In this document: piece after piece, positions 1 to 64,000 of the stretch | Layout: the number at the start of each line of letters is the position of its first letter | How positions within the stretch are numbered: the first letter of the stretch is position 1 | Sequence record: MW749001.1 | Reading direction: 5' to 3' (one strand) | From: Escherichia phage vB_EcoM_Kelasse | DNA: 64,000 nucleotides | Made by a program: the position numbers and the translations under genes | Notes under the pieces: generated by a model | Seen by the model: the letters and a program-made list of their open reading frames with translations, nothing else | Told to the model about the DNA's origin: nothing | The model's database searches: none

Positions 1-174
1 TTCCCGTAAATCCTTCCGCTTTCATGTCGCGTGCGAACTGGAATCGCGATTCATCAGAAGCATCTTTATAAGAATATTTACCCGCTGCAATGGCTGCTTT
101 TGCGACAGCTTGAATTTCGGTGCTAGATGCTTCATTTAACACCGCTTCATTTAAAAATTGAGTATATGATTTCA
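1..174 (-). CDS. Internal-protein-like gene, 3' part outside window; N-terminus MKSYTQFLNEA resembles the T4 capsid targeting sequence
   Basis: Minus-strand ATG at 172-174 with reading frame open to the window edge (not in the ORF track because truncated). N-terminus MKSYTQFLNE/A fits the MK[TS]Y..F[IL].E pattern and a gp21 (L/I)xE cleavage site. TATAAATA late promoter upstream at 212-219. Confidence 0.4.
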
Positions 175-211
175 TCTTATTTCCTGTTTTAATTTGTAGA
201 TTTAATATACT

Positions 212-219
212 TATTTATA
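212..219 (-). promoter_or_regulatory. Late promoter (TATAAATA on minus strand)
   Basis: Plus-strand tatttata at 212-219 is TATAAATA on the minus strand, about 38 nt upstream of the ATG at 174. Confidence 0.5.
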
Positions 220-222
220 CCA

Positions 223-249
223 AAAAGCCCCAACCTTTCGGTCGGGGCT
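223..249 (-). terminator. Rho-independent terminator for the leftward tRNA/RNA transcript
   Basis: Minus strand reads AGCCCCGACCGAAAGGTTGGGGC followed by TTTTT; GC stem with an imperfect loop region and a T-run. Confidence 0.6.
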
Positions 250-254
250 AAGCC

Positions 255-545
255 TTGCGGCAACCTTGTCGGGGTTCCACCTGCTAAGGCAAGTGTTTGT
301 ACGAAACGCCGGGATTCGAACCCGGTTATCAAGCAGTTGACGCTACTCAATATTTTTAAAAGGCCATATCTCGACCATATCCGAACGTTCCGTCAAAAAC
401 GCTACTCGGCTTACGGCAAAGATATTTCCTCGAATCGATAATTCGGTGCGCCGTTTCTGCTGTGATATAAGGGGACATTAACAAAACATAAAGATTTATT
501 AATGCCAGTCCTTAAACAGGGAACATCAGTCCGACGACTTACCGG
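255..545 (-). ncRNA. Candidate structured stable RNA(s) downstream of the tRNA array, possibly counterparts of the T4 species 1/2 RNAs (rnaC/rnaD)
   Basis: No credible ORF. Minus strand has a perfect tRNA-like T-arm CCGGG-TTCGAAT-CCCGG (plus 315-331) followed by CGTTTCG that can pair with CGGAACG about 60 nt upstream (one G-U). No canonical D or anticodon arm found. Several short hairpins; the terminator at 223-249 follows. Boundaries are approximate. Confidence 0.3.
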
Positions 546-560
546 TAGCGACCCGGTTTC

Positions 561-911
561 TTAATATTCTTTTAAAGCATCAATCTGTTCACGGCGTTTA
601 CGCCATAAATCAATTGCTTCATACGCAGATTCAGCATTTCGAATTTGACGGCATTTATATAAAGACTTGTGATTTTGATATTGCGTAGATAACGGAATTT
701 TATCTAAAAGGTCTTTACGTTCAAAGTATTCGTAACCATCTAAGCCAAATGAACGATTTTTGAGAAATTGCCAATGACCATATTCGTTTTCAACATAAAC
801 ATAATCCGCGTGTTGATAAAGCAAATTAATTACACGTTCAGAAATAACAGTGTCATTGTGATTAAAATAAAATGTTAAATCATGAACTACTAAATAAACA
901 TTACCTTTCAT
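561..911 (-). CDS. Hypothetical protein (116 aa)
   Basis: Complete ORF with ATG start and GAGGAAA Shine-Dalgarno 5 nt upstream, beginning 19 nt after tRNA-Arg. No motif recognised. Confidence 0.5.
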   Translation of the reverse strand: MKGNVYLVVHDLTFYFNHNDTVISERVINLLYQHADYVYVENEYGHWQFLKNRSFGLDGYEYFERKDLLDKIPLSTQYQNHKSLYKCRQIRNAESAYEAIDLWRKRREQIDALKEY

Positions 912-929
912 ATTTTCCTCACTTATAAT

Positions 930-1005
930 TGGTCGAGGCAGTAGGGATCGAACCTACGACCTAGGACTTAGAAGGTCCTTGCTCTTCCTTCTGAGCTATG
1001 CCCCG
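930..1005 (-). tRNA. tRNA-Arg (anticodon TCT)
   Basis: Cloverleaf folded by hand: acceptor CGGGGCA/TGCCTCG (one G-U), D stem GCTC/GAGC, anticodon stem AGGAC/GTCCT with loop CTTCTAA, T arm GTAGG-TTCGATC-CCTAC, CCA encoded. Confidence 0.8.
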
Positions 1006-1009
1006 TAAT

Positions 1010-1085
1010 TGGGGTGACCGATGGGAGTCGAACCCATGACTACGAGAATCACAATCTCGAGTTCTACCAACTGAACTACGGCCAC
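1010..1085 (-). tRNA. tRNA-His (anticodon GTG)
   Basis: Acceptor GTGGCCG/CGGTCAC (one G-U), D stem GTTC/GAAC, anticodon stem CGAGA/TCTCG with loop TTGTGAT, T arm ATGGG-TTCGACT-CCCAT, discriminator C, CCA encoded. No G at position -1 is encoded. Confidence 0.7.
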
Positions 1086-1199
1086 ATTAATACCTACTCC
1101 AACAATCAAGATGTCTTCACACGAAATTAAGAGAAGAGTGATCAGTTCAACCCTTATAATCGCGTCAAGTAGATATTAATGTGACAGTTGTCACAAATT

Positions 1200-1274
1200 T
1201 GGCGGACGTGATAGGATTCGAACCTATAACCAATCGCTTAACAGGCGATCGCTCTGCCATTGAGCTACACATCC
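1200..1274 (-). tRNA. tRNA-Asn (anticodon GTT)
   Basis: Acceptor GGATGTG/CACGTCC (one G-U), D stem GCTC/GAGC, anticodon stem ATCGC/GCGAT with loop CTGTTAA, T arm ATAGG-TTCGAAT-CCTAT, CCA encoded. Confidence 0.7.
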
Positions 1275-1278
1275 AAAT

Positions 1279-1365
1279 TGGTGGGGAGTGATGGAGTCGA
1301 ACCACCCGAGTCGCAATGACAATGAATTTACAGTCCACACCGCTACCTCTACGGGATAACTCCCC
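1279..1365 (-). tRNA. tRNA-Tyr (anticodon GTA), type II with long variable arm
   Basis: Acceptor GGGGAGT/ACTCCCC, anticodon loop CTGTAAA, long variable arm, T arm GGTGG-TTCGACT-CCATC, CCA encoded. Resembles E. coli tRNA-Tyr; anticodon stem has two G-U pairs. Confidence 0.6.
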
Positions 1366-1371
1366 TTAATT

Positions 1372-1446
1372 TGGTGGCCCTGGGTGGAATTGAACCACCA
1401 TCTGGCGATTATGAGTCGCTTGCTTGAACCTTCCAGCTACAGGGCC
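1372..1446 (-). tRNA. tRNA with CAT anticodon, probably tRNA-Ile (lysidine type), alternatively Met
   Basis: Acceptor GGCCCTG/CAGGGCC, anticodon stem-loop GCGACTCATAATCGC as in E. coli tRNA-Ile2, T arm GGTGG-TTCAATT-CCACC, CCA encoded. Position matches the T4 tRNA-Ile slot. Confidence 0.65.
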
Positions 1447-1447
1447 T

Positions 1448-1523
1448 TGGTGCTGATTGACGGAATCGAACCGCCGACATCCTCATTACAAGTGAGGTGC
1501 TCTACCTACTGAGCTAAATCAGC
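1448..1523 (-). tRNA. tRNA-Thr (anticodon TGT)
   Basis: Acceptor GCTGATT/AATCAGC, D stem GCTC/GAGC, anticodon stem CCTCA/TGAGG with loop CTTGTAA, T arm GGCGG-TTCGATT-CCGTC, CCA encoded. Confidence 0.8.
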
Positions 1524-1528
1524 AAAAC

Positions 1529-1618
1529 TGGCGGAGGCGATAGGATTTGAACCTATGAGTCGCCGGAGCGACTGCCGGTTTTCAAGACCGGTGCATTAAA
1601 CCACTCTGCCACGCCTCC
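1529..1618 (-). tRNA. tRNA-Ser (anticodon TGA), type II
   Basis: Acceptor GGAGGCG/CGCCTCC, anticodon stem CCGGT/ACCGG with loop CTTGAAA, long variable arm, T arm ATAGG-TTCAAAT-CCTAT, CCA encoded. Confidence 0.8.
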
Positions 1619-1620
1619 AG

Positions 1621-1694
1621 TCTCCATACAAGGATTTGAACCTTGGACCTCCTGATCCCAAATCAGGCGCTCTACCAAACTGAGCTACACGGAG
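1621..1694 (-). tRNA. tRNA-Pro (anticodon TGG)
   Basis: Acceptor CTCCGTG/TATGGAG (two G-U), D stem GCTC/GAGC, anticodon stem CCTGA/TCAGG with loop TTTGGGA, T arm CAAGG-TTCAAAT-CCTTG. CCA not encoded. Confidence 0.75.
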
Positions 1695-1704
1695 TAAATT
1701 AAAT

Positions 1705-1778
<74 letters not shown>

Positions 1779-1783
1779 AAATT

Positions 1784-1870
1784 TGGTGCGAGAAGTGGGA
1801 CTCGAACCCACAAGGAAATCATTCCGCAGCATTTTAAGTGCTGTGCCTTTACCAATTTGACCATTCTCGC
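1784..1870 (-). tRNA. tRNA-Leu (anticodon TAA), type II
   Basis: Acceptor GCGAGAA/TTCTCGC, anticodon stem CAGCA/TGCTG with loop CTTAAAA, long variable arm, T arm GTGGG-TTCGAGT-CCCAC, CCA encoded. Confidence 0.8.
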
Positions 1871-1871
1871 G

Positions 1872-1944
1872 CTGGGAATAAAGGACTCGAACCTTTGCAT
1901 CTAGCAGTCAAAGTGCTATGCCTTACCAACTTGGCTAATTCCCA
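1872..1944 (-). tRNA. tRNA-Gln (anticodon TTG)
   Basis: Acceptor TGGGAAT/ATTCCCA, D stem GCCA/(A)GGC, anticodon stem TAGCA/TGCTA with loop CTTTGAC, T arm AAAGG-TTCGAGT-CCTTT. CCA not encoded. First gene of the array in transcription order. Confidence 0.8.
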
Positions 1945-2013
1945 ATTATTAACAAAGGCTCTCAAACAAGAACCCTTGATGATAGAGGGTATTAATCAGT
2001 GCGGTATGAGTTA

Positions 2014-2038
2014 ATAATAACAAATAATTCTTAAAGCA
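2014..2038 (-). promoter_or_regulatory. Middle (MotA-dependent) promoter upstream of the tRNA array
   Basis: Minus strand reads ATGCTTTAA-N12-TATTAT: MotA box TGCTTTA with a -10 element 12 nt downstream. The same 29-bp sequence recurs at 61698-61726. Confidence 0.5.
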
Positions 2039-2041
2039 TAT

Positions 2042-2329
2042 TTACCATTTATGATAATACATATTTACGATGCATTCAAGACCCAAAGGATTCTTGAAAA
2101 TATCATATTCAAGAGGACCTTTTTCTGTTTCAATAAAGAAATCAAAATTTACTGTATTAAATTTACGGTCTTCCTTCACTAATTTAACTTGAGAAGATGA
2201 ACGGTCAACATAAACCTTTTCAACTTCAAAACATGTTAAAACGCCATAATCATCAATCAAGGCTTTAGCCGCGTCTTGATCATATTTATATCCATTTTCA
2301 ATGGATGATACTTTAGCATAAAGAATCAT
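2042..2329 (-). CDS. Hypothetical protein (95 aa)
   Basis: Complete ORF in the variable block between the tRNA array and 57B; no motif recognised. Confidence 0.5.
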   Translation of the reverse strand: MILYAKVSSIENGYKYDQDAAKALIDDYGVLTCFEVEKVYVDRSSSQVKLVKEDRKFNTVNFDFFIETEKGPLEYDIFKNPLGLECIVNMYYHKW

Positions 2330-2331
2330 TA

Positions 2332-2712
2332 TCAGCCTTCATCAACAATAGTATGAGTGTGGGCATTTACAATTTGCCACCAATCAAAGCGATTAGAACC
2401 ATACATCGGTTTGTTTTCATTTTCTTTGATAATATCACGGAGTTCATCTTCGGTAGCGGCTTTCGCGATTAAATCAGCATATCCACCACGAGGATAATAA
2501 TTATCACCTGCAAAAAGTAAAAAGTTTGGTTTAATATTATTAAACTCTTCAAGAGTAATAACTGTTCCACCAGGTTGAGCAATATCTACATAACTATATC
2601 CTAATTTTTGAGCAGCATCTACTGCTTCAAGCAGGGTATCATGAGCCCATCCAATTTGGCAATCTGGCTTTTCAGATGGATTAGCCTGATAATCCGCGTA
2701 CACTTTATACAT
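2332..2712 (-). CDS. Hypothetical protein (about 126 aa; ORF extends to 2751 but the likely start is the internal ATG)
   Basis: Internal ATG (MYKVYADYQ...) preceded by AAGGTGA 6 nt upstream and lying just after the stop of the upstream gene; the longer ORF would overlap that gene by 38 nt. Confidence 0.5.
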   Translation of the reverse strand: MYKVYADYQANPSEKPDCQIGWAHDTLLEAVDAAQKLGYSYVDIAQPGGTVITLEEFNNIKPNFLLFAGDNYYPRGGYADLIAKAATEDELRDIIKENENKPMYGSNRFDWWQIVNAHTHTIVDEG

Positions 2713-2713
2713 T

Positions 2714-2899
2714 CTATTCACCTTTAGAAATTTTATCCATAACGATAGCAATTAAACCAATTAAAAATGCTACTACAAGTGAAAAAACATTTTCTGCTGT
2801 AGTCAATAATCCGCATATAAATCCAACAAACATTGAAAAACTAAAAGCGGAAGCAGAAATTGCAATAGCAACATTTCGAATTAATTCACAACGTTTCAT
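2714..2899 (-). CDS. Small predicted membrane protein (61 aa)
   Basis: ATG with GGAGAA Shine-Dalgarno; two hydrophobic segments (AIAISASAFSFSMFVGFICGLL and VFSLVVAFLIGLIAIV); own early promoter at 2928-2957. Confidence 0.5.
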   Translation of the reverse strand: MKRCELIRNVAIAISASAFSFSMFVGFICGLLTTAENVFSLVVAFLIGLIAIVMDKISKGE

Positions 2900-2927
2900 T
2901 TTATTCTCCTCGGTAGTTGATAGGGTA

Positions 2928-2957
2928 ATAGTATCACTACCCTATCTAAAAGTAAAC
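2928..2957 (-). promoter_or_regulatory. Early (sigma70-type) promoter GTTTAC-N18-TACTAT
   Basis: Minus strand GTTTAC (plus 2952-2957), 18-nt spacer, TACTAT (plus 2928-2933). The 22-bp core gatagggtaatagtatcactac at 2919-2940 is repeated exactly at 3219-3240. Confidence 0.55.
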
Positions 2958-3191
2958 TTATTTTTTACGAAAAATTGATTTATATTTATCAGCCCATTTC
3001 TCAATGACTTTTGCCGGGCCATAGATAACAAAGTAATCGCCAAACTCTTCACCACCGAGTTGACCGAAATCATCTAATGCATCACGAAGAACTCCATGAG
3101 GCATTTCACCCATTTTATCTTTCTTGCCAGTGTAAATAAACTCAACTTTTACATCAGCAGTTTCAGCAATAAATTCTTGATACGTTTTCAT
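2958..3191 (-). CDS. Internal protein with N-terminal capsid targeting sequence (IP-family, packaged in the head)
   Basis: The ORF-track start is an upstream GTG; the ATG giving MKTYQEFIAE has a GGAGAA Shine-Dalgarno 5 nt upstream. MKTYQEFIAE is the T4 internal-protein capsid targeting sequence, with the gp21 cleavage motif IAE. Small charged mature product. Confidence 0.65.
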   Translation of the reverse strand: MKTYQEFIAETADVKVEFIYTGKKDKMGEMPHGVLRDALDDFGQLGGEEFGDYFVIYGPAKVIEKWADKYKSIFRKK

Positions 3192-3227
3192 TTTGTTCTC
3201 CAATTTCACATTTGTTTTGATAGGGTA

Positions 3228-3257
3228 ATAGTATCACTACTAAAACCCCATGTAAAC
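3228..3257 (-). promoter_or_regulatory. Early promoter GTTTAC-N18-TACTAT (second copy)
   Basis: Minus strand GTTTAC (plus 3252-3257), 18-nt spacer, TACTAT (plus 3228-3233); upstream of the internal protein gene. Confidence 0.55.
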
Positions 3258-3269
3258 AACTTTGTGAAA

Positions 3270-3966
<697 letters not shown>

Positions 3967-3967
<1 letters not shown>

Positions 3968-4680
3968 TATAGTACCTTTAGTGTATTTTTAATTTTAGAA
4001 AAAAGTTCTTCAAGAGAACCATCGTTTGTAATTACTAAATCGCCATCACGAATTGGCAATCCAGCTTCTGTAATATGAGTATCATTGGATTTTTGACCAG
4101 GACGAACTACATGAATTACTGTAGCACCCATCGCCCTAGCCGCATCCATTTCATGATCTTGACGAGTATCAGGAACGATATAATAATCATAACCTGAGTT
4201 AAATTTATCAAGATAATCTAAAGCAAATAATTTTACCCAATACATGCGGTCGAAGTTATTAACAATCAAATCCGTACCTAGGGCTTGCATCAGACGACGG
4301 ACTGACCATTGATCTTCAATATTATTTATAACGTCAGCAATCTTGTTAAATGCTACGAAATTAACTGCGTCATCAAAAACAAACACACCTTTAATTGGGC
4401 TTTTACTATTAAGATAGCAAAATGCTTGTTCCATAATCGTAATTACTTCTAATTTAGTCAGATTTAAATTAGTTTCACGATCATAGTCAATTCCTTCAAA
4501 CTCTTTACGAGTTAAACAAGGATAGTCAGTGTTTGCTGCAAATACACCCCATGCATAAGCCAATGCATCCTTAATAGGACCAGCAAGTTGATATTTAACT
4601 GCAGAATAATTATTCATAATAAAATCTGCAGTAGTATCTTTTCCACTACGCTTTACACCACTTAAAAAGATTAGTTTCAT
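3967..4680 (-). CDS. 1: gp1 deoxynucleoside monophosphate kinase
   Basis: 237 aa with N-terminal P-loop GVKRSGKDT; T4 gene 1 position and size. Confidence 0.85.
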
Positions 4681-4729
4681 ATGTTTCTCCTCAAATTTAG
4701 TTAAGATTATAACACATGAAACTGAAGCA

Positions 4730-5260
4730 TTAAACTTCTGCTATAATTTTTCCATCTTTTTCTACTTGAAAATACGTATAAGGAATCGTTGCTGTGCATA
4801 CTAAGGCTGGGTCTGAATCTTCTGTGTAGCTAAATTCTACTTCAGACAGGTCAGAAACCCAGGGCTTATAAAAATTTATTGACATCACGATTTCAGTTTT
4901 ACTATTATCTAAAATGTAAAGCGTAATGTATTCAGGACCTGTTTTTTGGGCAGTATTTTCGCCTGTAAGATAGTTACTAGTTCCTAGCATCCATTCATAC
5001 ATTCCTATCCATGACTTAAGCTCTTCATCAACTATAAATCTCACGATGAGTGGGTCGTACTCAAATGTAACACCTGGACGTTGTGCTCGGCCTAGTCCAA
5101 ACGGCCCAGTCACGGTATCAGTAACAGGTATCCTAATTCCCGGAATAGGAACTGACTGAGCATTTAAAGTAAAAGCAGATGTAGTATTACTATGCGGTAT
5201 TGATACTACAAAGTTAGTTGTATTTGCTTGGTTAAAAATTTGTTGTAGTGCTTGCGACAT
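4730..5260 (-). CDS. 3: gp3 tail completion / tube terminator protein
   Basis: ORF extends to 5341, but the ATG giving MSQALQQ has a GAGGAA Shine-Dalgarno and yields 176 aa, the T4 gp3 length. Confidence 0.7.
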   Translation of the reverse strand: MSQALQQIFNQANTTNFVVSIPHSNTTSAFTLNAQSVPIPGIRIPVTDTVTGPFGLGRAQRPGVTFEYDPLIVRFIVDEELKSWIGMYEWMLGTSNYLTGENTAQKTGPEYITLYILDNSKTEIVMSINFYKPWVSDLSEVEFSYTEDSDPALVCTATIPYTYFQVEKDGKIIAEV

Positions 5261-5366
5261 ATATTCCTCATAATGCTTCATAAATGTTGGTGGTATAATG
5301 GGTCTAAGTCCCTTCCATTCAATTCCAATTAGAACAAACAATAGAAAAGAATGGAAGATAATAGAA

Positions 5367-6191
5367 TTAGATATTTGACCAGACTTTGTTTGCAGAGAAA
5401 CGTTTTCCTTTTGAAACGAACTGCTGAAGTGGCATTAACACAACGTTCGCCCAGTCTTTCGGGGCGATTTCAACGAGGCTACCCATAATATTACCAGGTA
5501 TATATGCCTTAATCATTTGGTCTGCACCCCTAAATCCTTTCACTTGACTCCAATCAATTTTTAATTTCGTTTTATTAGTAATAGTAGGTGTATTTGAATA
5601 TTGCTTTAAAAGCTCTTCTAGAAATTGCTGACGAGCTTTAGGTGGAATATAGTGCAAGTTCAATCCGTACATTAAATTATGTTTACCTAAACCAAGGTAA
5701 ATTATCAAAGGAAATTTATCCCAATAAGGAAGAGTTTCCTTGTGTTTAGCATCATAAGCAAAAGCATATATTCGTCCCGGCTGCGGGCGAACAACTTTAT
5801 GTCCTTTTACTTGCTTAATAGTTTCAGCAAACCACTTTCTGGTTTTATTATTAATTGCTGCACCTTCATTACGAATTTTATCACGCAATGTTTGCCTGAA
5901 TGAATTTATCATAAGCAGTTGTCTTTCTTGCTTATTGAGTTTATTCATTGGTTTTGATTCAAGCTTTTGAATCTTTTCAGCCGTTTTAATTCCTGAAGCA
6001 TATTTTGACATTGCCGAAGTAAACGTAGAGTATTTGATTCCTCTTTCTTCAGCAAATTGCTTTCCTGTCATTCCTTTTGCTTTGGCCTTTCTGTATTCAA
6101 GACCTATCTGAATCCATTTCTTTTCGTTTAATGATTGCTTAACCTTTGGAACTTGGGGAGTGCTTTCATTAATTATTTGAAAAATAGCCAT
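5367..6191 (-). CDS. 2: gp2 DNA end-protector protein
   Basis: 274 aa, basic; T4 gene 2 size and position. Confidence 0.75.
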
Positions 6192-6643
6192 TATGCCCCC
6201 TTAAAGCCAAGAGCTCTTAATCCATCTTCTGTTAGAATTCTAAATTTTATTCCACGCTTTTCAGCTAAAGCTTGCGCTGCTTTCCATTTGTCAGTATTAA
6301 CGGAATATGTATAAATTTCATTCATAAATCTTTTCTTCGCTGCAGTTGTTAGATGTGCCGGTTTAACTGGTGGTTGTGTTTCTTTTTTAGGTTTTATTTC
6401 AATAAAAAATTCTTGTCCAGAAGAATCTTTCATCCAAATATCCATGAAGTATCTACGTTTTTTCCCTTCTGCATTACAAAAATAAGGAATTACTGCTGTT
6501 TCACTACCCCATGCAATAATTTCTGGATTTTTATCTAACCATTCAAAAAAGAATTTTTCCCAATTTGATCTATACGTAATTTTTTTAGGGTCACCTCTAT
6601 ATTTTGATATATTTTTAGGAACCCATTTTCCAGAATATGCCAT
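6191..6643 (-). CDS. 4: gp4 head completion protein
   Basis: 150 aa; T4 gene 4 size and position, divergent from gene 53. Confidence 0.75.
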
Positions 6644-6654
6644 TGGATTCTCCT

Positions 6655-6677
6655 TATAAATAGATAATATATTTATA
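6655..6677. promoter_or_regulatory. Divergent late promoters: TATAAATA on plus (6655-6662, gene 53) and on minus (6670-6677, genes 4-2-3)
   Basis: Exact TATAAATA on each strand in the 47-bp gap between genes 4 and 53, each about 27-29 nt upstream of its ATG. Confidence 0.7.
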
Positions 6678-6690
6678 AACAGGAGGGCCC

Positions 6691-7281
6691 ATGCTCTTTA
6701 CATTTTTTGATCCGATTGAATATGCGGCCAAAACGGTGAATAAAAACGCGCCGACTATTCCTATGACAGATATTTTTAGAAACTATAAAGACTATTTCAA
6801 ACGCGCTCTTGCGGGATATCGCTTACGCACTTACTATATCAAAGGTTCACCACGCCCGGAAGAATTAGCAAATGCTATATATGGAAATCCGCAGTTGTAT
6901 TGGGTTTTATTGATGTGTAATGATAATTATGACCCGTATTATGGATGGATTACTTCGCAAGAAGCTGCTTATCAAGCATCTATACAAAAATACAAAAACG
7001 TAGGTGGAGACCAAATAGTATATCATGTGAATGAGAACGGTGAAAAATTTTATAATTTAATATCATACGATGATAATCCATATGTTTGGTATGACAAAGG
7101 CGATAAAGCTAGAAAATATCCTCAATATGAAGGAGCACTTGCTGCGGTCGATACGTATGAAGCTGCTGTTCTTGAAAATGAAAAACTTCGTCAAATAAAA
7201 ATAATAGCAAAATCAGACATCAATTCATTTATGAACGACCTTATACGTATAATGGAGAAATCTTATGGAAATGATAAGTAA
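6691..7281 (+). CDS. 53: gp53 baseplate wedge protein
   Basis: 196 aa; T4 size and position. Confidence 0.8.
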   Translation: MLFTFFDPIEYAAKTVNKNAPTIPMTDIFRNYKDYFKRALAGYRLRTYYIKGSPRPEELANAIYGNPQLYWVLLMCNDNYDPYYGWITSQEAAYQASIQKYKNVGGDQIVYHVNENGEKFYNLISYDDNPYVWYDKGDKARKYPQYEGALAAVDTYEAAVLENEKLRQIKIIAKSDINSFMNDLIRIMEKSYGNDK

Positions 7282-8992
7282 TAACCTTAATTGGTTTGTT
7301 GGTGTTGTTGAAGATAGAATGGACCCATTAAAATTAGGTCGTGTTCGTGTTCGTGTGGTTGGTCTGCATCCACCTCAAAGAGCGCAAGGCGATGTAATGG
7401 GTATTCCAACTGATAAATTACCATGGATGTCAGTTATTCAACCTATAACTTCTGCAGCAATGTCTGGAATTGGAGGCTCCGTTACTGGTCCGGTAGAAGG
7501 AACTAGAGTTTATGGTCATTTTTTAGACAAATGGAAAACTAACGGAATTGTCCTTGGCACATATGGCGGAATAGTTCGCGAAAAGCCTAATAGACTTGAA
7601 GGATTTTCTGACCCAACTGGACAGTATCCTAGACGTCTAGGAAATGATACTAACGTATTAAACCAAGGCGGAGAAGTAGGATATGATTCGTCTTCTAATA
7701 TTATCCAAGATAGCAATCTAGACACTGCGATAAATCCTGATGATAGACCATTATCAGAAATTCCAACTGATGATAATCCAAATATGTCAATGGCTGAAAT
7801 GCTTCGCCGCGATGAAGGATTAAGACTAAAAGTTTATTGGGATACTGAAGGATATCCGACAATTGGCATTGGTCATCTTATCATGAAGCAGCCAGTTCGT
7901 GATATGACTCAAATTAATAAAGTTTTATCAAAACAAGTTGGTCGTGAAATTACCGGAAATCCAGGTTCTATTACAATGGAAGAAGCGGTAACTTTATTTG
8001 AACGTGATTTGGCTGATATGCAACGCGACATTAAATCACATTCTAAAGTTGGCCCAGTTTGGCAAGCAGTTAATCGTTCTCGTCAAATGGCATTAGAAAA
8101 TATGGCATTTCAGATGGGTGTTGGCGGTGTAGCTAAATTTAACACAATGTTAACTGCTATGTTAGCCGGAGATTGGGAAAAAGCATATAAAGCTGGTCGT
8201 GATTCATTGTGGTATCAACAAACAAAAGGCCGTGCATCCCGTGTTACCATGATTATTCTTACGGGTAATTTGGAATCATACGGTATTGAAGTGAAAACAC
8301 CGGCTAGGTCTTTGTCAGCAATGGCTGCGACTGTAGCTAAATCTTCTGACCCTGCTGACCCTCCTATTCCAAATGACTCGAGAATTTTATTCAAAGAACC
8401 AGTTTCTTCATATAAAGGCGAATATCCTTATGTGCATACAATGGAAACTGAAAGTGGACATATTCAGGAATTTGATGATACCCCTGGGCAAGAACGATAT
8501 AGATTAGTTCATCCAACTGGAACTTATGAAGAAGTATCACCGTCAGGGAGAAGAACAAGAAAAACTGTTGATAATTTGTATGATATAACCAACGCTGATG
8601 GTAATTTTTTGGTAGCCGGCGATAAAAAGACTAACGTCGGTGGATCAGAAATTTATTACAACATGGATAATCGTCTTCACCAAATAGATGGAAGCAATAC
8701 AATATTTGTACGTGGCGATGAAACTAAGACAGTTGAAGGTAATGGAACTATCCTAGTTAAAGGTAATGTTACTATTGTAGTTGAAGGTAATGCTGACATT
8801 ACAGTTAAAGGAGATGCTACCACTTTAGTTGAAGGAAATCAGACTAATACAGTAAATGGAAATCTTTCTTGGAAAGTTGCTGGGACAGTTGATTGGGACG
8901 TTGGCGGTGATTGGACAGAAAAAATGGCATCTATGAGTTCTATTTCATCTGGTCAATACACAATTGATGGATCGAGGATTGACATTGGCTAA
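7265..8992 (+). CDS. 5: gp5 baseplate hub / cell-puncturing protein with lysozyme domain
   Basis: 575 aa. Central T4-lysozyme-like domain (AEMLRRDEGLRLKVYWDTEGYPTIGIGH) and C-terminal VEGN-type beta-helix repeats. Confidence 0.9.
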   Translation: MEMISNNLNWFVGVVEDRMDPLKLGRVRVRVVGLHPPQRAQGDVMGIPTDKLPWMSVIQPITSAAMSGIGGSVTGPVEGTRVYGHFLDKWKTNGIVLGTYGGIVREKPNRLEGFSDPTGQYPRRLGNDTNVLNQGGEVGYDSSSNIIQDSNLDTAINPDDRPLSEIPTDDNPNMSMAEMLRRDEGLRLKVYWDTEGYPTIGIGHLIMKQPVRDMTQINKVLSKQVGREITGNPGSITMEEAVTLFERDLADMQRDIKSHSKVGPVWQAVNRSRQMALENMAFQMGVGGVAKFNTMLTAMLAGDWEKAYKAGRDSLWYQQTKGRASRVTMIILTGNLESYGIEVKTPARSLSAMAATVAKSSDPADPPIPNDSRILFKEPVSSYKGEYPYVHTMETESGHIQEFDDTPGQERYRLVHPTGTYEEVSPSGRRTRKTVDNLYDITNADGNFLVAGDKKTNVGGSEIYYNMDNRLHQIDGSNTIFVRGDETKTVEGNGTILVKGNVTIVVEGNADITVKGDATTLVEGNQTNTVNGNLSWKVAGTVDWDVGGDWTEKMASMSSISSGQYTIDGSRIDIG

Positions 8993-9026
8993 TATACTTC
9001 CAATGAGCGCTGATTTAGGAGAATCC

Positions 9027-9521
9027 ATGGAAGGTTCTTCTATCGACGTCACCTTTACCGCTCAATTAGAAACAGGTGAAACGTTAGTATCTATAAATAT
9101 AACTAGTTACGAAGAAACTCCTGGGGTTTTAGTAGAAGAAAATCTCTTATATGGAACATATGAATCTGTATTTGGTTTCGGAAATGACGCGTTGAAATAT
9201 CGTTTAGGCGATGAATTTAAAACTGCTGCTTCATGGGAAGACCTTCCAACTGATTCTAATACTCAGTTATATTTATGGAAAGCTCCTCAAAACCTCCAGA
9301 AGACATTCACTTACGAAGTAACATTAATATATGACTACCAAGAACAAAGTGAATCTGGAGGTTCTGGCAGTAATTCTAGGTCATCTTCTGATACTACTGA
9401 ACCAACGGATCCTCCTGCTCCAATAAGAAAAACTCTCGTTAAAAATTATACAAAAACTATAGTTGGAAATTGGAGTCGTTGGGCTAATAAATTGAGAAGC
9501 TACGTGTATGAGAGGCCATAA
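9027..9521 (+). CDS. gp5.1-like hypothetical protein
   Basis: ORF opens at 8964 overlapping gene 5; the ATG at 9027 has an AGGAGA Shine-Dalgarno. Ser/Thr/Pro-rich C-terminus. Confidence 0.5.
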
Positions 9522-9815
9522 ATGTCAGGATTGAGTTATGATAAGTGTGTTACTGCCGGCCATGAAGCATGGCCTCCAACAGTTGTGAATGCTACACAAA
9601 GTAAAGTATTCACTGGAGGAATTGCTGTTCTCGTAGCAGGTGATCCAATTACAGAACACACAGAAATTAAAAAGCCATATGAAACACATGGCGGAGTGAC
9701 ACAACCTAGAACTTCTAAGGTATATGTCACTGGAAAGAAAGCTGTTCAAATGGCTGATCCAATATCATGTGGTGATACTGTGGCTCAGGCATCATCTAAA
9801 GTATTCATTAAATAG
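9522..9815 (+). CDS. 5.4: gp5.4 PAAR-repeat spike-tip protein
   Basis: 97 aa, Gly/Val-rich, directly after gene 5/5.1 as in T4. Confidence 0.7.
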
Positions 9816-9823
9816 GATTTAAA

Positions 9824-11806
9824 ATGGCAAATACCCCTGTAAATTATCAATTAACAAGAACAGCAAATGCTATTCCCGAGATATTCGTCGGGGGTACATT
9901 TGCTGAAATAAAACAAAACCTCATTGAATGGCTTAATGGTCAAAATGAATTTTTGGATTATGATTTTGAAGGCTCAAGATTAAACGTTCTGTGCGACCTT
10001 TTGGCTTATAATACATTGTACATTCAGCAGTTTGGTAATGCTGCCTTGTATGAAAGCTTTATGCGTACTGCTAATTTGCGTAGTTCAGTAGTTCAAGCTG
10101 CACAAGATAATGGATATTTACCTACTTCAAAATCAGCTGCTCAAACTGAAATTATGCTAACTTGTACAGATGCATTGAATAGAAATTACATTACTATTCC
10201 TCGTGGTACTCGCTTTTTAGCATACGCAAAAGATACTTCCGTTAATCCTTACAACTTTGTATCTACCGAAGATGTTATTGCTATTCGTGATAAAAATAAC
10301 CAATATTTTCCACGTTTGAAATTAGCCCAGGGGCGTATAGTAAGAACTGAAATCATTTATGATAAATTAACACCTATTATCATTTATGACAAAAATATAG
10401 ATAGAAACCAAGTTAAACTATACGTTGATGGAGCAGAATGGATTAACTGGACAAGAAAGTCAATGGTTCACGCTGGTTCTACATCGACAATTTACTACAT
10501 GCGTGAAACTATTGATGGAAATACTGAGTTTTATTTTGGTGAAGGTGAGATTTCTGTTAATGCGGCAGAAGGAGCATTGACTGCTAATTATATTGGAGGT
10601 CTTAAACCTACCCAGAACTCTACGGTTGTTATTGAGTACATCAGTACTAACGGTGCAGATGCGAATGGCGCAGTCGGATTTTCATATGCAGATACATTAA
10701 CAAATATAACTGTCATCAACATTAATGAAAATCCAAACGATGACCCAGATTTTGTTGGGGCAGATGGCGGCGGCGATCCAGAAGATATTGAACGTATTCG
10801 CGAATTGGGTACTATTAAACGCGAAACCCAGCAACGCTGCGTAACTGCGACTGACTATGATACATTCGTTTCAGAGAGATTTGGTTCTATTATTCAAGCA
10901 GTTCAGACTTTCACTGATTCTACTAAACCTGGGTATGCATTTATTGCTGCTAAACCTAAATCAGGATTGTATTTAACTACTGTGCAACGTGAAGATATTA
11001 AAAATTATCTCAAAGACTATAATTTAGCTCCTATTACGCCATCAATTATTTCTCCTAATTATCTTTTTATTAAGACTAATTTAAAAGTCACATATGCTTT
11101 AAATAAGCTGCAAGAATCCGAACAGTGGCTCGAAGGTCAAATAATTGATAAAATTGATCGTTATTATACCGAAGATGTAGAAATTTTCAACTCGTCTTTT
11201 GCCAAGTCTAAGATGTTGACATATGTAGATGATGCAGATCATTCTATCATTGGTTCATCAGCGACAATTCAAATTGTTCGTGAAGTACAAAACTTCTATA
11301 AAACGCCTGAAGCAGGTATTAAATACAATAATCAAATAAAAGATCGTTCTATGGAATCTAATACGTTTTCATTTAATTCTGGACGAAAGGTTGTAAATCC
11401 TGATACTGGTTTAGAAGAAGATGTATTATATGACGTTCGCATAGTATCAACAGACCGAGATTCTAAAGGAATTGGTAAAGTTATTATTGGTCCATTTGCT
11501 TCTGGCGATGTTACAGAAAATGAAAACATTCAGCCGTATACAGGCAACGATTTTAACAAATTAGCAAATTCTGATGGACGCGACAAATACTATGTTATCG
11601 GTGAAATAAATTACCCAGCTGATGTGATTTATTGGAATATCGCTAAAATTAATTTAACATCTGAAAAATTTGAAGTTCAGACTATTGAATTATATTCTGA
11701 CCCAACCGATGATGTTATCTTTACTCGCGATGGTTCACTGATTGTATTTGAAAATGACTTACGCCCACAATACTTAACTATCGATTTGGAGCCTATATCA
11801 CAATGA
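9824..11806 (+). CDS. 6: gp6 baseplate wedge protein
   Basis: 660 aa; T4 size and position. Confidence 0.85.
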   Translation: MANTPVNYQLTRTANAIPEIFVGGTFAEIKQNLIEWLNGQNEFLDYDFEGSRLNVLCDLLAYNTLYIQQFGNAALYESFMRTANLRSSVVQAAQDNGYLPTSKSAAQTEIMLTCTDALNRNYITIPRGTRFLAYAKDTSVNPYNFVSTEDVIAIRDKNNQYFPRLKLAQGRIVRTEIIYDKLTPIIIYDKNIDRNQVKLYVDGAEWINWTRKSMVHAGSTSTIYYMRETIDGNTEFYFGEGEISVNAAEGALTANYIGGLKPTQNSTVVIEYISTNGADANGAVGFSYADTLTNITVININENPNDDPDFVGADGGGDPEDIERIRELGTIKRETQQRCVTATDYDTFVSERFGSIIQAVQTFTDSTKPGYAFIAAKPKSGLYLTTVQREDIKNYLKDYNLAPITPSIISPNYLFIKTNLKVTYALNKLQESEQWLEGQIIDKIDRYYTEDVEIFNSSFAKSKMLTYVDDADHSIIGSSATIQIVREVQNFYKTPEAGIKYNNQIKDRSMESNTFSFNSGRKVVNPDTGLEEDVLYDVRIVSTDRDSKGIGKVIIGPFASGDVTENENIQPYTGNDFNKLANSDGRDKYYVIGEINYPADVIYWNIAKINLTSEKFEVQTIELYSDPTDDVIFTRDGSLIVFENDLRPQYLTIDLEPISQ

Positions 11807-14800
11807 CAGTAAAAGCACCTTCAGTCACTAGTCTCAGAATTTCCAAGTTATCCGCAAATCAGGTGCAAGTACGCTGGGATGACGTTGGTGCTAATTTCTA
11901 CTATTTTGTAGAAATCGCTGAGACAAAAACAAACTCGGGGGAAAATCTCCCGAGTAATCAATACAGATGGATTAACTTAGGATATACTGCAAATAACAGC
12001 TTCTTTTTTGATGATGCTGATCCATTGACATCATACATTATCAGAGTAGCCACAGCTGCGCAAGATTTTGAGCAGTCTGATTGGATTTATACCGAAGAGT
12101 TTGAAACTTTTGCTACAAATGCTTATACATTTCAAAACATGATTGAAATGCAATTAGCCAATAAATTCATTCAGGAAAAATTTACTCTTAATAATTCTGA
12201 TTATGTTAATTTTAATAATGACACTATAATGGCTGCATTGATGAATGAATCGTTTCAATTCAGCCCATCATATGTTGATGTTTCATCAATAAGTAATTTT
12301 ATTATTGGTGAAAATGAGTATCATGAAATACAAGGTTCTATTCAGCAGGTATGTAAGGATATTAACCGAGTTTATTTGATGGAATCAGAAGGGATTCTAT
12401 ATCTTTTTGAGCGTTATCAACCTGTAGTTAAAGTATCTAATGATAAAGGACAAACCTGGAAAGCTGTGAAGCTCTTCAATGACCGCGTAGGATATCCTTT
12501 ATCTAAGACAGTATATTACCAATCTGCGAACACAACATACGTTCTAGGATACGACAAGATTTTCTATGGCCGCAAATCGACTGATGTTAGATGGTCAGCT
12601 GACGATGTCAGATTTAGTTCTCAGGATATAACATTCGCTAAACTTGGCGACCAATTACATTTAGGATTTGATGTAGAAATTTTTGCCACTTACGCGACTT
12701 TGCCAGCGAATGTATACCGCATTGCAGAAGCTATTACTTGCACCGATGATTACATTTACGTTGTCGCCAGAGACAAAGTTAGATACATAAAAACGAGTAA
12801 TGCACCTATAGATTCTGATCCATTATCTCCAACATATTCGGAAAGGCTTTTTGAACCTGATACAATGACTATAACCGGAAATCCTAAAGCAGTATGCTAT
12901 AAAATGGATTCTATCGGTGATAAAGTTTTTGCTCTTATTATTGGTGAAGTTGAAACACTAAATGCTAATCCTAGAACATCAAAAATAATTGATTCTGCTG
13001 ATAAAGGAATATATGTTTTAAATCATGACACAAAAACATGGAAAAGAGTTTTTGGCAACACTGAAGAAGAAAGAAGACGTATTCAACCCGGATATGCGAA
13101 TATGTCAACTGATGGTAAATTAGTTTCTCTGTCTTCGAGTAATTTTAAATTTTTAAGTGATAACGTTGTTAATGACCCTGAAACTGCTGTAAAATACCAG
13201 TTAATCGGTGCTGTTAAATATGAATTTCCTCGCGAATGGTTAGCTGATAAACATTATCATATGATGGCGTTTATAGCGGATGAAAAATCTGATTGGGAAA
13301 CTTTTACTCCTCAGCCGATGAAATACTACGCAGAACCGTTCTTTAACTGGTCTAAAAAATCTAACACACGTTGTTGGATAAACAACTCCGATAGGGTTGT
13401 AGTAGTTTATGCTGATTTAAAATACACTAAAGTTATAGAAAATATTCCGGAAACATCACCAGATAGATTAGTTCATGAATACTGGGATGATGGCGATTGT
13501 ACTATAGTAATGCCAAATGTTAAATTCACTGGATTTAAAAAATATGCATCTGGGATGCTTTTCTATAAAGCCTCTGGTGAAATAATTTCTTACTATGATT
13601 TTAACTATCGTGTTAGAGACACTGTCGAAATTATTTGGAAGCCAACTGAAGTATTTTTAAAAGCATTTTTACAAAACCAAGAGCATGAAACTCCTTGGTC
13701 GCCCGAAGAAGAGCGTGGATTAGCTGACCCTGATTTAAGACCATTGATTGGCACAATGATGCCTGATTCTTATTTGTTGCAGGATTCGAATTTTGAGGCA
13801 TTTTGCGAAGCATATATTCAGTATCTTTCTGATGGATATGGAACTCAGTATAACAATTTACGAAATTTAATTCGTAACAAATATCCACGAGAAGAGCATG
13901 CATGGGAATATTTGTGGTCAGAGATATATAAAAGAAACATTTATTTAAATGCTGACAAACGTGATGCTGTTACAAGATTTTTCGAATCACGTAGCTATGA
14001 TTTTTATTCTACTAAAGGAATTGAAGCATCATACAAATTTCTTTTTAAAGTTCTTTATAATGAAGAGGTTGAAATTGAAATTGAATCTGGAGCTGGTACT
14101 GAATATGATATAATCGTTCAATCCGATTCTTTGACTGAAGATTTAGTAGGACAAACGATTTATACAGCTACAGGAAGATGTAATGTTACTTATATAGAAA
14201 GAAGCTATTCTAACGGTAAATTACAATGGACCGTAACTATTCATAATCTTTTGGGAAGATTAATTGCCGGTCAAGAAGTTAAAGCAGAAAGACTCCCTAG
14301 TTTTGAAGGCGAAATTATTCGCGGGGTTAAAGGGAAGGATTTGCTTCAAAATAATATAGACTATATTAATAGAAGTCGATCATATTATGTAATGAAAATT
14401 AAATCCAATTTACCTTCTTCCCGCTGGAAATCTGACGTTATTCGTTTTGTTCATCCAGTAGGATTTGGATTTATAGCAATTACCCTTTTAACAATGTTTA
14501 TTAATGTTGGTTTAACTCTTAAACATACAGAGACTATAATTAATAAATACAAAAACTACAAATGGGATTCTGGATTGCCTACTGAATATGCTGATAGAGT
14601 AGCTAAATTAACTCCAACCGGTGAAATTGAGCATGATTCGGTAACAGGCGAAGCAATTTATGAGCCTGGCCCAATGGCTGGCGTAGAATATCCTCTTCCT
14701 GATGACTATAATGCTGAAAATAACAATTCAATATTTCAAGGTCAATTGCCGTCTGAACGACGTAAATTAATGAGTCCTTTATTCGATGCATCTGGAACAA

Positions 14801-14901
14801 CATTTGCACAATTTAGGGATTTAGTTAATAAACGTCTAAAAGATAATATAGGAAATCCAAGAGACCCTGAAAATCCAACACAGGTTAAAATAGATGAATG
14901 A
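11803..14901 (+). CDS. 7: gp7 baseplate wedge protein
   Basis: 1032 aa; T4 size and position. Confidence 0.85.
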   Translation: MTVKAPSVTSLRISKLSANQVQVRWDDVGANFYYFVEIAETKTNSGENLPSNQYRWINLGYTANNSFFFDDADPLTSYIIRVATAAQDFEQSDWIYTEEFETFATNAYTFQNMIEMQLANKFIQEKFTLNNSDYVNFNNDTIMAALMNESFQFSPSYVDVSSISNFIIGENEYHEIQGSIQQVCKDINRVYLMESEGILYLFERYQPVVKVSNDKGQTWKAVKLFNDRVGYPLSKTVYYQSANTTYVLGYDKIFYGRKSTDVRWSADDVRFSSQDITFAKLGDQLHLGFDVEIFATYATLPANVYRIAEAITCTDDYIYVVARDKVRYIKTSNAPIDSDPLSPTYSERLFEPDTMTITGNPKAVCYKMDSIGDKVFALIIGEVETLNANPRTSKIIDSADKGIYVLNHDTKTWKRVFGNTEEERRRIQPGYANMSTDGKLVSLSSSNFKFLSDNVVNDPETAVKYQLIGAVKYEFPREWLADKHYHMMAFIADEKSDWETFTPQPMKYYAEPFFNWSKKSNTRCWINNSDRVVVVYADLKYTKVIENIPETSPDRLVHEYWDDGDCTIVMPNVKFTGFKKYASGMLFYKASGEIISYYDFNYRVRDTVEIIWKPTEVFLKAFLQNQEHETPWSPEEERGLADPDLRPLIGTMMPDSYLLQDSNFEAFCEAYIQYLSDGYGTQYNNLRNLIRNKYPREEHAWEYLWSEIYKRNIYLNADKRDAVTRFFESRSYDFYSTKGIEASYKFLFKVLYNEEVEIEIESGAGTEYDIIVQSDSLTEDLVGQTIYTATGRCNVTYIERSYSNGKLQWTVTIHNLLGRLIAGQEVKAERLPSFEGEIIRGVKGKDLLQNNIDYINRSRSYYVMKIKSNLPSSRWKSDVIRFVHPVGFGFIAITLLTMFINVGLTLKHTETIINKYKNYKWDSGLPTEYADRVAKLTPTGEIEHDSVTGEAIYEPGPMAGVEYPLPDDYNAENNNSIFQGQLPSERRKLMSPLFDASGTTFAQFRDLVNKRLKDNIGNPRDPENPTQVKIDE

Positions 14902-15898
14902 TTCAAGTGTTATCTATCGTGCGATAGTTACTTCAAAATTTAGAACAGAAAAAATGTTGAATTTTTATAATTCAATTGGAAGTGGTCCGGATAAAAACAC
15001 TATCTTTATCACATTTGGAAGATCAGAACCGTGGTCATCAAATGAAAATGAGGTGGGCTTTGCTCCACCTTATCCAACCGATTCTGTATTAGGTGTAACT
15101 GACATGTGGACTCATATGATGGGAACCGTAAAGGTTCTTCCATCTATGCTTGATGCAGTTATTCCTCGTAGAGATTGGGGAGATACTAGATATCCGGATC
15201 CATACACATTTAGAATTAACGATATTGTAGTGTGTAACTCAGCTCCTTACAATGCTACTGAATCAGGCGCAGGCTGGTTAGTATATCGTTGTTTAGATGT
15301 TCCTGATACCGGAATGTGTTCAATAGCATCTTTAACTGATAAAGATGAATGCCTTAAGTTAGGTGGAAAATGGACTCCTTCTGTTAGGTCAATGACTCCT
15401 CCTGAAGGTCGAGGAGACGCGGAAGGAACAATCGAACCCGGCGACGGATATGTTTGGGAATATCTTTTTGAGATTCCGCCTGATGTATCTATAAATAGAT
15501 GCACGAATGAATATATCGTGGTTCCTTGGCCTGAGGAATTAAAAGAAGACCCAGCTAGATGGGGGTATGAAGATAATCTCACTTGGCAACAAGATGATTT
15601 TGGATTAATTTACCGTGTTAAGGCAAATACTATCCGTTTTAAAGCATATTTAGATTCAGTTTATTTTCCTGAGGCTGCATTGCCGGGAAATAAAGGATTT
15701 AGACAAATATCAATAATCACGAATCCTCTTGAAGCTAAAGCTCATCCAAATGACCCAAACGTTAAAGCTGAAAAGGATTATTATGATCCGGAAGATTTAA
15801 TGAGGCATTCGGGCGAAATGATTTATATGGAAAATAGGCCACCTATTATCATGGCAATGGATCAAACAGAAGAAATCAATATTCTGTTTACATTTTAA
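14894..15898 (+). CDS. 8: gp8 baseplate wedge protein
   Basis: 334 aa; T4 size and position. Confidence 0.85.
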   Translation: MNDSSVIYRAIVTSKFRTEKMLNFYNSIGSGPDKNTIFITFGRSEPWSSNENEVGFAPPYPTDSVLGVTDMWTHMMGTVKVLPSMLDAVIPRRDWGDTRYPDPYTFRINDIVVCNSAPYNATESGAGWLVYRCLDVPDTGMCSIASLTDKDECLKLGGKWTPSVRSMTPPEGRGDAEGTIEPGDGYVWEYLFEIPPDVSINRCTNEYIVVPWPEELKEDPARWGYEDNLTWQQDDFGLIYRVKANTIRFKAYLDSVYFPEAALPGNKGFRQISIITNPLEAKAHPNDPNVKAEKDYYDPEDLMRHSGEMIYMENRPPIIMAMDQTEEINILFTF

Positions 15899-15903
15899 CT
15901 TAA

Positions 15904-15926
15904 GGGAGCCCATGGGCTCCCTTTTT
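15904..15926 (+). terminator. Rho-independent terminator after gene 8
   Basis: GGGAGCC-CATG-GGCTCCC hairpin followed by TTTTT. Confidence 0.65.
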
Positions 15927-15929
15927 CTT

Positions 15930-15937
15930 TATAAATA
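15930..15937 (+). promoter_or_regulatory. Late promoter TATAAATA for gene 9
   Basis: Exact TATAAATA about 25 nt upstream of the gene 9 ATG. Confidence 0.7.
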
Positions 15938-15961
15938 CTATAAACTCATAAGGAAACCGCT

Positions 15962-16828
15962 ATGTTCATTCAAGAACCAAAGAAATTGATTGATACCGGC
16001 GAAATTGGTAACGCTTCTACTGGTGATATCTTATTCGACGGTGGTAATAAAATTAATAGTGATTTTAACGCAATTTATAATGCGTTTGGCGATCAACGTA
16101 AAATGGCAGTAGCAAATGGAACTGGAGCAGATGGTCAAATTATCCATGCTACTGGATATTATCAAAAACACTCTATTGCAGAGTACGCAACTCCAGTAAA
16201 AGTTGGCACTAGGCATGATATTGATACCTCTACTGTAGGTGTTAAAGTTATCATTGAAAGAGGCGAACTTGGCGACTGCGTTGAATTTATTAACTCAAAT
16301 GGATCTATATCAGTTACTAATCCTTTAACAATTCAAGCCATTGATTCAATTAAAGGTGTTTCGGGTAATTTAGTAGTAACTAGCCCATATAGTAAAGTAA
16401 CTTTACGCTGTATTTCATCTGATAATTCTACATCGGTTTGGAATTATTCTATTGAAAGCATGTTTGGACAAAAGGAATCACCAGCTGAAGGTACATGGAA
16501 TATTTCTACATCCGGATCAGTTGATATTCCATTATTTCATCGCACTGAATACAATATGGCTAAATTGCTAGTTACATGCCAATCAGTAGATGGAAGAAAA
16601 ATTAAAACAGCAGAAATAAATATTCTTGTGGATACTGTTAATTCAGAGGTCATTTCTTCTGAATATGCTGTCATGCGAGTTGGGAATGAAACCGAAGAAG
16701 ACGAAATCGCTAATATTGCATTTAGTATTAAAGAAAATTATGTAACGGCGACTATAAGTTCTCCAACTGTCGGTATGAGAGCAGCAGTTAAAGTTATCGC
16801 TACGCAGAAAATCGGGGTGGCTCAATAA
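15962..16828 (+). CDS. 9: gp9 baseplate protein, long-tail-fiber socket
   Basis: 288 aa; T4 size and position. Confidence 0.85.
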   Translation: MFIQEPKKLIDTGEIGNASTGDILFDGGNKINSDFNAIYNAFGDQRKMAVANGTGADGQIIHATGYYQKHSIAEYATPVKVGTRHDIDTSTVGVKVIIERGELGDCVEFINSNGSISVTNPLTIQAIDSIKGVSGNLVVTSPYSKVTLRCISSDNSTSVWNYSIESMFGQKESPAEGTWNISTSGSVDIPLFHRTEYNMAKLLVTCQSVDGRKIKTAEINILVDTVNSEVISSEYAVMRVGNETEEDEIANIAFSIKENYVTATISSPTVGMRAAVKVIATQKIGVAQ

Positions 16829-18636
16829 TGAAACAAAATATTAATATCGGTAATGTTGTTGATGATGGTACCGGTGACTACCTGCGTAAAGGTGGTATAA
16901 AAATAAATGAAAACTTTGATGAGCTTTATTATGAGCTTGGTGATGGAGATGTTCCATATTCAGCCGGTGCCTGGAAAACTTATGATGCTTCATCTGGCCA
17001 AACACTAAAAGCTGAGTGGGGGAAATCATACGCTATTAATACCTCTTCTGGAAGAGTAACTATAAATCTTCCAAAAGGAACTGTCAATGATTACAACAAG
17101 GTAATTAGAGCCAGAGACGTATTTGCTACATGGAACGTTAATCCAGTTACACTGGTAGCTGCTTCCGGTGATACGATTAAAGGGTCTGCAGTACCAGTTG
17201 AAATTAATGTTCAATTCAGCGATTTAGAATTAGTGTATTGTGCCCCAGGACGTTGGGAATATGTCAAAAATAAACAAATTGACAAAATTACCAGTTCAGA
17301 CATTAGTAATGTAGCTCGTAAAGAATTTTTAGTCGAAGTCCAAGGACAAACAGACTTTTTAGATGTTTTCCGTGGAACCAGTTATAATGTAAATAACATC
17401 AGAGTAAAACATCGTGGTAACGAATTATATTATGGCGATGTATTTAGCGAAAACAGCGATTTTGGCTCTCCGGGCGAAAATGAAGGAGAACTGGTTCCTC
17501 TTGATGGATTTAATATTCGATTAAGACAGCCTTGTAATATTGGTGACACTGTTCAAATTGAAACATTTATGGATGGTGTATCGCAGTGGAGAAGTTCATA
17601 TACAAGACGTCAAATTAGATTGTTAGATTCAAAATTAACGTCAAAAACTTCTTTAGAAGGAAGCATTTACGTTACTGATTTATCAACAATGAAATCAATT
17701 CCGTTTTCAGCTTTTGGATTAATTCCAGGTGAACCTATTAATCCTAATTCTCTCGAGGTCCGTTTTAATGGAATTTTACAAGAATTGGCTGGAACAGTTG
17801 GAATGCCATTATTTCATTGCGTTGGTGCCGATTCAGACGATGAAGTAGAATGCTCTGTTTTAGGTGGAACTTGGGAACAGTCTCATACTGACTATTCAGT
17901 TGAAACTGATGAAAACGGCATACCAGAAACATTGCACTTCGATAGAGTATTTGAGCATGGCGACATTATCAATATCACCTGGTTTAATAATGATTTAGGT
18001 ACATTATTAACAAAAGATGAGATTATTGATGAAACTGATAATCTCTATGTATCACAAGGACCGGGAGTAGATATTTCTGGCGATGTAAATTTAACAGACT
18101 TCGATAAAATTGGTTGGCCAAATGTAGAAGCAGTTCAATCTTATCAACGTGAATTTAATGCTGTTTCAAATATCTTTGATACGATTTATCCTATTGGAAC
18201 TATATATGAAAACGCTGTTAATCCAAATAACCCTGTTACATATATGGGATTCGGCTCATGGAAATTATTTGGGCAAGGAAAAGTTTTAGTTGGATGGAAT
18301 GAAGATATTTCGGACCCTAACTTTGCTCTAAATAACAACGATTTAGATTCTGGCGGAAATCCTTCGCATACTGCAGGTGGAACAGGTGGTTCTACTTCTG
18401 TTACATTGGAAAATGCTAATCTTCCTGCAACTGAAACAGATGAAGAAGTTCTAATAGTTGATGAAAATGGATCAGTCATTGTTGGTGGGTGTCAATACGA
18501 TCCAGATGAATCCGGTCCAATTTACACTAAATACCGTGAAGCTAAAGCATCTACTAACTCTACTCACACTCCGCCAACATCAATAACTAACATTCAACCA
18601 TATATTACAGTTTATCGTTGGATAAGGATTGCATAA
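16828..18636 (+). CDS. 10: gp10 baseplate wedge protein
   Basis: 602 aa; T4 size and position. Confidence 0.85.
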
Positions 18637-19295
18637 TGAGTTTACTTAATAATAAAGCGGGAGTTATTTCCCGCTTAGCCGATTTTCTTGGTTTTAGACC
18701 TAAAGCTGGTAATATAGATGTAATGAATCGTCAATCAGTTGGGTCAGTGACAATTTCTCAATTAGCGAAAGGATTCTATGAACCAAACGTAGAATCAGCT
18801 ATTAATGATGTTCATAATTTTTCTATAAAAGACATTGGTACAATTATTACTAATAAAACTGGTGTTTCTCCTGAGGGTGTTTCTCAAACTGATTATTGGG
18901 CATTTTCTGGAACTGTAACAGACGATTCTCTTCCTCCGGGTTCTCCTGTCACAGTATTAGTATTTGGTCTTCCAGTTTCAGCAACAACTGGAATGACGGC
19001 AATTGAGTTTGTTGCAAAAGTTCGTGTTGCCCTTCAAGAAGCTATTGCGTCATTTACTGCTATCAACTCATATAAAGACCATCCGACAGATGGTAGTAAA
19101 TTAGAAGTTACTTATTTAGATAATCAAAAACATGTATTAAGCACATATTCTACATATGGAATAACTATTTCACAGGAAATTATTTCTGAGTCTAAACCTG
19201 GCTACGGTACATGGAATTTATTAGGCGCACAAACTGTAACTTTAGATAATCAGCAGACTCCTACAGTACTTTATCATTTTGAGAGAACAGCATGA
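18636..19295 (+). CDS. 11: gp11 baseplate wedge / short-tail-fiber attachment protein
   Basis: ORF opens at 18618; the ATG at 18636 overlaps the gene 10 stop (ATAATG) and gives 219 aa, the T4 gp11 length. Confidence 0.8.
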
Positions 19296-20875
19296 GTAAT
19301 AATACATATCAACACGTTTCTAATGAATCTCGTTATGTAAAATTTGATCCAACTGGTACAAATTTTCCGGAAGAGATTACTGATGTTCAGGCTGCTATAG
19401 CAGCCATTTCTCCTGCTGGCGTAAATGGAGTTCCTGATGCATCGTCAACAACAAAGGGAATTTTATTTCTTGCCACTGAACAGGAAGTTATAGATGGAAC
19501 TAATAATACCAAAGCAGTTACACCGGCAACGTTGGCAACAAGATTATCATATCCAAATGCTACCGAAGAAGTTTATGGACTTACACGTTATTCAACAGAC
19601 GATGAAGCTGTAGCTGGTGTTAATAATGAATCATCTATAACTCCGGCTAAATTTACTACAGCAATTAATCACATTTTTGATACACGAATTTCTTCTGAAA
19701 GTTCACTTGGCGTTATTAAGTTATCATCTCTACCGCAAGCATTAGCTGGTGCAGATGATACTACTGCAATGACTCCATTAAAAACGCAGCAGTTAGCTAT
19801 TAAATTAATTGCGCAAATTGCTCCTTCTGAAACCACAGCTACCGAATCGGACCAAGGTGTTGTTCAATTAGCAACAGTAGCGCAGGTTCGTCAGGGAACT
19901 TTAAGAGAAGGCTATGCAATTTCTCCTTATACGTTTATGAATTCATCTGCTACTGAAGAATATAAAGGCGTAATTAAATTAGGAACACAGTCAGAAGTTA
20001 ACTCGAATAATGCTTCTGTTGCTGTTACTGGTGCAACTCTTAATGGTCGTGGTTCTACAACGTCAATGAGAGGCGTAGTTAAATTAACTACAACTGCCGG
20101 CTCACAGAGTGGAGGTGATGCTTCATCAGCACTAGCTTGGAATGCTGACGTTATCCATCAAAGAGGCGGTCAAACTATTAATGGAACACTCCGCATTAAT
20201 AACACGCTTACAATAGCTTCAGGTGGAGCAAATATTACCGGAACAGTTAACATGACCGGTGGTTATATTCAAGGTAAGCGTGTCGTAACACAAAATGAAA
20301 TTGATAGAACTATTCCTGTCGGAGCTATTATGATGTGGGCCGCTGATAGTCTTCCTAGTGATGCTTGGCGTTTTTGCCACGGTGGAACTGTTTCAGCGTC
20401 AGATTGTCCATTATATGCTTCTAGAATTGGAACAAGATATGGCGGAAGTTCATCAAATCCTGGATTACCTGATATGCGTGGTCTTTTTGTTCGCGGCTCT
20501 GGTCGTGGCTCTCACTTAACAAATCCAAATGTTAATGGTAATGACCAGTTTGGTAAGCCTAGATTAGGTGTAGGTTGTACTGGTGGATATGTTGGTGAAG
20601 TACAGAAACAACAGATGTCTTATCATAAACATGCTGGCGGATTTGGTGAGCATGATGATTCTGGAGCATTCGGTAATACCCGTAGATCAAATTTTGTTGG
20701 TACACGTAAAGGACTTGACTGGGATAACCGTTCATACTTCACCAATGACGGATACGAAATTGACCCGGCATCACAACGAAATTCCAAATATACATTAAAT
20801 CGTCCTGAATTAATTGGAAATGAAACACGTCCATGGAACATTTCTTTAAACTACATAATTAAGGTAAAAGAATGA
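19292..20875 (+). CDS. 12: gp12 short tail fiber
   Basis: 527 aa; T4 size and position. Confidence 0.85.
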
Positions 20876-22335
20876 CAGATATTGTACTGAATGACTTACC
20901 ATTCGTTGACGGCCCTCCTGCGGAGGGCCAGAGCCGCATTTCCTGGATTAAAAACGGCGAAGAAATATTAGGAGCTGACACGCAGTATGGAAGCGAAGGT
21001 TCAATGAATAGACCTACAGTTTCTGTACTAAGAAATGTTGAAGTTCTTGATAAAAACATTGGAATACTTAAAACATCTTTAGAAACCGCAAATAGTGATA
21101 TTAAAACCATCCAGGGCATCTTAGATGTATCTGGTGATATAGAAGCTTTAGCACAAATAAGTATCAATAAAAAGGATATTTCTGACCTCAAAACGCTAAC
21201 CAGTGAACATACAGAAATATTAAATGGAACTAATAGTACAGTTGACAACATTCTTGCTGATATTGGTCCATTTAACTCCGAGGCCAACTCTGTATACAGA
21301 ACGATCAGAAATGATTTACTGTGGATAAAGCGTGAACTTGGACAATACACTGGTCAAGATATTAATGGTCTTCCTGTTGTAGGAAATCCTAGTAGTGGAA
21401 TGAAGCATCGCATTATTAATAATACTGATGTCATTACTTCACAGGGAATACGTTTAAGTGAATTAGAAACAAAATTTATTGAATCTGATGTAGGTTCTTT
21501 GACCATTGAAGTTGGTAATCTTCGCGAAGAGCTTGGACCGAAACCACCGTCTTTTTCACAAAACATTTACAGCCGCTTAAATGAAATTGACACTAAACAG
21601 ACAACAGTTGAGTCTGACATTAGTGCTATTAAGACCTCAATAGGATATCCAGGAAATAATTCGATTATTACGAGTGTTAATACAAACACTGATAATATTG
21701 CATCTATTAATTTAGAGCTAAATCAAAGTGGAGGTATTAAACAGCGTTTAACCGTTATTGAAACTTCTATTGGTTCAGATGATATTCCTTCGAGTATTAA
21801 AGGCCAAATCAAAGATAATACAACTTCAATCGAATCTTTAAATGGAATCGTCGGTGAAAACACTTCATCTGGTTTAAGAGCGAATGTTTCGTGGTTAAAC
21901 CAAATTGTTGGAACTGATTCTAGCGGTGGACAACCTTCTCCTCCTGGGTCTCTTTTAAACCGAGTTTCTACAATTGAAACTTCTGTTTCAGGCTTGAATA
22001 ACGATGTTCAAAACCTACAAGTAGAGATTGGTAATAACAGCACAGGAATTAAAGGGCAAGTTGTAGCGTTAAATACTTTAGTAAATGGAACTAATCCAAA
22101 CGGTTCAACTGTTGAAGAACGCGGATTAACCAATTCAATAAAAGCTAACGAAACTAACATTGCATCAGTTACACAAGAAGTGAATACAGCTAAAGGCAAT
22201 ATATCTTCTTTACAAGACGATGTTCAAGCTCTCCAAGAAGCCGGTTATATTCCTGAAGCTCCAAAAGATGGCCAAGCTTACGTTCGTAAAGACGGCGAAT
22301 GGGTATTACTTTCTACCTTTTTATCACCAGCATAA
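20872..22335 (+). CDS. wac: Fibritin (whisker antigen control), coiled-coil neck whiskers
   Basis: 487 aa with long heptad-like segments; T4 wac size and position. Confidence 0.85.
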
Positions 22336-22338
22336 CAT

Positions 22339-22354
22339 GGGGCCGCAAGGCCCC
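22339..22354 (+). terminator. GC stem-loop after wac (terminator-like)
   Basis: GGGGCC-GCAA-GGCCCC hairpin directly after the wac stop; no clear T-run. Confidence 0.45.
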
Positions 22355-22366
22355 AAAGGATTTTAA

Positions 22367-24068
<1,702 letters not shown>

Positions 24069-24109
24069 TAAATATTATAAACTAATTAAAGCCCAGATTA
24101 GGAGAAATC

Positions 24110-27250
<3,141 letters not shown>

Positions 27251-27278
27251 TATTAAAGCATATTAAAGAGGATTAAAA

Positions 27279-29258
27279 ATGACTTTATTATCTCCGGGCA
27301 TTGAGCTCAAAGAAACTACGGTTCAAAGCACCGTGGTTAATAACTCTACTGGTACAGCAGCTTTGGCCGGTAAATTCCAGTGGGGTCCTGCTTTTCAGAT
27401 TAAACAGGTTACAAATGAAGTAGATTTAGTTAATACTTTTGGTCAACCAACCGCTGAAACTGCTGACTATTTTATGTCTGCGATGAATTTCTTGCAGTAC
27501 GGAAATGACTTACGAGTAGTTCGTGCTGTTGATAGAGATACCGCTAAAAACTCATCTCCGATTGCTGGTAATATTGAATACACAATTTCTACCCCAGGTA
27601 GTAACTATGCGGTTGGAGATAAAATCACGGTCAAATATGTTTCAGATGATATTGAAACTGAAGGTAAAATTACTGAAGTAGACGCAGATGGAAAAATTAA
27701 GAAAATTAATATTCCTACTGCAAAAATTATCGCTAAAGCGAAAGAAGTCGGTGAATATCCGGAATTAGGTTCTAACTGGACTGCGGAAATTTCTTCGTCT
27801 TCCTCTGGTTTAGCTGCAGTAATAACTCTTGGAAAAATTATTACTGATTCTGGTATTTTATTAGCTGAAATTGAAAATGCTGAAGCTGCTATGACAGCGG
27901 TTGACTTTCAAGCAAATCTCGAAAAATACGGAATTCCAGGAGTAGTAGCTCTTTATCCAGGCGAATTAGGCGATAAAATTGAAATTGAAATCGTATCTAA
28001 AGCTGACTATGCAAAAGGAGCTTCTGCATTACTCCCAATTTATCCAGGTGGTGGTACTCGTGCATCTACTGCCAAAGCAGTGTTTGGATATGGACCGCAA
28101 ACTGATTCACAGTACGCTATTATAGTTCGTCGTAATGATGCTATTGTTCAAAGCGTTGTTCTTTCAACTAAGCGTGGTGAAAAAGATATTTACGATAGTA
28201 ACATCTATATCGATGACTTTTTCGCAAAAGGTGGTTCAGAATATATTTTTGCAACTGCACAAAACTGGCCAGAAGGCTTCTCTGGAATTTTAACTCTGTC
28301 TGGTGGATTATCATCAAATGCTGAAGTAACAGCAGGAGATTTGATGGAAGCTTGGGACTTCTTTGCTGACCGTGAATCTGTAGATGTTCAATTGTTTATT
28401 GCTGGTTCTTGTGCCGGTGAATCTCTTGAAACAGCATCTACTGTACAAAAACATGTTGTTTCAATTGGTGATGCTCGCCAAGATTGCTTAGTACTGTGCT
28501 CACCACCGCGTGAAACTGTAGTTGGAATTCCTGTAACTCGTGCTGTTGATAACTTAGTCAACTGGAGAACGGCAGCAGGTTCATACACTGATAATAACTT
28601 TAATATCAGTTCAACCTACGCAGCAATTGATGGTAACTACAAGTATCAGTATGACAAATATAATGATGTAAATCGTTGGGTTCCATTAGCAGCTGATATT
28701 GCTGGTTTATGCGCGAGAACCGATAACGTTTCTCAGACTTGGATGTCTCCAGCTGGTTATAATCGCGGCCAGATTCTTAACGTTATTAAACTTGCTATTG
28801 AAACTCGCCAGGCGCAGCGCGATCGTTTATACCAAGAAGCTATCAACCCGGTAACTGGTACAGGTGGTGATGGTTACGTATTGTATGGTGATAAAACAGC
28901 TACTTCTGTTCCTTCTCCGTTTGATCGTATTAACGTTCGTCGTCTGTTTAATATGTTGAAAACGAATATCGGACGTAGTTCAAAATATCGTTTGTTCGAA
29001 TTAAACAATGCGTTTACTCGTTCATCATTCCGCACAGAAACTGCCCAGTACTTACAGGGAATTAAAGCTCTCGGTGGAATTTATGAATATCGTGTAGTTT
29101 GCGATACAACAAATAACACTCCGTCAGTAATTGATAGAAATGAGTTTGTTGCAACATTCTACATCCAACCGGCTCGTAGTATAAATTATATCCAACTTAA
29201 TTTCGTCGCAACTGCTACCGGTGCAGATTTTGATGAGTTAACTGGTCTTGCAGGTTAA
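27279..29258 (+). CDS. 18: gp18 contractile tail sheath protein
   Basis: 659 aa; T4 size and position. Confidence 0.9.
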   Translation: MTLLSPGIELKETTVQSTVVNNSTGTAALAGKFQWGPAFQIKQVTNEVDLVNTFGQPTAETADYFMSAMNFLQYGNDLRVVRAVDRDTAKNSSPIAGNIEYTISTPGSNYAVGDKITVKYVSDDIETEGKITEVDADGKIKKINIPTAKIIAKAKEVGEYPELGSNWTAEISSSSSGLAAVITLGKIITDSGILLAEIENAEAAMTAVDFQANLEKYGIPGVVALYPGELGDKIEIEIVSKADYAKGASALLPIYPGGGTRASTAKAVFGYGPQTDSQYAIIVRRNDAIVQSVVLSTKRGEKDIYDSNIYIDDFFAKGGSEYIFATAQNWPEGFSGILTLSGGLSSNAEVTAGDLMEAWDFFADRESVDVQLFIAGSCAGESLETASTVQKHVVSIGDARQDCLVLCSPPRETVVGIPVTRAVDNLVNWRTAAGSYTDNNFNISSTYAAIDGNYKYQYDKYNDVNRWVPLAADIAGLCARTDNVSQTWMSPAGYNRGQILNVIKLAIETRQAQRDRLYQEAINPVTGTGGDGYVLYGDKTATSVPSPFDRINVRRLFNMLKTNIGRSSKYRLFELNNAFTRSSFRTETAQYLQGIKALGGIYEYRVVCDTTNNTPSVIDRNEFVATFYIQPARSINYIQLNFVATATGADFDELTGLAG

Positions 29259-29266
29259 TTGATTAT

Positions 29267-29280
29267 GGGGCTTCGGCCCC
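29267..29280 (+). terminator. GGGGCTTCGGCCCC hairpin after gene 18
   Basis: Perfect 5-bp GC stem with UUCG-type loop directly after the gene 18 stop; lies inside the 5' end of the HNH ORF as drawn in the ORF track. Confidence 0.5.
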
Positions 29281-29297
29281 TATTCTCGAGGAAACAA

Positions 29298-29903
29298 GTG
29301 ATTATTTCTAAGTTTGTTACAATAAAACCAAGAAATCATTCAAAAATGTGGTCGACAATTCTGGGATATAAAGTATCATATCATGATACAGTATCTGTTC
29401 CAATAGAATTAATGCCAAAGAATAGTAATAAAATAGTTGACGCTAAATGTGATTTGTGTGGTACTAAATTTAGTAGAAGCATTCAACTTTTAAATAGAAC
29501 ACCCACACATGCATGTAGAAAATGTAGCATTAAACAAGTTGCTATTAAAAATTCGGAAGTTCAATCTGGAATAAGCAGACCATGGCAAAGAGGTGATAAA
29601 CATCCTCGATGGACTGGCAAAAGAAAAGAGTTTGCATTATATGCTAGTAGAGTTCATTCTATAACTAAGTCAGCTAAAATAAGAAAAATCTGGTCAAAAT
29701 GGCCGAATGCTGATAAAATAGGAATGTGCGGCGTAGAAGGTGCTTATCAACTCGATCATAAAGTATCTATCAAATATGGATTTGATAATTTAATTCCGCC
29801 GGAAATTATAGCAAGTGTAAAAAATTTAGAAATAATCACTTGGGAATCTAACCGAGAAAAGTCAAAAAGAAATAGCGTAGATCTTTGGGATTTACTAGAA
29901 TGA
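29298..29903 (+). CDS. HNH-family homing-endonuclease-like protein inserted between genes 18 and 19
   Basis: The ORF-track start at 29259 is a TTG reading through the hairpin; the GTG at 29298 has GAGG 6 nt upstream. Two CxxC pairs (CDLCGTKF, HACRKC) and an HNH-like core (QLDHKVSIKYGFDNLIPPEIIASVKNLEIITWESNREKSKRN). I recall no gene at this position in T4. Confidence 0.55.
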   Translation: MIISKFVTIKPRNHSKMWSTILGYKVSYHDTVSVPIELMPKNSNKIVDAKCDLCGTKFSRSIQLLNRTPTHACRKCSIKQVAIKNSEVQSGISRPWQRGDKHPRWTGKRKEFALYASRVHSITKSAKIRKIWSKWPNADKIGMCGVEGAYQLDHKVSIKYGFDNLIPPEIIASVKNLEIITWESNREKSKRNSVDLWDLLE

Positions 29904-29910
29904 TTCTAAA

Positions 29911-29937
29911 GGCCTGTTTCGGCAGGCCATATAAATA
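29911..29937 (+). promoter_or_regulatory. Hairpin GGCCTGTTTCGGCAGGCC followed by late promoter TATAAATA (29930-29937)
   Basis: Stem-loop at 29911-29928 directly followed by ATATAAATAC; a second copy of ATATAAATAC lies at 29988-29997. Confidence 0.55.
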
Positions 29938-29988
29938 CACTATATCCTTAATTCTTTAATTCTATATGCCCTAGGTTAAACATAGGGA

Positions 29989-29996
29989 TATAAATA
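29989..29996 (+). promoter_or_regulatory. Late promoter TATAAATA for gene 19 (proximal copy)
   Basis: Exact TATAAATA 15 nt upstream of the gene 19 ATG, preceded by the palindrome CCCTAGG...CATAGGG. Confidence 0.6.
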
Positions 29997-30010
29997 CTAC
30001 AGAGGCTAAT

Positions 30011-30502
30011 ATGTTTGTAGATGATGTAACACGAGCGTTTGAATCTGGTGATTTTGCTCGACCTAACTTATTCCAAGTAGAAATTTCTTATCTTGGACAA
30101 AATTTTACGTTTCAATGTAAAGCCACTGCTTTACCAGCTGGTATTGTAGAAAAAATTCCAGTCGGATTTATGAACCGTAAAATTAACGTAGCAGGCGATC
30201 GTACATTCGATGACTGGACTGTTACAGTAATGAACGATGAGGCACATGATGCTCGCCAGAAGTTTGTTGATTGGCAAAGCATTGCCGCAGGACAAGGGAA
30301 CGAAATTACTGGTGGAAAACCAGCAGAGTATAAAAAGAGCGCTGTTGTTCGCCAATATGCTCGTGATGCTAAAACTGTAACAAAAGAAGTCGAAATTAAA
30401 GGCCTGTGGCCTACTAACGTGGGTGAACTTCAATTAGATTGGGATTCAAACAATGAAATCCAAACCTTTGAAGTAACTCTTGCTCTCGATTATTGGGAAT
30501 AA
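30011..30502 (+). CDS. 19: gp19 tail tube protein
   Basis: 163 aa; T4 size and position. Confidence 0.85.
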   Translation: MFVDDVTRAFESGDFARPNLFQVEISYLGQNFTFQCKATALPAGIVEKIPVGFMNRKINVAGDRTFDDWTVTVMNDEAHDARQKFVDWQSIAAGQGNEITGGKPAEYKKSAVVRQYARDAKTVTKEVEIKGLWPTNVGELQLDWDSNNEIQTFEVTLALDYWE

Positions 30503-30534
30503 AATGAATGGGGAGAAATCCCCATCCTGCTTAA

Positions 30535-32159
<1,625 letters not shown>

Positions 32160-32160
<1 letters not shown>

Positions 32161-32414
32161 TGGAAGGTTTAATTGAAGCTATTAAATCAAACGACCTCGT
32201 AGCCGCTCGTAAATTATTTGCTGAAGCCATGGCTGCAAGAACGATTGATTTAATTAAAGAAGAAAAAATCGCTATCGCTCGTAATTTCTTAATCGAAGGT
32301 GAAGAACCTGATGACGAGGATGATGACGAAGACGAAGACGAAGATAGTGATGATAAAGACGACAAAAAAGACAAAGACTCTGATGAAGATGACGAAGACG
32401 AGGATGATGAATAA
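32160..32414 (+). CDS. 67: gp67 prohead core protein with acidic tail
   Basis: 84 aa; C-terminal run of Asp/Glu encoded by GAT/GAC/GAA repeats at about 32310-32410. Confidence 0.7.
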
Positions 32415-32839
32415 TGCTTCTGATCCCTGAAACTCATGAATTAGTTCTCGAGAATGTCGAAGCACTTATTCCTGAAGCACAGGGTCGCTTTGACGAATTG
32501 TCTTCTGCTTTAAATAAAGACGATATAAATACAATTGTCGAGAATATGCTTGATGATGAAACTGATTTAGCGGTTGCATTAGCTTCTATTAATGAAAATA
32601 TGCCGTTAAATGAATTTATCGTTAAACATGTTTCCGCCCGTGGTGAAATTACTCGCACTAAAGACCGCAAAACGCGTGAACGTAATGCATTTCAAACCAC
32701 TGGGCTGTCTAAAGCAAAACGTAGACAAATTGCTCGTAAAGCTACCAAAACGAAGATTGCCAATCCAGCAGGTCAATCTCGTGCTCAGCGTAAGCGTAAA
32801 AAAGCTCTTAAACGCCGTAAAGCATTAGGATTAAGCTAA
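32414..32839 (+). CDS. 68: gp68 prohead core protein
   Basis: 141 aa with basic C-terminus; T4 position between 67 and 21. Confidence 0.7.
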
Positions 32840-33492
32840 TGAATGAACCCCAATTACTAATTGAAACTTGGGGTCAACCTGGCGAAATTATTGATGGCGT
32901 GCCAATGCTTGAATCTCATGATGGAAAAGACTTAGGTTTAAAACCGGGTTTATACATCGAAGGAATATTCATGCAAGCGGAAGTCGTCAATAGAAATAAA
33001 CGTCTTTATCCAAAACGTATATTAGAAAAAGCGGTAAAAGACTATATTAATGAGCAAGTTTTAACTAAACAAGCTCTCGGAGAATTAAATCATCCTCCAC
33101 GCGCTAATGTTGACCCGATGCAAGCCGCTATCATTATAGAAGATATGTGGTGGAAAGGAAATGACGTATACGGACGAGCTCGTGTTATTGAAGGTGACCA
33201 TGGTCCTGGAGATAAATTAGCAGCTAATATTCGTGCCGGATGGATTCCAGGAGTTTCTTCTCGTGGATTAGGTTCATTGACTGACACAAATAAAGGTTAT
33301 CGTATCGTAAACGAAGGATTCAAATTAACTGTAGGTGTTGATGCAGTATGGGGTCCAAGTGCTCCAGATGCATGGGTAACTCCTAAGGAAATTACCGAAT
33401 CACAGACGGCGGAAGCCGATACAAGTGCCGATGACGCCTATATGGCTCTCGCAGAGGCCATGAAAAAAAGCGTTATAAATATTATTATCTAA
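32839..33492 (+). CDS. 21: gp21 prohead core protease
   Basis: 217 aa, in the T4 gene 21 position between 68 and 22; no catalytic motif was verified by eye. Confidence 0.85.
   Translation: MNEPQLLIETWGQPGEIIDGVPMLESHDGKDLGLKPGLYIEGIFMQAEVVNRNKRLYPKRILEKAVKDYINEQVLTKQALGELNHPPRANVDPMQAAIIIEDMWWKGNDVYGRARVIEGDHGPGDKLAANIRAGWIPGVSSRGLGSLTDTNKGYRIVNEGFKLTVGVDAVWGPSAPDAWVTPKEITESQTAEADTSADDAYMALAEAMKKSVINIII
33474..33481 (+). promoter_or_regulatory. Late promoter TATAAATA for gene 22
   Basis: Exact TATAAATA inside the 3' end of gene 21, about 27 nt upstream of the gene 22 ATG. Confidence 0.55.
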
Positions 33493-33508
33493 ACAACAGG
33501 ACTACAAA

Positions 33509-34318
33509 ATGCTTAAAGAACAACTGATTGCCGAAGCGCAGAAAATTGATGCTTCCGTTGCTCTTGATAGTATTTTCGAATCAGTTAATATTTCTCCGGA
33601 AGCAAAAGAAACTTTCGGCACTGTATTCGAAGCTACCGTCAAGCAGCACGCCGTTAAATTAGCTGAATCTCATATCGCTAAAATTGCTGAAAAAGCAGAA
33701 GAAGAAGTAGAAAAAAATAAAGAAGAAGCAGAAGAAAAAGCTGAGAAGAAAATCGCTGAGCAAGCTTCTAAATTCCTTGACCATCTTGCAAAAGAATGGC
33801 TCACTGAAAATAAATTAGCAGTAGATAAAGGCATTAAAGCCGAACTGTTTGAATCCATGCTTGGTGGATTGAAAGAGCTCTTCGTTGAACACAACGTTGT
33901 TGTTCCAGAAGAATCAGTTGATGTTGTAGCTGAAATGGAAGAAGAACTGCAAGAACATAAAGAAGAATCAGCTCGTCTGTTCGAAGAACTCAATAAGCGT
34001 GACGCATATATCAATTATGTGCAGCGTGAAGTGGCATTGAGCGAAAGTACTAAAGATCTGACTGAGTCTCAAAAAGAAAAAGTCTCTGCTCTGGTCGAAG
34101 GTATGGATTATTCAGATGCATTCTCAAGTAAATTGAGTGCAATCGTAGAAATGGTGAAGAAATCTAATAAAGATGAAAGCACTATTACTGAGAGTATAAA
34201 TACTCCTGATACTGAAGCAGCCGGACTGAATTTCGTCACTGAAGCTGTAGAAGATAAATCTGCACAAGGTGCAGAAGATATTGTAAGTGTATATGCGAAA
34301 GTCGCATCTCGTTTCTAA
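33509..34318 (+). CDS. 22: gp22 prohead core scaffold protein
   Basis: 269 aa, highly charged and helical. Confidence 0.85.
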   Translation: MLKEQLIAEAQKIDASVALDSIFESVNISPEAKETFGTVFEATVKQHAVKLAESHIAKIAEKAEEEVEKNKEEAEEKAEKKIAEQASKFLDHLAKEWLTENKLAVDKGIKAELFESMLGGLKELFVEHNVVVPEESVDVVAEMEEELQEHKEESARLFEELNKRDAYINYVQREVALSESTKDLTESQKEKVSALVEGMDYSDAFSSKLSAIVEMVKKSNKDESTITESINTPDTEAAGLNFVTEAVEDKSAQGAEDIVSVYAKVASRF

Positions 34319-34336
34319 TTTTAAAGGTTAACACAA

Positions 34337-35902
34337 ATGACTATCAAAACTAAAGCTGAACTTTTGAACAAATGGAAGCCATTACTGGAAGGTGAAGGTT
34401 TACCGGAAATTGCTAATAGCAAACAAGCGATTATCGCTAAAATCTTTGAAAACCAGGAAAAAGATTTCCAGACAGCTCCGGAATATAAAGACGAAAAAAT
34501 TGCTCAGGCATTCGGTTCTTTCTTAACAGAAGCTGAAATTGGTGGTGACCACGGTTACAATGCTACCAACATCGCTGCAGGTCAGACTTCTGGCGCAGTA
34601 ACCCAGATTGGCCCGGCTGTTATGGGTATGGTACGTCGTGCTATTCCTAACCTGATTGCTTTCGATATTTGCGGTGTTCAGCCGATGAACAGCCCGACTG
34701 GTCAGGTATTCGCACTGCGCGCAGTATATGGTAAAGACCCAATCGCTTCCGGCGCTAAAGAAGCATTCCACCCAATGTATGGTCCAGATGCAATGTTCTC
34801 TGGTCAGGGTGCTGCTAAGAAATTCGCTGCTTTGAAAGCAAGTGATACTCTTGAAGTCGGAACTATTTACACTCACTTCTTCCAGGAAACTGGTACAGTA
34901 TATCTGCAAGCTACAGAAGTTAAACAAATTGATTCAGGCGCATCTGACGCAGACAAATTAGATGCTGAAATTAAGAAACAAATGGAAGCAGGTGTACTGG
35001 TAGAAATCGCTGAAGGTATGGCTACTTCTATCGCTGAACTTCAGGAAGGTTTTAACGGTTCTACCGATAACCCATGGAATGAAATGGGCTTCCGTATCGA
35101 TAAGCAAGTTATCGAAGCTAAATCTCGTCAGCTGAAAGCTGCTTACTCTATTGAATTAGCACAAGACCTTCGCGCTGTTCATGGTATGGATGCTGATGCT
35201 GAACTGTCTGGTATTCTGGCTACCGAAATTATGCTGGAAATCAACCGTGAAGTTGTTGATTGGATTAACTACTCTGCTCAGGTTGGTAAATCTGGTATGA
35301 CCCTGACTCCGGGTTCTAAAGCTGGTGTATTTGACTTCCAGGACCCAATCGATATTCGTGGTGCTCGCTGGGCGGGTGAATCCTTTAAAGCTCTGTTGTT
35401 CCAGATTGACAAAGAAGCAGTTGAAATTGCTCGTCAGACCGGTCGTGGTGAAGGTAACTTCATTATCGCTTCCCGTAACGTAGTTAACGTTCTGGCTTCA
35501 GTTGATACCGGCATTTCTTATGCTGCACAAGGTCTGGCTACCGGCTTTAACACTGATACTACCAAGTCAGTATTTGCTGGTGTTCTGGGTGGTAAATACC
35601 GTGTATATATCGACCAGTATGCTAAACAGGATTATTTCACTGTAGGTTATAAAGGTCCGAACGAAATGGATGCTGGTATTTACTACGCTCCATATGTAGC
35701 TCTGACTCCACTGCGTGGTTCTGATCCGAAGAACTTCCAACCGGTAATGGGGTTCAAAACTCGTTACGGTATCGGTATCAACCCATTTGCAGAATCCGCT
35801 GCTCAGGCTCCGGCTTCTCGCATTCAGAGTGGTATGCCTTCTATCCTGAACAGCCTTGGTAAGAACGCTTACTTTAGACGTGTATATGTTAAAGGTATCT
35901 AA
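34337..35902 (+). CDS. 23: gp23 major capsid protein
   Basis: 521 aa; T4 gp23 size and position. Confidence 0.95.
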   Translation: MTIKTKAELLNKWKPLLEGEGLPEIANSKQAIIAKIFENQEKDFQTAPEYKDEKIAQAFGSFLTEAEIGGDHGYNATNIAAGQTSGAVTQIGPAVMGMVRRAIPNLIAFDICGVQPMNSPTGQVFALRAVYGKDPIASGAKEAFHPMYGPDAMFSGQGAAKKFAALKASDTLEVGTIYTHFFQETGTVYLQATEVKQIDSGASDADKLDAEIKKQMEAGVLVEIAEGMATSIAELQEGFNGSTDNPWNEMGFRIDKQVIEAKSRQLKAAYSIELAQDLRAVHGMDADAELSGILATEIMLEINREVVDWINYSAQVGKSGMTLTPGSKAGVFDFQDPIDIRGARWAGESFKALLFQIDKEAVEIARQTGRGEGNFIIASRNVVNVLASVDTGISYAAQGLATGFNTDTTKSVFAGVLGGKYRVYIDQYAKQDYFTVGYKGPNEMDAGIYYAPYVALTPLRGSDPKNFQPVMGFKTRYGIGINPFAESAAQAPASRIQSGMPSILNSLGKNAYFRRVYVKGI

Positions 35903-35917
35903 TCTTTGACGATTTAA

Positions 35918-35933
35918 GGGACCTTCGGGTCCC
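35918..35933 (+). terminator. Terminator hairpin after gene 23
   Basis: GGGACC-TTCG-GGTCCC hairpin followed by a T-rich tract. Confidence 0.6.
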
Positions 35934-35950
35934 TTTAGTTGTTTTTATGG

Positions 35951-35958
35951 TATAAATA
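35951..35958 (+). promoter_or_regulatory. Late promoter TATAAATA for gene 24
   Basis: Exact TATAAATA about 28 nt upstream of the gene 24 ATG. Confidence 0.7.
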
Positions 35959-35985
35959 AATCATATAAACCAAAAGGAAAGCGCA

Positions 35986-37269
35986 ATGGCTAAAATCAAC
36001 GAACTTCTGCGCGAATCAACCACAACGAATAGCAACTCAATCGGTCGCCCAAATCTCGTTGCTTTGACTCGCGCTACCACTAAATTAATATATTCTGACA
36101 TTGTAGCAACGCAAAGAACTAATCAACCTGTTGCTGCTTTTTATGGTATCAAATACCTTAACCCAGACAATGAATTTACATTTAAAACTGGTGCTACTTA
36201 TGCTGGCGAAGCTGGATATGTAGACCGAGAACAAATCACAGAATTAACAGAAGAGTCTAAATTAACTCTCAATAAAGGCGATTTATTCAAATATAATAAT
36301 ATCGTTTATAAAGTATTAGAAGATACACCATTTGCTGATATTGAAGAAAGCGATTTAGAATTGGCTCTTCAGATTGCAATTGTTCTTTTAAAGGTTCGTC
36401 TATTTTCTGACGCAGCGTCAACAAGCAAATTTGAAAGCTCTGATAGTGAAATTGCGGATGCTAGATTCCAGATTAATAAATGGCAAACCGCAGTTAAATC
36501 TCGCAAACTTAAAACTGGTATCACAGTTGAATTAGCACAAGATTTAGAAGCAAATGGATTCGATGCTCCTAATTTCTTGGAAGATTTGCTTGCAACTGAA
36601 ATGGCAGATGAAATCAATAAAGATATTCTGCAGTCTTTGATTACAGTATCAAAACGTTATAAAGTTACAGGAATTACTGATACTGGATTCATTGATTTGA
36701 GTTATGCATCTGCACCTGAAGCTGGTCGTTCATTATATCGAATGGTATGTGAAATGGTTTCACATATCCAAAAAGAATCAACTTATACAGCAACGTTCTG
36801 TGTTGCTTCAGCTCGTGCTGCTGCGATTCTTGCTGCATCAGGTTGGTTAAAACATAAACCAGAAGATGATAAATATCTTTCACAAAATGCCTATGGGTTT
36901 TTAGCTAATGGTTTACCACTTTATTGCGATACTAACAGCCCATTAGATTATGTAATCGTTGGCGTAGTAGAAAATATCGGTGAAAAAGAAATTGTTGGAT
37001 CAATTTTCTATGCTCCGTATACAGAAGGTCTCGACTTAGATGACCCTGAACATGTAGGTGCATTTAAAGTTGTTGTTGATCCAGAAAGCTTACAGCCGTC
37101 TATCGGTTTATTAGTTAGATATGCTTTATCAGCAAATCCTTATACCGTAGCAAAAGATGAAAAAGAAGCAAGAATAATTGATGGTGGAGACATGGATAAA
37201 ATGGCGGGTCGTTCAGATTTGTCTGTTTTATTAGGTGTTAAATTACCAAAAATTATCATTGATGAATAA
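35986..37269 (+). CDS. 24: gp24 capsid vertex protein
   Basis: 427 aa, in the T4 gene 24 position after gene 23 with its own late promoter. Confidence 0.9.
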   Translation: MAKINELLRESTTTNSNSIGRPNLVALTRATTKLIYSDIVATQRTNQPVAAFYGIKYLNPDNEFTFKTGATYAGEAGYVDREQITELTEESKLTLNKGDLFKYNNIVYKVLEDTPFADIEESDLELALQIAIVLLKVRLFSDAASTSKFESSDSEIADARFQINKWQTAVKSRKLKTGITVELAQDLEANGFDAPNFLEDLLATEMADEINKDILQSLITVSKRYKVTGITDTGFIDLSYASAPEAGRSLYRMVCEMVSHIQKESTYTATFCVASARAAAILAASGWLKHKPEDDKYLSQNAYGFLANGLPLYCDTNSPLDYVIVGVVENIGEKEIVGSIFYAPYTEGLDLDDPEHVGAFKVVVDPESLQPSIGLLVRYALSANPYTVAKDEKEARIIDGGDMDKMAGRSDLSVLLGVKLPKIIIDE

Positions 37270-37276
37270 AACAAAG

Positions 37277-37297
37277 GGACCTTTCGGTCCCTTTTTA
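37277..37297. terminator. Bidirectional terminator between gene 24 (plus) and rnlB (minus)
   Basis: GGGACC-TTTC-GGTCCC hairpin followed by TTTTTATTT, between convergent genes. Confidence 0.65.
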
Positions 37298-37298
37298 T

Positions 37299-38303
37299 TT
37301 AACTTACCAATTCAATCCAAGCCGGACGAAGTACATCTTGTACCATTTTAACTAATTCCTTTTTAATCAAAGAAGGATTATCCGCTTGAGTTAGAGTAAT
37401 ACCTTCACGAGAAGTTTCTTCCAAAATATCTTGAACAGTTAGCCCCATCACCTTTCCAAAATCCTTTGGACCAATTTCGCCAATTTTAGAAATAACGTTA
37501 TTTACTCGGTTTAGTGTAACGTAACAAGCTAAAATCCCCACCAATTTGTTATCAGCTTCTGACAGTTCAACTTTAGCTTTAATAGGCTTATCAGACTTTT
37601 TCTTTTCACTAAATTTAGAATTCTTGCATTTGATGGCTACACGATTGCGATTAGGCAGCCAAGAAGGATAACAAGGTTTCAATACATATCCTTCAGCGGT
37701 AAATACTTCGCCTTTGGCTTCAGCTTTCCAAACACATTTGTTAGCGTCAATTAAACCTGCATTATCTACGGTAAAATTATAAGACGGAACAACAGAATCC
37801 AAATCATTTGGAAGTTTAATAAGATCTTCAAATTTACCACGACCCAAAAGTGGAGCGATTTTAAACCCAAATGAATTACAAAACGATTCCATCATGTAAT
37901 CATCAACATAAGTTACATCACCACTTTCGGTAGTGACAATAATGTCAAATACATAAAAATCTTTATCGCCATAATCAACATTCTTCTGAATGCCAGGTCC
38001 AGCGAATTCGCCAAAAACTTGATAAGTCACAACAGCTGAAGTTTCCATAATATCTTGTACTGCTTTAATGGAATCTTCGTAATTCTTTAAAATAATTTCA
38101 TAACCGAAGAAATCTTCAGCAGGAAGAATCGGTCCAGTACGTTTAGCGCAAGTTACTTTATCACGCTCAATAATCAATGAGAAATTTGTGCCGTGAATCT
38201 TTTCACGAGCTACCCATTCGCCGCCAGTCAATCCTAAGCTATAAAGTTTTTCAATAAATTTAGAGTTGTAATGATTTTCAAGACTGCTATACTTTTTAAA
38301 CAT
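37299..38303 (-). CDS. rnlB: RNA ligase 2
   Basis: 334 aa with nucleotidyltransferase lysine motif KIHGTN near the N-terminus. Confidence 0.85.
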
Positions 38304-38312
38304 AATTAATCC

Positions 38313-38591
38313 TCAAAATGTAATTTCTAACCAATCACCATCACGCTGATCACTATTAACTTTAAAGATGAATCCTTCTTTTCTCAGCCAATCACCAATT
38401 TCTTCAGTAATCAATTTATCACGAGCAGTACAATAATAACTAAAATATGTTTTACCTTGTTCAGCTGCTTTATTAGCAAGTTCCGAAAAATCTTTAATAA
38501 AACACTCTAGTTTAAACTGTTTGCTTTTAAGTGCTTTTTCGCGTAATCGATTAGCAAAAGATTCATTTTCATAAAGATCATACTGTTCCAT
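38313..38591 (-). CDS. Hypothetical protein (92 aa), 24.2-like position
   Basis: Complete ORF between rnlB and hoc. Confidence 0.5.
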   Translation of the reverse strand: MEQYDLYENESFANRLREKALKSKQFKLECFIKDFSELANKAAEQGKTYFSYYCTARDKLITEEIGDWLRKEGFIFKVNSDQRDGDWLEITF

Positions 38592-38793
38592 TTTTCACCT
38601 TTTTATTGATATGTCTTTTTCTATAGACAACTTTTTCTCGAGTTTCAAATTTATTCTTAGCAGTCATAGCTCGAGCCCATAATACAGCCACTTCTTTTGC
38701 CTGTAAGTTTAATTCACGAGCAATTTCAATGAATGACTTTCCAGACTCATGAAGAGTAAACACCACAACCTCAGTTCTCATAATCAATCTCAT
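38578..38793 (-). CDS. Hypothetical small basic protein (71 aa), 24.3-like position
   Basis: Complete ORF; basic C-terminus, possible DNA-binding helix. Confidence 0.5.
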   Translation of the reverse strand: MRLIMRTEVVVFTLHESGKSFIEIARELNLQAKEVAVLWARAMTAKNKFETREKVVYRKRHINKKVKNGTV

Positions 38794-38860
38794 GTTATCG
38801 AGTTGGTGCCATTATATACATCATTTTCTGATTGTGTTTTGTGTGCTTTCAAAATGAAGA

Positions 38861-38876
38861 AAGGGGCCGAAGCCCC
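38861..38876 (-). terminator. Terminator hairpin after hoc
   Basis: Minus strand AGGGGC-TTCG-GCCCCT followed by a T-rich run. Confidence 0.55.
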
Positions 38877-38882
38877 TTATGA

Positions 38883-40301
38883 TTATGGATAGGTATAGAT
38901 GATACCAGTTTCTAAAGCAGTTTTATGAATGATGTATCCATTACGCGATTCTTGGACATCAACTTCTGGATAGTCTTTCATCATCTTCTGAAGAGTGTAA
39001 CGATGCAGGTAGTATTTACTATCTGGATCGTCAGTTTTCCAATCTTTACCTTCTTCGGTCATTTTTTGGATTTCATCCATAACCCACCAACCGCACCAGA
39101 TGTAAGCTGAAGTGCGATGTGGAAGAGGATGAACATAAGGCAATTCACCTTCTGGTTCTGGAGCAACTTTATCAGTTACCTGAACTTGACCTTCTGCTGT
39201 GATAGTTTTGCTATCATAATCAGTAGCAGTAACAGTTGCAGTAACTTCAATAGTTTGACTTCCAATAGATGATGTATCAACAGTGTATACATTAGTTGAC
39301 CCTTCTACTGGAGAAGAATCTTTCTTCCATGAATATTCGATTTGTGCTTCTTCTGGAGCATCCGTAACATTAGCAGTAAATGTAGCCGAAGCATCTTGCT
39401 GAACGTTAATAGAAGGAGGAGTCAATGTAACCCGTGGATTCATTGTTTTCTTATTAACAGTCAATGATACTTCATTAGAAGTAACTTCCTTTTCATTGTA
39501 ATTTTCAGCAGTTACTTGGGCTACGCATTTAATTCTTTTAACCCCACTTGTAGTTGGAGTGTAATTGAACGTAGCATTAGTTTCTCCACCAACTTGTGAA
39601 TCATCTACATACCACTGATACGTAGCAGATGCTCCTAGCGGCTGCGAAGCTAAGGCAGCAGTAAATTGAACTGGGGTTCCAATTACTCCTGCTGGAGGAC
39701 TATCAGGAGTTACTGCCAAAGTAGTCGTCTGCGTCTTTTTATTAACAGTCAGTGATACTTCATTAGAAGTAACGCTTAGTGTATCATAATCTGCCGCAGT
39801 TACTTGAGCTACACACTTGATTTTTTTAACTCCGCTTGTGTCAGGAGTGTAATTGAATGTAGCGTCAGTTGCTTCGTCTACAGGAGAACCGTCAACGTGC
39901 CATTGATACGTAGCGTTTGCACCTGATGGCTGTGAAGCTAAGGCAGCGGTAAATTCAATTGGAGTTCCAATCACTCCAGCATCAGGGCTACCAGGAGTTA
40001 CAGCTAAAGTAGTTGTTTGTGTCTTATTTTGAACTGTGATAGTTGTACTAATTTCAGCTGTTTCAGGTTCAGATTCTGCAACTTGATTGGTTGCAACTAC
40101 TTTAATAGTCTTTTGACCGGCAGGTCCTTTTAGTACATAACTAAAAGTTGCTGACGTTTCTTCCTGTGGAGCGTCGTCTACAGTCCAAGCATATGTAATA
40201 GGTCCATCTCCAGTTTGACCACTGGGTGTAGCAGTAAACTGCTGAGTCTGATCTATAACTCCAGTAGGTGTTTTAGGAGTTATATCAACTGTAAAAGTCA
40301 T
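38883..40301 (-). CDS. hoc: Hoc highly immunogenic outer capsid protein, with an extra Ig-like domain from a tandem duplication
   Basis: 472 aa starting MTFTVDITPKTPTGVID. Residues about 93-188 and 189-284 are near-identical 96-aa repeats; T4 Hoc is 376 aa as I recall. Confidence 0.85.
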   Translation of the reverse strand: MTFTVDITPKTPTGVIDQTQQFTATPSGQTGDGPITYAWTVDDAPQEETSATFSYVLKGPAGQKTIKVVATNQVAESEPETAEISTTITVQNKTQTTTLAVTPGSPDAGVIGTPIEFTAALASQPSGANATYQWHVDGSPVDEATDATFNYTPDTSGVKKIKCVAQVTAADYDTLSVTSNEVSLTVNKKTQTTTLAVTPDSPPAGVIGTPVQFTAALASQPLGASATYQWYVDDSQVGGETNATFNYTPTTSGVKRIKCVAQVTAENYNEKEVTSNEVSLTVNKKTMNPRVTLTPPSINVQQDASATFTANVTDAPEEAQIEYSWKKDSSPVEGSTNVYTVDTSSIGSQTIEVTATVTATDYDSKTITAEGQVQVTDKVAPEPEGELPYVHPLPHRTSAYIWCGWWVMDEIQKMTEEGKDWKTDDPDSKYYLHRYTLQKMMKDYPEVDVQESRNGYIIHKTALETGIIYTYP

Positions 40302-40310
40302 AAGTTATCC

Positions 40311-40991
40311 TTATTTTAATGTTACGAAAGAAGAATTGCGTGTTTCACGAATTAAAACTGATCCGTCACGGTTAATGTAATAAATTAAGCTAAATAAAGT
40401 TTGGTGTGCTGACGCATGCTCAAAACTAGTTGGGTGAGATTTCCAATCCGGAGTTTCAGCAATCCACTGGTAAATCCACCAAGGAACGGTGCAGAATCCT
40501 GGATTTTTTCCAATCAGCTGAAGATTCGGACTAAAGTTTTCCGGAAGAGTAAATACAGACAGCTTTTCAGATTCAATAATCTCAGCTACAGCCTGCTCGA
40601 ATTTTTCTTCAACAAAAGGAGTATCTTCAATCAAAACATCGGTATTTTCAGGAATTTTATCCGTTTCTACTACTTCAATTTTAATGTCAGATTTAACCGG
40701 AGAATCAATCAGAAGTGCTGCCTCTGGATTGACTTCTTCATCGTCATATTTTAACCCCTCTGCAGCATCAGCAGCATCAATTAAGTCTTTAATAGATAAC
40801 CCATCAGTCTCTGGCATAGGTTCACTAGCGAGCTTCTGGAGGGCTTCTTCAATATCAACAACGATATTATCAAAAGATTTATTCTTTTTGACCTTTATAC
40901 CAAACTGCTCAGCATATTCAGCTAATTTAGCTTTAGCTTCTTTGTTATCATCAAGAGCCTTCAGCTCTGCAATATAATCTTTATCTATCAT
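40311..40991 (-). CDS. inh: Inh, inhibitor of prohead protease
   Basis: 226 aa; T4 inh size and position next to hoc. Confidence 0.7.
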   Translation of the reverse strand: MIDKDYIAELKALDDNKEAKAKLAEYAEQFGIKVKKNKSFDNIVVDIEEALQKLASEPMPETDGLSIKDLIDAADAAEGLKYDDEEVNPEAALLIDSPVKSDIKIEVVETDKIPENTDVLIEDTPFVEEKFEQAVAEIIESEKLSVFTLPENFSPNLQLIGKNPGFCTVPWWIYQWIAETPDWKSHPTSFEHASAHQTLFSLIYYINRDGSVLIRETRNSSFVTLK

Positions 40992-41004
40992 AATATTTCC
41001 TCAG

Positions 41005-41012
41005 TATAAATA
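41005..41012 (+). promoter_or_regulatory. Late promoter TATAAATA for uvsW
   Basis: Exact TATAAATA about 30 nt upstream of the uvsW ATG. Confidence 0.65.
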
Positions 41013-41041
41013 TAGATATATTTATTACATGGTATTTAGAC

Positions 41042-42553
41042 ATGACTGACATTAAAGTACATTTTTATGATTTTAGTCACGTGAGAATTGATTGTGAAGA
41101 AAGTACATTTCATGAACTCCGTGATTTCTTTAGCTTTGAAGCTGATGGGTATCGTTTTAATCCGAAGTACAGATATGGCCACTGGGATGGACGAATCCGT
41201 CTTTTAGATTATAATCGCCTTCTTCCATTCGGCTTGGTCGGGCAAATTAAAAAGTTCTGTGATAACTTTGGCTATAAAGCCTGGATTGACCCGCAAATTA
41301 ACGAAAAAGAAGAATTATCAAGAAAAGATTTTGATGAATGGCTTTCTAAATTAGAAATCTATTCAGGAAATAAAAGAATTGAACCGCACTGGTATCAAAA
41401 AGATGCAGTGTTCGAAGGATTAGTTAATCGTCGTAGAATTCTTAATCTTCCAACATCTGCAGGTAAATCGTTAATTCAAGCTCTGCTTGCTCGGTATTAT
41501 TTGGAAAATTATGAAGGTAAAATTCTTATCATTGTTCCAACAACTGCTCTGACAACTCAGATGGCTGATGACTTCGTTGACTATCGTTTATTCAGTCATG
41601 CAATGATAAAGAAAATCGGCGGTGGAGCATCAAAAGATGATAAATATAAAAATGATGCACCAGTCGTTGTTGGTACATGGCAAACTGTAGTAAAACAACC
41701 GAAAGAATGGTTCTCACAGTTTGGAATGATGATGAATGATGAATGCCATCTTGCTACAGGAAAAAGTATTTCATCTATCATATCAGGTTTAAATAACTGC
41801 ATGTTTAAATTTGGTCTATCAGGTTCATTACGTGACGGCAAAGCCAATATCATGCAGTATGTTGGAATGTTTGGTGAAATATTTAAGCCAGTAACGACCT
41901 CTAAATTAATGGAAGATGGACAAGTAACTGAGTTAAAAATTAATAGTATTTTTCTTCGCTATCCCGATGAGTTCACTACTAAATTAAAGGGAAAAACTTA
42001 CCAAGAAGAAATAAAAATTATTACTGGGCTCAGTAAAAGAAATAAATGGATCGCTAAATTAGCTATTAAGCTTGCACAAAAAGATGAAAACGCTTTTGTC
42101 ATGTTTAAACACGTATCGCACGGTAAAGCTATTTTCGATTTAATTAAAAATGAATACGATAAAGTTTATTACGTATCAGGGGAAGTTGATACCGAAACCC
42201 GCAATATAATGAAAACCTTAGCTGAAAATGGTAAAGGAATAATTATAGTAGCGAGTTATGGTGTATTTTCTACTGGTATTTCAGTTAAAAATCTGCATCA
42301 TGTTGTTTTAGCGCACGGCGTTAAATCAAAAATCATTGTATTACAAACAATCGGTCGTGTATTACGTAAGCATGGTTCTAAGACAATAGCAACAGTCTGG
42401 GACCTCATCGATGATTGTGGTGTTAAGCCAAAATCTGCTAATACGAAAAAGAAATACGTTCATTTGAACTATCTTTTAAAACACGGCATTGATCGTATTC
42501 AGCGCTACGCAGATGAAAAATTTAATTACGTAATGAAAACAGTTAATTTATAA
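41042..42553 (+). CDS. uvsW: UvsW DNA helicase
   Basis: 503 aa; helicase motif I PTSAGKS and motif II DECH. Confidence 0.85.
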   Translation: MTDIKVHFYDFSHVRIDCEESTFHELRDFFSFEADGYRFNPKYRYGHWDGRIRLLDYNRLLPFGLVGQIKKFCDNFGYKAWIDPQINEKEELSRKDFDEWLSKLEIYSGNKRIEPHWYQKDAVFEGLVNRRRILNLPTSAGKSLIQALLARYYLENYEGKILIIVPTTALTTQMADDFVDYRLFSHAMIKKIGGGASKDDKYKNDAPVVVGTWQTVVKQPKEWFSQFGMMMNDECHLATGKSISSIISGLNNCMFKFGLSGSLRDGKANIMQYVGMFGEIFKPVTTSKLMEDGQVTELKINSIFLRYPDEFTTKLKGKTYQEEIKIITGLSKRNKWIAKLAIKLAQKDENAFVMFKHVSHGKAIFDLIKNEYDKVYYVSGEVDTETRNIMKTLAENGKGIIIVASYGVFSTGISVKNLHHVVLAHGVKSKIIVLQTIGRVLRKHGSKTIATVWDLIDDCGVKPKSANTKKKYVHLNYLLKHGIDRIQRYADEKFNYVMKTVNL

Positions 42554-42566
42554 GGGCTTCGGCCCT

Positions 42567-42809
42567 TTGGAGAAAAAGATGTTACTAGAATTTAAACAAT
42601 TTCTTTATGAAGCTTCTATTGATGAATTTATGGGTAAAATTGCCTCTTGTCAAACATTAGAAGGTCTAGAAGAACTTGAAGCTTATTACAAGAAAAGAGT
42701 TAAAGAAACTGAATTAAAAGATACTGATGACATCTCTGTGAGAGATGCTTTGGCAGGAAAAAGAGCTGAATTAGAAGATTCAGACGATGAAGTAGAAGAA
42801 AGCTTTTAA
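42567..42809 (+). CDS. UvsW.1-like small acidic protein
   Basis: 80 aa directly downstream of uvsW, following the GGGCTTCGGCCC hairpin at 42555-42566. Confidence 0.6.
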   Translation: MEKKMLLEFKQFLYEASIDEFMGKIASCQTLEGLEELEAYYKKRVKETELKDTDDISVRDALAGKRAELEDSDDEVEESF

Positions 42810-42864
42810 ATTAAAAAAGGCCCAACCAAAAAGGAAGGGCCAAAACTATAGACTAAAGGTCACA

Positions 42865-43032
42865 CTATAGCAAAAGTTGTGTTTCATTTAATTGTTCTTC
42901 CGAACTTTCTGAAACTGGTAGTTCTTTAATGTAATTATAGCAAGGCCCAGGATGTACAGGACCTTTGTCTGTTTCAACAACCAATGCAGAATCGATTGGA
43001 GTTTTACAGACAACACAAATCTTATCTGACAT
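42865..43032 (-). CDS. Small hypothetical protein (55 aa), possible zinc ribbon; below the ORF-track cutoff
   Basis: Minus-strand ATG at 43030-43032 with AGAGGAGA Shine-Dalgarno; product MSDKICVVCKTPIDSALVVETDKGPVHPGPCYNY has a CxxC pair plus a third Cys. Confidence 0.4.
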   Translation of the reverse strand: MSDKICVVCKTPIDSALVVETDKGPVHPGPCYNYIKELPVSESSEEQLNETQLLL

Positions 43033-43060
43033 GATTGTCTCCTCTAAATTATATATCTAT

Positions 43061-43285
43061 TTATACAACTCTCATATGCATATCAATGCCCATATCTTTA
43101 GAATAAAAATATTCATCAAGATATCCAGCAAATTTTCCTTTAATATAAAGGACATCTTCACCGCACGGGTGGTCGGCCAGGATACGAATATCCTGACGCT
43201 TAAGATTATGCTTTTTCATTAAGAATTGAATTTCCGTTTCAAATTCTTCTTCATAATTAAAAGCATCATCAATGCTATATCTCAT
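43061..43285 (-). CDS. Hypothetical protein (74 aa), uvsY.-2-like position
   Basis: Complete ORF abutting the uvsY stop. Confidence 0.5.
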   Translation of the reverse strand: MRYSIDDAFNYEEEFETEIQFLMKKHNLKRQDIRILADHPCGEDVLYIKGKFAGYLDEYFYSKDMGIDMHMRVV

Positions 43286-43698
43286 TATTTTCCAGCCTCA
43301 AATGCCCGCATGTCTTGAATATGCTTAATAGCAAATCCGCGTGATTTGATAGCATCAAGAGCTCCGCTACAGAAATCCAATAAAATTCCCCAATATTGCA
43401 ATGAAGTATCAACTTTTAAAACATCCTTATCAGCTGATAGAACTGTCTTCATTTCTGATTTCTCATAACGGTCCATACTAAATTCATCACCATCTCCTCG
43501 TCCCGAGTAGTAGTCTAATTTAGCTTTAAGAGCAACTTTTTTCTGTGCGTCAATTCTAAGCATTTCCTTTTTAATACTTGAATGCTTATTAAGCCATTTA
43601 CTATATAACATCACATTATTAGCTGCTTCATACTGTAATTTAGTCGAATCTATAAACACATCTTTCTTCAATTCTTCTTGAAGATCTTCTAATTTCAT
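43285..43698 (-). CDS. uvsY: UvsY recombination mediator protein
   Basis: 137 aa; T4 uvsY size and position; middle promoter upstream. Confidence 0.8.
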   Translation of the reverse strand: MKLEDLQEELKKDVFIDSTKLQYEAANNVMLYSKWLNKHSSIKKEMLRIDAQKKVALKAKLDYYSGRGDGDEFSMDRYEKSEMKTVLSADKDVLKVDTSLQYWGILLDFCSGALDAIKSRGFAIKHIQDMRAFEAGK

Positions 43699-43738
43699 AT
43701 TGTTCTCTATTCAATTGTTATTGGATGGACTTAGATTC

Positions 43739-43764
43739 ATTATACCACGTTTATACGTGAAGCA
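43739..43764 (-). promoter_or_regulatory. Middle (MotA-dependent) promoter for uvsY
   Basis: Minus strand ATGCTTCA-N13-TATAAT: MotA box (plus 43758-43764) and -10 (plus 43739-43744). Confidence 0.55.
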
Positions 43765-44163
43765 TTATACTCTGTTACTGGAAGCCAGTTGTAGTTTTAT
43801 CTGCTCAATATCATCAGGGTTATCGATGACTGAAAAGCGTATTTCTACTATCAGAGTATAATCATCATAAACTGGTATTACATTAACTGCTAATTTATCA
43901 ATACGTGGCTCGTAGTTTCTTACTGCGCTTTCAATGTTACGCTCAACAGTATCAGCAGTAAGAGGAGTCATATTCTCAAAAAGCTGATCAGATAAATCGC
44001 ATCCAAATTCTGGGTCAAATGGCCTTGACCCTTTCCTGGTTGTAATAATTCCCAAAAGGCTATTTTTAATTGACCTTAATCCAAGAGATCTGGAAACGTC
44101 TTTGTCCCAATCCATTTTCATTTCTGGGTCAATGTCAGAATAAAGCTTATTAATATTTGCCAT
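43765..44163 (-). CDS. 25: gp25 baseplate wedge protein
   Basis: 132 aa; T4 size and position. Confidence 0.8.
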   Translation of the reverse strand: MANINKLYSDIDPEMKMDWDKDVSRSLGLRSIKNSLLGIITTRKGSRPFDPEFGCDLSDQLFENMTPLTADTVERNIESAVRNYEPRIDKLAVNVIPVYDDYTLIVEIRFSVIDNPDDIEQIKLQLASSNRV

Positions 44164-44789
44164 TACAATAGCTCAAAGAATTCTTTGAGTCCTCTTATTA
44201 CATGAGCGTGAGTTTTTCCACACTCTGGACACTTAATTGGAACAGCCAAATAAACAGTAGGCTTTAAAAGCATATCTTTTATAGCTACAATATCTGACTC
44301 TGTGATGATAGAATATAAATCTTCCAACTCTTTTTCATTTAAGTCTTCAATTGGAATGCTTTCACCGTTAGCATGAATCGTTTCTATACATGATACTATC
44401 ATGTGGGCTATATTTTTATCATCAAAAATTTTAGGGTAATGGAACTTAATTTTAATGTCACCCAGTGTATACCAGAGGTCTTCTGGCGCATCTATTTGTG
44501 TATGTAATAGATTTATATGGGTTGGTATTTCAGTTCCACAGGTGCACTTCCAGGAGTTTTCGTGATTAACTTCTCCAAGAGAATGCGCCCATAAATGAAT
44601 CAGCAGTAGTTCTGATTCTTGGCGGTTTAAATCTTTTGCATTTGTGCAGTCTTTAATTAGCTTTTTAACGATCTCTTCTACTGAACCGTTCTTTTTAGCA
44701 GTAATAAGTTCTAGATATTCTTTAAGAGTAAATGCGCGACAGTTGATTATTTTAGAACCAACTCTCACATCAAATTTGTATTCATACAT
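44163..44789 (-). CDS. 26: gp26 baseplate hub protein
   Basis: 208 aa; T4 size and position. Confidence 0.8.
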
Positions 44790-44810
44790 ATTTAGCTCCT
44801 TTATTTATCA

Positions 44811-44822
44811 TATTTATAAATA
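44811..44822. promoter_or_regulatory. Palindromic divergent late promoter TATTTATAAATA (genes 26 and 51)
   Basis: One 12-bp palindrome supplies TATAAATA on plus (44815-44822, gene 51) and on minus (44811-44818, gene 26). Confidence 0.65.
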
Positions 44823-44839
44823 GAATAAAAGGAGCATCT

Positions 44840-45589
44840 ATGGCAAACATTATTCGTTGTAAATTACCAGATGGTGTTCATCGTTTTAAACCATTTACGG
44901 TAGAAGATTATCGAGATTTTTTGTTAGTTCGAAACGATATAGAACATCGGTCACCACAAGAACAAAAAGAAATAATTGCTGATTTAATTGCCGATTATTT
45001 TGGAGACTATCCGAAGACTTGGCAACCATTTATATTTTTGCAGGTATTTGTAGGGTCAATAGGTAAAACTAAAGTACCGGTCACATTTGTATGTCCAAAA
45101 TGTAAAAAAGAAAAGACAGTTCCATTTGAAATATATCAAAAAGAATTAAAGGAACCTGTTTTTGATGTAGCTAATGTTAAAATTAAATTAAAGTTTCCTT
45201 CTGAGTTTTATGAAAATAAAGCAAAGATGATTACTGAAAATATTCATTCTGTTCAAGTAGATGAAACATGGTATGATTGGAAGGAAATTAGCGAATCAAG
45301 TCAAATAGAACTTGTTGATGCCATCGAGATAGAAACATTAGAAAAAATTCTCGATGCAATGAATCCTATTAATTTAACATTGCATATGTCATGCTGTAAT
45401 AAGTATGTAAAAAAATACACTGATATAGTAGATGTGTTTAAGCTATTAGTTAACCCAGATGAAATATTTACTTTTTATCAAATCAATCACACGCTCGTAA
45501 AAAGTAATTATAGCTTAAATTCAATAATGAAAATGATTCCTGCCGAGCGCGGATTCGTATTAAAACTGATTGAGAAGGATAAACAATAA
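44840..45589 (+). CDS. 51: gp51 baseplate hub assembly protein
   Basis: 249 aa; T4 size and position. Confidence 0.8.
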
Positions 45590-46764
45590 TGAGTATGTTG
45601 CAACGCCCAGGATATCCAAATCTCAGCGTTAAATTATTTGATAGCTACGACGCTTGGAGTAATAATAGATTTGTTGAATTAGCTGCTACTATTACCACAT
45701 TAACTATGCGGGATTCTCTTTATGGCCGAAATGAAGGAATGCTGCAGTTTTATGATTCTAAAAATATCCATACAAAAATGGATGGAAATGAAATAATTCA
45801 GATTTCTGTAGCTAATGCAAACGATATTAATAATGTTAAAACACGAATTTATGGATGTAAGCATTTTTCAGTGTCAGTAGATTCAAAGGGTGATAACATC
45901 ATTGCTATTGAATTGGGAACTATTCATTCTATAGAAAATCTTAAATTTGGCAGACCGTTTTTCTCTGATGCAGGTGAATCTATAAAGGAAATGCTTGGTG
46001 TCATTTATCAGGATCGCACATTATTAACTCCAGCAATAAATGCTATAAATGCTTATGTTCCTGATATTCCATGGACTAGCACATTTGAAAACTATTTGTC
46101 ATATGTAAGAGAAGTTGCTCTAGCTGTAGGAAGCGACAAATTTGTATTTGTATGGCAAGACATCATGGGCGTTAACATGATGGACTATGATATGATGATA
46201 AATCAAGAACCATATCCAATGATTGTTGGCGAGCCATCTTTAATAGGTCAATTCATCCAAGAATTAAAATACCCATTAGCATATGATTTCGTTTGGTTGA
46301 CTAAATCGAATCCTCATAAACGCGACCCAATGAAAAATGCTACTATCTATGCTCATTCATTTTTAGATTCTTCATTACCAATGATTACTACAGGAAAGGG
46401 CGAAAACTCTATTGTAGTGTCAAGGTCAGGTGCTTATTCTGAAATGACTTATAGGAATGGTTATGAAGAAGCTATTCGTCTTCAGACTATGGCGCAATAC
46501 GATGGCTATGCTAAATGTTCTACTGTCGGTAATTTTAACTTGACTCCTGGCGTTAAAATTATTTTTAATGATAGTAAAAACCAATTTAAAACAGAATTTT
46601 ACGTTGATGAAGTTATCCATGAATTATCTAATAATAATTCAGTAACTCATCTATATATGTTCACTAATGCAACGAAACTGGAAACAATAGACCCAGTTAA
46701 GGTTAAAAATGAATTTAAATCTGATACTACCACTGAAGAAAGTAGTTCTTCCAATAAGCAATAA
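45589..46764 (+). CDS. 27: gp27 baseplate hub protein
   Basis: 391 aa; T4 size and position. Confidence 0.85.
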
Positions 46765-47242
46765 AGAAGTTTCTATTCCTAAAATGGGTCTTAAACATTA
46801 TAACATTTTAAAAGATGTTAAAGGTCCTGATGAAAATTTAAAACTTCTTATTGATTCTATTTGTCCGAATTTATCACCGGCAGAAGTTGATTTCGTTTCT
46901 ATTCATTTATTGGAATTTAATGGAAAGATTAAATCTCGTAAAGAAATAGATGGTTATACTTATGACATTAATGATGTTTATGTGTGCCAAAGATTAGAAT
47001 TTCAATACCAAGGAAATACATTTTATTTTAGACCGCCTGGAAAATTTGAACAATTTTTAACTGTGAGCGATATGTTATCCAAATGCTTGCTTAAGGTCAA
47101 TGATGAAGTTAAAGAAATTAATTTTCTTGAGATGCCAGCATTCGTTTTAAAATGGGCAAATGATATTTTTACAACTTTAGCAATTCCTGGCCCTAATGGT
47201 CCAATAACTGGAATTGGTAATATTATTGGATTATTTGAATGA
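46709..47242 (+). CDS. 28: gp28 baseplate hub distal protein
   Basis: 177 aa; overlaps the gene 27 end. Confidence 0.75.
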
Positions 47243-49011
47243 AAAAGCCACAAGAAATGCAAACGATGCGTAGAAAAGTTATTTCAGATAATAAACCAAC
47301 ACAGGAAGCGGCTAAATCCGCTTCCAACACTTTATCTGGGCTTAACGATATATCTACGAAATTGGATGATGCTCAAGCTGCTTCTGAATTAATTGCTCAA
47401 ACTGTCGAAGAAAAATCGAATGAAATAATTGGAGCAATTGACAATGTAGAAAGCGCAGTGAGTGATACTACTGCTGGTTCTGAGTTAATTGCTGAAACTG
47501 TTGAAATTGGCAACAATATTAATAAAGAAATCGGTGAATCACTCGGGAGCAAATTAGATAAATTAACAAGTTTATTAGAACAAAAAATTCAGACAGCTGG
47601 AATTCAACAAACAGGAACCAGTTTAGCCACGGTTGAAAGCGCTATTCCTGTTAAAGTTGTTGAGGATGATACAGCTGAATCTGTGGGTCCTTTATTACCG
47701 GCCCCTGAAGCAGTTAATAATGATCCTGACGCTGATTTTTTCCCTACCCCTCAGCCAGTTGAACCCAAACAAGAATCGCCAGAAGAAAAACAGAAAAAAG
47801 AAGCATTTAACTTAAAATTATCTCAAGCTTTAGATAAATTAACGAAGACTGTTGATTTCGGATTTAAAAAATCCATTTCAATTACTGATAAAATATCAAG
47901 CATGTTATTTAAGTACACCATCAGTGCTGCTATTGAAGCTGCTAAAATGACTGCAATGATATTGGCTGTTGTTGTTGGAATAGACCTGTTGATGGTTCAT
48001 TTTAAATACTGGTCAGATAAATTTTCAAAAGCCTGGGATTTATTTAATACTGACTTTACTAAATTCTCTAGCGAAACCGGAACATGGGGTCCTTTATTAC
48101 AGAGCATCTTTGATTCTATTGATAAAATTAAACAACTTTGGGAAGCGGGAGATTGGGGTGGATTGACAGCAGCTATTGTTGAAGGACTCGGAAGTGTTCT
48201 TTTTAATTTAGGTGAACTTATTCAATTAGGTATGGCTAAATTATCTGCAGCAATTCTTCGAGTCATTCCTGGTATGAAGGATACTGCTGATGAAGTAGAA
48301 GGAAGAGCATTAGAAAATTTCCAAAATTCTACTGGAGCATCTCTCAATAAAGAAGACCAGGAAAAAGTTGCAAATTATCAAGATAAACGAATGAACGGAG
48401 ACCTTGGTCCGATAGCAAAAGGATTAGATAAAATTGCTAATTGGAAAACTCGTGCATCTAATTGGATTCGTGGGGTTGATAATAAAGAAGCACTAACTAC
48501 CGACGAAGAACGTGCAGCAGAAGAAGAAAAATTAAAGCAACTTTCACCTGAAGAAAGAAAAAATGCTTTAATGAAGGCTAATGAAGCCCGTGCCGCAATG
48601 ATTCGCTTTGAAAAATATGCTGATTCAGCTGATATGAGTAAAGACTCAACGGTTAAATCTGTTGAATCTGCCTATGAAGACCTTAAAAAACGGATGGATG
48701 ACCCGGATTTAAATAATTCACCGGCAGTTAAAAAAGAACTTGCTGCTAGATTTTCTAAAATTGATGCTACTTATCAAGAGCTCAAGAAAAATCAGCCTAA
48801 TGCCAAACCTGAAACTTCTGCTAAATCGCCAGAAGCAAAACAAGTCCAGGTAATAGAAAAGAACAAAGCACAGCAAGCTCCTGTTCAACAAGCATCTCCT
48901 TCAATCAACAATACTAATAATGTTATTAAGAAAAATACTGTCGTTCATAATATGACACCTGTCACAAGCACAACTGCTCCTGGTGTATTTGATGCGACTG
49001 GGGTTAATTAA
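47239..49011 (+). CDS. 29: gp29 tail length tape-measure / hub protein
   Basis: 590 aa, long helical low-complexity stretches. Confidence 0.8.
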   Translation: MKKPQEMQTMRRKVISDNKPTQEAAKSASNTLSGLNDISTKLDDAQAASELIAQTVEEKSNEIIGAIDNVESAVSDTTAGSELIAETVEIGNNINKEIGESLGSKLDKLTSLLEQKIQTAGIQQTGTSLATVESAIPVKVVEDDTAESVGPLLPAPEAVNNDPDADFFPTPQPVEPKQESPEEKQKKEAFNLKLSQALDKLTKTVDFGFKKSISITDKISSMLFKYTISAAIEAAKMTAMILAVVVGIDLLMVHFKYWSDKFSKAWDLFNTDFTKFSSETGTWGPLLQSIFDSIDKIKQLWEAGDWGGLTAAIVEGLGSVLFNLGELIQLGMAKLSAAILRVIPGMKDTADEVEGRALENFQNSTGASLNKEDQEKVANYQDKRMNGDLGPIAKGLDKIANWKTRASNWIRGVDNKEALTTDEERAAEEEKLKQLSPEERKNALMKANEARAAMIRFEKYADSADMSKDSTVKSVESAYEDLKKRMDDPDLNNSPAVKKELAARFSKIDATYQELKKNQPNAKPETSAKSPEAKQVQVIEKNKAQQAPVQQASPSINNTNNVIKKNTVVHNMTPVTSTTAPGVFDATGVN

Positions 49012-49019
49012 GGAATAAT

Positions 49020-50114
49020 ATGGCAATTGTTAAAGAAATAACTGCTGATTTAATTAAAAAGTCCGGTGAGAAAATTTCAGCCGGACAGAGTACTAAATCA
49101 GAAGTAGGAACTAAAACATACACAGCCCAGTTTCCAACTGGGCGTGCTAGTGGTAATGACACTACAGGGGACTTCCAGGTAACAGATCTATATAAGAATG
49201 GATTATTATTTACTGCATACAATATGTCATCTAGGGATTCTGGAAGTCTTAGATCGATGAGATCTAACTACTCTTCTTCATCTTCGAGTATTTTACGTAC
49301 AGCCAGAAACACTATCAGTAATACAGTATCAAAACTGTCAAATGGATTAATATCAGATAATAATTCAGGAACAATAAGTAAAGCCCCTGTTGCAAATATT
49401 CTTTTACCAAGATCTAAATCCGATGTTGATACATCATCACATAGATTTAATGATGTTCAAGAAAGTCTTATCAGCAGAGGCGGAGGTACTGCTACTGGTG
49501 TGCTAAGTAATATTGCTTCAACTGCAGTATTTGGAGCACTGGAAAGTATAACACAAGGTATAATGGCTGATAATAATGAACAAATATACACTACGGCTCG
49601 AAGTATGTATGGTGGTGCTGAAAATAGAACTAAAGTGTTTACTTGGGATTTGACTCCACGTTCAACAGAAGATTTAATGGCTATTATTAATATCTATCAA
49701 TATTTTAACTATTTTTCTTATGGTGAAACTGGTAAATCTCAATATGCTGCTGAAATAAAGGGGTATTTAGATGATTGGTATCGTTCTACGTTAATTGAAC
49801 CTTTATCTCCGGAAGACGCAGCTAAAAATAAAACACTATTTGAGAAAATGACATCGAGTTTAACTAACGTTCTAGTAGTTTCAAACCCGACAATTTGGAT
49901 GGTGAAAAACTTTGGTGCAACATCTAAGTTTGATGGAAAAACGGAAATATTTGGCCCATGCCAAATACAAAGCATCAGATTTGATAAAACACCTAATGGT
50001 AACTTTAACGGATTAGCTATTGCTCCAAACCTCCCTAGTACATTTACTCTTGAGATTACTATGAGAGAAATTATCACGTTAAACCGTGCTTCTTTATATG
50101 CGGGGACTTTTTAA
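49020..50114 (+). CDS. 48: gp48 baseplate tail-tube initiator
   Basis: 364 aa; T4 size and position. Confidence 0.8.
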   Translation: MAIVKEITADLIKKSGEKISAGQSTKSEVGTKTYTAQFPTGRASGNDTTGDFQVTDLYKNGLLFTAYNMSSRDSGSLRSMRSNYSSSSSSILRTARNTISNTVSKLSNGLISDNNSGTISKAPVANILLPRSKSDVDTSSHRFNDVQESLISRGGGTATGVLSNIASTAVFGALESITQGIMADNNEQIYTTARSMYGGAENRTKVFTWDLTPRSTEDLMAIINIYQYFNYFSYGETGKSQYAAEIKGYLDDWYRSTLIEPLSPEDAAKNKTLFEKMTSSLTNVLVVSNPTIWMVKNFGATSKFDGKTEIFGPCQIQSIRFDKTPNGNFNGLAIAPNLPSTFTLEITMREIITLNRASLYAGTF

Positions 50115-51079
50115 TGTATTCTTTAGAGGAATTTAATAATCAAGCAATAAACGCAGATTTCCAACGTAATAATATGTTTAGCTGCGTTTTTGCGACAACT
50201 CCATCAACTAAAAGCTCTTCGTTGATAAGTTCAATTAGCAACTTTTCTTATAATAACTTGGGCCTAAATTCAGATTGGTTAGGATTGACTCAAGGTGATA
50301 TTAATCAGGGAATTACCACGCTAATTACTGCTGGCACACAAAAACTGATAAGAAAATCAGGGGTTAGTAAATATCTTATTGGTGCCATGAGTCAACGTAC
50401 AGTTCAAAGTTTATTAGGCTCATTTACAGTTGGTACATATTTAATTGACTTCTTTAACATGGCATATAACTCATCTGGATTGATGATATATTCTGTAAAA
50501 ATGCCAGAGAATAGATTATCCTATGAAACTGACTGGAACTACAATTCTCCTAATATTCGCATAACCGGGAGAGAATTAGACCCTTTGGTTATTTCATTTA
50601 GAATGGATTCAGAAGCTTGTAACTATCGTGCAATGCAAGACTGGGTTAACTCCGTTCAAGACCCAGTAACTGGATTACGCGCTTTACCGCAAGATGTCGA
50701 GGCAGATATTCAGGTTAATCTTCATTCTCGTAATGGATTGCCTCATACTGCGGTGATGTTCACCGGATGCATTCCAGTGTCAGTGAGCGCTCCTGAGTTA
50801 TCATATGATGGAGATAACCAAATAACTACATTTGATGTTACTTTTGCGTATAGAGTGATGCAGGCTGGAGCAGTTGATAGGCAAGCTGCGCTTGAATGGC
50901 TTGAATCTGCTGCTATAAATGGTATTCAAAGCGTTCTCGGAAATAGTGGAGGTGTTACTGGACTATCTAATTCGCTTTCACGACTCAGTAGATTAGGGGG
51001 AACTGCAGGAAGCATTTCAAACATTAATACTATGACAGGAATTGTCAATTCGCAAAGTAAAATATTAGGAGCAATATAA
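50114..51079 (+). CDS. 54: gp54 baseplate tail-tube initiator
   Basis: 321 aa; T4 size and position. Confidence 0.8.
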   Translation: MYSLEEFNNQAINADFQRNNMFSCVFATTPSTKSSSLISSISNFSYNNLGLNSDWLGLTQGDINQGITTLITAGTQKLIRKSGVSKYLIGAMSQRTVQSLLGSFTVGTYLIDFFNMAYNSSGLMIYSVKMPENRLSYETDWNYNSPNIRITGRELDPLVISFRMDSEACNYRAMQDWVNSVQDPVTGLRALPQDVEADIQVNLHSRNGLPHTAVMFTGCIPVSVSAPELSYDGDNQITTFDVTFAYRVMQAGAVDRQAALEWLESAAINGIQSVLGNSGGVTGLSNSLSRLSRLGGTAGSISNINTMTGIVNSQSKILGAI

Positions 51080-51083
51080 CAAT

Positions 51084-51110
51084 GGGGACCGAAAGGTCCC
51101 CATATTTTTA
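51084..51110. terminator. Bidirectional terminator between gene 54 (plus) and the alt block (minus)
   Basis: GGGGACC-GAAA-GGTCCCC hairpin followed by TATTTTTATTT. Confidence 0.65.
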
Positions 51111-51398
51111 TTTACGGAATGAAATAAAAGCAGCAACTGAAGCAACTAAACTGTCTTCAATATAAACCTCAATTTTTACCGGAGCTTCTGACTCAAATTT
51201 ACCTGTTACTACACCTTGGAAAATACTTTCAGTCTGTTCTGGCTTTGAAAAATTTTCAGAAGGAAAAATTCCGAACTTTTTATCTGTTCCAAAAATTTTG
51301 ATAAATTCATCGTAAACTGCTTCATTAAAAGCATTATCAGCAGGAATAACGCCTTCAACTACAAGTTCTTGACCTAAAAAGCGCAAAGAAGATTTCAT
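51108..51398 (-). CDS. Hypothetical protein (96 aa), alt.-3-like position
   Basis: Complete ORF with GAGGAACA Shine-Dalgarno. Confidence 0.5.
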   Translation of the reverse strand: MKSSLRFLGQELVVEGVIPADNAFNEAVYDEFIKIFGTDKKFGIFPSENFSKPEQTESIFQGVVTGKFESEAPVKIEVYIEDSLVASVAAFISFRK

Positions 51399-51458
51399 TT
51401 TGTGTTCCTCATGTTATGTCAGTAAGACTACTATAACACAACACGAGGGACTTGTAAA

Positions 51459-53516
51459 CTACATTTTGAACTTTTTAGACATTCCGTTGATGTTAACCAA
51501 AGAAGCCAAGATTTGAGAAACTTCGTTTTCCTCTTCTTTTGATTCTTCTACAAGGAATTGATTAAATCCAGCCATTGGACGAACTTCACCAGTTTCCATT
51601 AGATGGTCGCCATCATATACCGATTCCTCTAATTGTTCAGAAGGAGGAACGATTGTACCTTCTATTAGATACTTGTTATAAGCAGTTTCTTTCATAAAGT
51701 ACGTGCTCACTTTATTAATCTTCAGTAAAATTCCACGCGGTAGAATAACTTCAGCTTCTGATGGAAATCCTGATAAATGACCTGGAACGATAACTTTGAT
51801 TCGCTCAGCTCCTTTAATTACCATACCCACGCTAGTTTCAGCATCTTCATTAGCATATGTAGAATGACTACCCATATGCATCAAATCTTCTGCATCAACG
51901 GAACCTTCTCCTTCGCCAGAAAATACTGCGCCGGAATCATCTAGAGCCATATAGTTTTTACCATGCTCACCGAAGATATTTGGTTTAAGCGATGTGGATA
52001 CGAAGTTCTTGAAATAGAACATTTTATTTTCAATGTTATGACGCAAAGTTTTAAAGGTAACTTCTTGTCCACGGTAAAGTGTAGTTCCTGGAGGAAGAAC
52101 TGAACCTTTAGCGAATGCAGAATCAAGCGTCTCAATATGTTTAATAGCTCGTTCCATATATTCTTCACGGGTAGAATCTGGTTTACCCAAAAGGAACGAG
52201 TTCATTTCAACATATGAATCTGCACAATAATCTTCAATTACATCAGACTCAGCCTGAGTTAATCCTTTTGGAGTTACTTCAGTACTTGCATATTCATATG
52301 CCTGAGCGGCAGATTCATTAATCAATTTATAAATGCCATTCATGACAAATTGAATAATAGCTGTCTTTTCATCTGGTGTAGCTTTAGAACCTTTAACTAA
52401 ATCATTGATAATTTTCTTAATAACATCAAAGCTATTAGAAATATTAATGTCAGCAAGATCGCTTAAAATTTTATCAGTTTTATAATCAAAGAATTCTTTA
52501 TTCTTTAAATATTCTTGAGAACCTTGATATGTTATATCGCTCTGCAGCTTGATAGATGGATCGCGTAAACGTGCATGGGCCAATGCAATATGATTTCGGA
52601 AGTTTTCTAGTTCATAATCGTTAGATTTAAAACGAGAAGCACTTCTCATACCACCGATAGCTCCTTTGCTAAAGTTTGAACCAATCTGAATAACGCCAGA
52701 GTTCATCGGACCTTCTGCTTTATATACCGGAACTTTAGATTCAAACTCTTGATATTTCTTAGCAGCGAAGCTATCACCCTGAAGTGAAGCATCAACAGTA
52801 GAATATTGAGCTTGTGCTGCTAATCGACGACTAATTTTAGTTTTCTGAATAACAGCTTGATCCGTGCGCTTATCATTTTCTAAAGCAATAGAAGCAGCAA
52901 CAGCGACAGCTTTAGGAACAGCATTACCTGTTTTAACGTCTACATAAACATCACCAACCTTTGATTCAACTTTTGTGAATAACTCAGTTGAAATAGGAGG
53001 TACACCTGGAATGTCTTCTAAATTGGCATTTTTACGGTAAACCATAATATATGCATATTTCTTATCATAGTCCCAGATTTCCTTTAAAAGAACATATCGA
53101 CCTGCTCCTTTAGTACGTACTAAACGGTCAGCAATAACTTGCATTTGACGAGCTGCGCCATTTGTTTTACTCTTTAGTACGCGGAATAAGCATGCATCAA
53201 TTTTATACTGTTTCATTGTTTGAAGAGCAGTATCAAAAACAGCATTAATGACGCCAATTGGATTTCCACCCAAGTTTTTAAGCTTAACTAATGATAGTTT
53301 CTCATTAACACCTATCATTACGATATGCATCATTTTGTCGCCTGGCTTAACGTTTTTATTCGTATCACCGCCAGAGGTGTATGTACAAAATCTAAATCCA
53401 GGAAGCACGCTTTCTTCACCGGCTTGAATAGCAAAAATTTGTGGTATTTTATGCTTAGGATTTAAGTTAACAACCGGCGCCGAAGCGCCGTCAAATAATT
53501 CTGTAATAAGTTCCAT
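51459..53516 (-). CDS. Alt-like ADP-ribosyltransferase paralog (685 aa)
   Basis: N-terminus MELITELFDG...FCTYTSGGDTN parallels the adjacent alt gene; C-terminal R-S-E triad elements (LYRGQ, FVSTSL, SEAEVILPRG). Confidence 0.75.
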   Translation of the reverse strand: MELITELFDGASAPVVNLNPKHKIPQIFAIQAGEESVLPGFRFCTYTSGGDTNKNVKPGDKMMHIVMIGVNEKLSLVKLKNLGGNPIGVINAVFDTALQTMKQYKIDACLFRVLKSKTNGAARQMQVIADRLVRTKGAGRYVLLKEIWDYDKKYAYIMVYRKNANLEDIPGVPPISTELFTKVESKVGDVYVDVKTGNAVPKAVAVAASIALENDKRTDQAVIQKTKISRRLAAQAQYSTVDASLQGDSFAAKKYQEFESKVPVYKAEGPMNSGVIQIGSNFSKGAIGGMRSASRFKSNDYELENFRNHIALAHARLRDPSIKLQSDITYQGSQEYLKNKEFFDYKTDKILSDLADINISNSFDVIKKIINDLVKGSKATPDEKTAIIQFVMNGIYKLINESAAQAYEYASTEVTPKGLTQAESDVIEDYCADSYVEMNSFLLGKPDSTREEYMERAIKHIETLDSAFAKGSVLPPGTTLYRGQEVTFKTLRHNIENKMFYFKNFVSTSLKPNIFGEHGKNYMALDDSGAVFSGEGEGSVDAEDLMHMGSHSTYANEDAETSVGMVIKGAERIKVIVPGHLSGFPSEAEVILPRGILLKINKVSTYFMKETAYNKYLIEGTIVPPSEQLEESVYDGDHLMETGEVRPMAGFNQFLVEESKEEENEVSQILASLVNINGMSKKFKM

Positions 53517-53519
53517 GAT

Positions 53520-55616
53520 TTATCCTTGAACGAACTTGTAAGGCATGTTTGTAATATCTATGCAAGACGCAATAATTCCAAGAGATGATTCTACTTTCTG
53601 TTTAACGTTTGATGAAACAAATGATGCAAAGTCAACTCTGTCTTCTATTTCAATATCACCTGTCATTGCAACCAATTCACCAGTTTCCATTAAATGGTCT
53701 CCATCATAGATTACCGATTCGGTGAGCTCTTCCGTAGTCATAACTTCAGCTTGAATGAGTTTTGTATTATTAGATGTTGTTCCGTCATTATTAGAAGCAT
53801 CAGTTATTTTATTAACTTTGACCATCAATCCACGCGGTAGAATAACTTCAGCTTCTGTTGCTATTCCGAGACTTCCTGGATATACAACATTAACTTTATG
53901 AGCTCCATCAATTGCCCATCCTATTTGAACTTTAACGTATTCAGGATTTTCTTTATACGCTCTTATTTCGTTTGGATTAATAGTTATTCCTTCTTCATTT
54001 TTATCAACTGTTAATTCATTGCGAGCTTCTGGTTCTAAAAGACCAATACCAGCATGTGTAATTCCAAAACGTCCAAAAATGATAGGAGTTAAAGAAGTAG
54101 ATACAAAATTTCTGAAGTAGAACACTTTATTTTTAACTAACGCTTCATATATAGGAGCAGTCATACTTTGAGCACGATAAACTGTAATGCCTTCTGGTAT
54201 ACGGTCACCATTTTCAAAAGCTGAATCTAAGTTATTTATAGCAGATTCAATTTCTTTTTCACTCATTACATCATATCGTTCTGGATTGTAACGACCTAAA
54301 AGAAGATTATTGATGTCAGTATATCCTGAACCGCAATATTCTCTAATGCCACGCTTTTGTGATGGAGTATATTTAGAACCATCGCGGGCAATAGTAATAT
54401 CAATCATTGGACCAGCACCAATTCCAGAAAAACTGTAAATCATTCGTTTGAGGAATTTAGTTTTTGCTGCGTTCCAGGAATTTTTAGTTATTTCTTCCCA
54501 GACTTCATCTGGTTGTCCTTTACGATTTTTATTATGATTAGCAAGCCATTTATCTTTATAATCTTCAAAGAATTGATTTATAGCTGCTGCGTATTTCTCT
54601 AAACATTTTATTGAAGTAGTTGGTTCATTTTTAATTGCATTAAAAATTACTTCTTTAATTTTTTCTGAAACTTCACCGACTTGACTCATTGGAAAGAATT
54701 TATAATCATAGTGAAGTTCATCTGCCGTTCCTTCAGCAATAATTTTTGCTGCCTTTGTTTTAGAAGCTAATGAATTAATTCCAATTTTCATTTCTTCTGC
54801 TTCGGGAATTAAAGGTGCAGTAGCTGGTTTATTAAAATTAGCTGCTGTAGATTCATACTTCTGGAATAATTCACTTTCAAATCTAGAAGATTCCAATGAC
54901 TGGCTTTGTGCAATTGCTCTACGGGAAATTTTAACTTTAACGATTACAGCTTGGTCAGAACGTTTATCATTTTCTTGCGCAATAGATGCTGCAATTGCTT
55001 CATTTTTGGTTACTTGAGCTCCAGTATCTTTATTAATATAAACATCACCGACCTTCGATTCAACCTTAGTAAAGAGCTCGGTACTAATTTCCGGAACCCC
55101 TGGAATGTCTTCTAGTGATACATTTTTGCGATGTATAAGAATATATGCATACTTTTTATCATAATCCCAGAGTTCCTTAAGAAGGACGTATCTGCCACCT
55201 GAACGACTACGGATAAGTCTATCAGCAATAACTTGAATTTGTCGAGCTTGGCCAGCAGTTTTAGACTTAAGAATACGAAGCATACAAGCATCAATTTTAT
55301 ATTGACGCATTGTTTGCATTGCAACAGTAAAAACTGAATTGATATAATTAATTGGGCTTGGACCAAGACCTTTTAATTTAGCAATTGAACCTTTAGCAGT
55401 TAATGTAAAAGGAACAATATGCATCATTTTGTCGCCCATTTTTAAATCACGATTAGTATCACCTCCAGATGTATAGGTACATAAACGAAAGCCTGGTTGT
55501 TCAATTGCATCATCAACATGAACTGAAAAAATTTGTGGTATTTTCTTCTTTGGATTTAAGTTTGTAATCGGAAGAGTAGTATCTTCGTCAAATAATTCTG
55601 TAATGAGTTCCATCAT
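53520..55616 (-). CDS. alt: Alt ADP-ribosyltransferase (head-packaged, modifies host RNA polymerase)
   Basis: 698 aa, N-terminus MMELITELFDEDTTLPITNL; C-terminal R-S-E triad elements (VYRAQ, FVSTSL, TEAEVILPRG); late promoter upstream. Confidence 0.8.
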   Translation of the reverse strand: MMELITELFDEDTTLPITNLNPKKKIPQIFSVHVDDAIEQPGFRLCTYTSGGDTNRDLKMGDKMMHIVPFTLTAKGSIAKLKGLGPSPINYINSVFTVAMQTMRQYKIDACMLRILKSKTAGQARQIQVIADRLIRSRSGGRYVLLKELWDYDKKYAYILIHRKNVSLEDIPGVPEISTELFTKVESKVGDVYINKDTGAQVTKNEAIAASIAQENDKRSDQAVIVKVKISRRAIAQSQSLESSRFESELFQKYESTAANFNKPATAPLIPEAEEMKIGINSLASKTKAAKIIAEGTADELHYDYKFFPMSQVGEVSEKIKEVIFNAIKNEPTTSIKCLEKYAAAINQFFEDYKDKWLANHNKNRKGQPDEVWEEITKNSWNAAKTKFLKRMIYSFSGIGAGPMIDITIARDGSKYTPSQKRGIREYCGSGYTDINNLLLGRYNPERYDVMSEKEIESAINNLDSAFENGDRIPEGITVYRAQSMTAPIYEALVKNKVFYFRNFVSTSLTPIIFGRFGITHAGIGLLEPEARNELTVDKNEEGITINPNEIRAYKENPEYVKVQIGWAIDGAHKVNVVYPGSLGIATEAEVILPRGLMVKVNKITDASNNDGTTSNNTKLIQAEVMTTEELTESVIYDGDHLMETGELVAMTGDIEIEDRVDFASFVSSNVKQKVESSLGIIASCIDITNMPYKFVQG

Positions 55617-55636
55617 ATCCTCTCTAGTGTTTATTC

Positions 55637-55666
55637 TATTTATAAAATTAAAGGCCCGAAGGCCTT
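55637..55666 (-). promoter_or_regulatory. Late promoter TATAAATA for alt, preceded by a terminator hairpin
   Basis: Minus-strand TATAAATA (plus 55637-55644) about 21 nt upstream of the alt ATG; hairpin AAAGGCC-CGAA-GGCCTTT at 55649-55666. Confidence 0.6.
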
Positions 55667-55854
55667 TAATAATCTATTGGTAAGAGAGTACGATATATTT
55701 CAAACTTTGGACCTTTTTCATAGGCATCAAATGTTTCTGTGAATTTATTATAAGCATATGCATCTATAAATTCAATCATGATTTGTGATACAGAAGTAGA
55801 AACATCTCCACCTTCTTTTTGAGCCACGACAATTGTTTCTAAGTAAGCTTTCAT
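55666..55854 (-). CDS. Hypothetical protein (62 aa), alt.1-like position
   Basis: Complete ORF between ligase and alt. Confidence 0.45.
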   Translation of the reverse strand: MKAYLETIVVAQKEGGDVSTSVSQIMIEFIDAYAYNKFTETFDAYEKGPKFEIYRTLLPIDY

Positions 55855-57314
55855 AAACCAGTTACCTCATGAAAATCGCCAAATACATCTTCGAACGTAT
55901 TAGCTTTAGTTTTATCTTCACGTAAACGAATCGCAATCGGAAGAAATAATTTAACGTAATCAGTGCGACCATCAGATTTTAACCAACCGTTGCATTCGCA
56001 CTCTAGAATTTTTCCAATATAATAATTTTGATTTTCCATAATGCGAGTACGATCAAGTTCATGCGATTTTACACCGGCTTTATCTTTTAAGCCTGAACCA
56101 GCATTTACTTTAATTTTTCCACACTCTGATTCAAGAACGAAACCACCTGCTTTAGTAGGGTCTTTACGGTGAGGATAAATTCCTACAATTTTTAAATCAA
56201 CATCAATTACTTCTTTAAATTTATAGAGATTTTTTGAACGAGCATTTTCCCATAATCCATCGATATTTTTGAGAATAATACCTTCAAGACCTTGGTCAAT
56301 ATACTTTTTGTAAATTACCTTAGCTTCATCTAGGTTATTTACTACTTGGTTTTCAATTAAAATTACTTTATCATAGCCTGATGTCATTTGTTCTAGTTTA
56401 GAAAAACGTACATCATATTTTAAACGAAATGCTGGAAGACCATATATTTCTACTAATGGAACATAGTCCCAGACCTGAAACTTCATGCATTGTGCTTCTT
56501 TTTCAGAAATGGTTCCCTTTAAAGATTTATTGGCGATGCCATTAGATGCAGTACGTGATTCAGCTACTTCGGCGAATTCTTTAGCTTTACTAATTTCAGG
56601 ATAAGCATCAAAAAGAAAATCTAGGCCTTCTGGTTCCTTTTCAACTTGCTCATGGTATACCAATTCGCCATCAATTAACACACCTTCTGGATGAATCTGG
56701 CGGGCTTCAGCAGTCATTTTGATTAACTCTTCCTTAAGAAGATCTAATCCTAGATATTCATTGCCAGCTCGTGATAAAAGACGAACATCATCTAATTCAT
56801 CACCTCTGACTTCGGCAAAGCACCGAGCTCCATCAGCTTTTAATTGGGCAAAGGCTGGAAATTTGATATTCTTATTAATGCCTTTTTCATCATAAGAACT
56901 TGCCAGCATTTGAGGTTGTTCAGGAATTAAACCTGGCCAAACTTTATTTGCAATAGATACTGATGCACCGCATTCAAGGTCTCGCATCATCACCCGACGC
57001 AAAACTTCAACATCATCTTTTTTACCATCGGTGATGTATCCAGTTAATTCCTCAATCGCCGCATTTCCAGTCAATTTCCGAGTAGCTAACGTGAATTCAA
57101 TGAAGTCAAGCATATCGGTAAGAGTCAACATTCCAAAACTCTGGGTAGCAATACCAGGTTTAGGCCATTTCTTGATATAATACTGTAACCCACGAGAATA
57201 AGTCAGACGATATACTCGTTTAAGCAATTCATTATCTTTATTCTTTTCAAGAATTGCTTGCTTCTGCTTAGTTGAACCAATAGATGCTATTTCGTTCAGA
57301 ATTTTAAGAATCAT
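55851..57314 (-). CDS. 30: gp30 ATP-dependent DNA ligase
   Basis: 487 aa with adenylation motif KADGAR. Confidence 0.9.
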   Translation of the reverse strand: MILKILNEIASIGSTKQKQAILEKNKDNELLKRVYRLTYSRGLQYYIKKWPKPGIATQSFGMLTLTDMLDFIEFTLATRKLTGNAAIEELTGYITDGKKDDVEVLRRVMMRDLECGASVSIANKVWPGLIPEQPQMLASSYDEKGINKNIKFPAFAQLKADGARCFAEVRGDELDDVRLLSRAGNEYLGLDLLKEELIKMTAEARQIHPEGVLIDGELVYHEQVEKEPEGLDFLFDAYPEISKAKEFAEVAESRTASNGIANKSLKGTISEKEAQCMKFQVWDYVPLVEIYGLPAFRLKYDVRFSKLEQMTSGYDKVILIENQVVNNLDEAKVIYKKYIDQGLEGIILKNIDGLWENARSKNLYKFKEVIDVDLKIVGIYPHRKDPTKAGGFVLESECGKIKVNAGSGLKDKAGVKSHELDRTRIMENQNYYIGKILECECNGWLKSDGRTDYVKLFLPIAIRLREDKTKANTFEDVFGDFHEVTGL

Positions 57315-57580
57315 TGTTCATCCTTTAGAGTTTGGTTTACAGCTCTATTATAAATCAATTCATCATTAAGCTCAGTCAAAGACCTGTGGTACGTTGTTCT
57401 AACTTTATTTCCTTGCATCCAGTGCTTGACGTAAATGAAACCTTGCTCTACACATTTTTTAAAAATTCGTTCGTCTTTTTGAGCTCGGAATTCTGGATTG
57501 CATCTAAAAAATTGATTTACGTGACCGTAATCACGTGTAGTATTACCTTCATTTTCATAAATAGTGTGAACGACAAACAT
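57311..57580 (-). CDS. Hypothetical protein (89 aa), 30.1-like
   Basis: Complete ORF overlapping the ligase start. Confidence 0.5.
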   Translation of the reverse strand: MFVVHTIYENEGNTTRDYGHVNQFFRCNPEFRAQKDERIFKKCVEQGFIYVKHWMQGNKVRTTYHRSLTELNDELIYNRAVNQTLKDEQ

Positions 57581-58419
57581 TAGAATGCTCCTTGGAAAAT
57601 ATTATCACCACTAGTAGGTCTATTATACAAATACTCTATGCCACCAGGTTTAATATAGTTCCATGTCTGAAACGGATGTGTCTGATATGGATGATATAGA
57701 TGATTATAAGGATTAAATCCAGGAGTTCTCCAGGTAGTGTTCCAAGGAAAAGAATCGTTTTTGATCATCTTCTCAATTACATCTTTTATAAATTTTTCAC
57801 TATCAAAACTTTCTTTATTTTCCTTCGATGGAAAAAGCTTATTCTCTACATCATTCCATGTATAAACTCGCTGTGCAGTTTTTGGAATACTGTCACGCTC
57901 TCCTCGAGCCATCCAATAAACTGGAACATTTAATATTTCACTCGCATGATCGCAGTGGTGAGCGAGATCGTCAATATAACAAATTACGTTATATTTCTCT
58001 TTTGCCTTTTTGAACAACTCTTCTTTTGAAGAATCATGACCACACATCAATATTTCTGAGAAGGCACCAGGAAAAAGAGCATTCAAATTAAATTGACGAT
58101 TCAGCAAAGCATCAATAGAATCACCCAATGCTGTAACAGCTACAAAATTATAATCTTCTTTTAATTTGTTAATTACACACAGGGCATCTTTATATGGAGA
58201 CAAGTAACGAATAAAATCTGAACGATTGTATTTTTCAATTAACTTGACGCCAAGTTCTTCATCACAATTAAAGAGTTTACCAGGAGAAATAAATTTCTCA
58301 TCTTGGATCATTTTTAAAATATGTTCTAACGGAAGATTATATTTCTGAGCAAAATAAGGAAGGCCTGATTGCCAGCTTAAACATACTCCATCAATATCAG
58401 TCAAAATAGTAGGCTTCAT
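57580..58419 (-). CDS. HAD-superfamily hydrolase-like protein (279 aa), 30.2-like
   Basis: N-terminal DIDGV (HAD motif I) and a later YIDD motif; substrate cannot be inferred. Confidence 0.55.
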   Translation of the reverse strand: MKPTILTDIDGVCLSWQSGLPYFAQKYNLPLEHILKMIQDEKFISPGKLFNCDEELGVKLIEKYNRSDFIRYLSPYKDALCVINKLKEDYNFVAVTALGDSIDALLNRQFNLNALFPGAFSEILMCGHDSSKEELFKKAKEKYNVICYIDDLAHHCDHASEILNVPVYWMARGERDSIPKTAQRVYTWNDVENKLFPSKENKESFDSEKFIKDVIEKMIKNDSFPWNTTWRTPGFNPYNHLYHPYQTHPFQTWNYIKPGGIEYLYNRPTSGDNIFQGAF

Positions 58420-58880
58420 AGAGAGTCTCTTAATAGGTTTAACACATCAATAAATTCAGCTTCGGTTAGTATTGTATCATCTTTTGTTAGACCACTAGCC
58501 ATGCTGTGCTTCAAAACTTTTCCTTTTGAGGCTTGTAAGGCATCACGAAACCCCTTGTTTTGAATCGCTGCTTCAAAATATGCATTTGTATACAACTCTT
58601 TCCACGCTGGGGAGTATCTTGAAAATGGAACTCCCAGCCAGAAGAGGGTCCCACGGTCCTGAGCTCTTGCATAAGACCTTCCAGCTTGTTGGGCGGCAAG
58701 CCCGGATAACCCAAATATACGACGTTGTTGTTCAACATTTTTCACCTTGCACCCTTGGAGGAATCCTTCAAGACCTCCAAATTGAATACCATCCATAACG
58801 AAAGGCCATTTGGCGAAATTACTTAATGCACATGATGGCCACCTAAAATTGCTTCTAATCTCTAACTCAGACATTTTCAA
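58416..58880 (-). CDS. NADAR / YbiA-family (DUF1768-like) protein (154 aa), 30.3-like
   Basis: Motif LSNFAKWPFVMDGIQFGGLEGFLQGCK matches the conserved SNFA-WP core of YbiA/NADAR proteins. Confidence 0.6.
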   Translation of the reverse strand: MKMSELEIRSNFRWPSCALSNFAKWPFVMDGIQFGGLEGFLQGCKVKNVEQQRRIFGLSGLAAQQAGRSYARAQDRGTLFWLGVPFSRYSPAWKELYTNAYFEAAIQNKGFRDALQASKGKVLKHSMASGLTKDDTILTEAEFIDVLNLLRDSL

Positions 58881-59073
58881 TGCTTATAATTTCAACATCA
58901 GCCCAATGACCATAGCAAGGAAGACGAAATTCAACTGGCCAGTTAGGGTCCTTTTCTAATATAATAGACTTAACTTGTGGTTCTTCATGTTCATCTGTAT
59001 ACGGATTTTTATCTGTTACTTTATATGTGACCTTAATGTACTGAATTCCAAAAATCTTATTAATTATATTCAT
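58867..59073 (-). CDS. Hypothetical protein (68 aa)
   Basis: Complete ORF in the 30.x small-gene cluster. Confidence 0.45.
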   Translation of the reverse strand: MNIINKIFGIQYIKVTYKVTDKNPYTDEHEEPQVKSIILEKDPNWPVEFRLPCYGHWADVEIISIENV

Positions 59074-59267
59074 ACTAATTCCTTTAATCCATAGATAGGA
59101 GATAATTCATCACCCATACGAAGGTCTTCATTTCCATCTACCCAGGAAACAATATAAGCATCTTTTACTTGAACATCTCCCAATTTAAATGCAGGTAAAA
59201 CCTTAGAAATTAATCCAGGTATACCAACTCCCTTTAATTCAACAGTTTGACCTAAAAAGAATTTCAT
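59070..59267 (-). CDS. Hypothetical protein (65 aa)
   Basis: Complete ORF in the 30.x small-gene cluster. Confidence 0.45.
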   Translation of the reverse strand: MKFFLGQTVELKGVGIPGLISKVLPAFKLGDVQVKDAYIVSWVDGNEDLRMGDELSPIYGLKELV

Positions 59268-59554
59268 TAGAACCTCATCTGAAAACCATGCGATTTAACA
59301 TTACCGCCGCCAATATCAGAAATGTTAATTTCACGCGCAATTGAAGGGTCAATGTCAATTTCACGATTAAGTTTAGTGATAGCTAAAGTATCGCGGCCAT
59401 TTACAGTACGGAACTCTAAAGGGCAGACTACATTAACATAGTTTTTAATCGATTCACTAGTAGGCTGCAAATGAGCAGGAAGGTCTTTAGGTGCCTTAGA
59501 GAAAACCACTTCACAGAAATTTTTGCGGGTATCAAAATAAGTAGTCATAAACAT
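59267..59554 (-). CDS. Hypothetical protein (95 aa)
   Basis: Complete ORF in the 30.x small-gene cluster. Confidence 0.5.
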   Translation of the reverse strand: MFMTTYFDTRKNFCEVVFSKAPKDLPAHLQPTSESIKNYVNVVCPLEFRTVNGRDTLAITKLNREIDIDPSIAREINISDIGGGNVKSHGFQMRF

Positions 59555-59595
59555 AGTATTTTCCTCAGTAAGGGGCCGAAGCCCCTCATTTTATT

Positions 59596-59961
59596 TTAAA
59601 TATCAAATTCGTTAAGAACTACATCAAAGATTGCTTCCAGATGCTCAGGTTTAGCTCTGTTACTCAGAATATGACGAATCCAAGTTTTAACCAGAAGCTT
59701 GCGATTAACGCCATTCCAGCAAGGATGAGTCCCTAAATCGCGTTGACGGAAATCATCATCCAGAGCGATTTTAAAGTTGGAACCTTCCATTGTGATTGAA
59801 ACCGTAATGCCATTTTCAAATCGCATATAAACGTAGTTAGGAGTCATATACTGTTCAATTTCGCATACTGATCCATTTTGATGTTTCCAAAGGCAAATAG
59901 TATCAATAGAACCTGCAATACCATTAGAAACATATTTACGTTCAAAGTTGATGTAGTTCAT
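59596..59961 (-). CDS. Hypothetical protein (121 aa)
   Basis: Complete ORF; a GC hairpin (59571-59586) lies downstream. Confidence 0.5.
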   Translation of the reverse strand: MNYINFERKYVSNGIAGSIDTICLWKHQNGSVCEIEQYMTPNYVYMRFENGITVSITMEGSNFKIALDDDFRQRDLGTHPCWNGVNRKLLVKTWIRHILSNRAKPEHLEAIFDVVLNEFDI

Positions 59962-60029
59962 TTTTATTCTCCGAGATGTTTAATTGCGGTACAGGTATAT
60001 AATATCATATCCTGTACCAAAGTAAACAA

Positions 60030-60362
60030 TTATTTTACTACTTTCCAGTGCTGCATGTCAAGTTTACCGACTTTTTTCATCTTCTCAATTAAACGTTCGG
60101 CACGTTGGCGAGCTGTAACATAATACCATTCACCTAATTCATTTTGTTCAATTTTTCCAACGATTACTGTATTCAATTCATAAATCCAACCAGTAAAGAA
60201 ATTATGAACTTGAATTGTAAAGGTGAAATCTGTTCCCATACCTTCTGCTGTTTCTACTTCAATAATATCACCTTCAACTGCCATTAAAAACCACATAGTT
60301 TCATCATATTTACCATTGAAGCATTTAGTTTTAACTGCAGCGTTCAGATTAATCGTTTTCAT
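60030..60362 (-). CDS. Hypothetical protein (110 aa)
   Basis: Complete ORF with its own early-type promoter at 60390-60419. Confidence 0.5.
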   Translation of the reverse strand: MKTINLNAAVKTKCFNGKYDETMWFLMAVEGDIIEVETAEGMGTDFTFTIQVHNFFTGWIYELNTVIVGKIEQNELGEWYYVTARQRAERLIEKMKKVGKLDMQHWKVVK

Positions 60363-60389
60363 TTTATTCTCCTTTGTTTGTGTAAGATA

Positions 60390-60419
60390 ATACTATCACA
60401 AAGGAGCTATACTGTAAAC
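60390..60419 (-). promoter_or_regulatory. Early promoter GTTTAC-N18-TAGTAT
   Basis: Minus strand GTTTAC (plus 60414-60419), 18-nt spacer, TAGTAT (plus 60390-60395); same architecture as the promoters at 2928-2957 and 3228-3257. Confidence 0.5.
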
Positions 60420-60440
60420 AACTTTATGCAATCTTTGGAA

Positions 60441-60468
60441 AATAAAAAAGGACTCCCGAAGGAGTCCT
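60441..60468 (-). terminator. Rho-independent terminator after the small basic gene
   Basis: Minus strand AGGACTCC-TTCG-GGAGTCCT followed by TTTTTTATTTT. Confidence 0.65.
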
Positions 60469-60472
60469 CAAC

Positions 60473-60649
60473 TTATGCTTTCTGCTTACCAAAACGAGAA
60501 GCATCATCTCGAAGAACCGCACGTGCTCGGCGCATGATCTTCTCAACAGTTTGATTGATACGAGAGTTCGACCCACGCTTGTAGCCAGCGCGTTTAGAAT
60601 CACCAACTTTCTTTTCAACTGCTTTCTTTGCTTTAACCTGTTTTGCCAT
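60473..60649 (-). CDS. Small highly basic protein (about 58 aa), 30.9-like
   Basis: ORF extends to 60691, but the ATG giving MAKQVKAKKAVEKK is the likelier start; Lys/Arg-rich. Confidence 0.5.
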   Translation of the reverse strand: MAKQVKAKKAVEKKVGDSKRAGYKRGSNSRINQTVEKIMRRARAVLRDDASRFGKQKA

Positions 60650-60938
60650 TATAAATTCTCTTTTAAATGAAAATGCAGGACTTATTGGCATTGCCTGCGC
60701 AAGCCCTCAAGGGGAACATAGGTTTTTGGATATTTAACGACCAGGATAACCATAAACCCGTCATCATACCACCAAGACTTACACAGATAACACTTTTCTG
60801 ACGCATGATAGTAACATTCAAGAGGTACACCATAAAACTGCCGGGGTCTTAAAACTATAATGATTCGCAAATCATTAATCAGACAGTTCGATGGCTCCTC
60901 GATTTTAGCTCACACTAAGGCAGTGAATCTCCAATAAA

Positions 60939-61187
60939 TTACTTCAGTGTTACCACAAAGTGACGAACTGCTTTTCGTGCAGCAGAAGCCAAAGGCTTAG
61001 CATATTTAAGTTCATCTTTTTCCTGAAGCTCAGCAGCTAATGCAGTTTGAGCAGGATTCAGATGTTTGAAATAACGCAGGATTTCAAGAGCTTCGGCTTC
61101 AACATCAATAGATGCGCCATAGTTTTCGTGACCATTATTCCATGCGTTTCGTTGCAGTTCAAGAGCGTGTTGTAATTGTTTAATCAT
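60939..61187 (-). CDS. rIII: rIII lysis-inhibition accessory protein
   Basis: 82 aa starting MIKQLQHALELQRNAWNNGHENYG, between the 30.x cluster and gene 31 as in T4. Confidence 0.75.
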   Translation of the reverse strand: MIKQLQHALELQRNAWNNGHENYGASIDVEAEALEILRYFKHLNPAQTALAAELQEKDELKYAKPLASAARKAVRHFVVTLK

Positions 61188-61334
61188 TTAAAAATTCTCG
61201 TTAGAGATTAAAACTCGGTAGTTACGTTCTTCTGAATTTCATCTTCTTTCGACAGATCTCTCAGTTGTAGACTACCACATAGAATTGTTCGGTTAACTTA
61301 TTATTCCGACACCCAATTCATATTATTATTTATA

Positions 61335-61670
61335 TCACTTATAAAGACACGGAATAGCTTTATAATGACAGGTAACGAATTTTTGTTTAATTTCTTTTGG
61401 CTGCTTAAGACCCAGAGCTACAAAAGGATGCGGAACGTTTCGAATTTGACCAACTGGAAGAGAAGTCAAATCACCAACTTCACAAAAACCTTCAGGAACA
61501 TCAGGACCGACAGAGTGAATTACACACAGTTCAGGAACTTCACCTTGAACACGTTTACCGATAATAAGTCCTGATTCTGTAACTTCTTCATCACCGGCTT
61601 GTGCAGGTTCAGAAACTAAAATAACATATTCACCGACAGCACGAATTGGTAGCTGTTGTACTTCAGACAT
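61335..61670 (-). CDS. 31: gp31 co-chaperonin (GroES-like, required for gp23 folding)
   Basis: 111 aa starting [38 protein letters not shown]; matches T4 gp31 as I recall it. Confidence 0.9.
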
Positions 61671-61700
61671 CGTTTTTCCTTTTTGCTAACAGATGAATTA

Positions 61701-61725
61701 ATAATAACAAATAATTCTTAAAGCA
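61701..61725 (-). promoter_or_regulatory. Middle (MotA-dependent) promoter for gene 31
   Basis: Minus strand ATGCTTTAA-N12-TATTAT; a 29-bp exact copy of the element at 2011-2039. Confidence 0.5.
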
Positions 61726-61726
61726 T

Positions 61727-62035
61727 TTATTTACCAATAAATTGAAGCAAATGCTCAACTTTCATACCATTAACAGAAATCAATTTGTCAATAGAAAAAC
61801 CTCGCCATGCACCAAGTTCAACATCAAATACTGGAATCATGTCAGTAGATTCTTTCCGAGTAGATTCAGTCAATTTACCGGTTTGCATGGTTGGCATAAA
61901 GTCTGCATCACGAGTACCTTTCATAGTACGAATAGTACCATCAGACTTTTCAAAAACTACGTTTGAAACACCCATGGACAATTTAGTTTTCAAAATTTCG
62001 CGAATTGCTACTTTCTGCTCAGTTGTCAGTTTCAT
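61727..62035 (-). CDS. Hypothetical protein (102 aa), 31.1-like
   Basis: Complete ORF upstream of gene 31. Confidence 0.5.
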   Translation of the reverse strand: MKLTTEQKVAIREILKTKLSMGVSNVVFEKSDGTIRTMKGTRDADFMPTMQTGKLTESTRKESTDMIPVFDVELGAWRGFSIDKLISVNGMKVEHLLQFIGK

Positions 62036-62272
62036 TTATTTACCTATCACAGTTTTAATATGAGTTGTTCCACGTTCTTTAAGGGTGGAAAGTAATTTTT
62101 GGCATTTTTCTAAATCAGATTTCCAACTATATGGTCTATCAATACTAGTCCAATCAGTTTTATAATACTGTTTCCATTTAGAGAAAAAATATTTCTTATA
62201 CTCTACAGCAAATGAGATGTTCTCGTTAGAATAAGAACTAATTGCTGTGAGCTTTACCAAACGAAATTTCAT
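62036..62272 (-). CDS. Hypothetical protein (78 aa), 31.2-like
   Basis: Complete ORF between cd and 31.1. Confidence 0.5.
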   Translation of the reverse strand: MKFRLVKLTAISSYSNENISFAVEYKKYFFSKWKQYYKTDWTSIDRPYSWKSDLEKCQKLLSTLKERGTTHIKTVIGK

Positions 62273-62853
62273 TATTCACCACAGAATTCGTTGATATTTT
62301 CCCAGTTTAACTTATTCAAGTTTTTCTTAGGAACATTAAACACTTCAATACCTGCATTTCGCAGAATATCATCCCAGCCAGGTTTATTTTTATCGTATGT
62401 TTCGCAATAAACCAGCTTTTTAATACCAGATTGAGCTATCGCTTTTGCACAATCTGGACAAGGAGAAAGTGTTACATACATAGTAGCACCTTCAATAGAA
62501 GAACCATTTCGTGCAGCAAACAAAATTGCATTTAGTTCAGCATGAATTTCATTTTTAGACGACCATTCAGAGTGAGCGCTACGGTGTTCTTTCGCCAAGA
62601 CAAAGCGATCAGTTGAACCAAATGATACGCATTCAGGCTTATAGCCTTGGATGATAGTATGTTTAGGTTTATTCAGCAACCAACCTTGCTCAGCGGCATA
62701 ATCACAACAGTTCACACCTCCTGCGGGTGAACCATTATACCCAGTAGAAATAATACGTCCATTCTTTTCAATTACTGCTCCTACCTTCCAGGAGCAACAT
62801 TTTGATTCTTGTGATACTAAATATGCAATTTGAAGTACTGTACTCGCTTTCAT
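62272..62853 (-). CDS. cd: dCMP deaminase
   Basis: 193 aa with zinc-binding cytidine/dCMP deaminase motifs HAELNAI and PCPDCA. Confidence 0.85.
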   Translation of the reverse strand: MKASTVLQIAYLVSQESKCCSWKVGAVIEKNGRIISTGYNGSPAGGVNCCDYAAEQGWLLNKPKHTIIQGYKPECVSFGSTDRFVLAKEHRSAHSEWSSKNEIHAELNAILFAARNGSSIEGATMYVTLSPCPDCAKAIAQSGIKKLVYCETYDKNKPGWDDILRNAGIEVFNVPKKNLNKLNWENINEFCGE

Positions 62854-63188
62854 TTCATAATCACCAGATAAGCAGATTTAGCAGTTTCAACACGATAAAT
62901 TTCGTGACGAAGTTTAGTTATACTTTTAATAACAGAACTAATTATATTCTGCCCATCTTTAAAGCGGTTTTTCTTATCAATAAAAATTGCGCCAACCATC
63001 TTTTTGTGAAGCTCAACTGGATACTTCGTCACAATAATAGCATCATATACGGAAGGATGAATACTATTCACCAGAGTGTCATTCATTAAAGTTATTCTAA
63101 TGAACTGAGCTGTTTCAGAGTCAAGCGCTCTATGATCGCCAGTATCATTTTCAAGACAATTATCAATTATATCAGTTAAATTCATCAT
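62850..63188 (-). CDS. Hypothetical protein (112 aa), cd.1-like
   Basis: Complete ORF overlapping the cd start. Confidence 0.5.
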   Translation of the reverse strand: MMNLTDIIDNCLENDTGDHRALDSETAQFIRITLMNDTLVNSIHPSVYDAIIVTKYPVELHKKMVGAIFIDKKNRFKDGQNIISSVIKSITKLRHEIYRVETAKSAYLVIMK

Positions 63189-63424
63189 AGTACGCCATAC
63201 ACCCTTTGTGCTTCAACTAATCCATCAAAATCCAATTTGAGATGTGTTATTTGATCACCATCACCTGGATTCACAATTACTAATACTGAACGAGGAGTTT
63301 CGGTAATAACACGAACCGATGTTTCAGGAAATCGTTCAGAAACCTTATTTACCAATTCCTGTGCAAATAGCTTAACTTTTTCTTGGAATTCTTTAACAGT
63401 AATCGGTTTTTCACTTAGCAGCAT
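63185..63424 (-). CDS. Hypothetical protein (79 aa)
   Basis: Complete ORF in the cd.x small-gene run. Confidence 0.5.
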   Translation of the reverse strand: MLLSEKPITVKEFQEKVKLFAQELVNKVSERFPETSVRVITETPRSVLVIVNPGDGDQITHLKLDFDGLVEAQRVYGVL

Positions 63425-63485
63425 TTTGTTTTCCTCATTTGTTTGGTAGAGCTATAATATCACAACTCTACCGTAAAGTAAACTA

Positions 63486-63791
63486 TTAAATTGCTTTGAA
63501 TTCTGCTGTCTGCGATTCAAAACGAATATCGCCTTTGATAACTAGCTCAGCATCAAGACCGAATACAACAATGATATGCGCGGAACCTGGATACAACGTA
63601 ATTGCAATAGAATCCACCTGGTCTGGAAGCAAAGTGTTCAATACATGAGTCACTTGAGCATGGATTCGAAGCTCGGCTGCGTTATCAAGCTTTTCAAACA
63701 TGTTATTAGCGATAATTTGGCTAAACACTACTTCTACGATTTTAGAGTAAGTCGGAAACATATTTACCTCACATAATTTTCTTCGAGCCAA
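63486..63791 (-). CDS. Hypothetical protein (101 aa)
   Basis: Complete ORF in the cd.x small-gene run. Confidence 0.5.
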   Translation of the reverse strand: MARRKLCEVNMFPTYSKIVEVVFSQIIANNMFEKLDNAAELRIHAQVTHVLNTLLPDQVDSIAITLYPGSAHIIVVFGLDAELVIKGDIRFESQTAEFKAI

Positions 63792-63964
63792 TCAATAACA
63801 TCCAAAGCGTTATCAAAAGTTGAACCATCTACTTTGTCTTCTGTTTCATAATCAAGAACATCTAAGCCTACTCTTCCATCAACAATAGGCCATAAACAAA
63901 ATAGATATTTCTTTTCTTTTTCAATTTTATCACAAAGTCGATAAATCTTTTCTATGTTATTCAT
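63764..63964 (-). CDS. Hypothetical protein (66 aa)
   Basis: Complete ORF with ATG at 63962-63964. Confidence 0.45.
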   Translation of the reverse strand: MNNIEKIYRLCDKIEKEKKYLFCLWPIVDGRVGLDVLDYETEDKVDGSTFDNALDVIDWLEENYVR

Positions 63965-64000
63965 AAGTTTTCCATGGTAAAGGCAGTTTAGTTTTCTTTA

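Follow-up and report, generated by a model that had tools for sequence, protein, structure and literature searches.

The window analyzed here, a stretch of 64,000 nucleotides from Escherichia phage vB_EcoM_Kelasse (MW749001.1), derives from a Tequatrovirus; over the query interval, identity is 100% with Escherichia phage JLBYU22 and, from rnaD through rnaC to the terminator, about 95% with T4. The whole interval aligns to the T4 DNA downstream of tRNA-Arg, where the reference used for T4 annotation (AF158101.6) places rnaD, i.e., species 2 RNA of 119 nt, and rnaC, i.e., species 1 RNA of 139 nt. The T2L record likewise has both RNAs annotated at the corresponding positions. The gene order is as in T4, with the tRNA cluster (930–1944) followed on the minus strand by rnaD (445–564), a 6-nt spacer of sequence GAAUUA (439–444), rnaC (297–438), a conserved 3′ trailer containing the hairpin CACUUGC-CUUA-GCAGGUG (250–296), and the intrinsic terminator of the tRNA operon (221–249). 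Within the operon, rnaC occupies the distal end, shares the strand of the tRNAs, and precedes the terminator, and rnaD lies immediately upstream of it with the 6-nt spacer kept. ARAGORN identified 11 tRNA genes, and the surroundings are of the T2 type, without segB. The terminator consists of a 10-bp stem (stem-loop 249–226, 7/10 pairs being G-C), a GAAA loop, and a U tract, and transcription of the cluster ends after the species I RNA gene (PMC2330249). Upstream of rnaD is a 116-aa ORF of the trna.2 type (561–911), for which a Pfam search returned no family. A preliminary description of this DNA had noted the neighboring 116-aa gene and a strong terminator, both of which are real, and had guessed that between them lie the two small stable RNAs that T4 transcribes together with its tRNAs. 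This guess is borne out by the gene order and by the alignment to T4, in which identity is 97.9% for rnaC (139/142 aligned positions, full length) and 87% for rnaD, where the differences fall mostly in one variable hairpin. We are highly confident that the interval holds the phage's rnaD and rnaC genes as the last two products of a minus-strand tRNA operon that stops at the terminator (249–226), and that rnaC is tRNA-shaped. Both are textbook T4 features, i.e., elements already known and not a new element.

The mature ends of both RNAs were taken from the T4 and T2L annotations by homology. For rnaC, the T4 equivalent is 438–300 and the T2L equivalent is 437–298, the ends differing by 1–2 nt. 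A search of the window with the rnaC covariance model (R1) returned rnaC as its sole significant match (152.8 bits, E = 6e-33); true homologs score 126–158 bits, compared to 14–29 bits for ordinary tRNAs. The interval has also been read as protein-coding, since several GenBank records place a ‘hypothetical protein’ there, and both a 53-aa ORF (189–350) and a 42-aa ORF (356–484) do exist mechanically on the minus strand. That these ORFs encode small proteins is barely credible: both are TTG-started, one crosses the T-arm, the trailer, and the terminator, the substitutions track base-pairing rather than codon logic, indels of 1–3 nt occur in the linker of rnaC, and RNAs are annotated here in T4 and T2L. 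Consistent with the preliminary description, positions 255–545 contain no credible ORF, only TTG-initiated ones of 20–53 aa.

The perfect T-arm reported previously, CCGGG-UUCGAAU-CCCGG, was found at 325–309 on the minus strand, followed by CGUUUCG at 308–302. The T-loop motif GGTTCRANTCC occurs 11 times in the 64-kb window against 0.05 expected; nine of these sites are in ARAGORN tRNAs, one is in rnaC, and one is elsewhere (26333–26343), antisense inside a 610-aa ORF and with no stem, and was set aside as a chance match. The duplicated 9-mer GAGTAGCGT was confirmed, with exactly two copies in 64 kb (407–399 and 348–340) against 0.11 expected. A complementarity between the loop of rnaD hairpin A (CGCUAC) and the repeated GUAGCG of rnaC is probably a coincidence, as phages without rnaD also retain the motif in their rnaC. 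The Rfam scan suggested in the preliminary description gave no family for either RNA. In Rfam 15, nothing in the interval 150–950 rose above any gathering threshold and all relaxed matches were below 18 bits, the best being tRNA-Sec (16.4 bits, E = 2.8, against a gathering score of 47), and across the window the only matches at threshold were 10 tRNAs. A canonical tRNA at rnaC is absent from both the 11 ARAGORN genes and the 10 Rfam tRNA matches.

The fold of rnaC was derived from 25 distinct homologs from about seven genera, aligned with MAFFT. RNAalifold on these 25 sequences returned a 5′-terminal acceptor stem, a D-like helix, two helices termed P2 and P3, hairpins 1 and 2, and the T-arm, with 26/39 consensus pairs compensatory. 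In an explicit structure that includes a loop-loop helix, 93.2% of cells are paired, compared to 36.7–46.4% when the partners are slid, with about 12 of the 25 rows being near-identical Tequatrovirus sequences, so that cell counts overstate the independent events. Double changes were observed at 29 pairs, and in a shuffle test 0/500 shuffles reached the observed value on any measure. The minimum free energy (MFE) fold of the single sequence (–49.3 kcal/mol, z = –3.0) has the same helices as the consensus. The predicted fold is well supported by this cross-phage comparison, and the helices of rnaC, in the corrected structure described below, covary strongly.

The acceptor stem pairs CGAUUCG (431–437) with CGUUUCG (302–308), and the 3′ strand is followed by U301 and then ACA(A). 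Its third pair is A-U in 10 sequences and G-C in 15 (n = 25). A tandem U.U in this stem is conserved, with U-A and C-G instead in Tegunavirus. The tail reads U-N-C-A-A in 25/25 sequences, and U-CCA in three Klebsiella-type sequences. The T-arm (CCGGG/UUCGAAU/CCCGG, 309–325) is 100% paired with two compensatory pairs, and its loop is a canonical T-loop. Covariation supports the acceptor and T-arm helices, so that rnaC has the elements of a tRNA top half: a terminal stem of 7 bp stacked on a T-stem of 5 bp whose loop is 7 nt, together with the short tail at the 3′ end. A short D-stem-like helix joins AGG (428–430) to CCU (363–361) and is 97% paired, the T4-type rows being off by one register in the MAFFT alignment; two invariant unpaired G residues (365–364) are located just 5′ of CCU. 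The long arm (366–425) comprises P2, P3, and hairpin 1, all detected by covariation. P2 pairs AUAUCU (425–420) with AGAUAU (371–366), with double changes in 4/4 pairs, and P3 pairs GCCGUA (417–412) with UAUGGU (379–374), with double changes in 5/6 pairs. Hairpin 1 spans 409–381 around the loop UUUGACGG (397–390), and its inner stem is 100% paired with double changes in 5/5 pairs. Hairpin 2 (UAUUGAGUAG/CGUCAA/CUGCUUGAUA, 327–352, loop at 342–337) is a long extra arm adjoining the T-arm on its 5′ side, with double changes in 8/9 counted pairs and 98% of cells paired. The loop hexamer of hairpin 1, UUGACG (391–396), is complementary to the CGUCAA loop of hairpin 2, and all six pairs of this loop-loop helix are kept in 25/25 sequences. 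It covaries to UUGGCG/CGCCAA in three sequences and to UUGAUG/CAUCAA in Tegunavirus, which amounts to two independent compensatory events. At the position of the tRNA anticodon arm there is a single-stranded A/U-rich linker (353–360) with a conserved AAAAU core, a variable 5′ part, and indels of 1–3 nt; the preliminary description was right that an anticodon arm is lacking.

The acceptor pairing given in that description requires revision. It had paired CGGAACG (392–386) with CGUUUCG, about 60 nt apart and with one G.U; this complementarity is present in the sequence, but the helix that is conserved joins CGUUUCG to the 5′ end of the RNA (437–431) instead. As an acceptor stem, the CGGAACG helix shows no compensatory change and is mismatched in up to 14/25 sequences per position. 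It also shares nucleotides with a hairpin stem in which pairing is 100% and 5/5 pairs are compensatory, and forcing it to form costs approximately 13 kcal/mol (–36.0 vs –49.3). A tmRNA/alanine-identity idea, from the G.U at 3:70 under the CGGAACG pairing, was dropped because the true acceptor stem has A-U or G-C at pair 3. With CGGAACG as acceptor, the 3′ two-thirds of rnaC (393–300) could be taken for a long-variable-arm tRNA gene or a decaying pseudo-tRNA, and different tools have read false anticodons in the linker, the stretch being called tRNA-Lys(UUU) in G4507, tRNA-Phe(GAA) in KKP_3262, and tRNA-Met(CAU) in PG7. In our analysis the supposed anticodon is different in every lineage, there is no anticodon stem, and neither ARAGORN nor the Rfam tRNA model makes such a call in the window, the nearest approach being the weak tRNA-Sec alignment (16.4 bits, E = 2.8). 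The pairing of ACGGAACG with CGUUUCGU extends over 8 bp in T4-type sequences, but it is mismatched in most non-T4 sequences, absent in type-B sequences, and without compensatory change, and it conflicts, at the cost of ~13 kcal/mol, with the fully covarying stem of hairpin 1. In addition, the annotated mature RNA begins 45 nt upstream of position 393. A tRNA gene or pseudo-tRNA at this position is thus most unlikely.

The 5′ end of rnaD overlaps the stop codon (563–561) of the upstream 116-aa ORF, and here would have to be cut out of the 3′ end of an mRNA. The MFE of rnaD is –34.2 kcal/mol (z = –2.9). Hairpin A (541–557) consists of ACCGG and CCGGU around the loop GUCGCUA in the RNAalifold consensus, and its closing A-U is changed to G-C in two sequences (L032 and L033). 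A terminal stem is predicted by RNAalifold and by the MFE fold between GUCGUCG (532–538) and CGGCGCAC (446–453), the latter in the form CGGCG(C)AC when read as partner (453–446). It is invariant in 17 sequences, giving no covariation signal either way, and is a stem suggested by thermodynamics. Covariation does detect helix C, in which UGUU (522–525) pairs with AGCA (461–458): its first pair is U-A in nine sequences, A-U in six, and U.U in two, and one U.G is changed to C-G. The variable long hairpin (465–517) is present in at least three unrelated sequence versions among relatives. In our model, rnaD folds into two hairpins. The 5′ hairpin and a terminal stem interrupted by internal loops are invariant, and the distal hairpin can be replaced freely. 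A convergent adaptive SNP of phage BW-1 (T to C at 164264) has been described in three independent evolved lines (PMC12685909). It falls in the apical stem of the corresponding long hairpin of rnaD, where it converts a C.A mismatch to C-G, as in T2-type relatives, and lowers the MFE from –25.9 to –31.0 kcal/mol.

BLAST with rnaC found 750 phage records, of which rnaC is annotated in T4, RB3, and RB33. Genome records routinely carry no annotation for rnaC and rnaD, or list them as hypothetical proteins or as spurious tRNAs. rnaC is almost always inside a tRNA cluster: it lies between tRNA genes with 4–6-nt spacers in Karamvirus, Gelderlandvirus, Moonvirus, and EcS1, and directly upstream of tRNA-Trp in Tegunavirus. 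In genomes with a tRNA gene just ahead of rnaC, the CCA of that upstream tRNA is followed by a comparable short A/U-rich spacer. The two RNAs occur independently by genus, with JS98-type phages lacking rnaC and Karamvirus and others lacking rnaD; because rnaC is absent from JS98-type phages, the trailer there is directly 3′ of rnaD. A pattern scan of metagenomes gave 89 loci. Real rnaC copies account for ~11 of these, every one in Tevenvirinae and 10 of the T4 type; the remaining loci are ordinary tRNAs placed by chance downstream of TTCGAGGA. A looser rnaD pattern in IMG/VR yielded two useful variants and otherwise only chance matches in coding DNA. When 5,426 complete E. coli genomes were searched by BLAST for similarity or extended complementarity to either RNA, there was no match at E ≤ 1.

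This distribution bears on the idea that rnaC and rnaD are folded spacers, functionless stable by-products of tRNA-operon processing. Whole genera do without each RNA, i.e., rnaC is missing in JS98-type phages and rnaD in Karamvirus and others, and T4 deletions removing the rnaC and rnaD genes are tolerated in laboratory hosts. Against this, compensatory substitutions maintain the helices across at least seven genera, invariance extends to unpaired segments (AGGA, GG, both complementary loops, and 45 nt of rnaD), the tandem U.U is conserved and not repaired, and an rnaD pair was regained through the convergent adaptive SNP in three independently evolved lines. We consider the by-product explanation quite improbable, even though no function has been found for rnaC or rnaD in ~50 years (PMC3014915, PMC9697503, PMC12685909) and a 2010 review knew of no role. 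Both RNAs have been detected in T4, accumulating late, with RNAC seen by Northern blot (PMC9697503).

Returning to the tRNA-shaped, conserved rnaC, its architecture allows a model to be drawn up. In this RNA of ~140 nt, the acceptor stem of CGAUUCG and CGUUUCG stacks on the canonical T-arm, giving the ‘top half’ recognized by tRNA-processing enzymes. The short D-like helix bears the ~60-nt three-segment arm, the A-rich linker takes the place of the anticodon arm, and the 10-bp extra arm occupies the position of the class II variable arm. The UUGACG:CGUCAA contact could either lock a compact body or join two molecules; an intramolecular pairing is geometrically uncertain. Given this architecture and the position of rnaC among tRNA genes, we infer processing by RNase P, modification at T54/ψ55, and CCA metabolism. 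Biogenesis would begin with an endonucleolytic cut in the A/U-rich spacer, where GAAUUA resembles the published RNase E consensus (RAUUW) and may be such a site. RNase P would then cleave where the acceptor stem begins, the 3′ end would be trimmed to the 4-nt tail, and the T-loop would be modified. Full tRNA-like behavior, such as CCA-dependent recognition or charging, is doubtful on sequence grounds, because the tail is U-ACA and not N-CCA in most sequences.

As to function, our joint proposal is a tentative one: rnaC may be a tRNA mimic that occupies or titrates a factor binding the acceptor, T-arm, or elbow of tRNAs, with no decoding, and rnaD may be a protein- or RNA-binding module acting via its invariant loops, its structure mattering in some hosts. 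Candidate targets of rnaC would include a processing enzyme or a host tRNA-targeting defense nuclease. A further reading, to which we give rather little weight, is that rnaC, with its conserved tandem U.U and loop-locked body, might represent an uncatalogued class of phage tRNA mimic, acting as a decoy or inhibitor in phage-host tRNA conflict or as a regulator of tRNA maturation, with rnaD as an independent host-specific fitness factor, at which the SNP of BW-1 hints. The top half would then present rnaC to a host or phage tRNA-binding factor, the loop-locked body would replace the anticodon half, and the conflict would be that between T-even phages and bacterial tRNA-cleaving defenses. The functions of the species 1 and species 2 RNAs have been a standing question since the 1970s, and the comparative model provides experimental handles on them: the acceptor-stem nucleotides, the covarying loop-loop contact, the invariant unpaired bases, and the modular presence or absence at genus level. 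ECOR34, the host in which restoring one rnaD pair was repeatedly selected, is another such handle. The rnaC covariance model separates homologs (>125 bits) from tRNAs (<30 bits), enabling tidier annotation of T-even genomes.

Among known systems, rnaC resembles YrlA, the bacterial Y-RNA-like tRNA mimics, in joining a tRNA-like module to a second structured module; it is unlike them in having no Rfam Y RNA match and no evident Ro/Rsr-binding stem. E. coli is not known to carry Rsr. With the tRNA-like domain of tmRNA, rnaC shares an acceptor stacked on a canonical T-arm, the lack of an anticodon arm, and acceptor strands kept apart by a large structured insertion. These features, along with the U-CCA encoded by three Klebsiella-phage homologs, could make rnaC a tmRNA-like or chargeable tRNA mimic that is aminoacylated and enters the ribosome or binds EF-Tu. 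We regard this as very unlikely, since ARAGORN reports no tmRNA in the window and Rfam has no match to tmRNA or any other family, position 3:70 is A-U or G-C and not the G3.U70 pair, there is no tag reading frame or tmRNA-type pseudoknot series, and most homologs end in ACA rather than an encoded CCA.

Class II tRNAs and tRNA-Sec have in common with rnaC an extra arm of 9–10 bp immediately 5′ of the T-arm, and ordinary tRNAs fit the rnaC model weakly (14–29 bits) through the shared frame of acceptor, extra arm, and T-arm. In contrast to class II tRNAs, rnaC has no anticodon arm, its D-arm is a 3-bp helix bearing the ~60-nt arm, and its acceptor carries the tandem U.U. The closest comparison is with T4 itself. 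The 5′ ~45 nt and 3′ ~25 nt of rnaD are identical to those of T4 rnaD, including hairpin A, the terminal stem, and helix C, whereas the distal hairpin is another version and the 3′ end is ACC-G, not ACC-A. Because rnaD in the window follows the 116-aa ORF and not tRNA-Arg as in T4, its 5′ end falls on the stop codon. rnaC is like T4 rnaC in its position as the last gene before the terminator, its strand relative to the tRNAs, and the 6-nt spacer that separates it from rnaD, and the T-arm, acceptor strands, and loops are the same. The two differ by three substitutions, all located in helices and all preserving pairs: C-G in place of U.G in P3, and U.G in place of U-A twice in hairpin 2.

The T4 region downstream of tRNA-Arg aligns to 200-600 of the window with no rearrangement, and there the T4 reference (AF158101.6) annotates rnaD (119 nt, 'small, stable RNA; species 2 RNA'), a 6-nt spacer and rnaC (139 nt, 'species 1 RNA'); both RNAs are annotated likewise in the T2L record. 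Carried over by alignment, these annotations place rnaD at about 564-445 and rnaC at 438-297, both on the minus strand. The rnaC of the window is 97.9% identical to that of T4; for rnaD the identity is 87%, the ends matching exactly and the distal hairpin differing. Because T4 and T2L annotate the two genes at the aligned positions, the preliminary description, which took this interval for the site of the two small stable RNAs made with the T4 tRNAs, was correct in its interpretation. The elements are thus already-known T4 genes, and the observation is real, with one structural detail corrected. By BLAST, 806 GenBank phage records match 200-600, nearly all of them Tequatrovirus, and Escherichia phage JLBYU22 is 100% identical; no Rfam 15 family matches rnaC or rnaD.

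Eleven tRNA genes lie at 930-1944 on the minus strand, 10 of them confirmed by Rfam. The first feature downstream of tRNA-Arg is a 116-aa ORF (911-561, minus), the T2L 'trna.2' ORF, which has no match in Pfam and whose position between tRNA-Arg and rnaD is empty in T4. The start of rnaD, as defined by homology, overlaps the stop codon of this ORF (563-561), so that rnaD here would be cut from the 3' end of an mRNA. There follow ~270 nt with nothing but short TTG-initiated ORFs, in line with the earlier finding of no credible ORF upstream of a strong terminator, and then a terminator-type hairpin at 249-226 (minus; 10 bp, G+C-rich, GAAA loop, U tract), in agreement with the published end of cluster transcription (PMC2330249). 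The 3' trailer between rnaC and this terminator (250-296, minus) is itself conserved, contains a hairpin of 7 bp, partly repeats the terminator's CCCCGAC...AAGGUUG in direct orientation, and directly follows rnaD in phages without rnaC (locus L003, JS98). Elsewhere in the operon, a 114-nt tRNA-free spacer between tRNA-His and tRNA-Asn (1086-1199, minus) contains the inverted repeat TGTGACA-GT-TGTCACA; the adjacent tRNA-Asn is mislabelled as a second tRNA-His in the JLBYU22 record.

The motifs first described were all located on the minus strand: the T-arm CCGGG-UUCGAAU-CCCGG (325-309), CGUUUCG (308-302), CGGAACG (392-386) and the 9-mer GAGUAGCGU (407-399 and 348-340), which has no further copies within the 64 kb (0.11 expected). 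T-loop motif sites in the window comprise the tRNAs, the rnaC T-arm and one T-loop-like site, GGTTCAAATCC (26333-26343, minus), antisense in a 610-aa plus-strand ORF (25415-27247). This last site lacks a flanking stem, scores 10.7 bits with the rnaC covariance model and was judged to be chance.

To define the fold of rnaC, 25 distinct sequences were aligned. RNAalifold, given no hints, paired the 5' end CGAUUCG (437-431) with CGUUUCG (308-302) and predicted seven helices besides this acceptor stem, with compensatory changes in 26 of 39 pairs. An explicit structure, consisting of these helices plus a loop-loop helix, was then counted on the same alignment: 93.2% of cells were standard pairs, compared to 36.7-46.4% when the 3' partners were slid by 1-3 columns, both sides had changed in 29 of 48 pairs, and none of 500 shuffles equalled the observed value on any measure. 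Thus, the corrected helices covary across relatives (n=25), bearing out the structured RNA of the preliminary description. Acceptor pair 3 is A-U in T4-type sequences and G-C in all others, and positions 4 and 5 form a conserved tandem U.U, replaced in the two Tegunavirus sequences by U-A and C-G, so that all seven acceptor pairs are standard there. The D-like helix pairs AGG with CCU, with two invariant G residues immediately 5' of CCU. Double changes occur in 4/4 pairs of P2, 5/6 of P3 and 5/5 of the hairpin 1 inner stem (100% paired), all segments of the long arm, and in 8/9 pairs of hairpin 2, the extra arm 5' of the T-arm. The loop-loop helix joins UUGACG of hairpin 1 (396-391) to CGUCAA of hairpin 2 (342-337), is complementary in 25/25 sequences, and covaries: three Klebsiella-type sequences have UUGGCG/CGCCAA, and Tegunavirus has UUGAUG/CAUCAA. 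Folded as a single sequence, the rnaC of the window has an MFE structure with the same nested helices (-49.3 kcal/mol, z = -3.0). The loop-loop contact may form inside one molecule or between two, the sequence fitting either; as the long arm is about twice as long as hairpin 2, an intramolecular kiss requires the internal loops to bend sharply.

The mature 5' end annotated for rnaC (U438 in T4, C437 in T2L) falls where the conserved acceptor stem begins, the point at which RNase P would cleave a tRNA-like substrate. The 3' acceptor strand is followed by U-N-C-A-A in 25/25 sequences, N being A in 21, C in three (U-CCA) and U in one. Since both U-ACA and a rebuilt U-CCA fit the published 140 nt, the tail of mature rnaC could be either.

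The tRNA-like top half had been proposed with CGGAACG as the partner of CGUUUCG. Its T-arm stands, being 100% paired, and the proposed partner does not: pairing is possible, but the alignment holds no compensatory changes, 14/25 sequences mismatch at one position and 9/25 at another, and CGGAACG forms the 3' side of the perfectly covarying hairpin 1 stem. Forcing the pairing reduces stability from -49.3 to -36.0 kcal/mol. This same pairing is what misleads gene finders into tRNA calls. The 3' two-thirds of rnaC are annotated as tRNA-Lys(UUU) in G4507 (NC_054919) and as tRNA-Phe(GAA) in KKP_3262 (OK210076), and ARAGORN calls the 3' part tRNA-Met(CAU) in PG7 (8491-8585 of locus L017). These 94-96-nt calls, of a different identity in each phage, are an annotation artefact that recurs in T-even genomes. 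All three 'anticodons' come from a variable single-stranded linker with no stem, consistent with the earlier claim that an anticodon arm is missing.

Among 17 distinct rnaD sequences, the 5' 45 nt and 3' 25 nt are invariant, and the hairpin between them has at least three versions that are unrelated in sequence. Besides the variable hairpin, the consensus fold has a terminal stem in which GUCGUCG pairs with CGGCG(C)AC, hairpin A (ACCGG, loop GUCGCUA, CCGGU) and a helix C of 4 bp (UGUU/AGCA). There is limited covariation: helix C begins with U-A in nine sequences, with A-U in six and with U.U in two, one U.G pair is replaced by C-G, and hairpin A closes with G-C instead of A-U in two additional sequences. 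The 3' end is ACCA in T4 alone and ACCG in most sequences, including the window, so that an encoded CCA is no feature of the rnaD family. Extended by the first stem C, the hairpin A loop (546-552) includes CGCUAC, the complement of the GUAGCG core of the repeated rnaC 9-mer; this match is probably coincidental, as rnaC retains the motif in phages without rnaD. On the plus strand, the reverse complement of hairpin A (541-557) precedes a T-rich run and scores as terminator-like.

This fold bears on an adaptive change in phage BW-1. One convergent SNP, 164264 (T-C), arose in 3/3 BW-1 lines adapted to E. coli ECOR34, and its authors placed it in rnaD and saw no clear structural effect (PMC12685909). 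In the BW-1 genome (OR125554.1), 164264 is position 474 of our comparison locus and an A on the RNA strand, within CACAG-UUUUA-CUAUG; T2-type relatives have CUGUG at this site. In the apical stem of the variable hairpin, the A to G change therefore replaces a C.A mismatch by C-G, and the predicted MFE falls from -25.9 to -31.0 kcal/mol. This reading assumes that the deposited genome is ancestral and that the change ran from T to C; if so, selection in a particular host would have restored the structure of rnaD.

Homologues of rnaC were found in Tequatrovirus, Karamvirus (Enterobacter and Klebsiella phages), Moonvirus, Kanagawavirus (PEi20, Kosakonia 305), Gelderlandvirus (Melville), Klebsiella Marfa-type phages, EcS1 and Tegunavirus (Yersinia fHe-Yen9-01); true homologues score 126-158 bits with the covariance model, compared to 14-29 bits for ordinary tRNAs. 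Most groups have rnaC flanked directly by tRNA genes (for example tRNA-Trp/5 nt/rnaC/5 nt/tRNA-Gly), and no rnaD is found near rnaC so placed. In JS98-type and related phages, by contrast, the trailer and terminator come straight after rnaD, with rnaC precisely absent, and at JS98-type loci the rnaC model finds only tRNAs. Because each RNA occurs without the other, rnaC and rnaD are independent modules that happen to be neighbours in T4-type phages.

The roles of both RNAs are given as unknown in a 2010 review (PMC3014915), a 2022 transcriptome/proteome study (PMC9697503) and the 2025 BW-1 paper (PMC12685909); the 2022 study lists both as late RNAs and validated RNAC by Northern blot. Our literature search, which did not extend to the 1970s sequence papers or the 2003 genome review, found no proposed mechanism. 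What remains of interest is the architecture backed by covariation, the modular occurrence of the two RNAs and the reinterpreted BW-1 SNP, which together make this long-standing question easier to test directly. The frame of rnaC is that of a tRNA, with acceptor stem, T-arm and extra arm, and rnaC resides inside tRNA clusters with tRNA-like spacers. The tRNA-processing machinery would release and mature it, and it would accumulate as a stable RNA. A decoding role is unlikely, as the anticodon arm is absent and CCA usually so. The conserved, non-Watson-Crick tandem U.U, the unpaired and invariant AGGA and GG, and the locked body speak for a specific ligand and against a passive by-product. Our best guess, a tentative one that we consider rather doubtful, is that rnaC might be a mimic occupying a protein that recognises the acceptor, T-arm or elbow of tRNA. 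Candidates for such a protein are processing enzymes and host tRNA-targeting nucleases; T-even tRNA regions are known to counter tRNA-targeting systems, an example being Septu, which cleaves tRNA-Tyr, in a study that makes no mention of rnaC or rnaD (PMC13096335).

Follow-up and report, generated by a model that had tools for sequence, protein, structure and literature searches.

The genome of Escherichia phage vB_EcoM_Kelasse raises the question of why a phage should carry, side by side, two full-length genes of the Alt type of ADP-ribosyltransferase, and whether its virions would deliver both enzymes to the host. We analysed a window of 64,000 nucleotides of its sequence record (MW749001.1), in which the two genes, here called alt and alt2, lie between DNA ligase (gene 30) and alt.1 on one side and alt.-3 and the baseplate gene 54 on the other.

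Coordinates of the locus are collected in Table 1. The genes are same-strand neighbours at the positions given in a preliminary description, separated by only 3 nt between the alt stop codon and the alt2 start; the AAGGA Shine-Dalgarno sequence of alt2 overlaps the 3' end of alt. One correction concerns the start of alt, which has two adjacent ATGs. The ORF of 698 residues uses the first; the second has the better spacing from a GAGG, equals the T4 start and is annotated in RB14, T2 and T6, where it gives 697 residues.

Table 1. Features of the alt/alt2 locus, in positions of the window.
Feature	Position	Strand	Remarks
T4-type late promoter TATAAATA	55637..55644	minus	about 20 nt upstream of alt; predicted, consensus match only
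alt	53520..55616	minus	ORF of 698 aa from ATG at 55616, 697 aa from 55613
alt2	51459..53516	minus	685 aa; full-length second Alt-family ADP-ribosyltransferase gene; own Shine-Dalgarno sequence
Alt2 N-terminal propeptide MELITE	53499..53516	minus	ends in I-x-E, the motif cut by gp21 in T4 Alt (ITE-6)
Alt2 conserved N-terminal alpha/beta domain	52803..53498	minus	aa 7-238; candidate head-targeting or delivery module
Alt2 variable all-helical middle	52272..52802	minus	aa 239-415; sequence unrelated to the middles of window Alt and T4 Alt
Alt2 ADP-ribosyltransferase domain	51624..52271	minus	aa 416-631; R482 (52071..52073), S507-T-S509 (51990..51998), E587-A-E589 (51750..51758)
Alt2 C-terminal propeptide	51462..51623	minus	aa 632-685; after L629-E-E631, aligned with the LTE-619 gp21 site of T4 Alt
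Early-type promoter-like site of alt.-3	51458..51430	minus	consensus match only
alt.-3 homologue	51108..51398	minus	96 aa, DUF5498; conserved neighbour of the alt/alt2 pair
Bidirectional terminator-like hairpin	51082..51103	.	between alt.-3 and gene 54; consensus match only

The two proteins are paralogues, with a similarity far beyond chance: BLASTP aligns them over their full length at 41% identity (E 3e-163). Both have the N-terminal MELITELFD...CTYTSGGDTN region and the R-S-E elements YR(G/A)Q, FVSTSL and EAEVILPRG, as had been noticed before. In a windowed comparison, identity is about 65-70% over residues 1-238. It drops to 10-25% over residues 240-415, which bears out the divergent centre reported earlier, then recovers to 30-55% across the enzyme domain and stands at 20-50% along the C-terminal tail. 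Taken region by region, the middles are 12-20% identical, the enzyme domains 35-38% and the C-terminal propeptides about 43%.

That both are full-length Alt-type ADP-ribosyltransferases is upheld by profile searches. PF03496 is matched by both (E 6e-20 and 1e-37), Alt2 scoring 72 bits and Alt 130; phrog_802, 'Alt-like RNA polymerase ADP-ribosyltransferase', matches them end to end (E 3e-273 and 9e-257). Precomputed domains of database matches place PF03496 together with PF26846 in close homologues. The catalytic residues are intact in both copies, those of Alt being R480, S505-T506-S507 and E587-A-E589 in the 697-residue numbering. In an alignment of 60 diverse family members, the R, S-T-S and E-x-E columns are invariant, among them R482, S507, E587 and E589 of Alt2, as is its P593-R-G595. 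Among R-S-E toxins, the ExE motif is typical of arginine-specific enzymes; from this motif and from T4 Alt, we infer that Alt2 probably modifies arginine.

Alt and Alt2 each consist of four parts: a six-residue propeptide with an alpha/beta N domain, a helical middle, an R-S-ExE domain of the C3/VIP2 type and a C-terminal propeptide. A search of the PDB with the Alt2 sequence, at E values up to 1, matched no solved structure. The AlphaFold model of Alt2 has a pLDDT of 82 and a pTM of 0.76, and its C-terminal domain is matched by Foldseek to Vis, Certhrax, C3bot, VIP2 and CDTa (E 1e-7 to 1e-4, probability 1.00). By structure comparison, these C3-like and VIP2/iota-like bacterial toxins have the catalytic fold and motif order of Alt2; however, their sequences are only 14-20% identical to it, they take other delivery routes and they lack the phage head-targeting parts. 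Folds resembling the N domain occur in unrelated phages too, within large proteins that are uncharacterised and in some cases contain zeta-toxin or deaminase domains. That the N domain might act as an enzyme of the GNAT type was considered, but its structural resemblance to the GNAT fold is too weak to support this.

Among the closest known systems is T4 Alt (gpAlt, 682 aa), a head-packaged NAD+:arginine mono-ADP-ribosyltransferase and the positional orthologue of window Alt. Full-length alignment to it gives 71% identity for window Alt and 41% for Alt2. Between T4 Alt and window Alt, the N domain is about 100% and the C-terminal propeptide 97% identical, and the R, STS and ExE motifs and the ITE and LTE gp21 sites are present in both; in contrast, the middle is 33% and the enzyme domain 64% identical, so that window Alt is a different allele there. 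Alt2 has the whole architecture in common with T4 Alt, but its middle is only 10% and its enzyme domain 39% identical. Known targets (RNA polymerase alpha, MazF and others) belong to T4 Alt alone. T4 ModA and ModB fall in the same Alt/VIP2 R-S-E clade (PMC5512222, PMC9503650). These are early, unpackaged proteins of about 200 aa, devoid of the N domain, middle and propeptides, and ModB additionally attaches RNA to proteins.

An equivalent alt/alt2 pair, again with a 3-nt gap, is found in a Dhakavirus. Window Alt is 69% identical in the middle and 94% in the enzyme domain to the upstream Dhakavirus copy; for Alt2 and the downstream copy, the values are 45% and 59%. At the sequence level the genes are built of modules, with N domains that cluster according to genus and enzyme parts that cluster according to position. 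Recent gene conversion probably does not account for the likeness of the Alt and Alt2 N domains, whose identity at third codon positions is only 40-60%; therefore any homogenisation would be old, or the likeness would come from common constraint.

The preliminary description had left it undecided whether such a pair is the standard T-even arrangement or a lineage-specific one. The first stands: T2 and T6, RB phages and the majority of Tequatrovirus records have the pair, and their annotation routinely gives two Alt-like enzymes; the second, a lineage-specific novelty, does not, and T4 itself has only a remnant. Hundreds of Tequatrovirus records, T2, T6 and RB14 among them, contain the 4.9-kb block with alt and alt2 at 97-99% identity, and intact alt2 (at least 95% identity) is present in about 396 phage records. 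The two-gene locus is already known as annotation and is ordinary for T-even phages. In relatives, the second gene goes under the names 'alt.-2', 'Alt2' or 'Alt-like RNA polymerase ADP-ribosyltransferase': the 'alt.-2' of RB14 and RB51 equals window Alt2, with no difference of substance, as do the unnamed 685-aa ORFs of T2 and T6, and the BASEL 'Alt2' (bas39_0033, FriedrichMiescher) is 100% identical to it, the gene order being the same in all of these. Sister BASEL records number the pair 0031/0032, 0032/0033 or 0033/0034, with Alt2 as the lower number. The gene 'bas37_0033' of the HIDEN-SEQ preprint is either the Alt or the Alt2 gene of its phage. Comparison of the window, RB14, T2 and T6 copies gives alt2 a dN/dS of 0.02-0.05 at a dS of 0.12-0.20; on this measure, it is a functional gene under strong purifying selection.

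The small T4 ORFs alt.-1 and alt.-2 (61 and 67 aa), flanked by alt and alt.-3 like window alt2, had been proposed for comparison, and DNA alignment identifies them as the stump of alt2. Their 5' 340 nt and last 20 nt follow alt2 nearly base for base; the gene, intact in the window, has suffered two deletions in T4: one nucleotide is missing from a run of A, which shifts the frame, and 1,699 bp are missing between CTAAAGAG and CTAAAAAG, with microhomology on either side of the gap. The same deletion junction is common to about 91 records, and the PHROG families founded on T4 alt.-1 and alt.-2 match Alt2 better than Alt. The T4 record describes these ORFs as an ancient duplicate of the beginning of alt; the alignment replaces this reading by that of the remains of a full-length paralogue. 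Nor was Alt2 lost in the same event that gave rise to the T4-type allele of Alt: phage JK08 combines a T4-type Alt with full-length Alt2, and the record counts fit three haplotypes. Alt2 is missing from the T4 literature because T4 and its closest relatives lost it through the frameshift and the 1.7-kb deletion. As T4-type phages thrive without it, Alt2 cannot be essential, at least on laboratory hosts.

Would both proteins reach the virion? A predicted stem-loop ending the alt.1 transcript sits just before the putative late promoter TATAAATA, and on the minus strand downstream of alt the first terminator-like site is the hairpin past alt.-3. The T4 head contains about 40 copies of Alt, which gp21 cleaves at ITE-6 and LTE-619 (PMC5694885, PMC9026906), and a distant Alt homologue was detected by mass spectrometry in virions of Morganella phage MP1 (PMC5384007). 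Both window proteins have both gp21 motifs, at ITE-6 and LTE-632 in Alt (697-residue numbering). Glutamates aligned with E6 and E631 of Alt2 are found in 58 of 60 family members, preceded two residues earlier by L or I in 53-54 of the 60, and the C-terminal L-x-E|S-(V/I)-Y-D-G-D motif is kept in Alt2 and across the family. Because alt2 is under purifying selection, follows alt at a distance of 3 nt with a putative late promoter ahead of both, and retains both protease motifs, its product is probably packaged and injected. Most likely, Alt2 is a second packaged and injected arginine ADP-ribosyltransferase, with targets different from those of Alt.

The enzyme might instead be active but unpackaged, working late inside the producing cell on host or phage proteins. 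In our literature search, we located no virion proteome of an Alt2-bearing phage, hence no proteomic evidence of Alt2 in virions, and found no published functional study of Alt2 as a phage ADP-ribosyltransferase; a packaging signal might also have been lost from its diverged C-terminal propeptide. However, the N domain and both cleavage motifs are kept, as fits a prohead-core protein cut by gp21, and the gene lies directly behind alt in a predicted late operon. We regard this alternative as unlikely.

The explanation that we favour as a whole, with reasonable though far from full confidence, is that of two injected enzymes. Both genes would form a single late operon driven by the TATAAATA promoter (55644..55637), and both proteins would enter the prohead core, where gp21 would trim them at (I/L)-x-E sites at both ends, as shown for T4 Alt only. 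Carried in the head and ejected alongside the DNA, they would then use NAD+ to ADP-ribosylate arginines of host proteins. Alt would act on RNA polymerase alpha and other proteins, and Alt2 on a separate set, possibly including defence proteins. Distinct host targets for the two enzymes are probable, since they diverge in the middle region and over much of the enzyme domain. Against Mokosh type I, one Alt allele cannot replace another (bioRxiv 10.1101/2025.11.20.689424).

More doubtful still is the proposal that Alt2 is a redundant back-up of Alt, kept for dosage or robustness and acting on the same targets. Its overall architecture and catalytic motifs are indeed those of Alt, and T4-type phages lost it without obvious harm; yet the enzyme domains have diverged to little more than a third identity and the middles are unrelated, strong purifying selection acts on each copy separately, and the two effector types stay distinct by position in two genera, Tequatrovirus and Dhakavirus. 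Finally, an inactive or decaying paralogue, either a structural head protein or a pseudogene in the making, is very improbable: T4 shows that the locus can decay and the Pfam score of Alt2 is below that of Alt, but every invariant catalytic residue is present, the dN/dS is very low, about 400 records have an unbroken ORF and the predicted enzyme fold is confident.

Returning to the two injected enzymes, a wider reading may be offered tentatively, as possible but not the safer bet: most T-even phages, unlike T4, would inject two ADP-ribosyltransferases, Alt2 being processed by gp21 and having its own targets, plausibly a defence system, while the N domain would serve as a general delivery module for interchangeable enzyme 'warheads'. 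The notion of a delivery module comes from the recent movement of the enzyme cassette between Tequatrovirus and Dhakavirus and from the N-domain-like folds in large proteins of unrelated phages. What is known of injected phage ADP-ribosyltransferases comes almost entirely from T4, one of the minority of T-even phages that have lost the second enzyme. Should Alt2 be packaged and act on targets of its own, then T2, T6 and most natural Tequatrovirus phages would have a takeover or counter-defence step that T4 cannot show. Current studies of Alt against Mokosh and MazF are touched by this, as is the role of ADP-ribosylation in conflicts between phages and hosts more generally.

The tandem alt/alt2 observation is real and correctly described: the two full-length genes of the preliminary description, of 685 and 698 aa, are present as stated. 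Their products, Alt2 and Alt (the positional orthologue of T4 Alt), share 41% identity across their full length (E 3e-163, BLASTP of one against the other). A three-way alignment including T4 Alt, which set the zone boundaries, bears out the shared ends and differing central region. Residues 1-238 are well conserved (about 67% identity between Alt and Alt2), the middle (aa 240-415, 10-25%) retains no real similarity, the enzyme domain (aa 416-631) is 35-38% identical overall with windows of up to 55%, and the C-terminal tail is about 43% identical. Within the enzyme domain, a variable insert lies between the STS and ExE motifs. Two adjacent ATGs open the 698-aa alt ORF; the second, at 55613, is better spaced from GAGG, matches the T4 Alt start position and is the annotated start in RB14, T2 and T6 (697 aa).

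Features of the alt locus, in order of position
Feature	Coordinates	Strand	Remarks
Bidirectional terminator-like hairpin	51082..51103		after alt.-3
alt.-3 homologue	51108..51398	-	96 aa, DUF5498, phrog_1739
Early-type promoter-like site of alt.-3	51458..51430	-	
alt2 ORF	51459..53516	-	685 aa
Alt2 N domain	52803..53498	-	aa 7-238, conserved
alt ORF	53520..55616	-	698 aa
Divergent middle and enzyme allele of alt	53829..54866	-	compared with L008 1913..3997
Second exact TATAAATA match	54233..54240	-	inside alt, ~720 nt upstream of alt2 start
Late-promoter match TATAAATA	55644..55637	-	~20 nt before alt, after alt.1 hairpin; consensus match
alt.1 homologue	55666..55854	-	62 aa
DNA ligase gene 30	55851..57314	-	neighbour of alt.1

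The neighbourhood is a T-even alt locus, with genes 29, 48 and 54 on the plus strand. The pair is the ordinary, already annotated arrangement in T-even phages other than T4. It is not lineage-specific, as had been considered: the 4.9-kb alt block is 97-99% identical in hundreds of Tequatrovirus records, at least 80% of it being covered in 365 (RB14, RB18, RB51, RB68 and wV7 among them), and in the classical phages T2 and T6 the two genes are 2058 and 2094 nt long, exactly as here. The 685-aa gene is annotated 'alt.-2' in RB14, RefSeq labels both genes 'Alt-like RNA polymerase ADP-ribosyltransferase', and BASEL records name the pair 'Alt' and 'Alt2'; Alt2 of FriedrichMiescher is 100% identical to that of the window. 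Paralogues of alt in RB49, 44RR and T4 were noted earlier by Nolan et al. 2006 (PMC1524935). The alt.-3 homologue is kept beside the pair in Tequatrovirus, and also in Dhakavirus at 58% identity; T4 Alt.-3 mutants with a C-terminal extension escape the CmdTAC defence system (PMC11618068). In Pfam, the alt.1 homologue matches PF24647 'Phage blade protein' (E 7.5e-29); its ORF shares 4 nt with the end of the ligase gene.

Nor are both copies routinely annotated in T4, whose gene order is alt (682 aa), alt.-1 (61 aa), alt.-2 (67 aa) and alt.-3. DNA alignment shows the short alt.-1/alt.-2 ORFs, to which the preliminary description had pointed, to be the stump of the 685-aa gene, a deletion remnant of alt2. 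The first ~340 nt and last 20 nt of alt2 match with scattered substitutions only, one A is lost from an A run, causing a frameshift, and the near-identical octamers CTAAAGAG and CTAAAAAG flank a deletion of 1,699 bp. PHROG families built from the T4 fragments match Alt2 (E 2e-40 and 3e-38) better than Alt (E 1e-21 and 2e-19). The T4 record describes these ORFs as 'an old duplication of the first part of alt'; given the alignment and the PHROG matches, they are better read as the decay of a full-length paralogue. The deletion junction occurs in about 91 phage records, natural isolates included.

Where it is intact, alt2 is under strong constraint, and the pair is conserved across two genera. 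Across the copies in the window, RB14, T2 and T6, dS for alt2 is 0.12-0.20 and dN 0.004-0.009; the gene's dN/dS of 0.02-0.05, against 0.04-0.08 for alt, makes it at least as constrained. When 1.84 billion cluster representatives were searched, only 111 matches came back, about 57 of them full length; this search supplied a 60-sequence alignment. The alignment's invariant columns, Y430, D465, R482, S507, E587, E589 and P593-R-G595, include the catalytic residues (R482, S507, E587 and E589), which are intact in Alt2. AlphaFold models Alt2 with confidence (pLDDT 82, pTM 0.76), and the C-terminal domain of the model resembles Vis, Certhrax, C3bot, VIP2 and CDTa; a sequence search found no solved Alt-family structure.

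The layout recurs in a Dhakavirus, Esco_phi_B-01, where the ligase is followed by a 694-aa gene, a 3-nt gap, a 707-aa gene, a 96-aa alt.-3 and gene 54. The N domain clusters by genus (67% identity within Tequatrovirus, 64% within Dhakavirus, 41-46% between them), whereas the middle and enzyme parts cluster by position: window Alt is 69% (middle) and 94% (enzyme) identical to the upstream Dhakavirus protein, and Alt2 45% and 59% to the downstream one. This discordance and the shared layout argue that the pair is old and that two effector types have been kept distinct. For the Alt enzyme part, nucleotide identity to the Dhakavirus copy reaches 85-97% and third-position identity 70-90%, against about 40% at third positions in the N domain, which suggests that the genera exchanged the enzyme cassette fairly recently. 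Similarly, window Alt differs from T4 Alt only in the middle (33%) and enzyme (64%) parts, the N domain being 100% and the tail 97% identical. Judging from these comparisons, effector parts evidently swap by recombination between conserved ends, and the alt locus appears to evolve through enzyme-cassette exchange.

Searching phage records by tblastn, we counted 401 with Alt2, 318 with the window-type Alt effector part and 174 with the T4-type part, each at 90% identity or more, and 91 with the T4 deletion junction, for which 80% or more of the query had to match at one place. These counts fit three haplotypes, split by arithmetic on record totals rather than record by record: window-type Alt with Alt2 (~318), T4-type Alt with Alt2 (~83, confirmed in phage JK08) and T4-type Alt with deleted Alt2 (~91). 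Intact Alt2 is thus present in about four-fifths of Tequatrovirus-type records.

The alt2 start lies 3 nt past the alt stop codon, with an AAGGA Shine-Dalgarno sequence, and on the coding strand from alt no terminator-like site occurs before the hairpin at 51103..51082. The TATAAATA match inside alt could have arisen by chance or could serve alt2 as an internal promoter. Across the window this octamer is found at 23 sites, compared with 8.9 +/- 2.9 in shuffles, an excess consistent with a T4-type late-gene region; the window belongs to a T2/T6-like Tequatrovirus and covers genes for its baseplate, tail and head.

In T4, Alt belongs to the prohead core, at about 40 copies per head, and the prohead protease gp21 cuts it at ITE-6 and LTE-619 (PMC5694885, PMC9026906). 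Window Alt has gp21-type motifs at ITE-6 and LTE-632, and Alt2 at ITE-6 and LEE-631. Of 60 family members, 58 retain the glutamates at these sites, and 53-54 have L or I two residues ahead. Alt2 thus keeps the motifs at which a packaged head protein is processed, and mass spectrometry has detected a distant Alt homologue in virions of Morganella phage MP1 (PMC5384007). That Alt2 would be packaged, trimmed and injected as Alt is finds support in these data, not proof.

In a Foldseek search of predicted viral structures, the Alt N domain matched Alt homologues, as expected, and, in unrelated phages, similar folds in large uncharacterised proteins (E 1e-7 to 1e-4, TM ~0.5), some of which carry zeta-toxin, deaminase or ParB/Srx annotations. 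The phages concerned are Erwinia phiEa2809, Dickeya RC-2014, Vibrio VP-1 and Agrobacterium Atu_ph07. An Alt-N-like region without a Pfam ADP-ribosyltransferase domain occurs in three database proteins. The N domain may be a general head-delivery module.

Our literature search found no functional study of Alt2 itself. T4 Alt is reported to aid evasion of Mokosh type I, and the Bas37 'Alt' (bas37_0033, an Alt or Alt2 orthologue) to fail to replace it (10.1101/2025.11.20.689424, a 2025 preprint), so Alt variants cannot simply stand in for one another. What Alt2 does and which proteins it targets can be tested by experiment.

Follow-up and report, generated by a model that had tools for sequence, protein, structure and literature searches.

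Genes and gene order at the locus

The window, a stretch of 64,000 nucleotides from Escherichia phage vB_EcoM_Kelasse (MW749001.1), was found to belong to a T4-like phage of the genus Tequatrovirus. The region from nucleotide 57000 to 59200 showed 100% identity to Bas41 (FriedrichZschokke) and to 101117BS1. Comparison with the T4 annotation has shown that the gene order at the locus is that of T4; genes 30.4, 30.3, 30.2, 30.1, and 30 (ligase) are all present on the minus strand and follow one another in that order of transcription. The two open reading frames (ORFs) of 154 and 279 amino acids (aa) singled out in the initial annotation were both found on the minus strand, within nucleotides 57580–58880. 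The genes and ORFs are listed below, with the source of each assignment.

58867..59073, minus strand: gene 30.4, 68 aa, no known domain (sequence)
58416..58874, minus strand: gene 30.3 (adfN), 152 aa from ATG, NADAR-fold DNA (guanine) ADP-ribosylglycohydrolase (sequence, T4 annotation; activity from the T4 ortholog)
58416–58880, minus strand: 154-aa ORF version of gene 30.3, TTG start at 58880 (ORF list)
57580–58419, minus strand: gene 30.2, 279 aa, HAD-type (sequence)
57311..57580, minus strand: gene 30.1, 89 aa, DUF3045, between 30.2 and the ligase (Pfam PF11243, E=2.9e-64; T4 annotation)
55851..57314, minus strand: gene 30, ATP-dependent DNA ligase (Pfam PF01068, E=1.6e-32)
Junction of 30.4 and 30.3: overlap of 8 nt
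Junction of 30.3 and 30.2: overlap ATGA
Junction of 30.2 and 30.1: overlap TAATG
Junction of 30.1 and 30: overlap ATGA

The ligase gene 30 was found to possess an AAGGA ribosome-binding site of its own. A scan of the region for promoters and terminators found sites no more often than in shuffled sequence. Two Alt-like ADP-ribosyltransferases are also encoded in the window, just past the ligase. The earlier description of the two ORFs as lying immediately downstream of the DNA ligase holds in plus-strand coordinates only; because transcription of the whole string runs along the minus strand from 30.4 through 30.3, 30.2, and 30.1 to 30, genes 30.3 and 30.2 are transcriptionally upstream of the ligase, with 30.1 placed between 30.2 and the ligase gene. 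The locus is very probably the T4-like 30.4-30.3-30.2-30.1-30 string, in which 30.3 is AdfN, a stand-alone NADAR, and 30.2 is a separate HAD enzyme outside the anti-DarT mechanism.

Start, fold, and conserved residues of AdfN (gp30.3)

The 154-aa ORF is real, but its length results from a mechanical TTG start at 58880, and the true adfN start is the ATG at 58874, giving a protein of 152 aa. This ATG was taken as the start because the published numbering of E36 and K43 fits it only; in T4, gene 30.3 is annotated as 459 nt and 152 aa. The window protein was found to have the same length as T4 AdfN and to be identical to it at 150 of 152 residues, the two differences (Q22K and I125M) being both at non-conserved positions. 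The flanking genes of T4 adfN (Johannesman et al., Nat Commun 2025, PMC11825919; Cihlova et al., Toxins 2024, PMC11125620) are the same as those in the window, and E36, K43, H123, and the C-terminal helix are common to both proteins. On this sequence evidence, the window protein can be regarded as T4 AdfN for practical purposes. The conserved features of the protein were located as follows.

58815..58823, minus strand: SNF motif, codons S18-N19-F20, invariant in 90 homologs, aligned with the SNF of YbiA
58746..58769, minus strand: catalytic E...Q..K segment, E36-G-F-L-Q-G-C-K43, aligned with EHYFQAQK of YbiA
58767–58769, minus strand: codon of E36
58746–58748, minus strand: codon of K43
58506..58508, minus strand: H123 at the end of the last strand, invariant in 90/90 homologs, model strand at 120–122
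58419..58463, minus strand: C-terminal helix, about aa 138–152, model helix at 138–151, identical to T4 here

In the 90 gp30.3 homologs, E36 and Q40 were invariant and K43 was kept in at least 90%. The C-terminus of the window protein was intact, with no frameshift or truncation of the RB69 type; the RB69 allele is defective, as its last 15 residues are absent and its function is lost (PMC11825919).

The 154-aa ORF matched Pfam PF08010 (Phage_30_3) over its full length, with an E-value of 5.6e-70 and 234 bits against a cut-off of 36. In contrast to YbiA-type proteins, gp30.3 of the window gave no match to the Pfam NADAR model PF08719 at E<=1; this reflects how far the sequence model reaches and does not bear on any defining biochemical feature. 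The LSNFAKWPF segment of the ORF aligned with FSNFAAWPI of E. coli YbiA, the gp30.3 family profile reached YbiA with E=0.0059 over the SNF and E..Q..K motifs, and the gp30.3 model contained the core helices and small flanking sheets of the YbiA/NADAR fold. The earlier assignment of the 154-aa protein to the NADAR family is therefore upheld by the catalytic residues conserved in 90 homologs and by the structure model; neither a structure outside the NADAR fold nor a loss of conserved residues in the alignment was seen.

The identity of gp30.3 to E. coli YbiA (PDB 2b3w) and to the Phytophthora NADAR (PDB 8bau) was about 20%. YbiA-type proteins contain a Glu at the position of His123 of gp30.3, whereas DarT1-associated NADARs contain an Asp at this catalytic position of the last strand; the gp30.3 subfamily is defined by this His, which stands where other NADARs have Glu/Asp (PMC11125620). 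Unlike the DarT1-associated NADAR antitoxins (DarG1), for example the Geobacter lovleyi NADAR (PDB 8bat), gp30.3 was devoid of an adjacent DarT toxin and of the N-terminal extension. One gp30.3 homolog (P0083) was found to carry precomputed matches to both PF08010 and PF08719.

An internal out-of-frame ORF, 30.3' (58511–58738), which is annotated in T4, showed no sign of coding and was rejected. Synonymous diversity was 0.230 inside the overlap and 0.232 outside it, 9 of the 15 distinct sequences in the comparison lacked the start codon of 30.3', and the protein it would encode diverges far more rapidly than AdfN. An open stretch as long as 30.3' arose in 268/2000 synonymous shuffles.

HAD-type protein gp30.2 and its relatives

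The 279-aa product of gene 30.2 begins with MKPTILTDIDGV. Its domains and motifs are given below.

57835..58419, minus strand: N-terminal core, aa 1–195, HAD phosphatase domain with helical C1 cap (AF2 pLDDT >92 over 1–195)
HAD motif I: D8 and D10
HAD motif II: T96
HAD motif III: K132
HAD motif IV: D150-D151
57580..57834, minus strand: C-terminal tail, aa 196–279 and stop codon, one helix followed by Trp/Tyr/Pro/Asn-rich disorder
57613–57645, minus strand: tail motif GGIEYLYNRPT, aa 259–269

All four HAD motifs (I, DxDx[TV]; II, S/T; III, K; and IV, DD) were present in gp30.2. The D8, D10, and K132 residues were invariant and T96, D150, and D151 were found in at least 90% of 98 gp30.2 homologs; D8, D10, and K132 were invariant also in 77 more distant members, and V12 was conserved to at least 90% in the wider family alignment. 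The gp30.2 model showed the Rossmann-like HAD core with a cap insertion at about residues 13–75. Thus, with the motifs in 98 homologs and the AF2 model, the description of the 279-aa neighbor as a HAD protein was correct at the level of fold and motifs. The pLDDT was below 60 from about aa 221. The tails of the homologs ranged from 0 to 149 aa, and the sequence G-I/L-E-Y-L/W-x-x-Q-P-T recurs in several lineages. The disordered tail probably docks onto a partner protein.

Single-sequence searches with gp30.3 and gp30.2 against Pfam, NCBIfam, PHROGs, and PDB sequences gave only family-specific models of unassigned function and noise, and gp30.2 of the window had no Pfam or NCBIfam match even at E<=1. 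The gp30.2 family profile reached a solved deoxyribonucleotidase (PDB 2jao) weakly, at E=0.077. A bridging homolog, which the gp30.2 profile matched at E=7e-28, scored 37.7 bits over its full length on Pfam NT5C (PF06941), against a cut-off of 24.8. NT5C was the commonest Pfam match of the distant members (19/77), and 17 of the 98 close members matched it as well. The NT5C 5'(3')-deoxyribonucleotidases (human cdN, 6g2n; Staphylococcus, 3bwv) share with gp30.2 the DxDGV..[FW].[SG]G sequence after motif I and the terminal DD of motif IV, but the identity was 16–20% and gp30.2 contains an extra tail of 85 aa that is mostly disordered. Because the window protein lacks a Pfam or NCBIfam match and the profile reaches E=0.077 only, the placement is transitive and the substrate a guess. 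A literature search for gp30.2 found no published activity assay. We predict gp30.2 to be a C1-capped HAD phosphomonoesterase that depends on Mg, nearest to the NT5C branch; judged by these relatives, it most likely dephosphorylates a small nucleotide-type substrate.

The position of gene 30.2 may suggest another activity, that of a DNA-end 3'-phosphatase readying nicks for the adjacent ligase, as the phosphatase domain of T4 polynucleotide kinase (PseT) does. Of 79 viral loci with a gp30.2 homolog, 67 had a ligase no more than 700 nt away from it, gp30.2 weakly matched the polynucleotide kinase family phrog_415 (E=0.0025), and the disordered tail with its docking-like motif could tether the protein to replication or repair proteins. 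The PseT phosphatase domain is likewise a HAD-type DxD phosphatase of the same phage; however, gp30.2 is capped and lacks a kinase domain. In the gp30.2 model a helical C1 cap lies over the active site. In the established HAD classification, such caps are typical of small-molecule phosphatases, whereas polynucleotide-kinase phosphatase domains are capless. The family links of gp30.2 lead to NT5C and not to polynucleotide kinase, and PseT is already encoded by T4. The adjacency to the ligase is possibly just synteny inherited within one phage family; distant gp30.2 homologs have no ligase nearby and adjoin MazG, PhoH, or nuclease genes, and their contexts (these and patatin) were too mixed for the assignment of a pathway. 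A role in DNA-end processing is accordingly unlikely, and a small nucleotide-type substrate is preferred. gp30.2, a near-core enzyme conserved among T4-like phages, keeps synteny with the DNA ligase and stands outside the anti-DarT mechanism.

AdfN against DarTG1 and the adjacent genes

The activity of AdfN has been published for T4. In vitro, T4 gp30.3 hydrolysed guanosine-ADPr but not thymidine-ADPr (PMC11125620), and purified AdfN removed ADPr from DNA (PMC11825919). T4 and T2 became sensitive to DarTG1 when adfN was deleted, RB69 was rescued by ectopic adfN, and T4 AdfN was impaired by E36A, by K43A, and by the RB69-type truncation (PMC11825919). In transposon sequencing (Tn-seq) of T4 on DarTG1, the log2FC of gene 30.3 was -7.25 (10.1101/2025.11.20.689424). 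Phages Bas35–Bas47, including Bas41, whose locus is identical to that of the window, were all resistant to DarTG1. The activity and the anti-DarTG1 phenotype are thus published for the T4 ortholog, and we infer them for the window allele from its near identity. In the mechanism most probably at work here, the DarT1 toxin of a DarTG1 host ADP-ribosylates guanines of the phage DNA and blocks replication; AdfN would split the ADP-ribose from these guanines, clearing the adducts so that replication could proceed.

The anti-DarT-type role predicted in the initial annotation was found to be right for the T4 ortholog, by in vitro hydrolysis, deletion and complementation, and Tn-seq (PMC11125620, PMC11825919, 10.1101/2025.11.20.689424). 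The counter-defence function that had been read from the letters alone is the one demonstrated experimentally in 2024–2025. Since it was so demonstrated, and is already published as AdfN, our study adds no new result for gene 30.3.

The role of gp30.3 could otherwise be a housekeeping or self-directed one, either the cleavage of riboflavin intermediates as in YbiA or the undoing of the modifications made by the phage's own Alt, ModA, and ModB. Fold and motifs are common to gp30.3 and YbiA, and the Alt-like ADP-ribosyltransferases are encoded past the ligase. Alt and the Mod enzymes act on proteins, and ModB acts on RNA as well; they are not known to modify guanine in DNA. The gp30.3 subfamily contains His in place of the YbiA-type Glu, and published trees put it nearest to the DarT-associated NADARs; YbiA, which is tied to riboflavin-intermediate cleavage, gave cells no protection against DarT1 (PMC11125620). 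In the T4 Tn-seq, adfN was dispensable on plain K-12, where 27 of 28 TA sites were hit, and in M9 (log2FC +0.12); it was essential only when the host contained DarTG1, and alt was neutral under DarTG1 with a log2FC of -0.01 (10.1101/2025.11.20.689424). We consider a housekeeping or self-directed role extremely improbable, and the link to the phage's own ADP-ribosyltransferases hinted at earlier did not survive the neutrality of alt and the dispensability of adfN on K-12. Removal of guanine adducts left by the host DarT1 is the preferred role.

AdfN(T4) did not rescue uninfected E. coli from DarT1, where it cannot substitute for DarG1, and it rescued non-T-even phages weakly (PMC11125620, PMC11825919), which points to a T-even-specific component in the mechanism; its full activity needs a further T-even factor (PMC11825919). 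The orphan phage NADARs AdfN(Bas32) and AdfN(Bas60), from T5-like and Vequintavirinae phages, likewise reverse the action of DarT1 and are specific for guanine adducts. However, they fall in other clades of the NADAR family, stem from independent acquisitions, and need no phage co-factor, whereas AdfN(T4) needs one.

This factor could be gp30.2, if the two proteins formed a two-enzyme module in which the HAD phosphatase processed the released ADP-ribose or boosted AdfN. Genes 30.3 and 30.2 adjoin with an ATGA overlap in this phage, and both are near-universal in T4-like phages with matching host-genus counts (1451 and 1510 records); as both are near-universal, their co-occurrence at the genome level is uninformative. 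Synteny was weak, gp30.2 being within 6 kb of gp30.3 in only 19 of 80 gp30.3 loci, and the two genes are about 55 kb apart in many T4-like genera. ADP-ribose contains no phosphomonoester for a HAD phosphatase to take off. In the T4 Tn-seq, gene 30.2 had no fitness effect in LB, in M9 (log2FC -0.10), or in DarTG1 hosts, where insertions at 71 TA sites were neutral (log2FC -0.12, p=0.61; 10.1101/2025.11.20.689424), although Tn-seq reads non-redundant fitness effects only and a redundant contribution of 30.2 would escape it. On the published Tn-seq and the weak synteny, gp30.2 as a helper of AdfN was rejected as largely refuted and is very improbable; the earlier hint that both genes act together fails with it, as the two genes do not stay paired in distant relatives.

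Besides 30.3, only gene 30.4 was significantly depleted in the Tn-seq of T4 on DarTG1, with a log2FC of -1.79 and an adjusted p of 0.014 (10.1101/2025.11.20.689424). The depletion could be explained by a polar effect on adfN or by a true helper role, in which gp30.4 would be the T-even-specific factor that AdfN(T4) requires according to PMC11825919. gp30.4 of the window was identical to that of T4 at 66 of 68 residues, gene 30.4 was neutral in M9 (-0.05), and gp30.4 with the same 8-nt overlap was found in 14/14 close T-even-type loci, including those of lowest identity to the window (about 86%). Insertions in 30.1 were well tolerated even though 30.1 similarly overlaps the essential ligase gene, so polar effects are not universal; this tolerance, however, is also explained by the ribosome-binding site of the ligase gene itself. 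The adfN gene starts inside the end of 30.4, its ATG being overlapped by the 30.4 stop, and contains no Shine-Dalgarno-like sequence of its own. Since the transposon has stop codons in all three frames, any insertion in 30.4 should uncouple the translation of adfN. The effect of 30.4 was partial, as expected from a lowered dosage of AdfN; distant gp30.3 homologs were not accompanied by a gp30.4 homolog, and 30.4 was not discussed by the authors of the Tn-seq study. A helper role of gp30.4 is unlikely. The public Tn-seq table nevertheless makes 30.4 a candidate for the factor that AdfN needs, and, if this were true, the anti-DarT unit would be a T-even-specific cassette of two genes, 30.4-30.3.

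Organization of the 30.4-ligase locus

The gene order between 30.4 and the ligase gene was the same in the window as in T4, with rIII and gene 31 found beyond 30.4. The locus contained the following ORFs:

53520-55616, minus strand, alt
55666-55854, minus strand, alt.1
55851-57314, minus strand, gene 30 (ligase)
57311-57580, minus strand, gene 30.1 (DUF3045)
57580-58419, minus strand, gene 30.2 (279 aa)
58416-58880, minus strand, gene 30.3 (154 aa counted from a mechanical TTG start)
58867-59073, minus strand, gene 30.4

The junctions overlapped by 8 nt in 30.4/30.3, by ATGA in 30.3/30.2 and 30.1/30, and by TAATG in 30.2/30.1. The initial annotation placed 30.3 and 30.2 immediately downstream of DNA ligase; both were found to be transcriptionally upstream of it, with 30.1 between 30.2 and the ligase gene. 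Across 57000-59200, the sequence matched Escherichia phages FriedrichZschokke (Bas41 in the BASEL collection) and vB_EcoM-101117BS1 with 100% identity; for the RB phages and T6, identity was 97-98%.

A terminator-like hairpin (60448-60469, minus strand; GC-rich 9-bp stem followed by a T-run) was present directly after a 72-aa ORF (60473-60691, minus strand), and after it came a promoter-like site whose -10 element is extended (60390-60418, minus strand). Together they may mark the start of a 30.8-to-ligase transcription unit; overall, the promoter/terminator scan returned sites no more numerous than in shuffled sequence.

AdfN, the product of gene 30.3

The function of gene 30.3 (adfN) is already established in the literature. 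In vitro, T4 gp30.3 hydrolysed guanosine-ADPr but not thymidine-ADPr, and it gave no protection from the DarT1 toxin in uninfected E. coli (Cihlova et al., PMC11125620). T-even resistance to the DarTG1 toxin-antitoxin defence was mapped to 30.3, renamed adfN (Johannesman et al., 2025, PMC11825919). In that study, adfN deletion sensitised T4 and T2 to DarTG1, purified AdfN stripped ADP-ribose from DNA, and ectopic adfN rescued RB69, in which a frameshift in the native allele removes the 15 C-terminal residues. E36A, K43A and the RB69-type truncation impaired function, and Bas35-Bas47 were all resistant to DarTG1. In a T4 Tn-seq preprint (10.1101/2025.11.20.689424), 30.3 was dispensable on K-12 and lost on DarTG1 hosts (log2FC -7.25, adjusted p 0). 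The suggested role against DNA ADP-ribosylating toxin-antitoxin systems was thus right in its main points for the T4 protein.

The ORF described as a 154-aa protein exists; its length needed correction. Translation starts from the ATG at 58874 and the product has 152 aa: the T4 annotation has 459 nt, and the published numbering of E36 and K43 is compatible with this start only. The protein was identical to T4 gp30.3 at 150 of 152 residues (substitutions Q22K and I125M), and contained the expected YbiA/NADAR core, LSNFAKWPF, aligning with FSNFAAWPI of E. coli YbiA. It matched Pfam PF08010 (Phage_30_3) with 234 bits, and the NADAR model PF08719 gave no match even at E<=1. In an alignment of 90 homologs, S18, N19, F20, E36, Q40 and H123 were invariant and K43 nearly so; the profile built from it matched YbiA in the PDB (E=0.0059), and the AlphaFold2 model reached a mean pLDDT of 92.9. 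From these three results, neither a non-NADAR fold nor a loss of conserved residues was found, and the NADAR assignment stood. In the window allele, E36, K43 and H123 are all present and the C-terminal helix (modelled at residues 138-151) is complete; we regard the protein as a functional AdfN.

Inside adfN, the counterpart of T4 gene 30.3' was found as a 75-aa out-of-frame ORF (58511-58738, minus strand). No coding signature was detected, the synonymous diversity of adfN being equal within the overlap and beyond it; the start codon was missing in 9 of 15 distinct sequences compared, and 13% of synonymous shuffles contained an open stretch of this length.

At 51459-53516 (minus strand, 685 aa) and 53520-55616 (minus strand, 698 aa), the window has full-length genes for two Alt-like ADP-ribosyltransferases in tandem. 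In the corresponding position, T4 contains a single alt and a decayed duplicate, alt.-1/alt.-2. The first protein showed only 41% identity with T4 Alt and the second 71%; in the second, the N-terminal 250 aa were nearly identical and the catalytic part had diverged. The hinted link between the NADAR gene and these enzymes was not borne out: T4 alt was neutral on DarTG1 (log2FC -0.01, adjusted p 1.0; 10.1101/2025.11.20.689424), so Alt is irrelevant to DarTG1 defence.

The gp30.2 family

The 279-aa gp30.2 begins MKPTILTDIDGV, which contains the HAD motif noted earlier. It matched no model in Pfam or NCBIfam and falls in phrog_420 (PHROGs), annotated as function unknown. The family comprised 1261 representative clusters at E<=1e-3, and homologs were found in two forms, an N-terminal core of about 200 aa alone or with a C-terminal tail that varied greatly between homologs and reached 149 aa. 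Among 98 homologs, D8, D10 and K132 were invariant and T96, D150 and D151 were conserved in at least 90%; by sequence, they make up the four HAD motifs of the phosphatase (DxD) type. The AlphaFold2 model was confident for residues 1-195 (pLDDT above 92), with a helical cap inserted after strand 1, and was disordered from about residue 221. NT5C was the most frequent Pfam model (17 of 98 close and 19 of 77 distant members), and one homolog (gp30.2 profile E=7e-28) passed it over its full length with 37.7 bits against a threshold of 24.8. On the motifs, the capped model and the NT5C links, we read gp30.2 as a predicted capped HAD phosphomonoesterase of the NT5C-like branch, with a nucleotide as the probable substrate.

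The gene of a distant homolog (locus L154, 5980-7002) immediately preceded one for a MazG-type nucleotide pyrophosphohydrolase, and a few members (P0258, P0303, P0207 and P0248; 365-660 aa) had sizeable additional domains fused to them; either feature may be a clue to the class of substrate. Residues 196-279 (57580-57834, minus strand) form a tail that is largely disordered and in which Trp, Tyr, Pro and Asn are abundant. Tail length ranged from 0 to 149 aa among homologs, and the closest short-form homologs (core identity about 75%) had none. A short motif near the C-terminus, G-I/L-E-Y-L/W-x-x-Q-P-T, recurred in several lineages (GGIEYLYNRPT in the window, 57613-57645, minus strand) and looks like a docking motif for a partner.

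Relation of gp30.4 and gp30.2 to AdfN

Johannesman et al. concluded that AdfN(T4) requires an additional T-even-encoded factor (PMC11825919). In the DarTG1 Tn-seq table, only 30.3 and 30.4 were significant; 30.4 (log2FC -1.79, adjusted p 0.014) was neutral in M9 (-0.05) and was not discussed by the authors (10.1101/2025.11.20.689424). The simplest explanation of its depletion is a polar effect on adfN translation. This is likely because the adfN ATG lies inside the last 30.4 codons, overlapping the stop codon by 8 nt, with no Shine-Dalgarno-like sequence or ribosome-binding site of its own found in the window, and because the transposon, though it lets transcription pass, contains stop codons in each of the three frames. 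The tolerated insertions in 30.1, which overlaps the ligase gene, fit the polar effect, since ligase has its own AAGGA ribosome-binding site. A gp30.4 homolog was found beside gp30.3 in 14 of 14 close T-even-type loci, each time with the 8-nt overlap, and in none of the distant loci examined, a pattern that favours neither reading. That gp30.4 is a genuine AdfN helper seems unlikely.

Being adjacent, gp30.2 was an obvious candidate for the T-even factor. The published Tn-seq table is the evidence that most strongly opposes this pairing: on DarTG1, 30.2 gave a log2FC of -0.12 (adjusted p 1.0, raw p=0.61, 71 TA sites) and 30.1 of -0.01 (adjusted p 1.0), and 30.2 was neutral in M9 (-0.10) and non-essential on K-12 (10.1101/2025.11.20.689424). 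This neutrality rules out a non-redundant partnership between gp30.2 and AdfN. Co-occurrence at the genome level gives no information, both genes being near-universal in T4-like phages (1451 and 1510 records for the two genes, whose counts per host genus match).

Synteny also argues against the partnership. A gp30.2 homolog was within 6 kb in only 19 of 80 gp30.3-centred viral loci; among 79 gp30.2-centred loci, gp30.3 was within 6 kb in 31 and ligase within 700 nt in 67. In several complete T4-like genomes, from several genera, the adfN homolog and the 30.2-ligase block were separated by about 55 kb (L028, L029, L041, L042, L056, L059, L068 and L080 compared with L141, L121, L148, L096, L115, L102, L109 and L114), and the upstream neighbours of adfN were unrelated between lineages. 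By this distance and these lineage-specific neighbours, adfN behaves as a mobile accessory gene and 30.2 stays with ligase; gp30.2 is an ordinary-looking predicted HAD phosphatase without a functional tie to AdfN.
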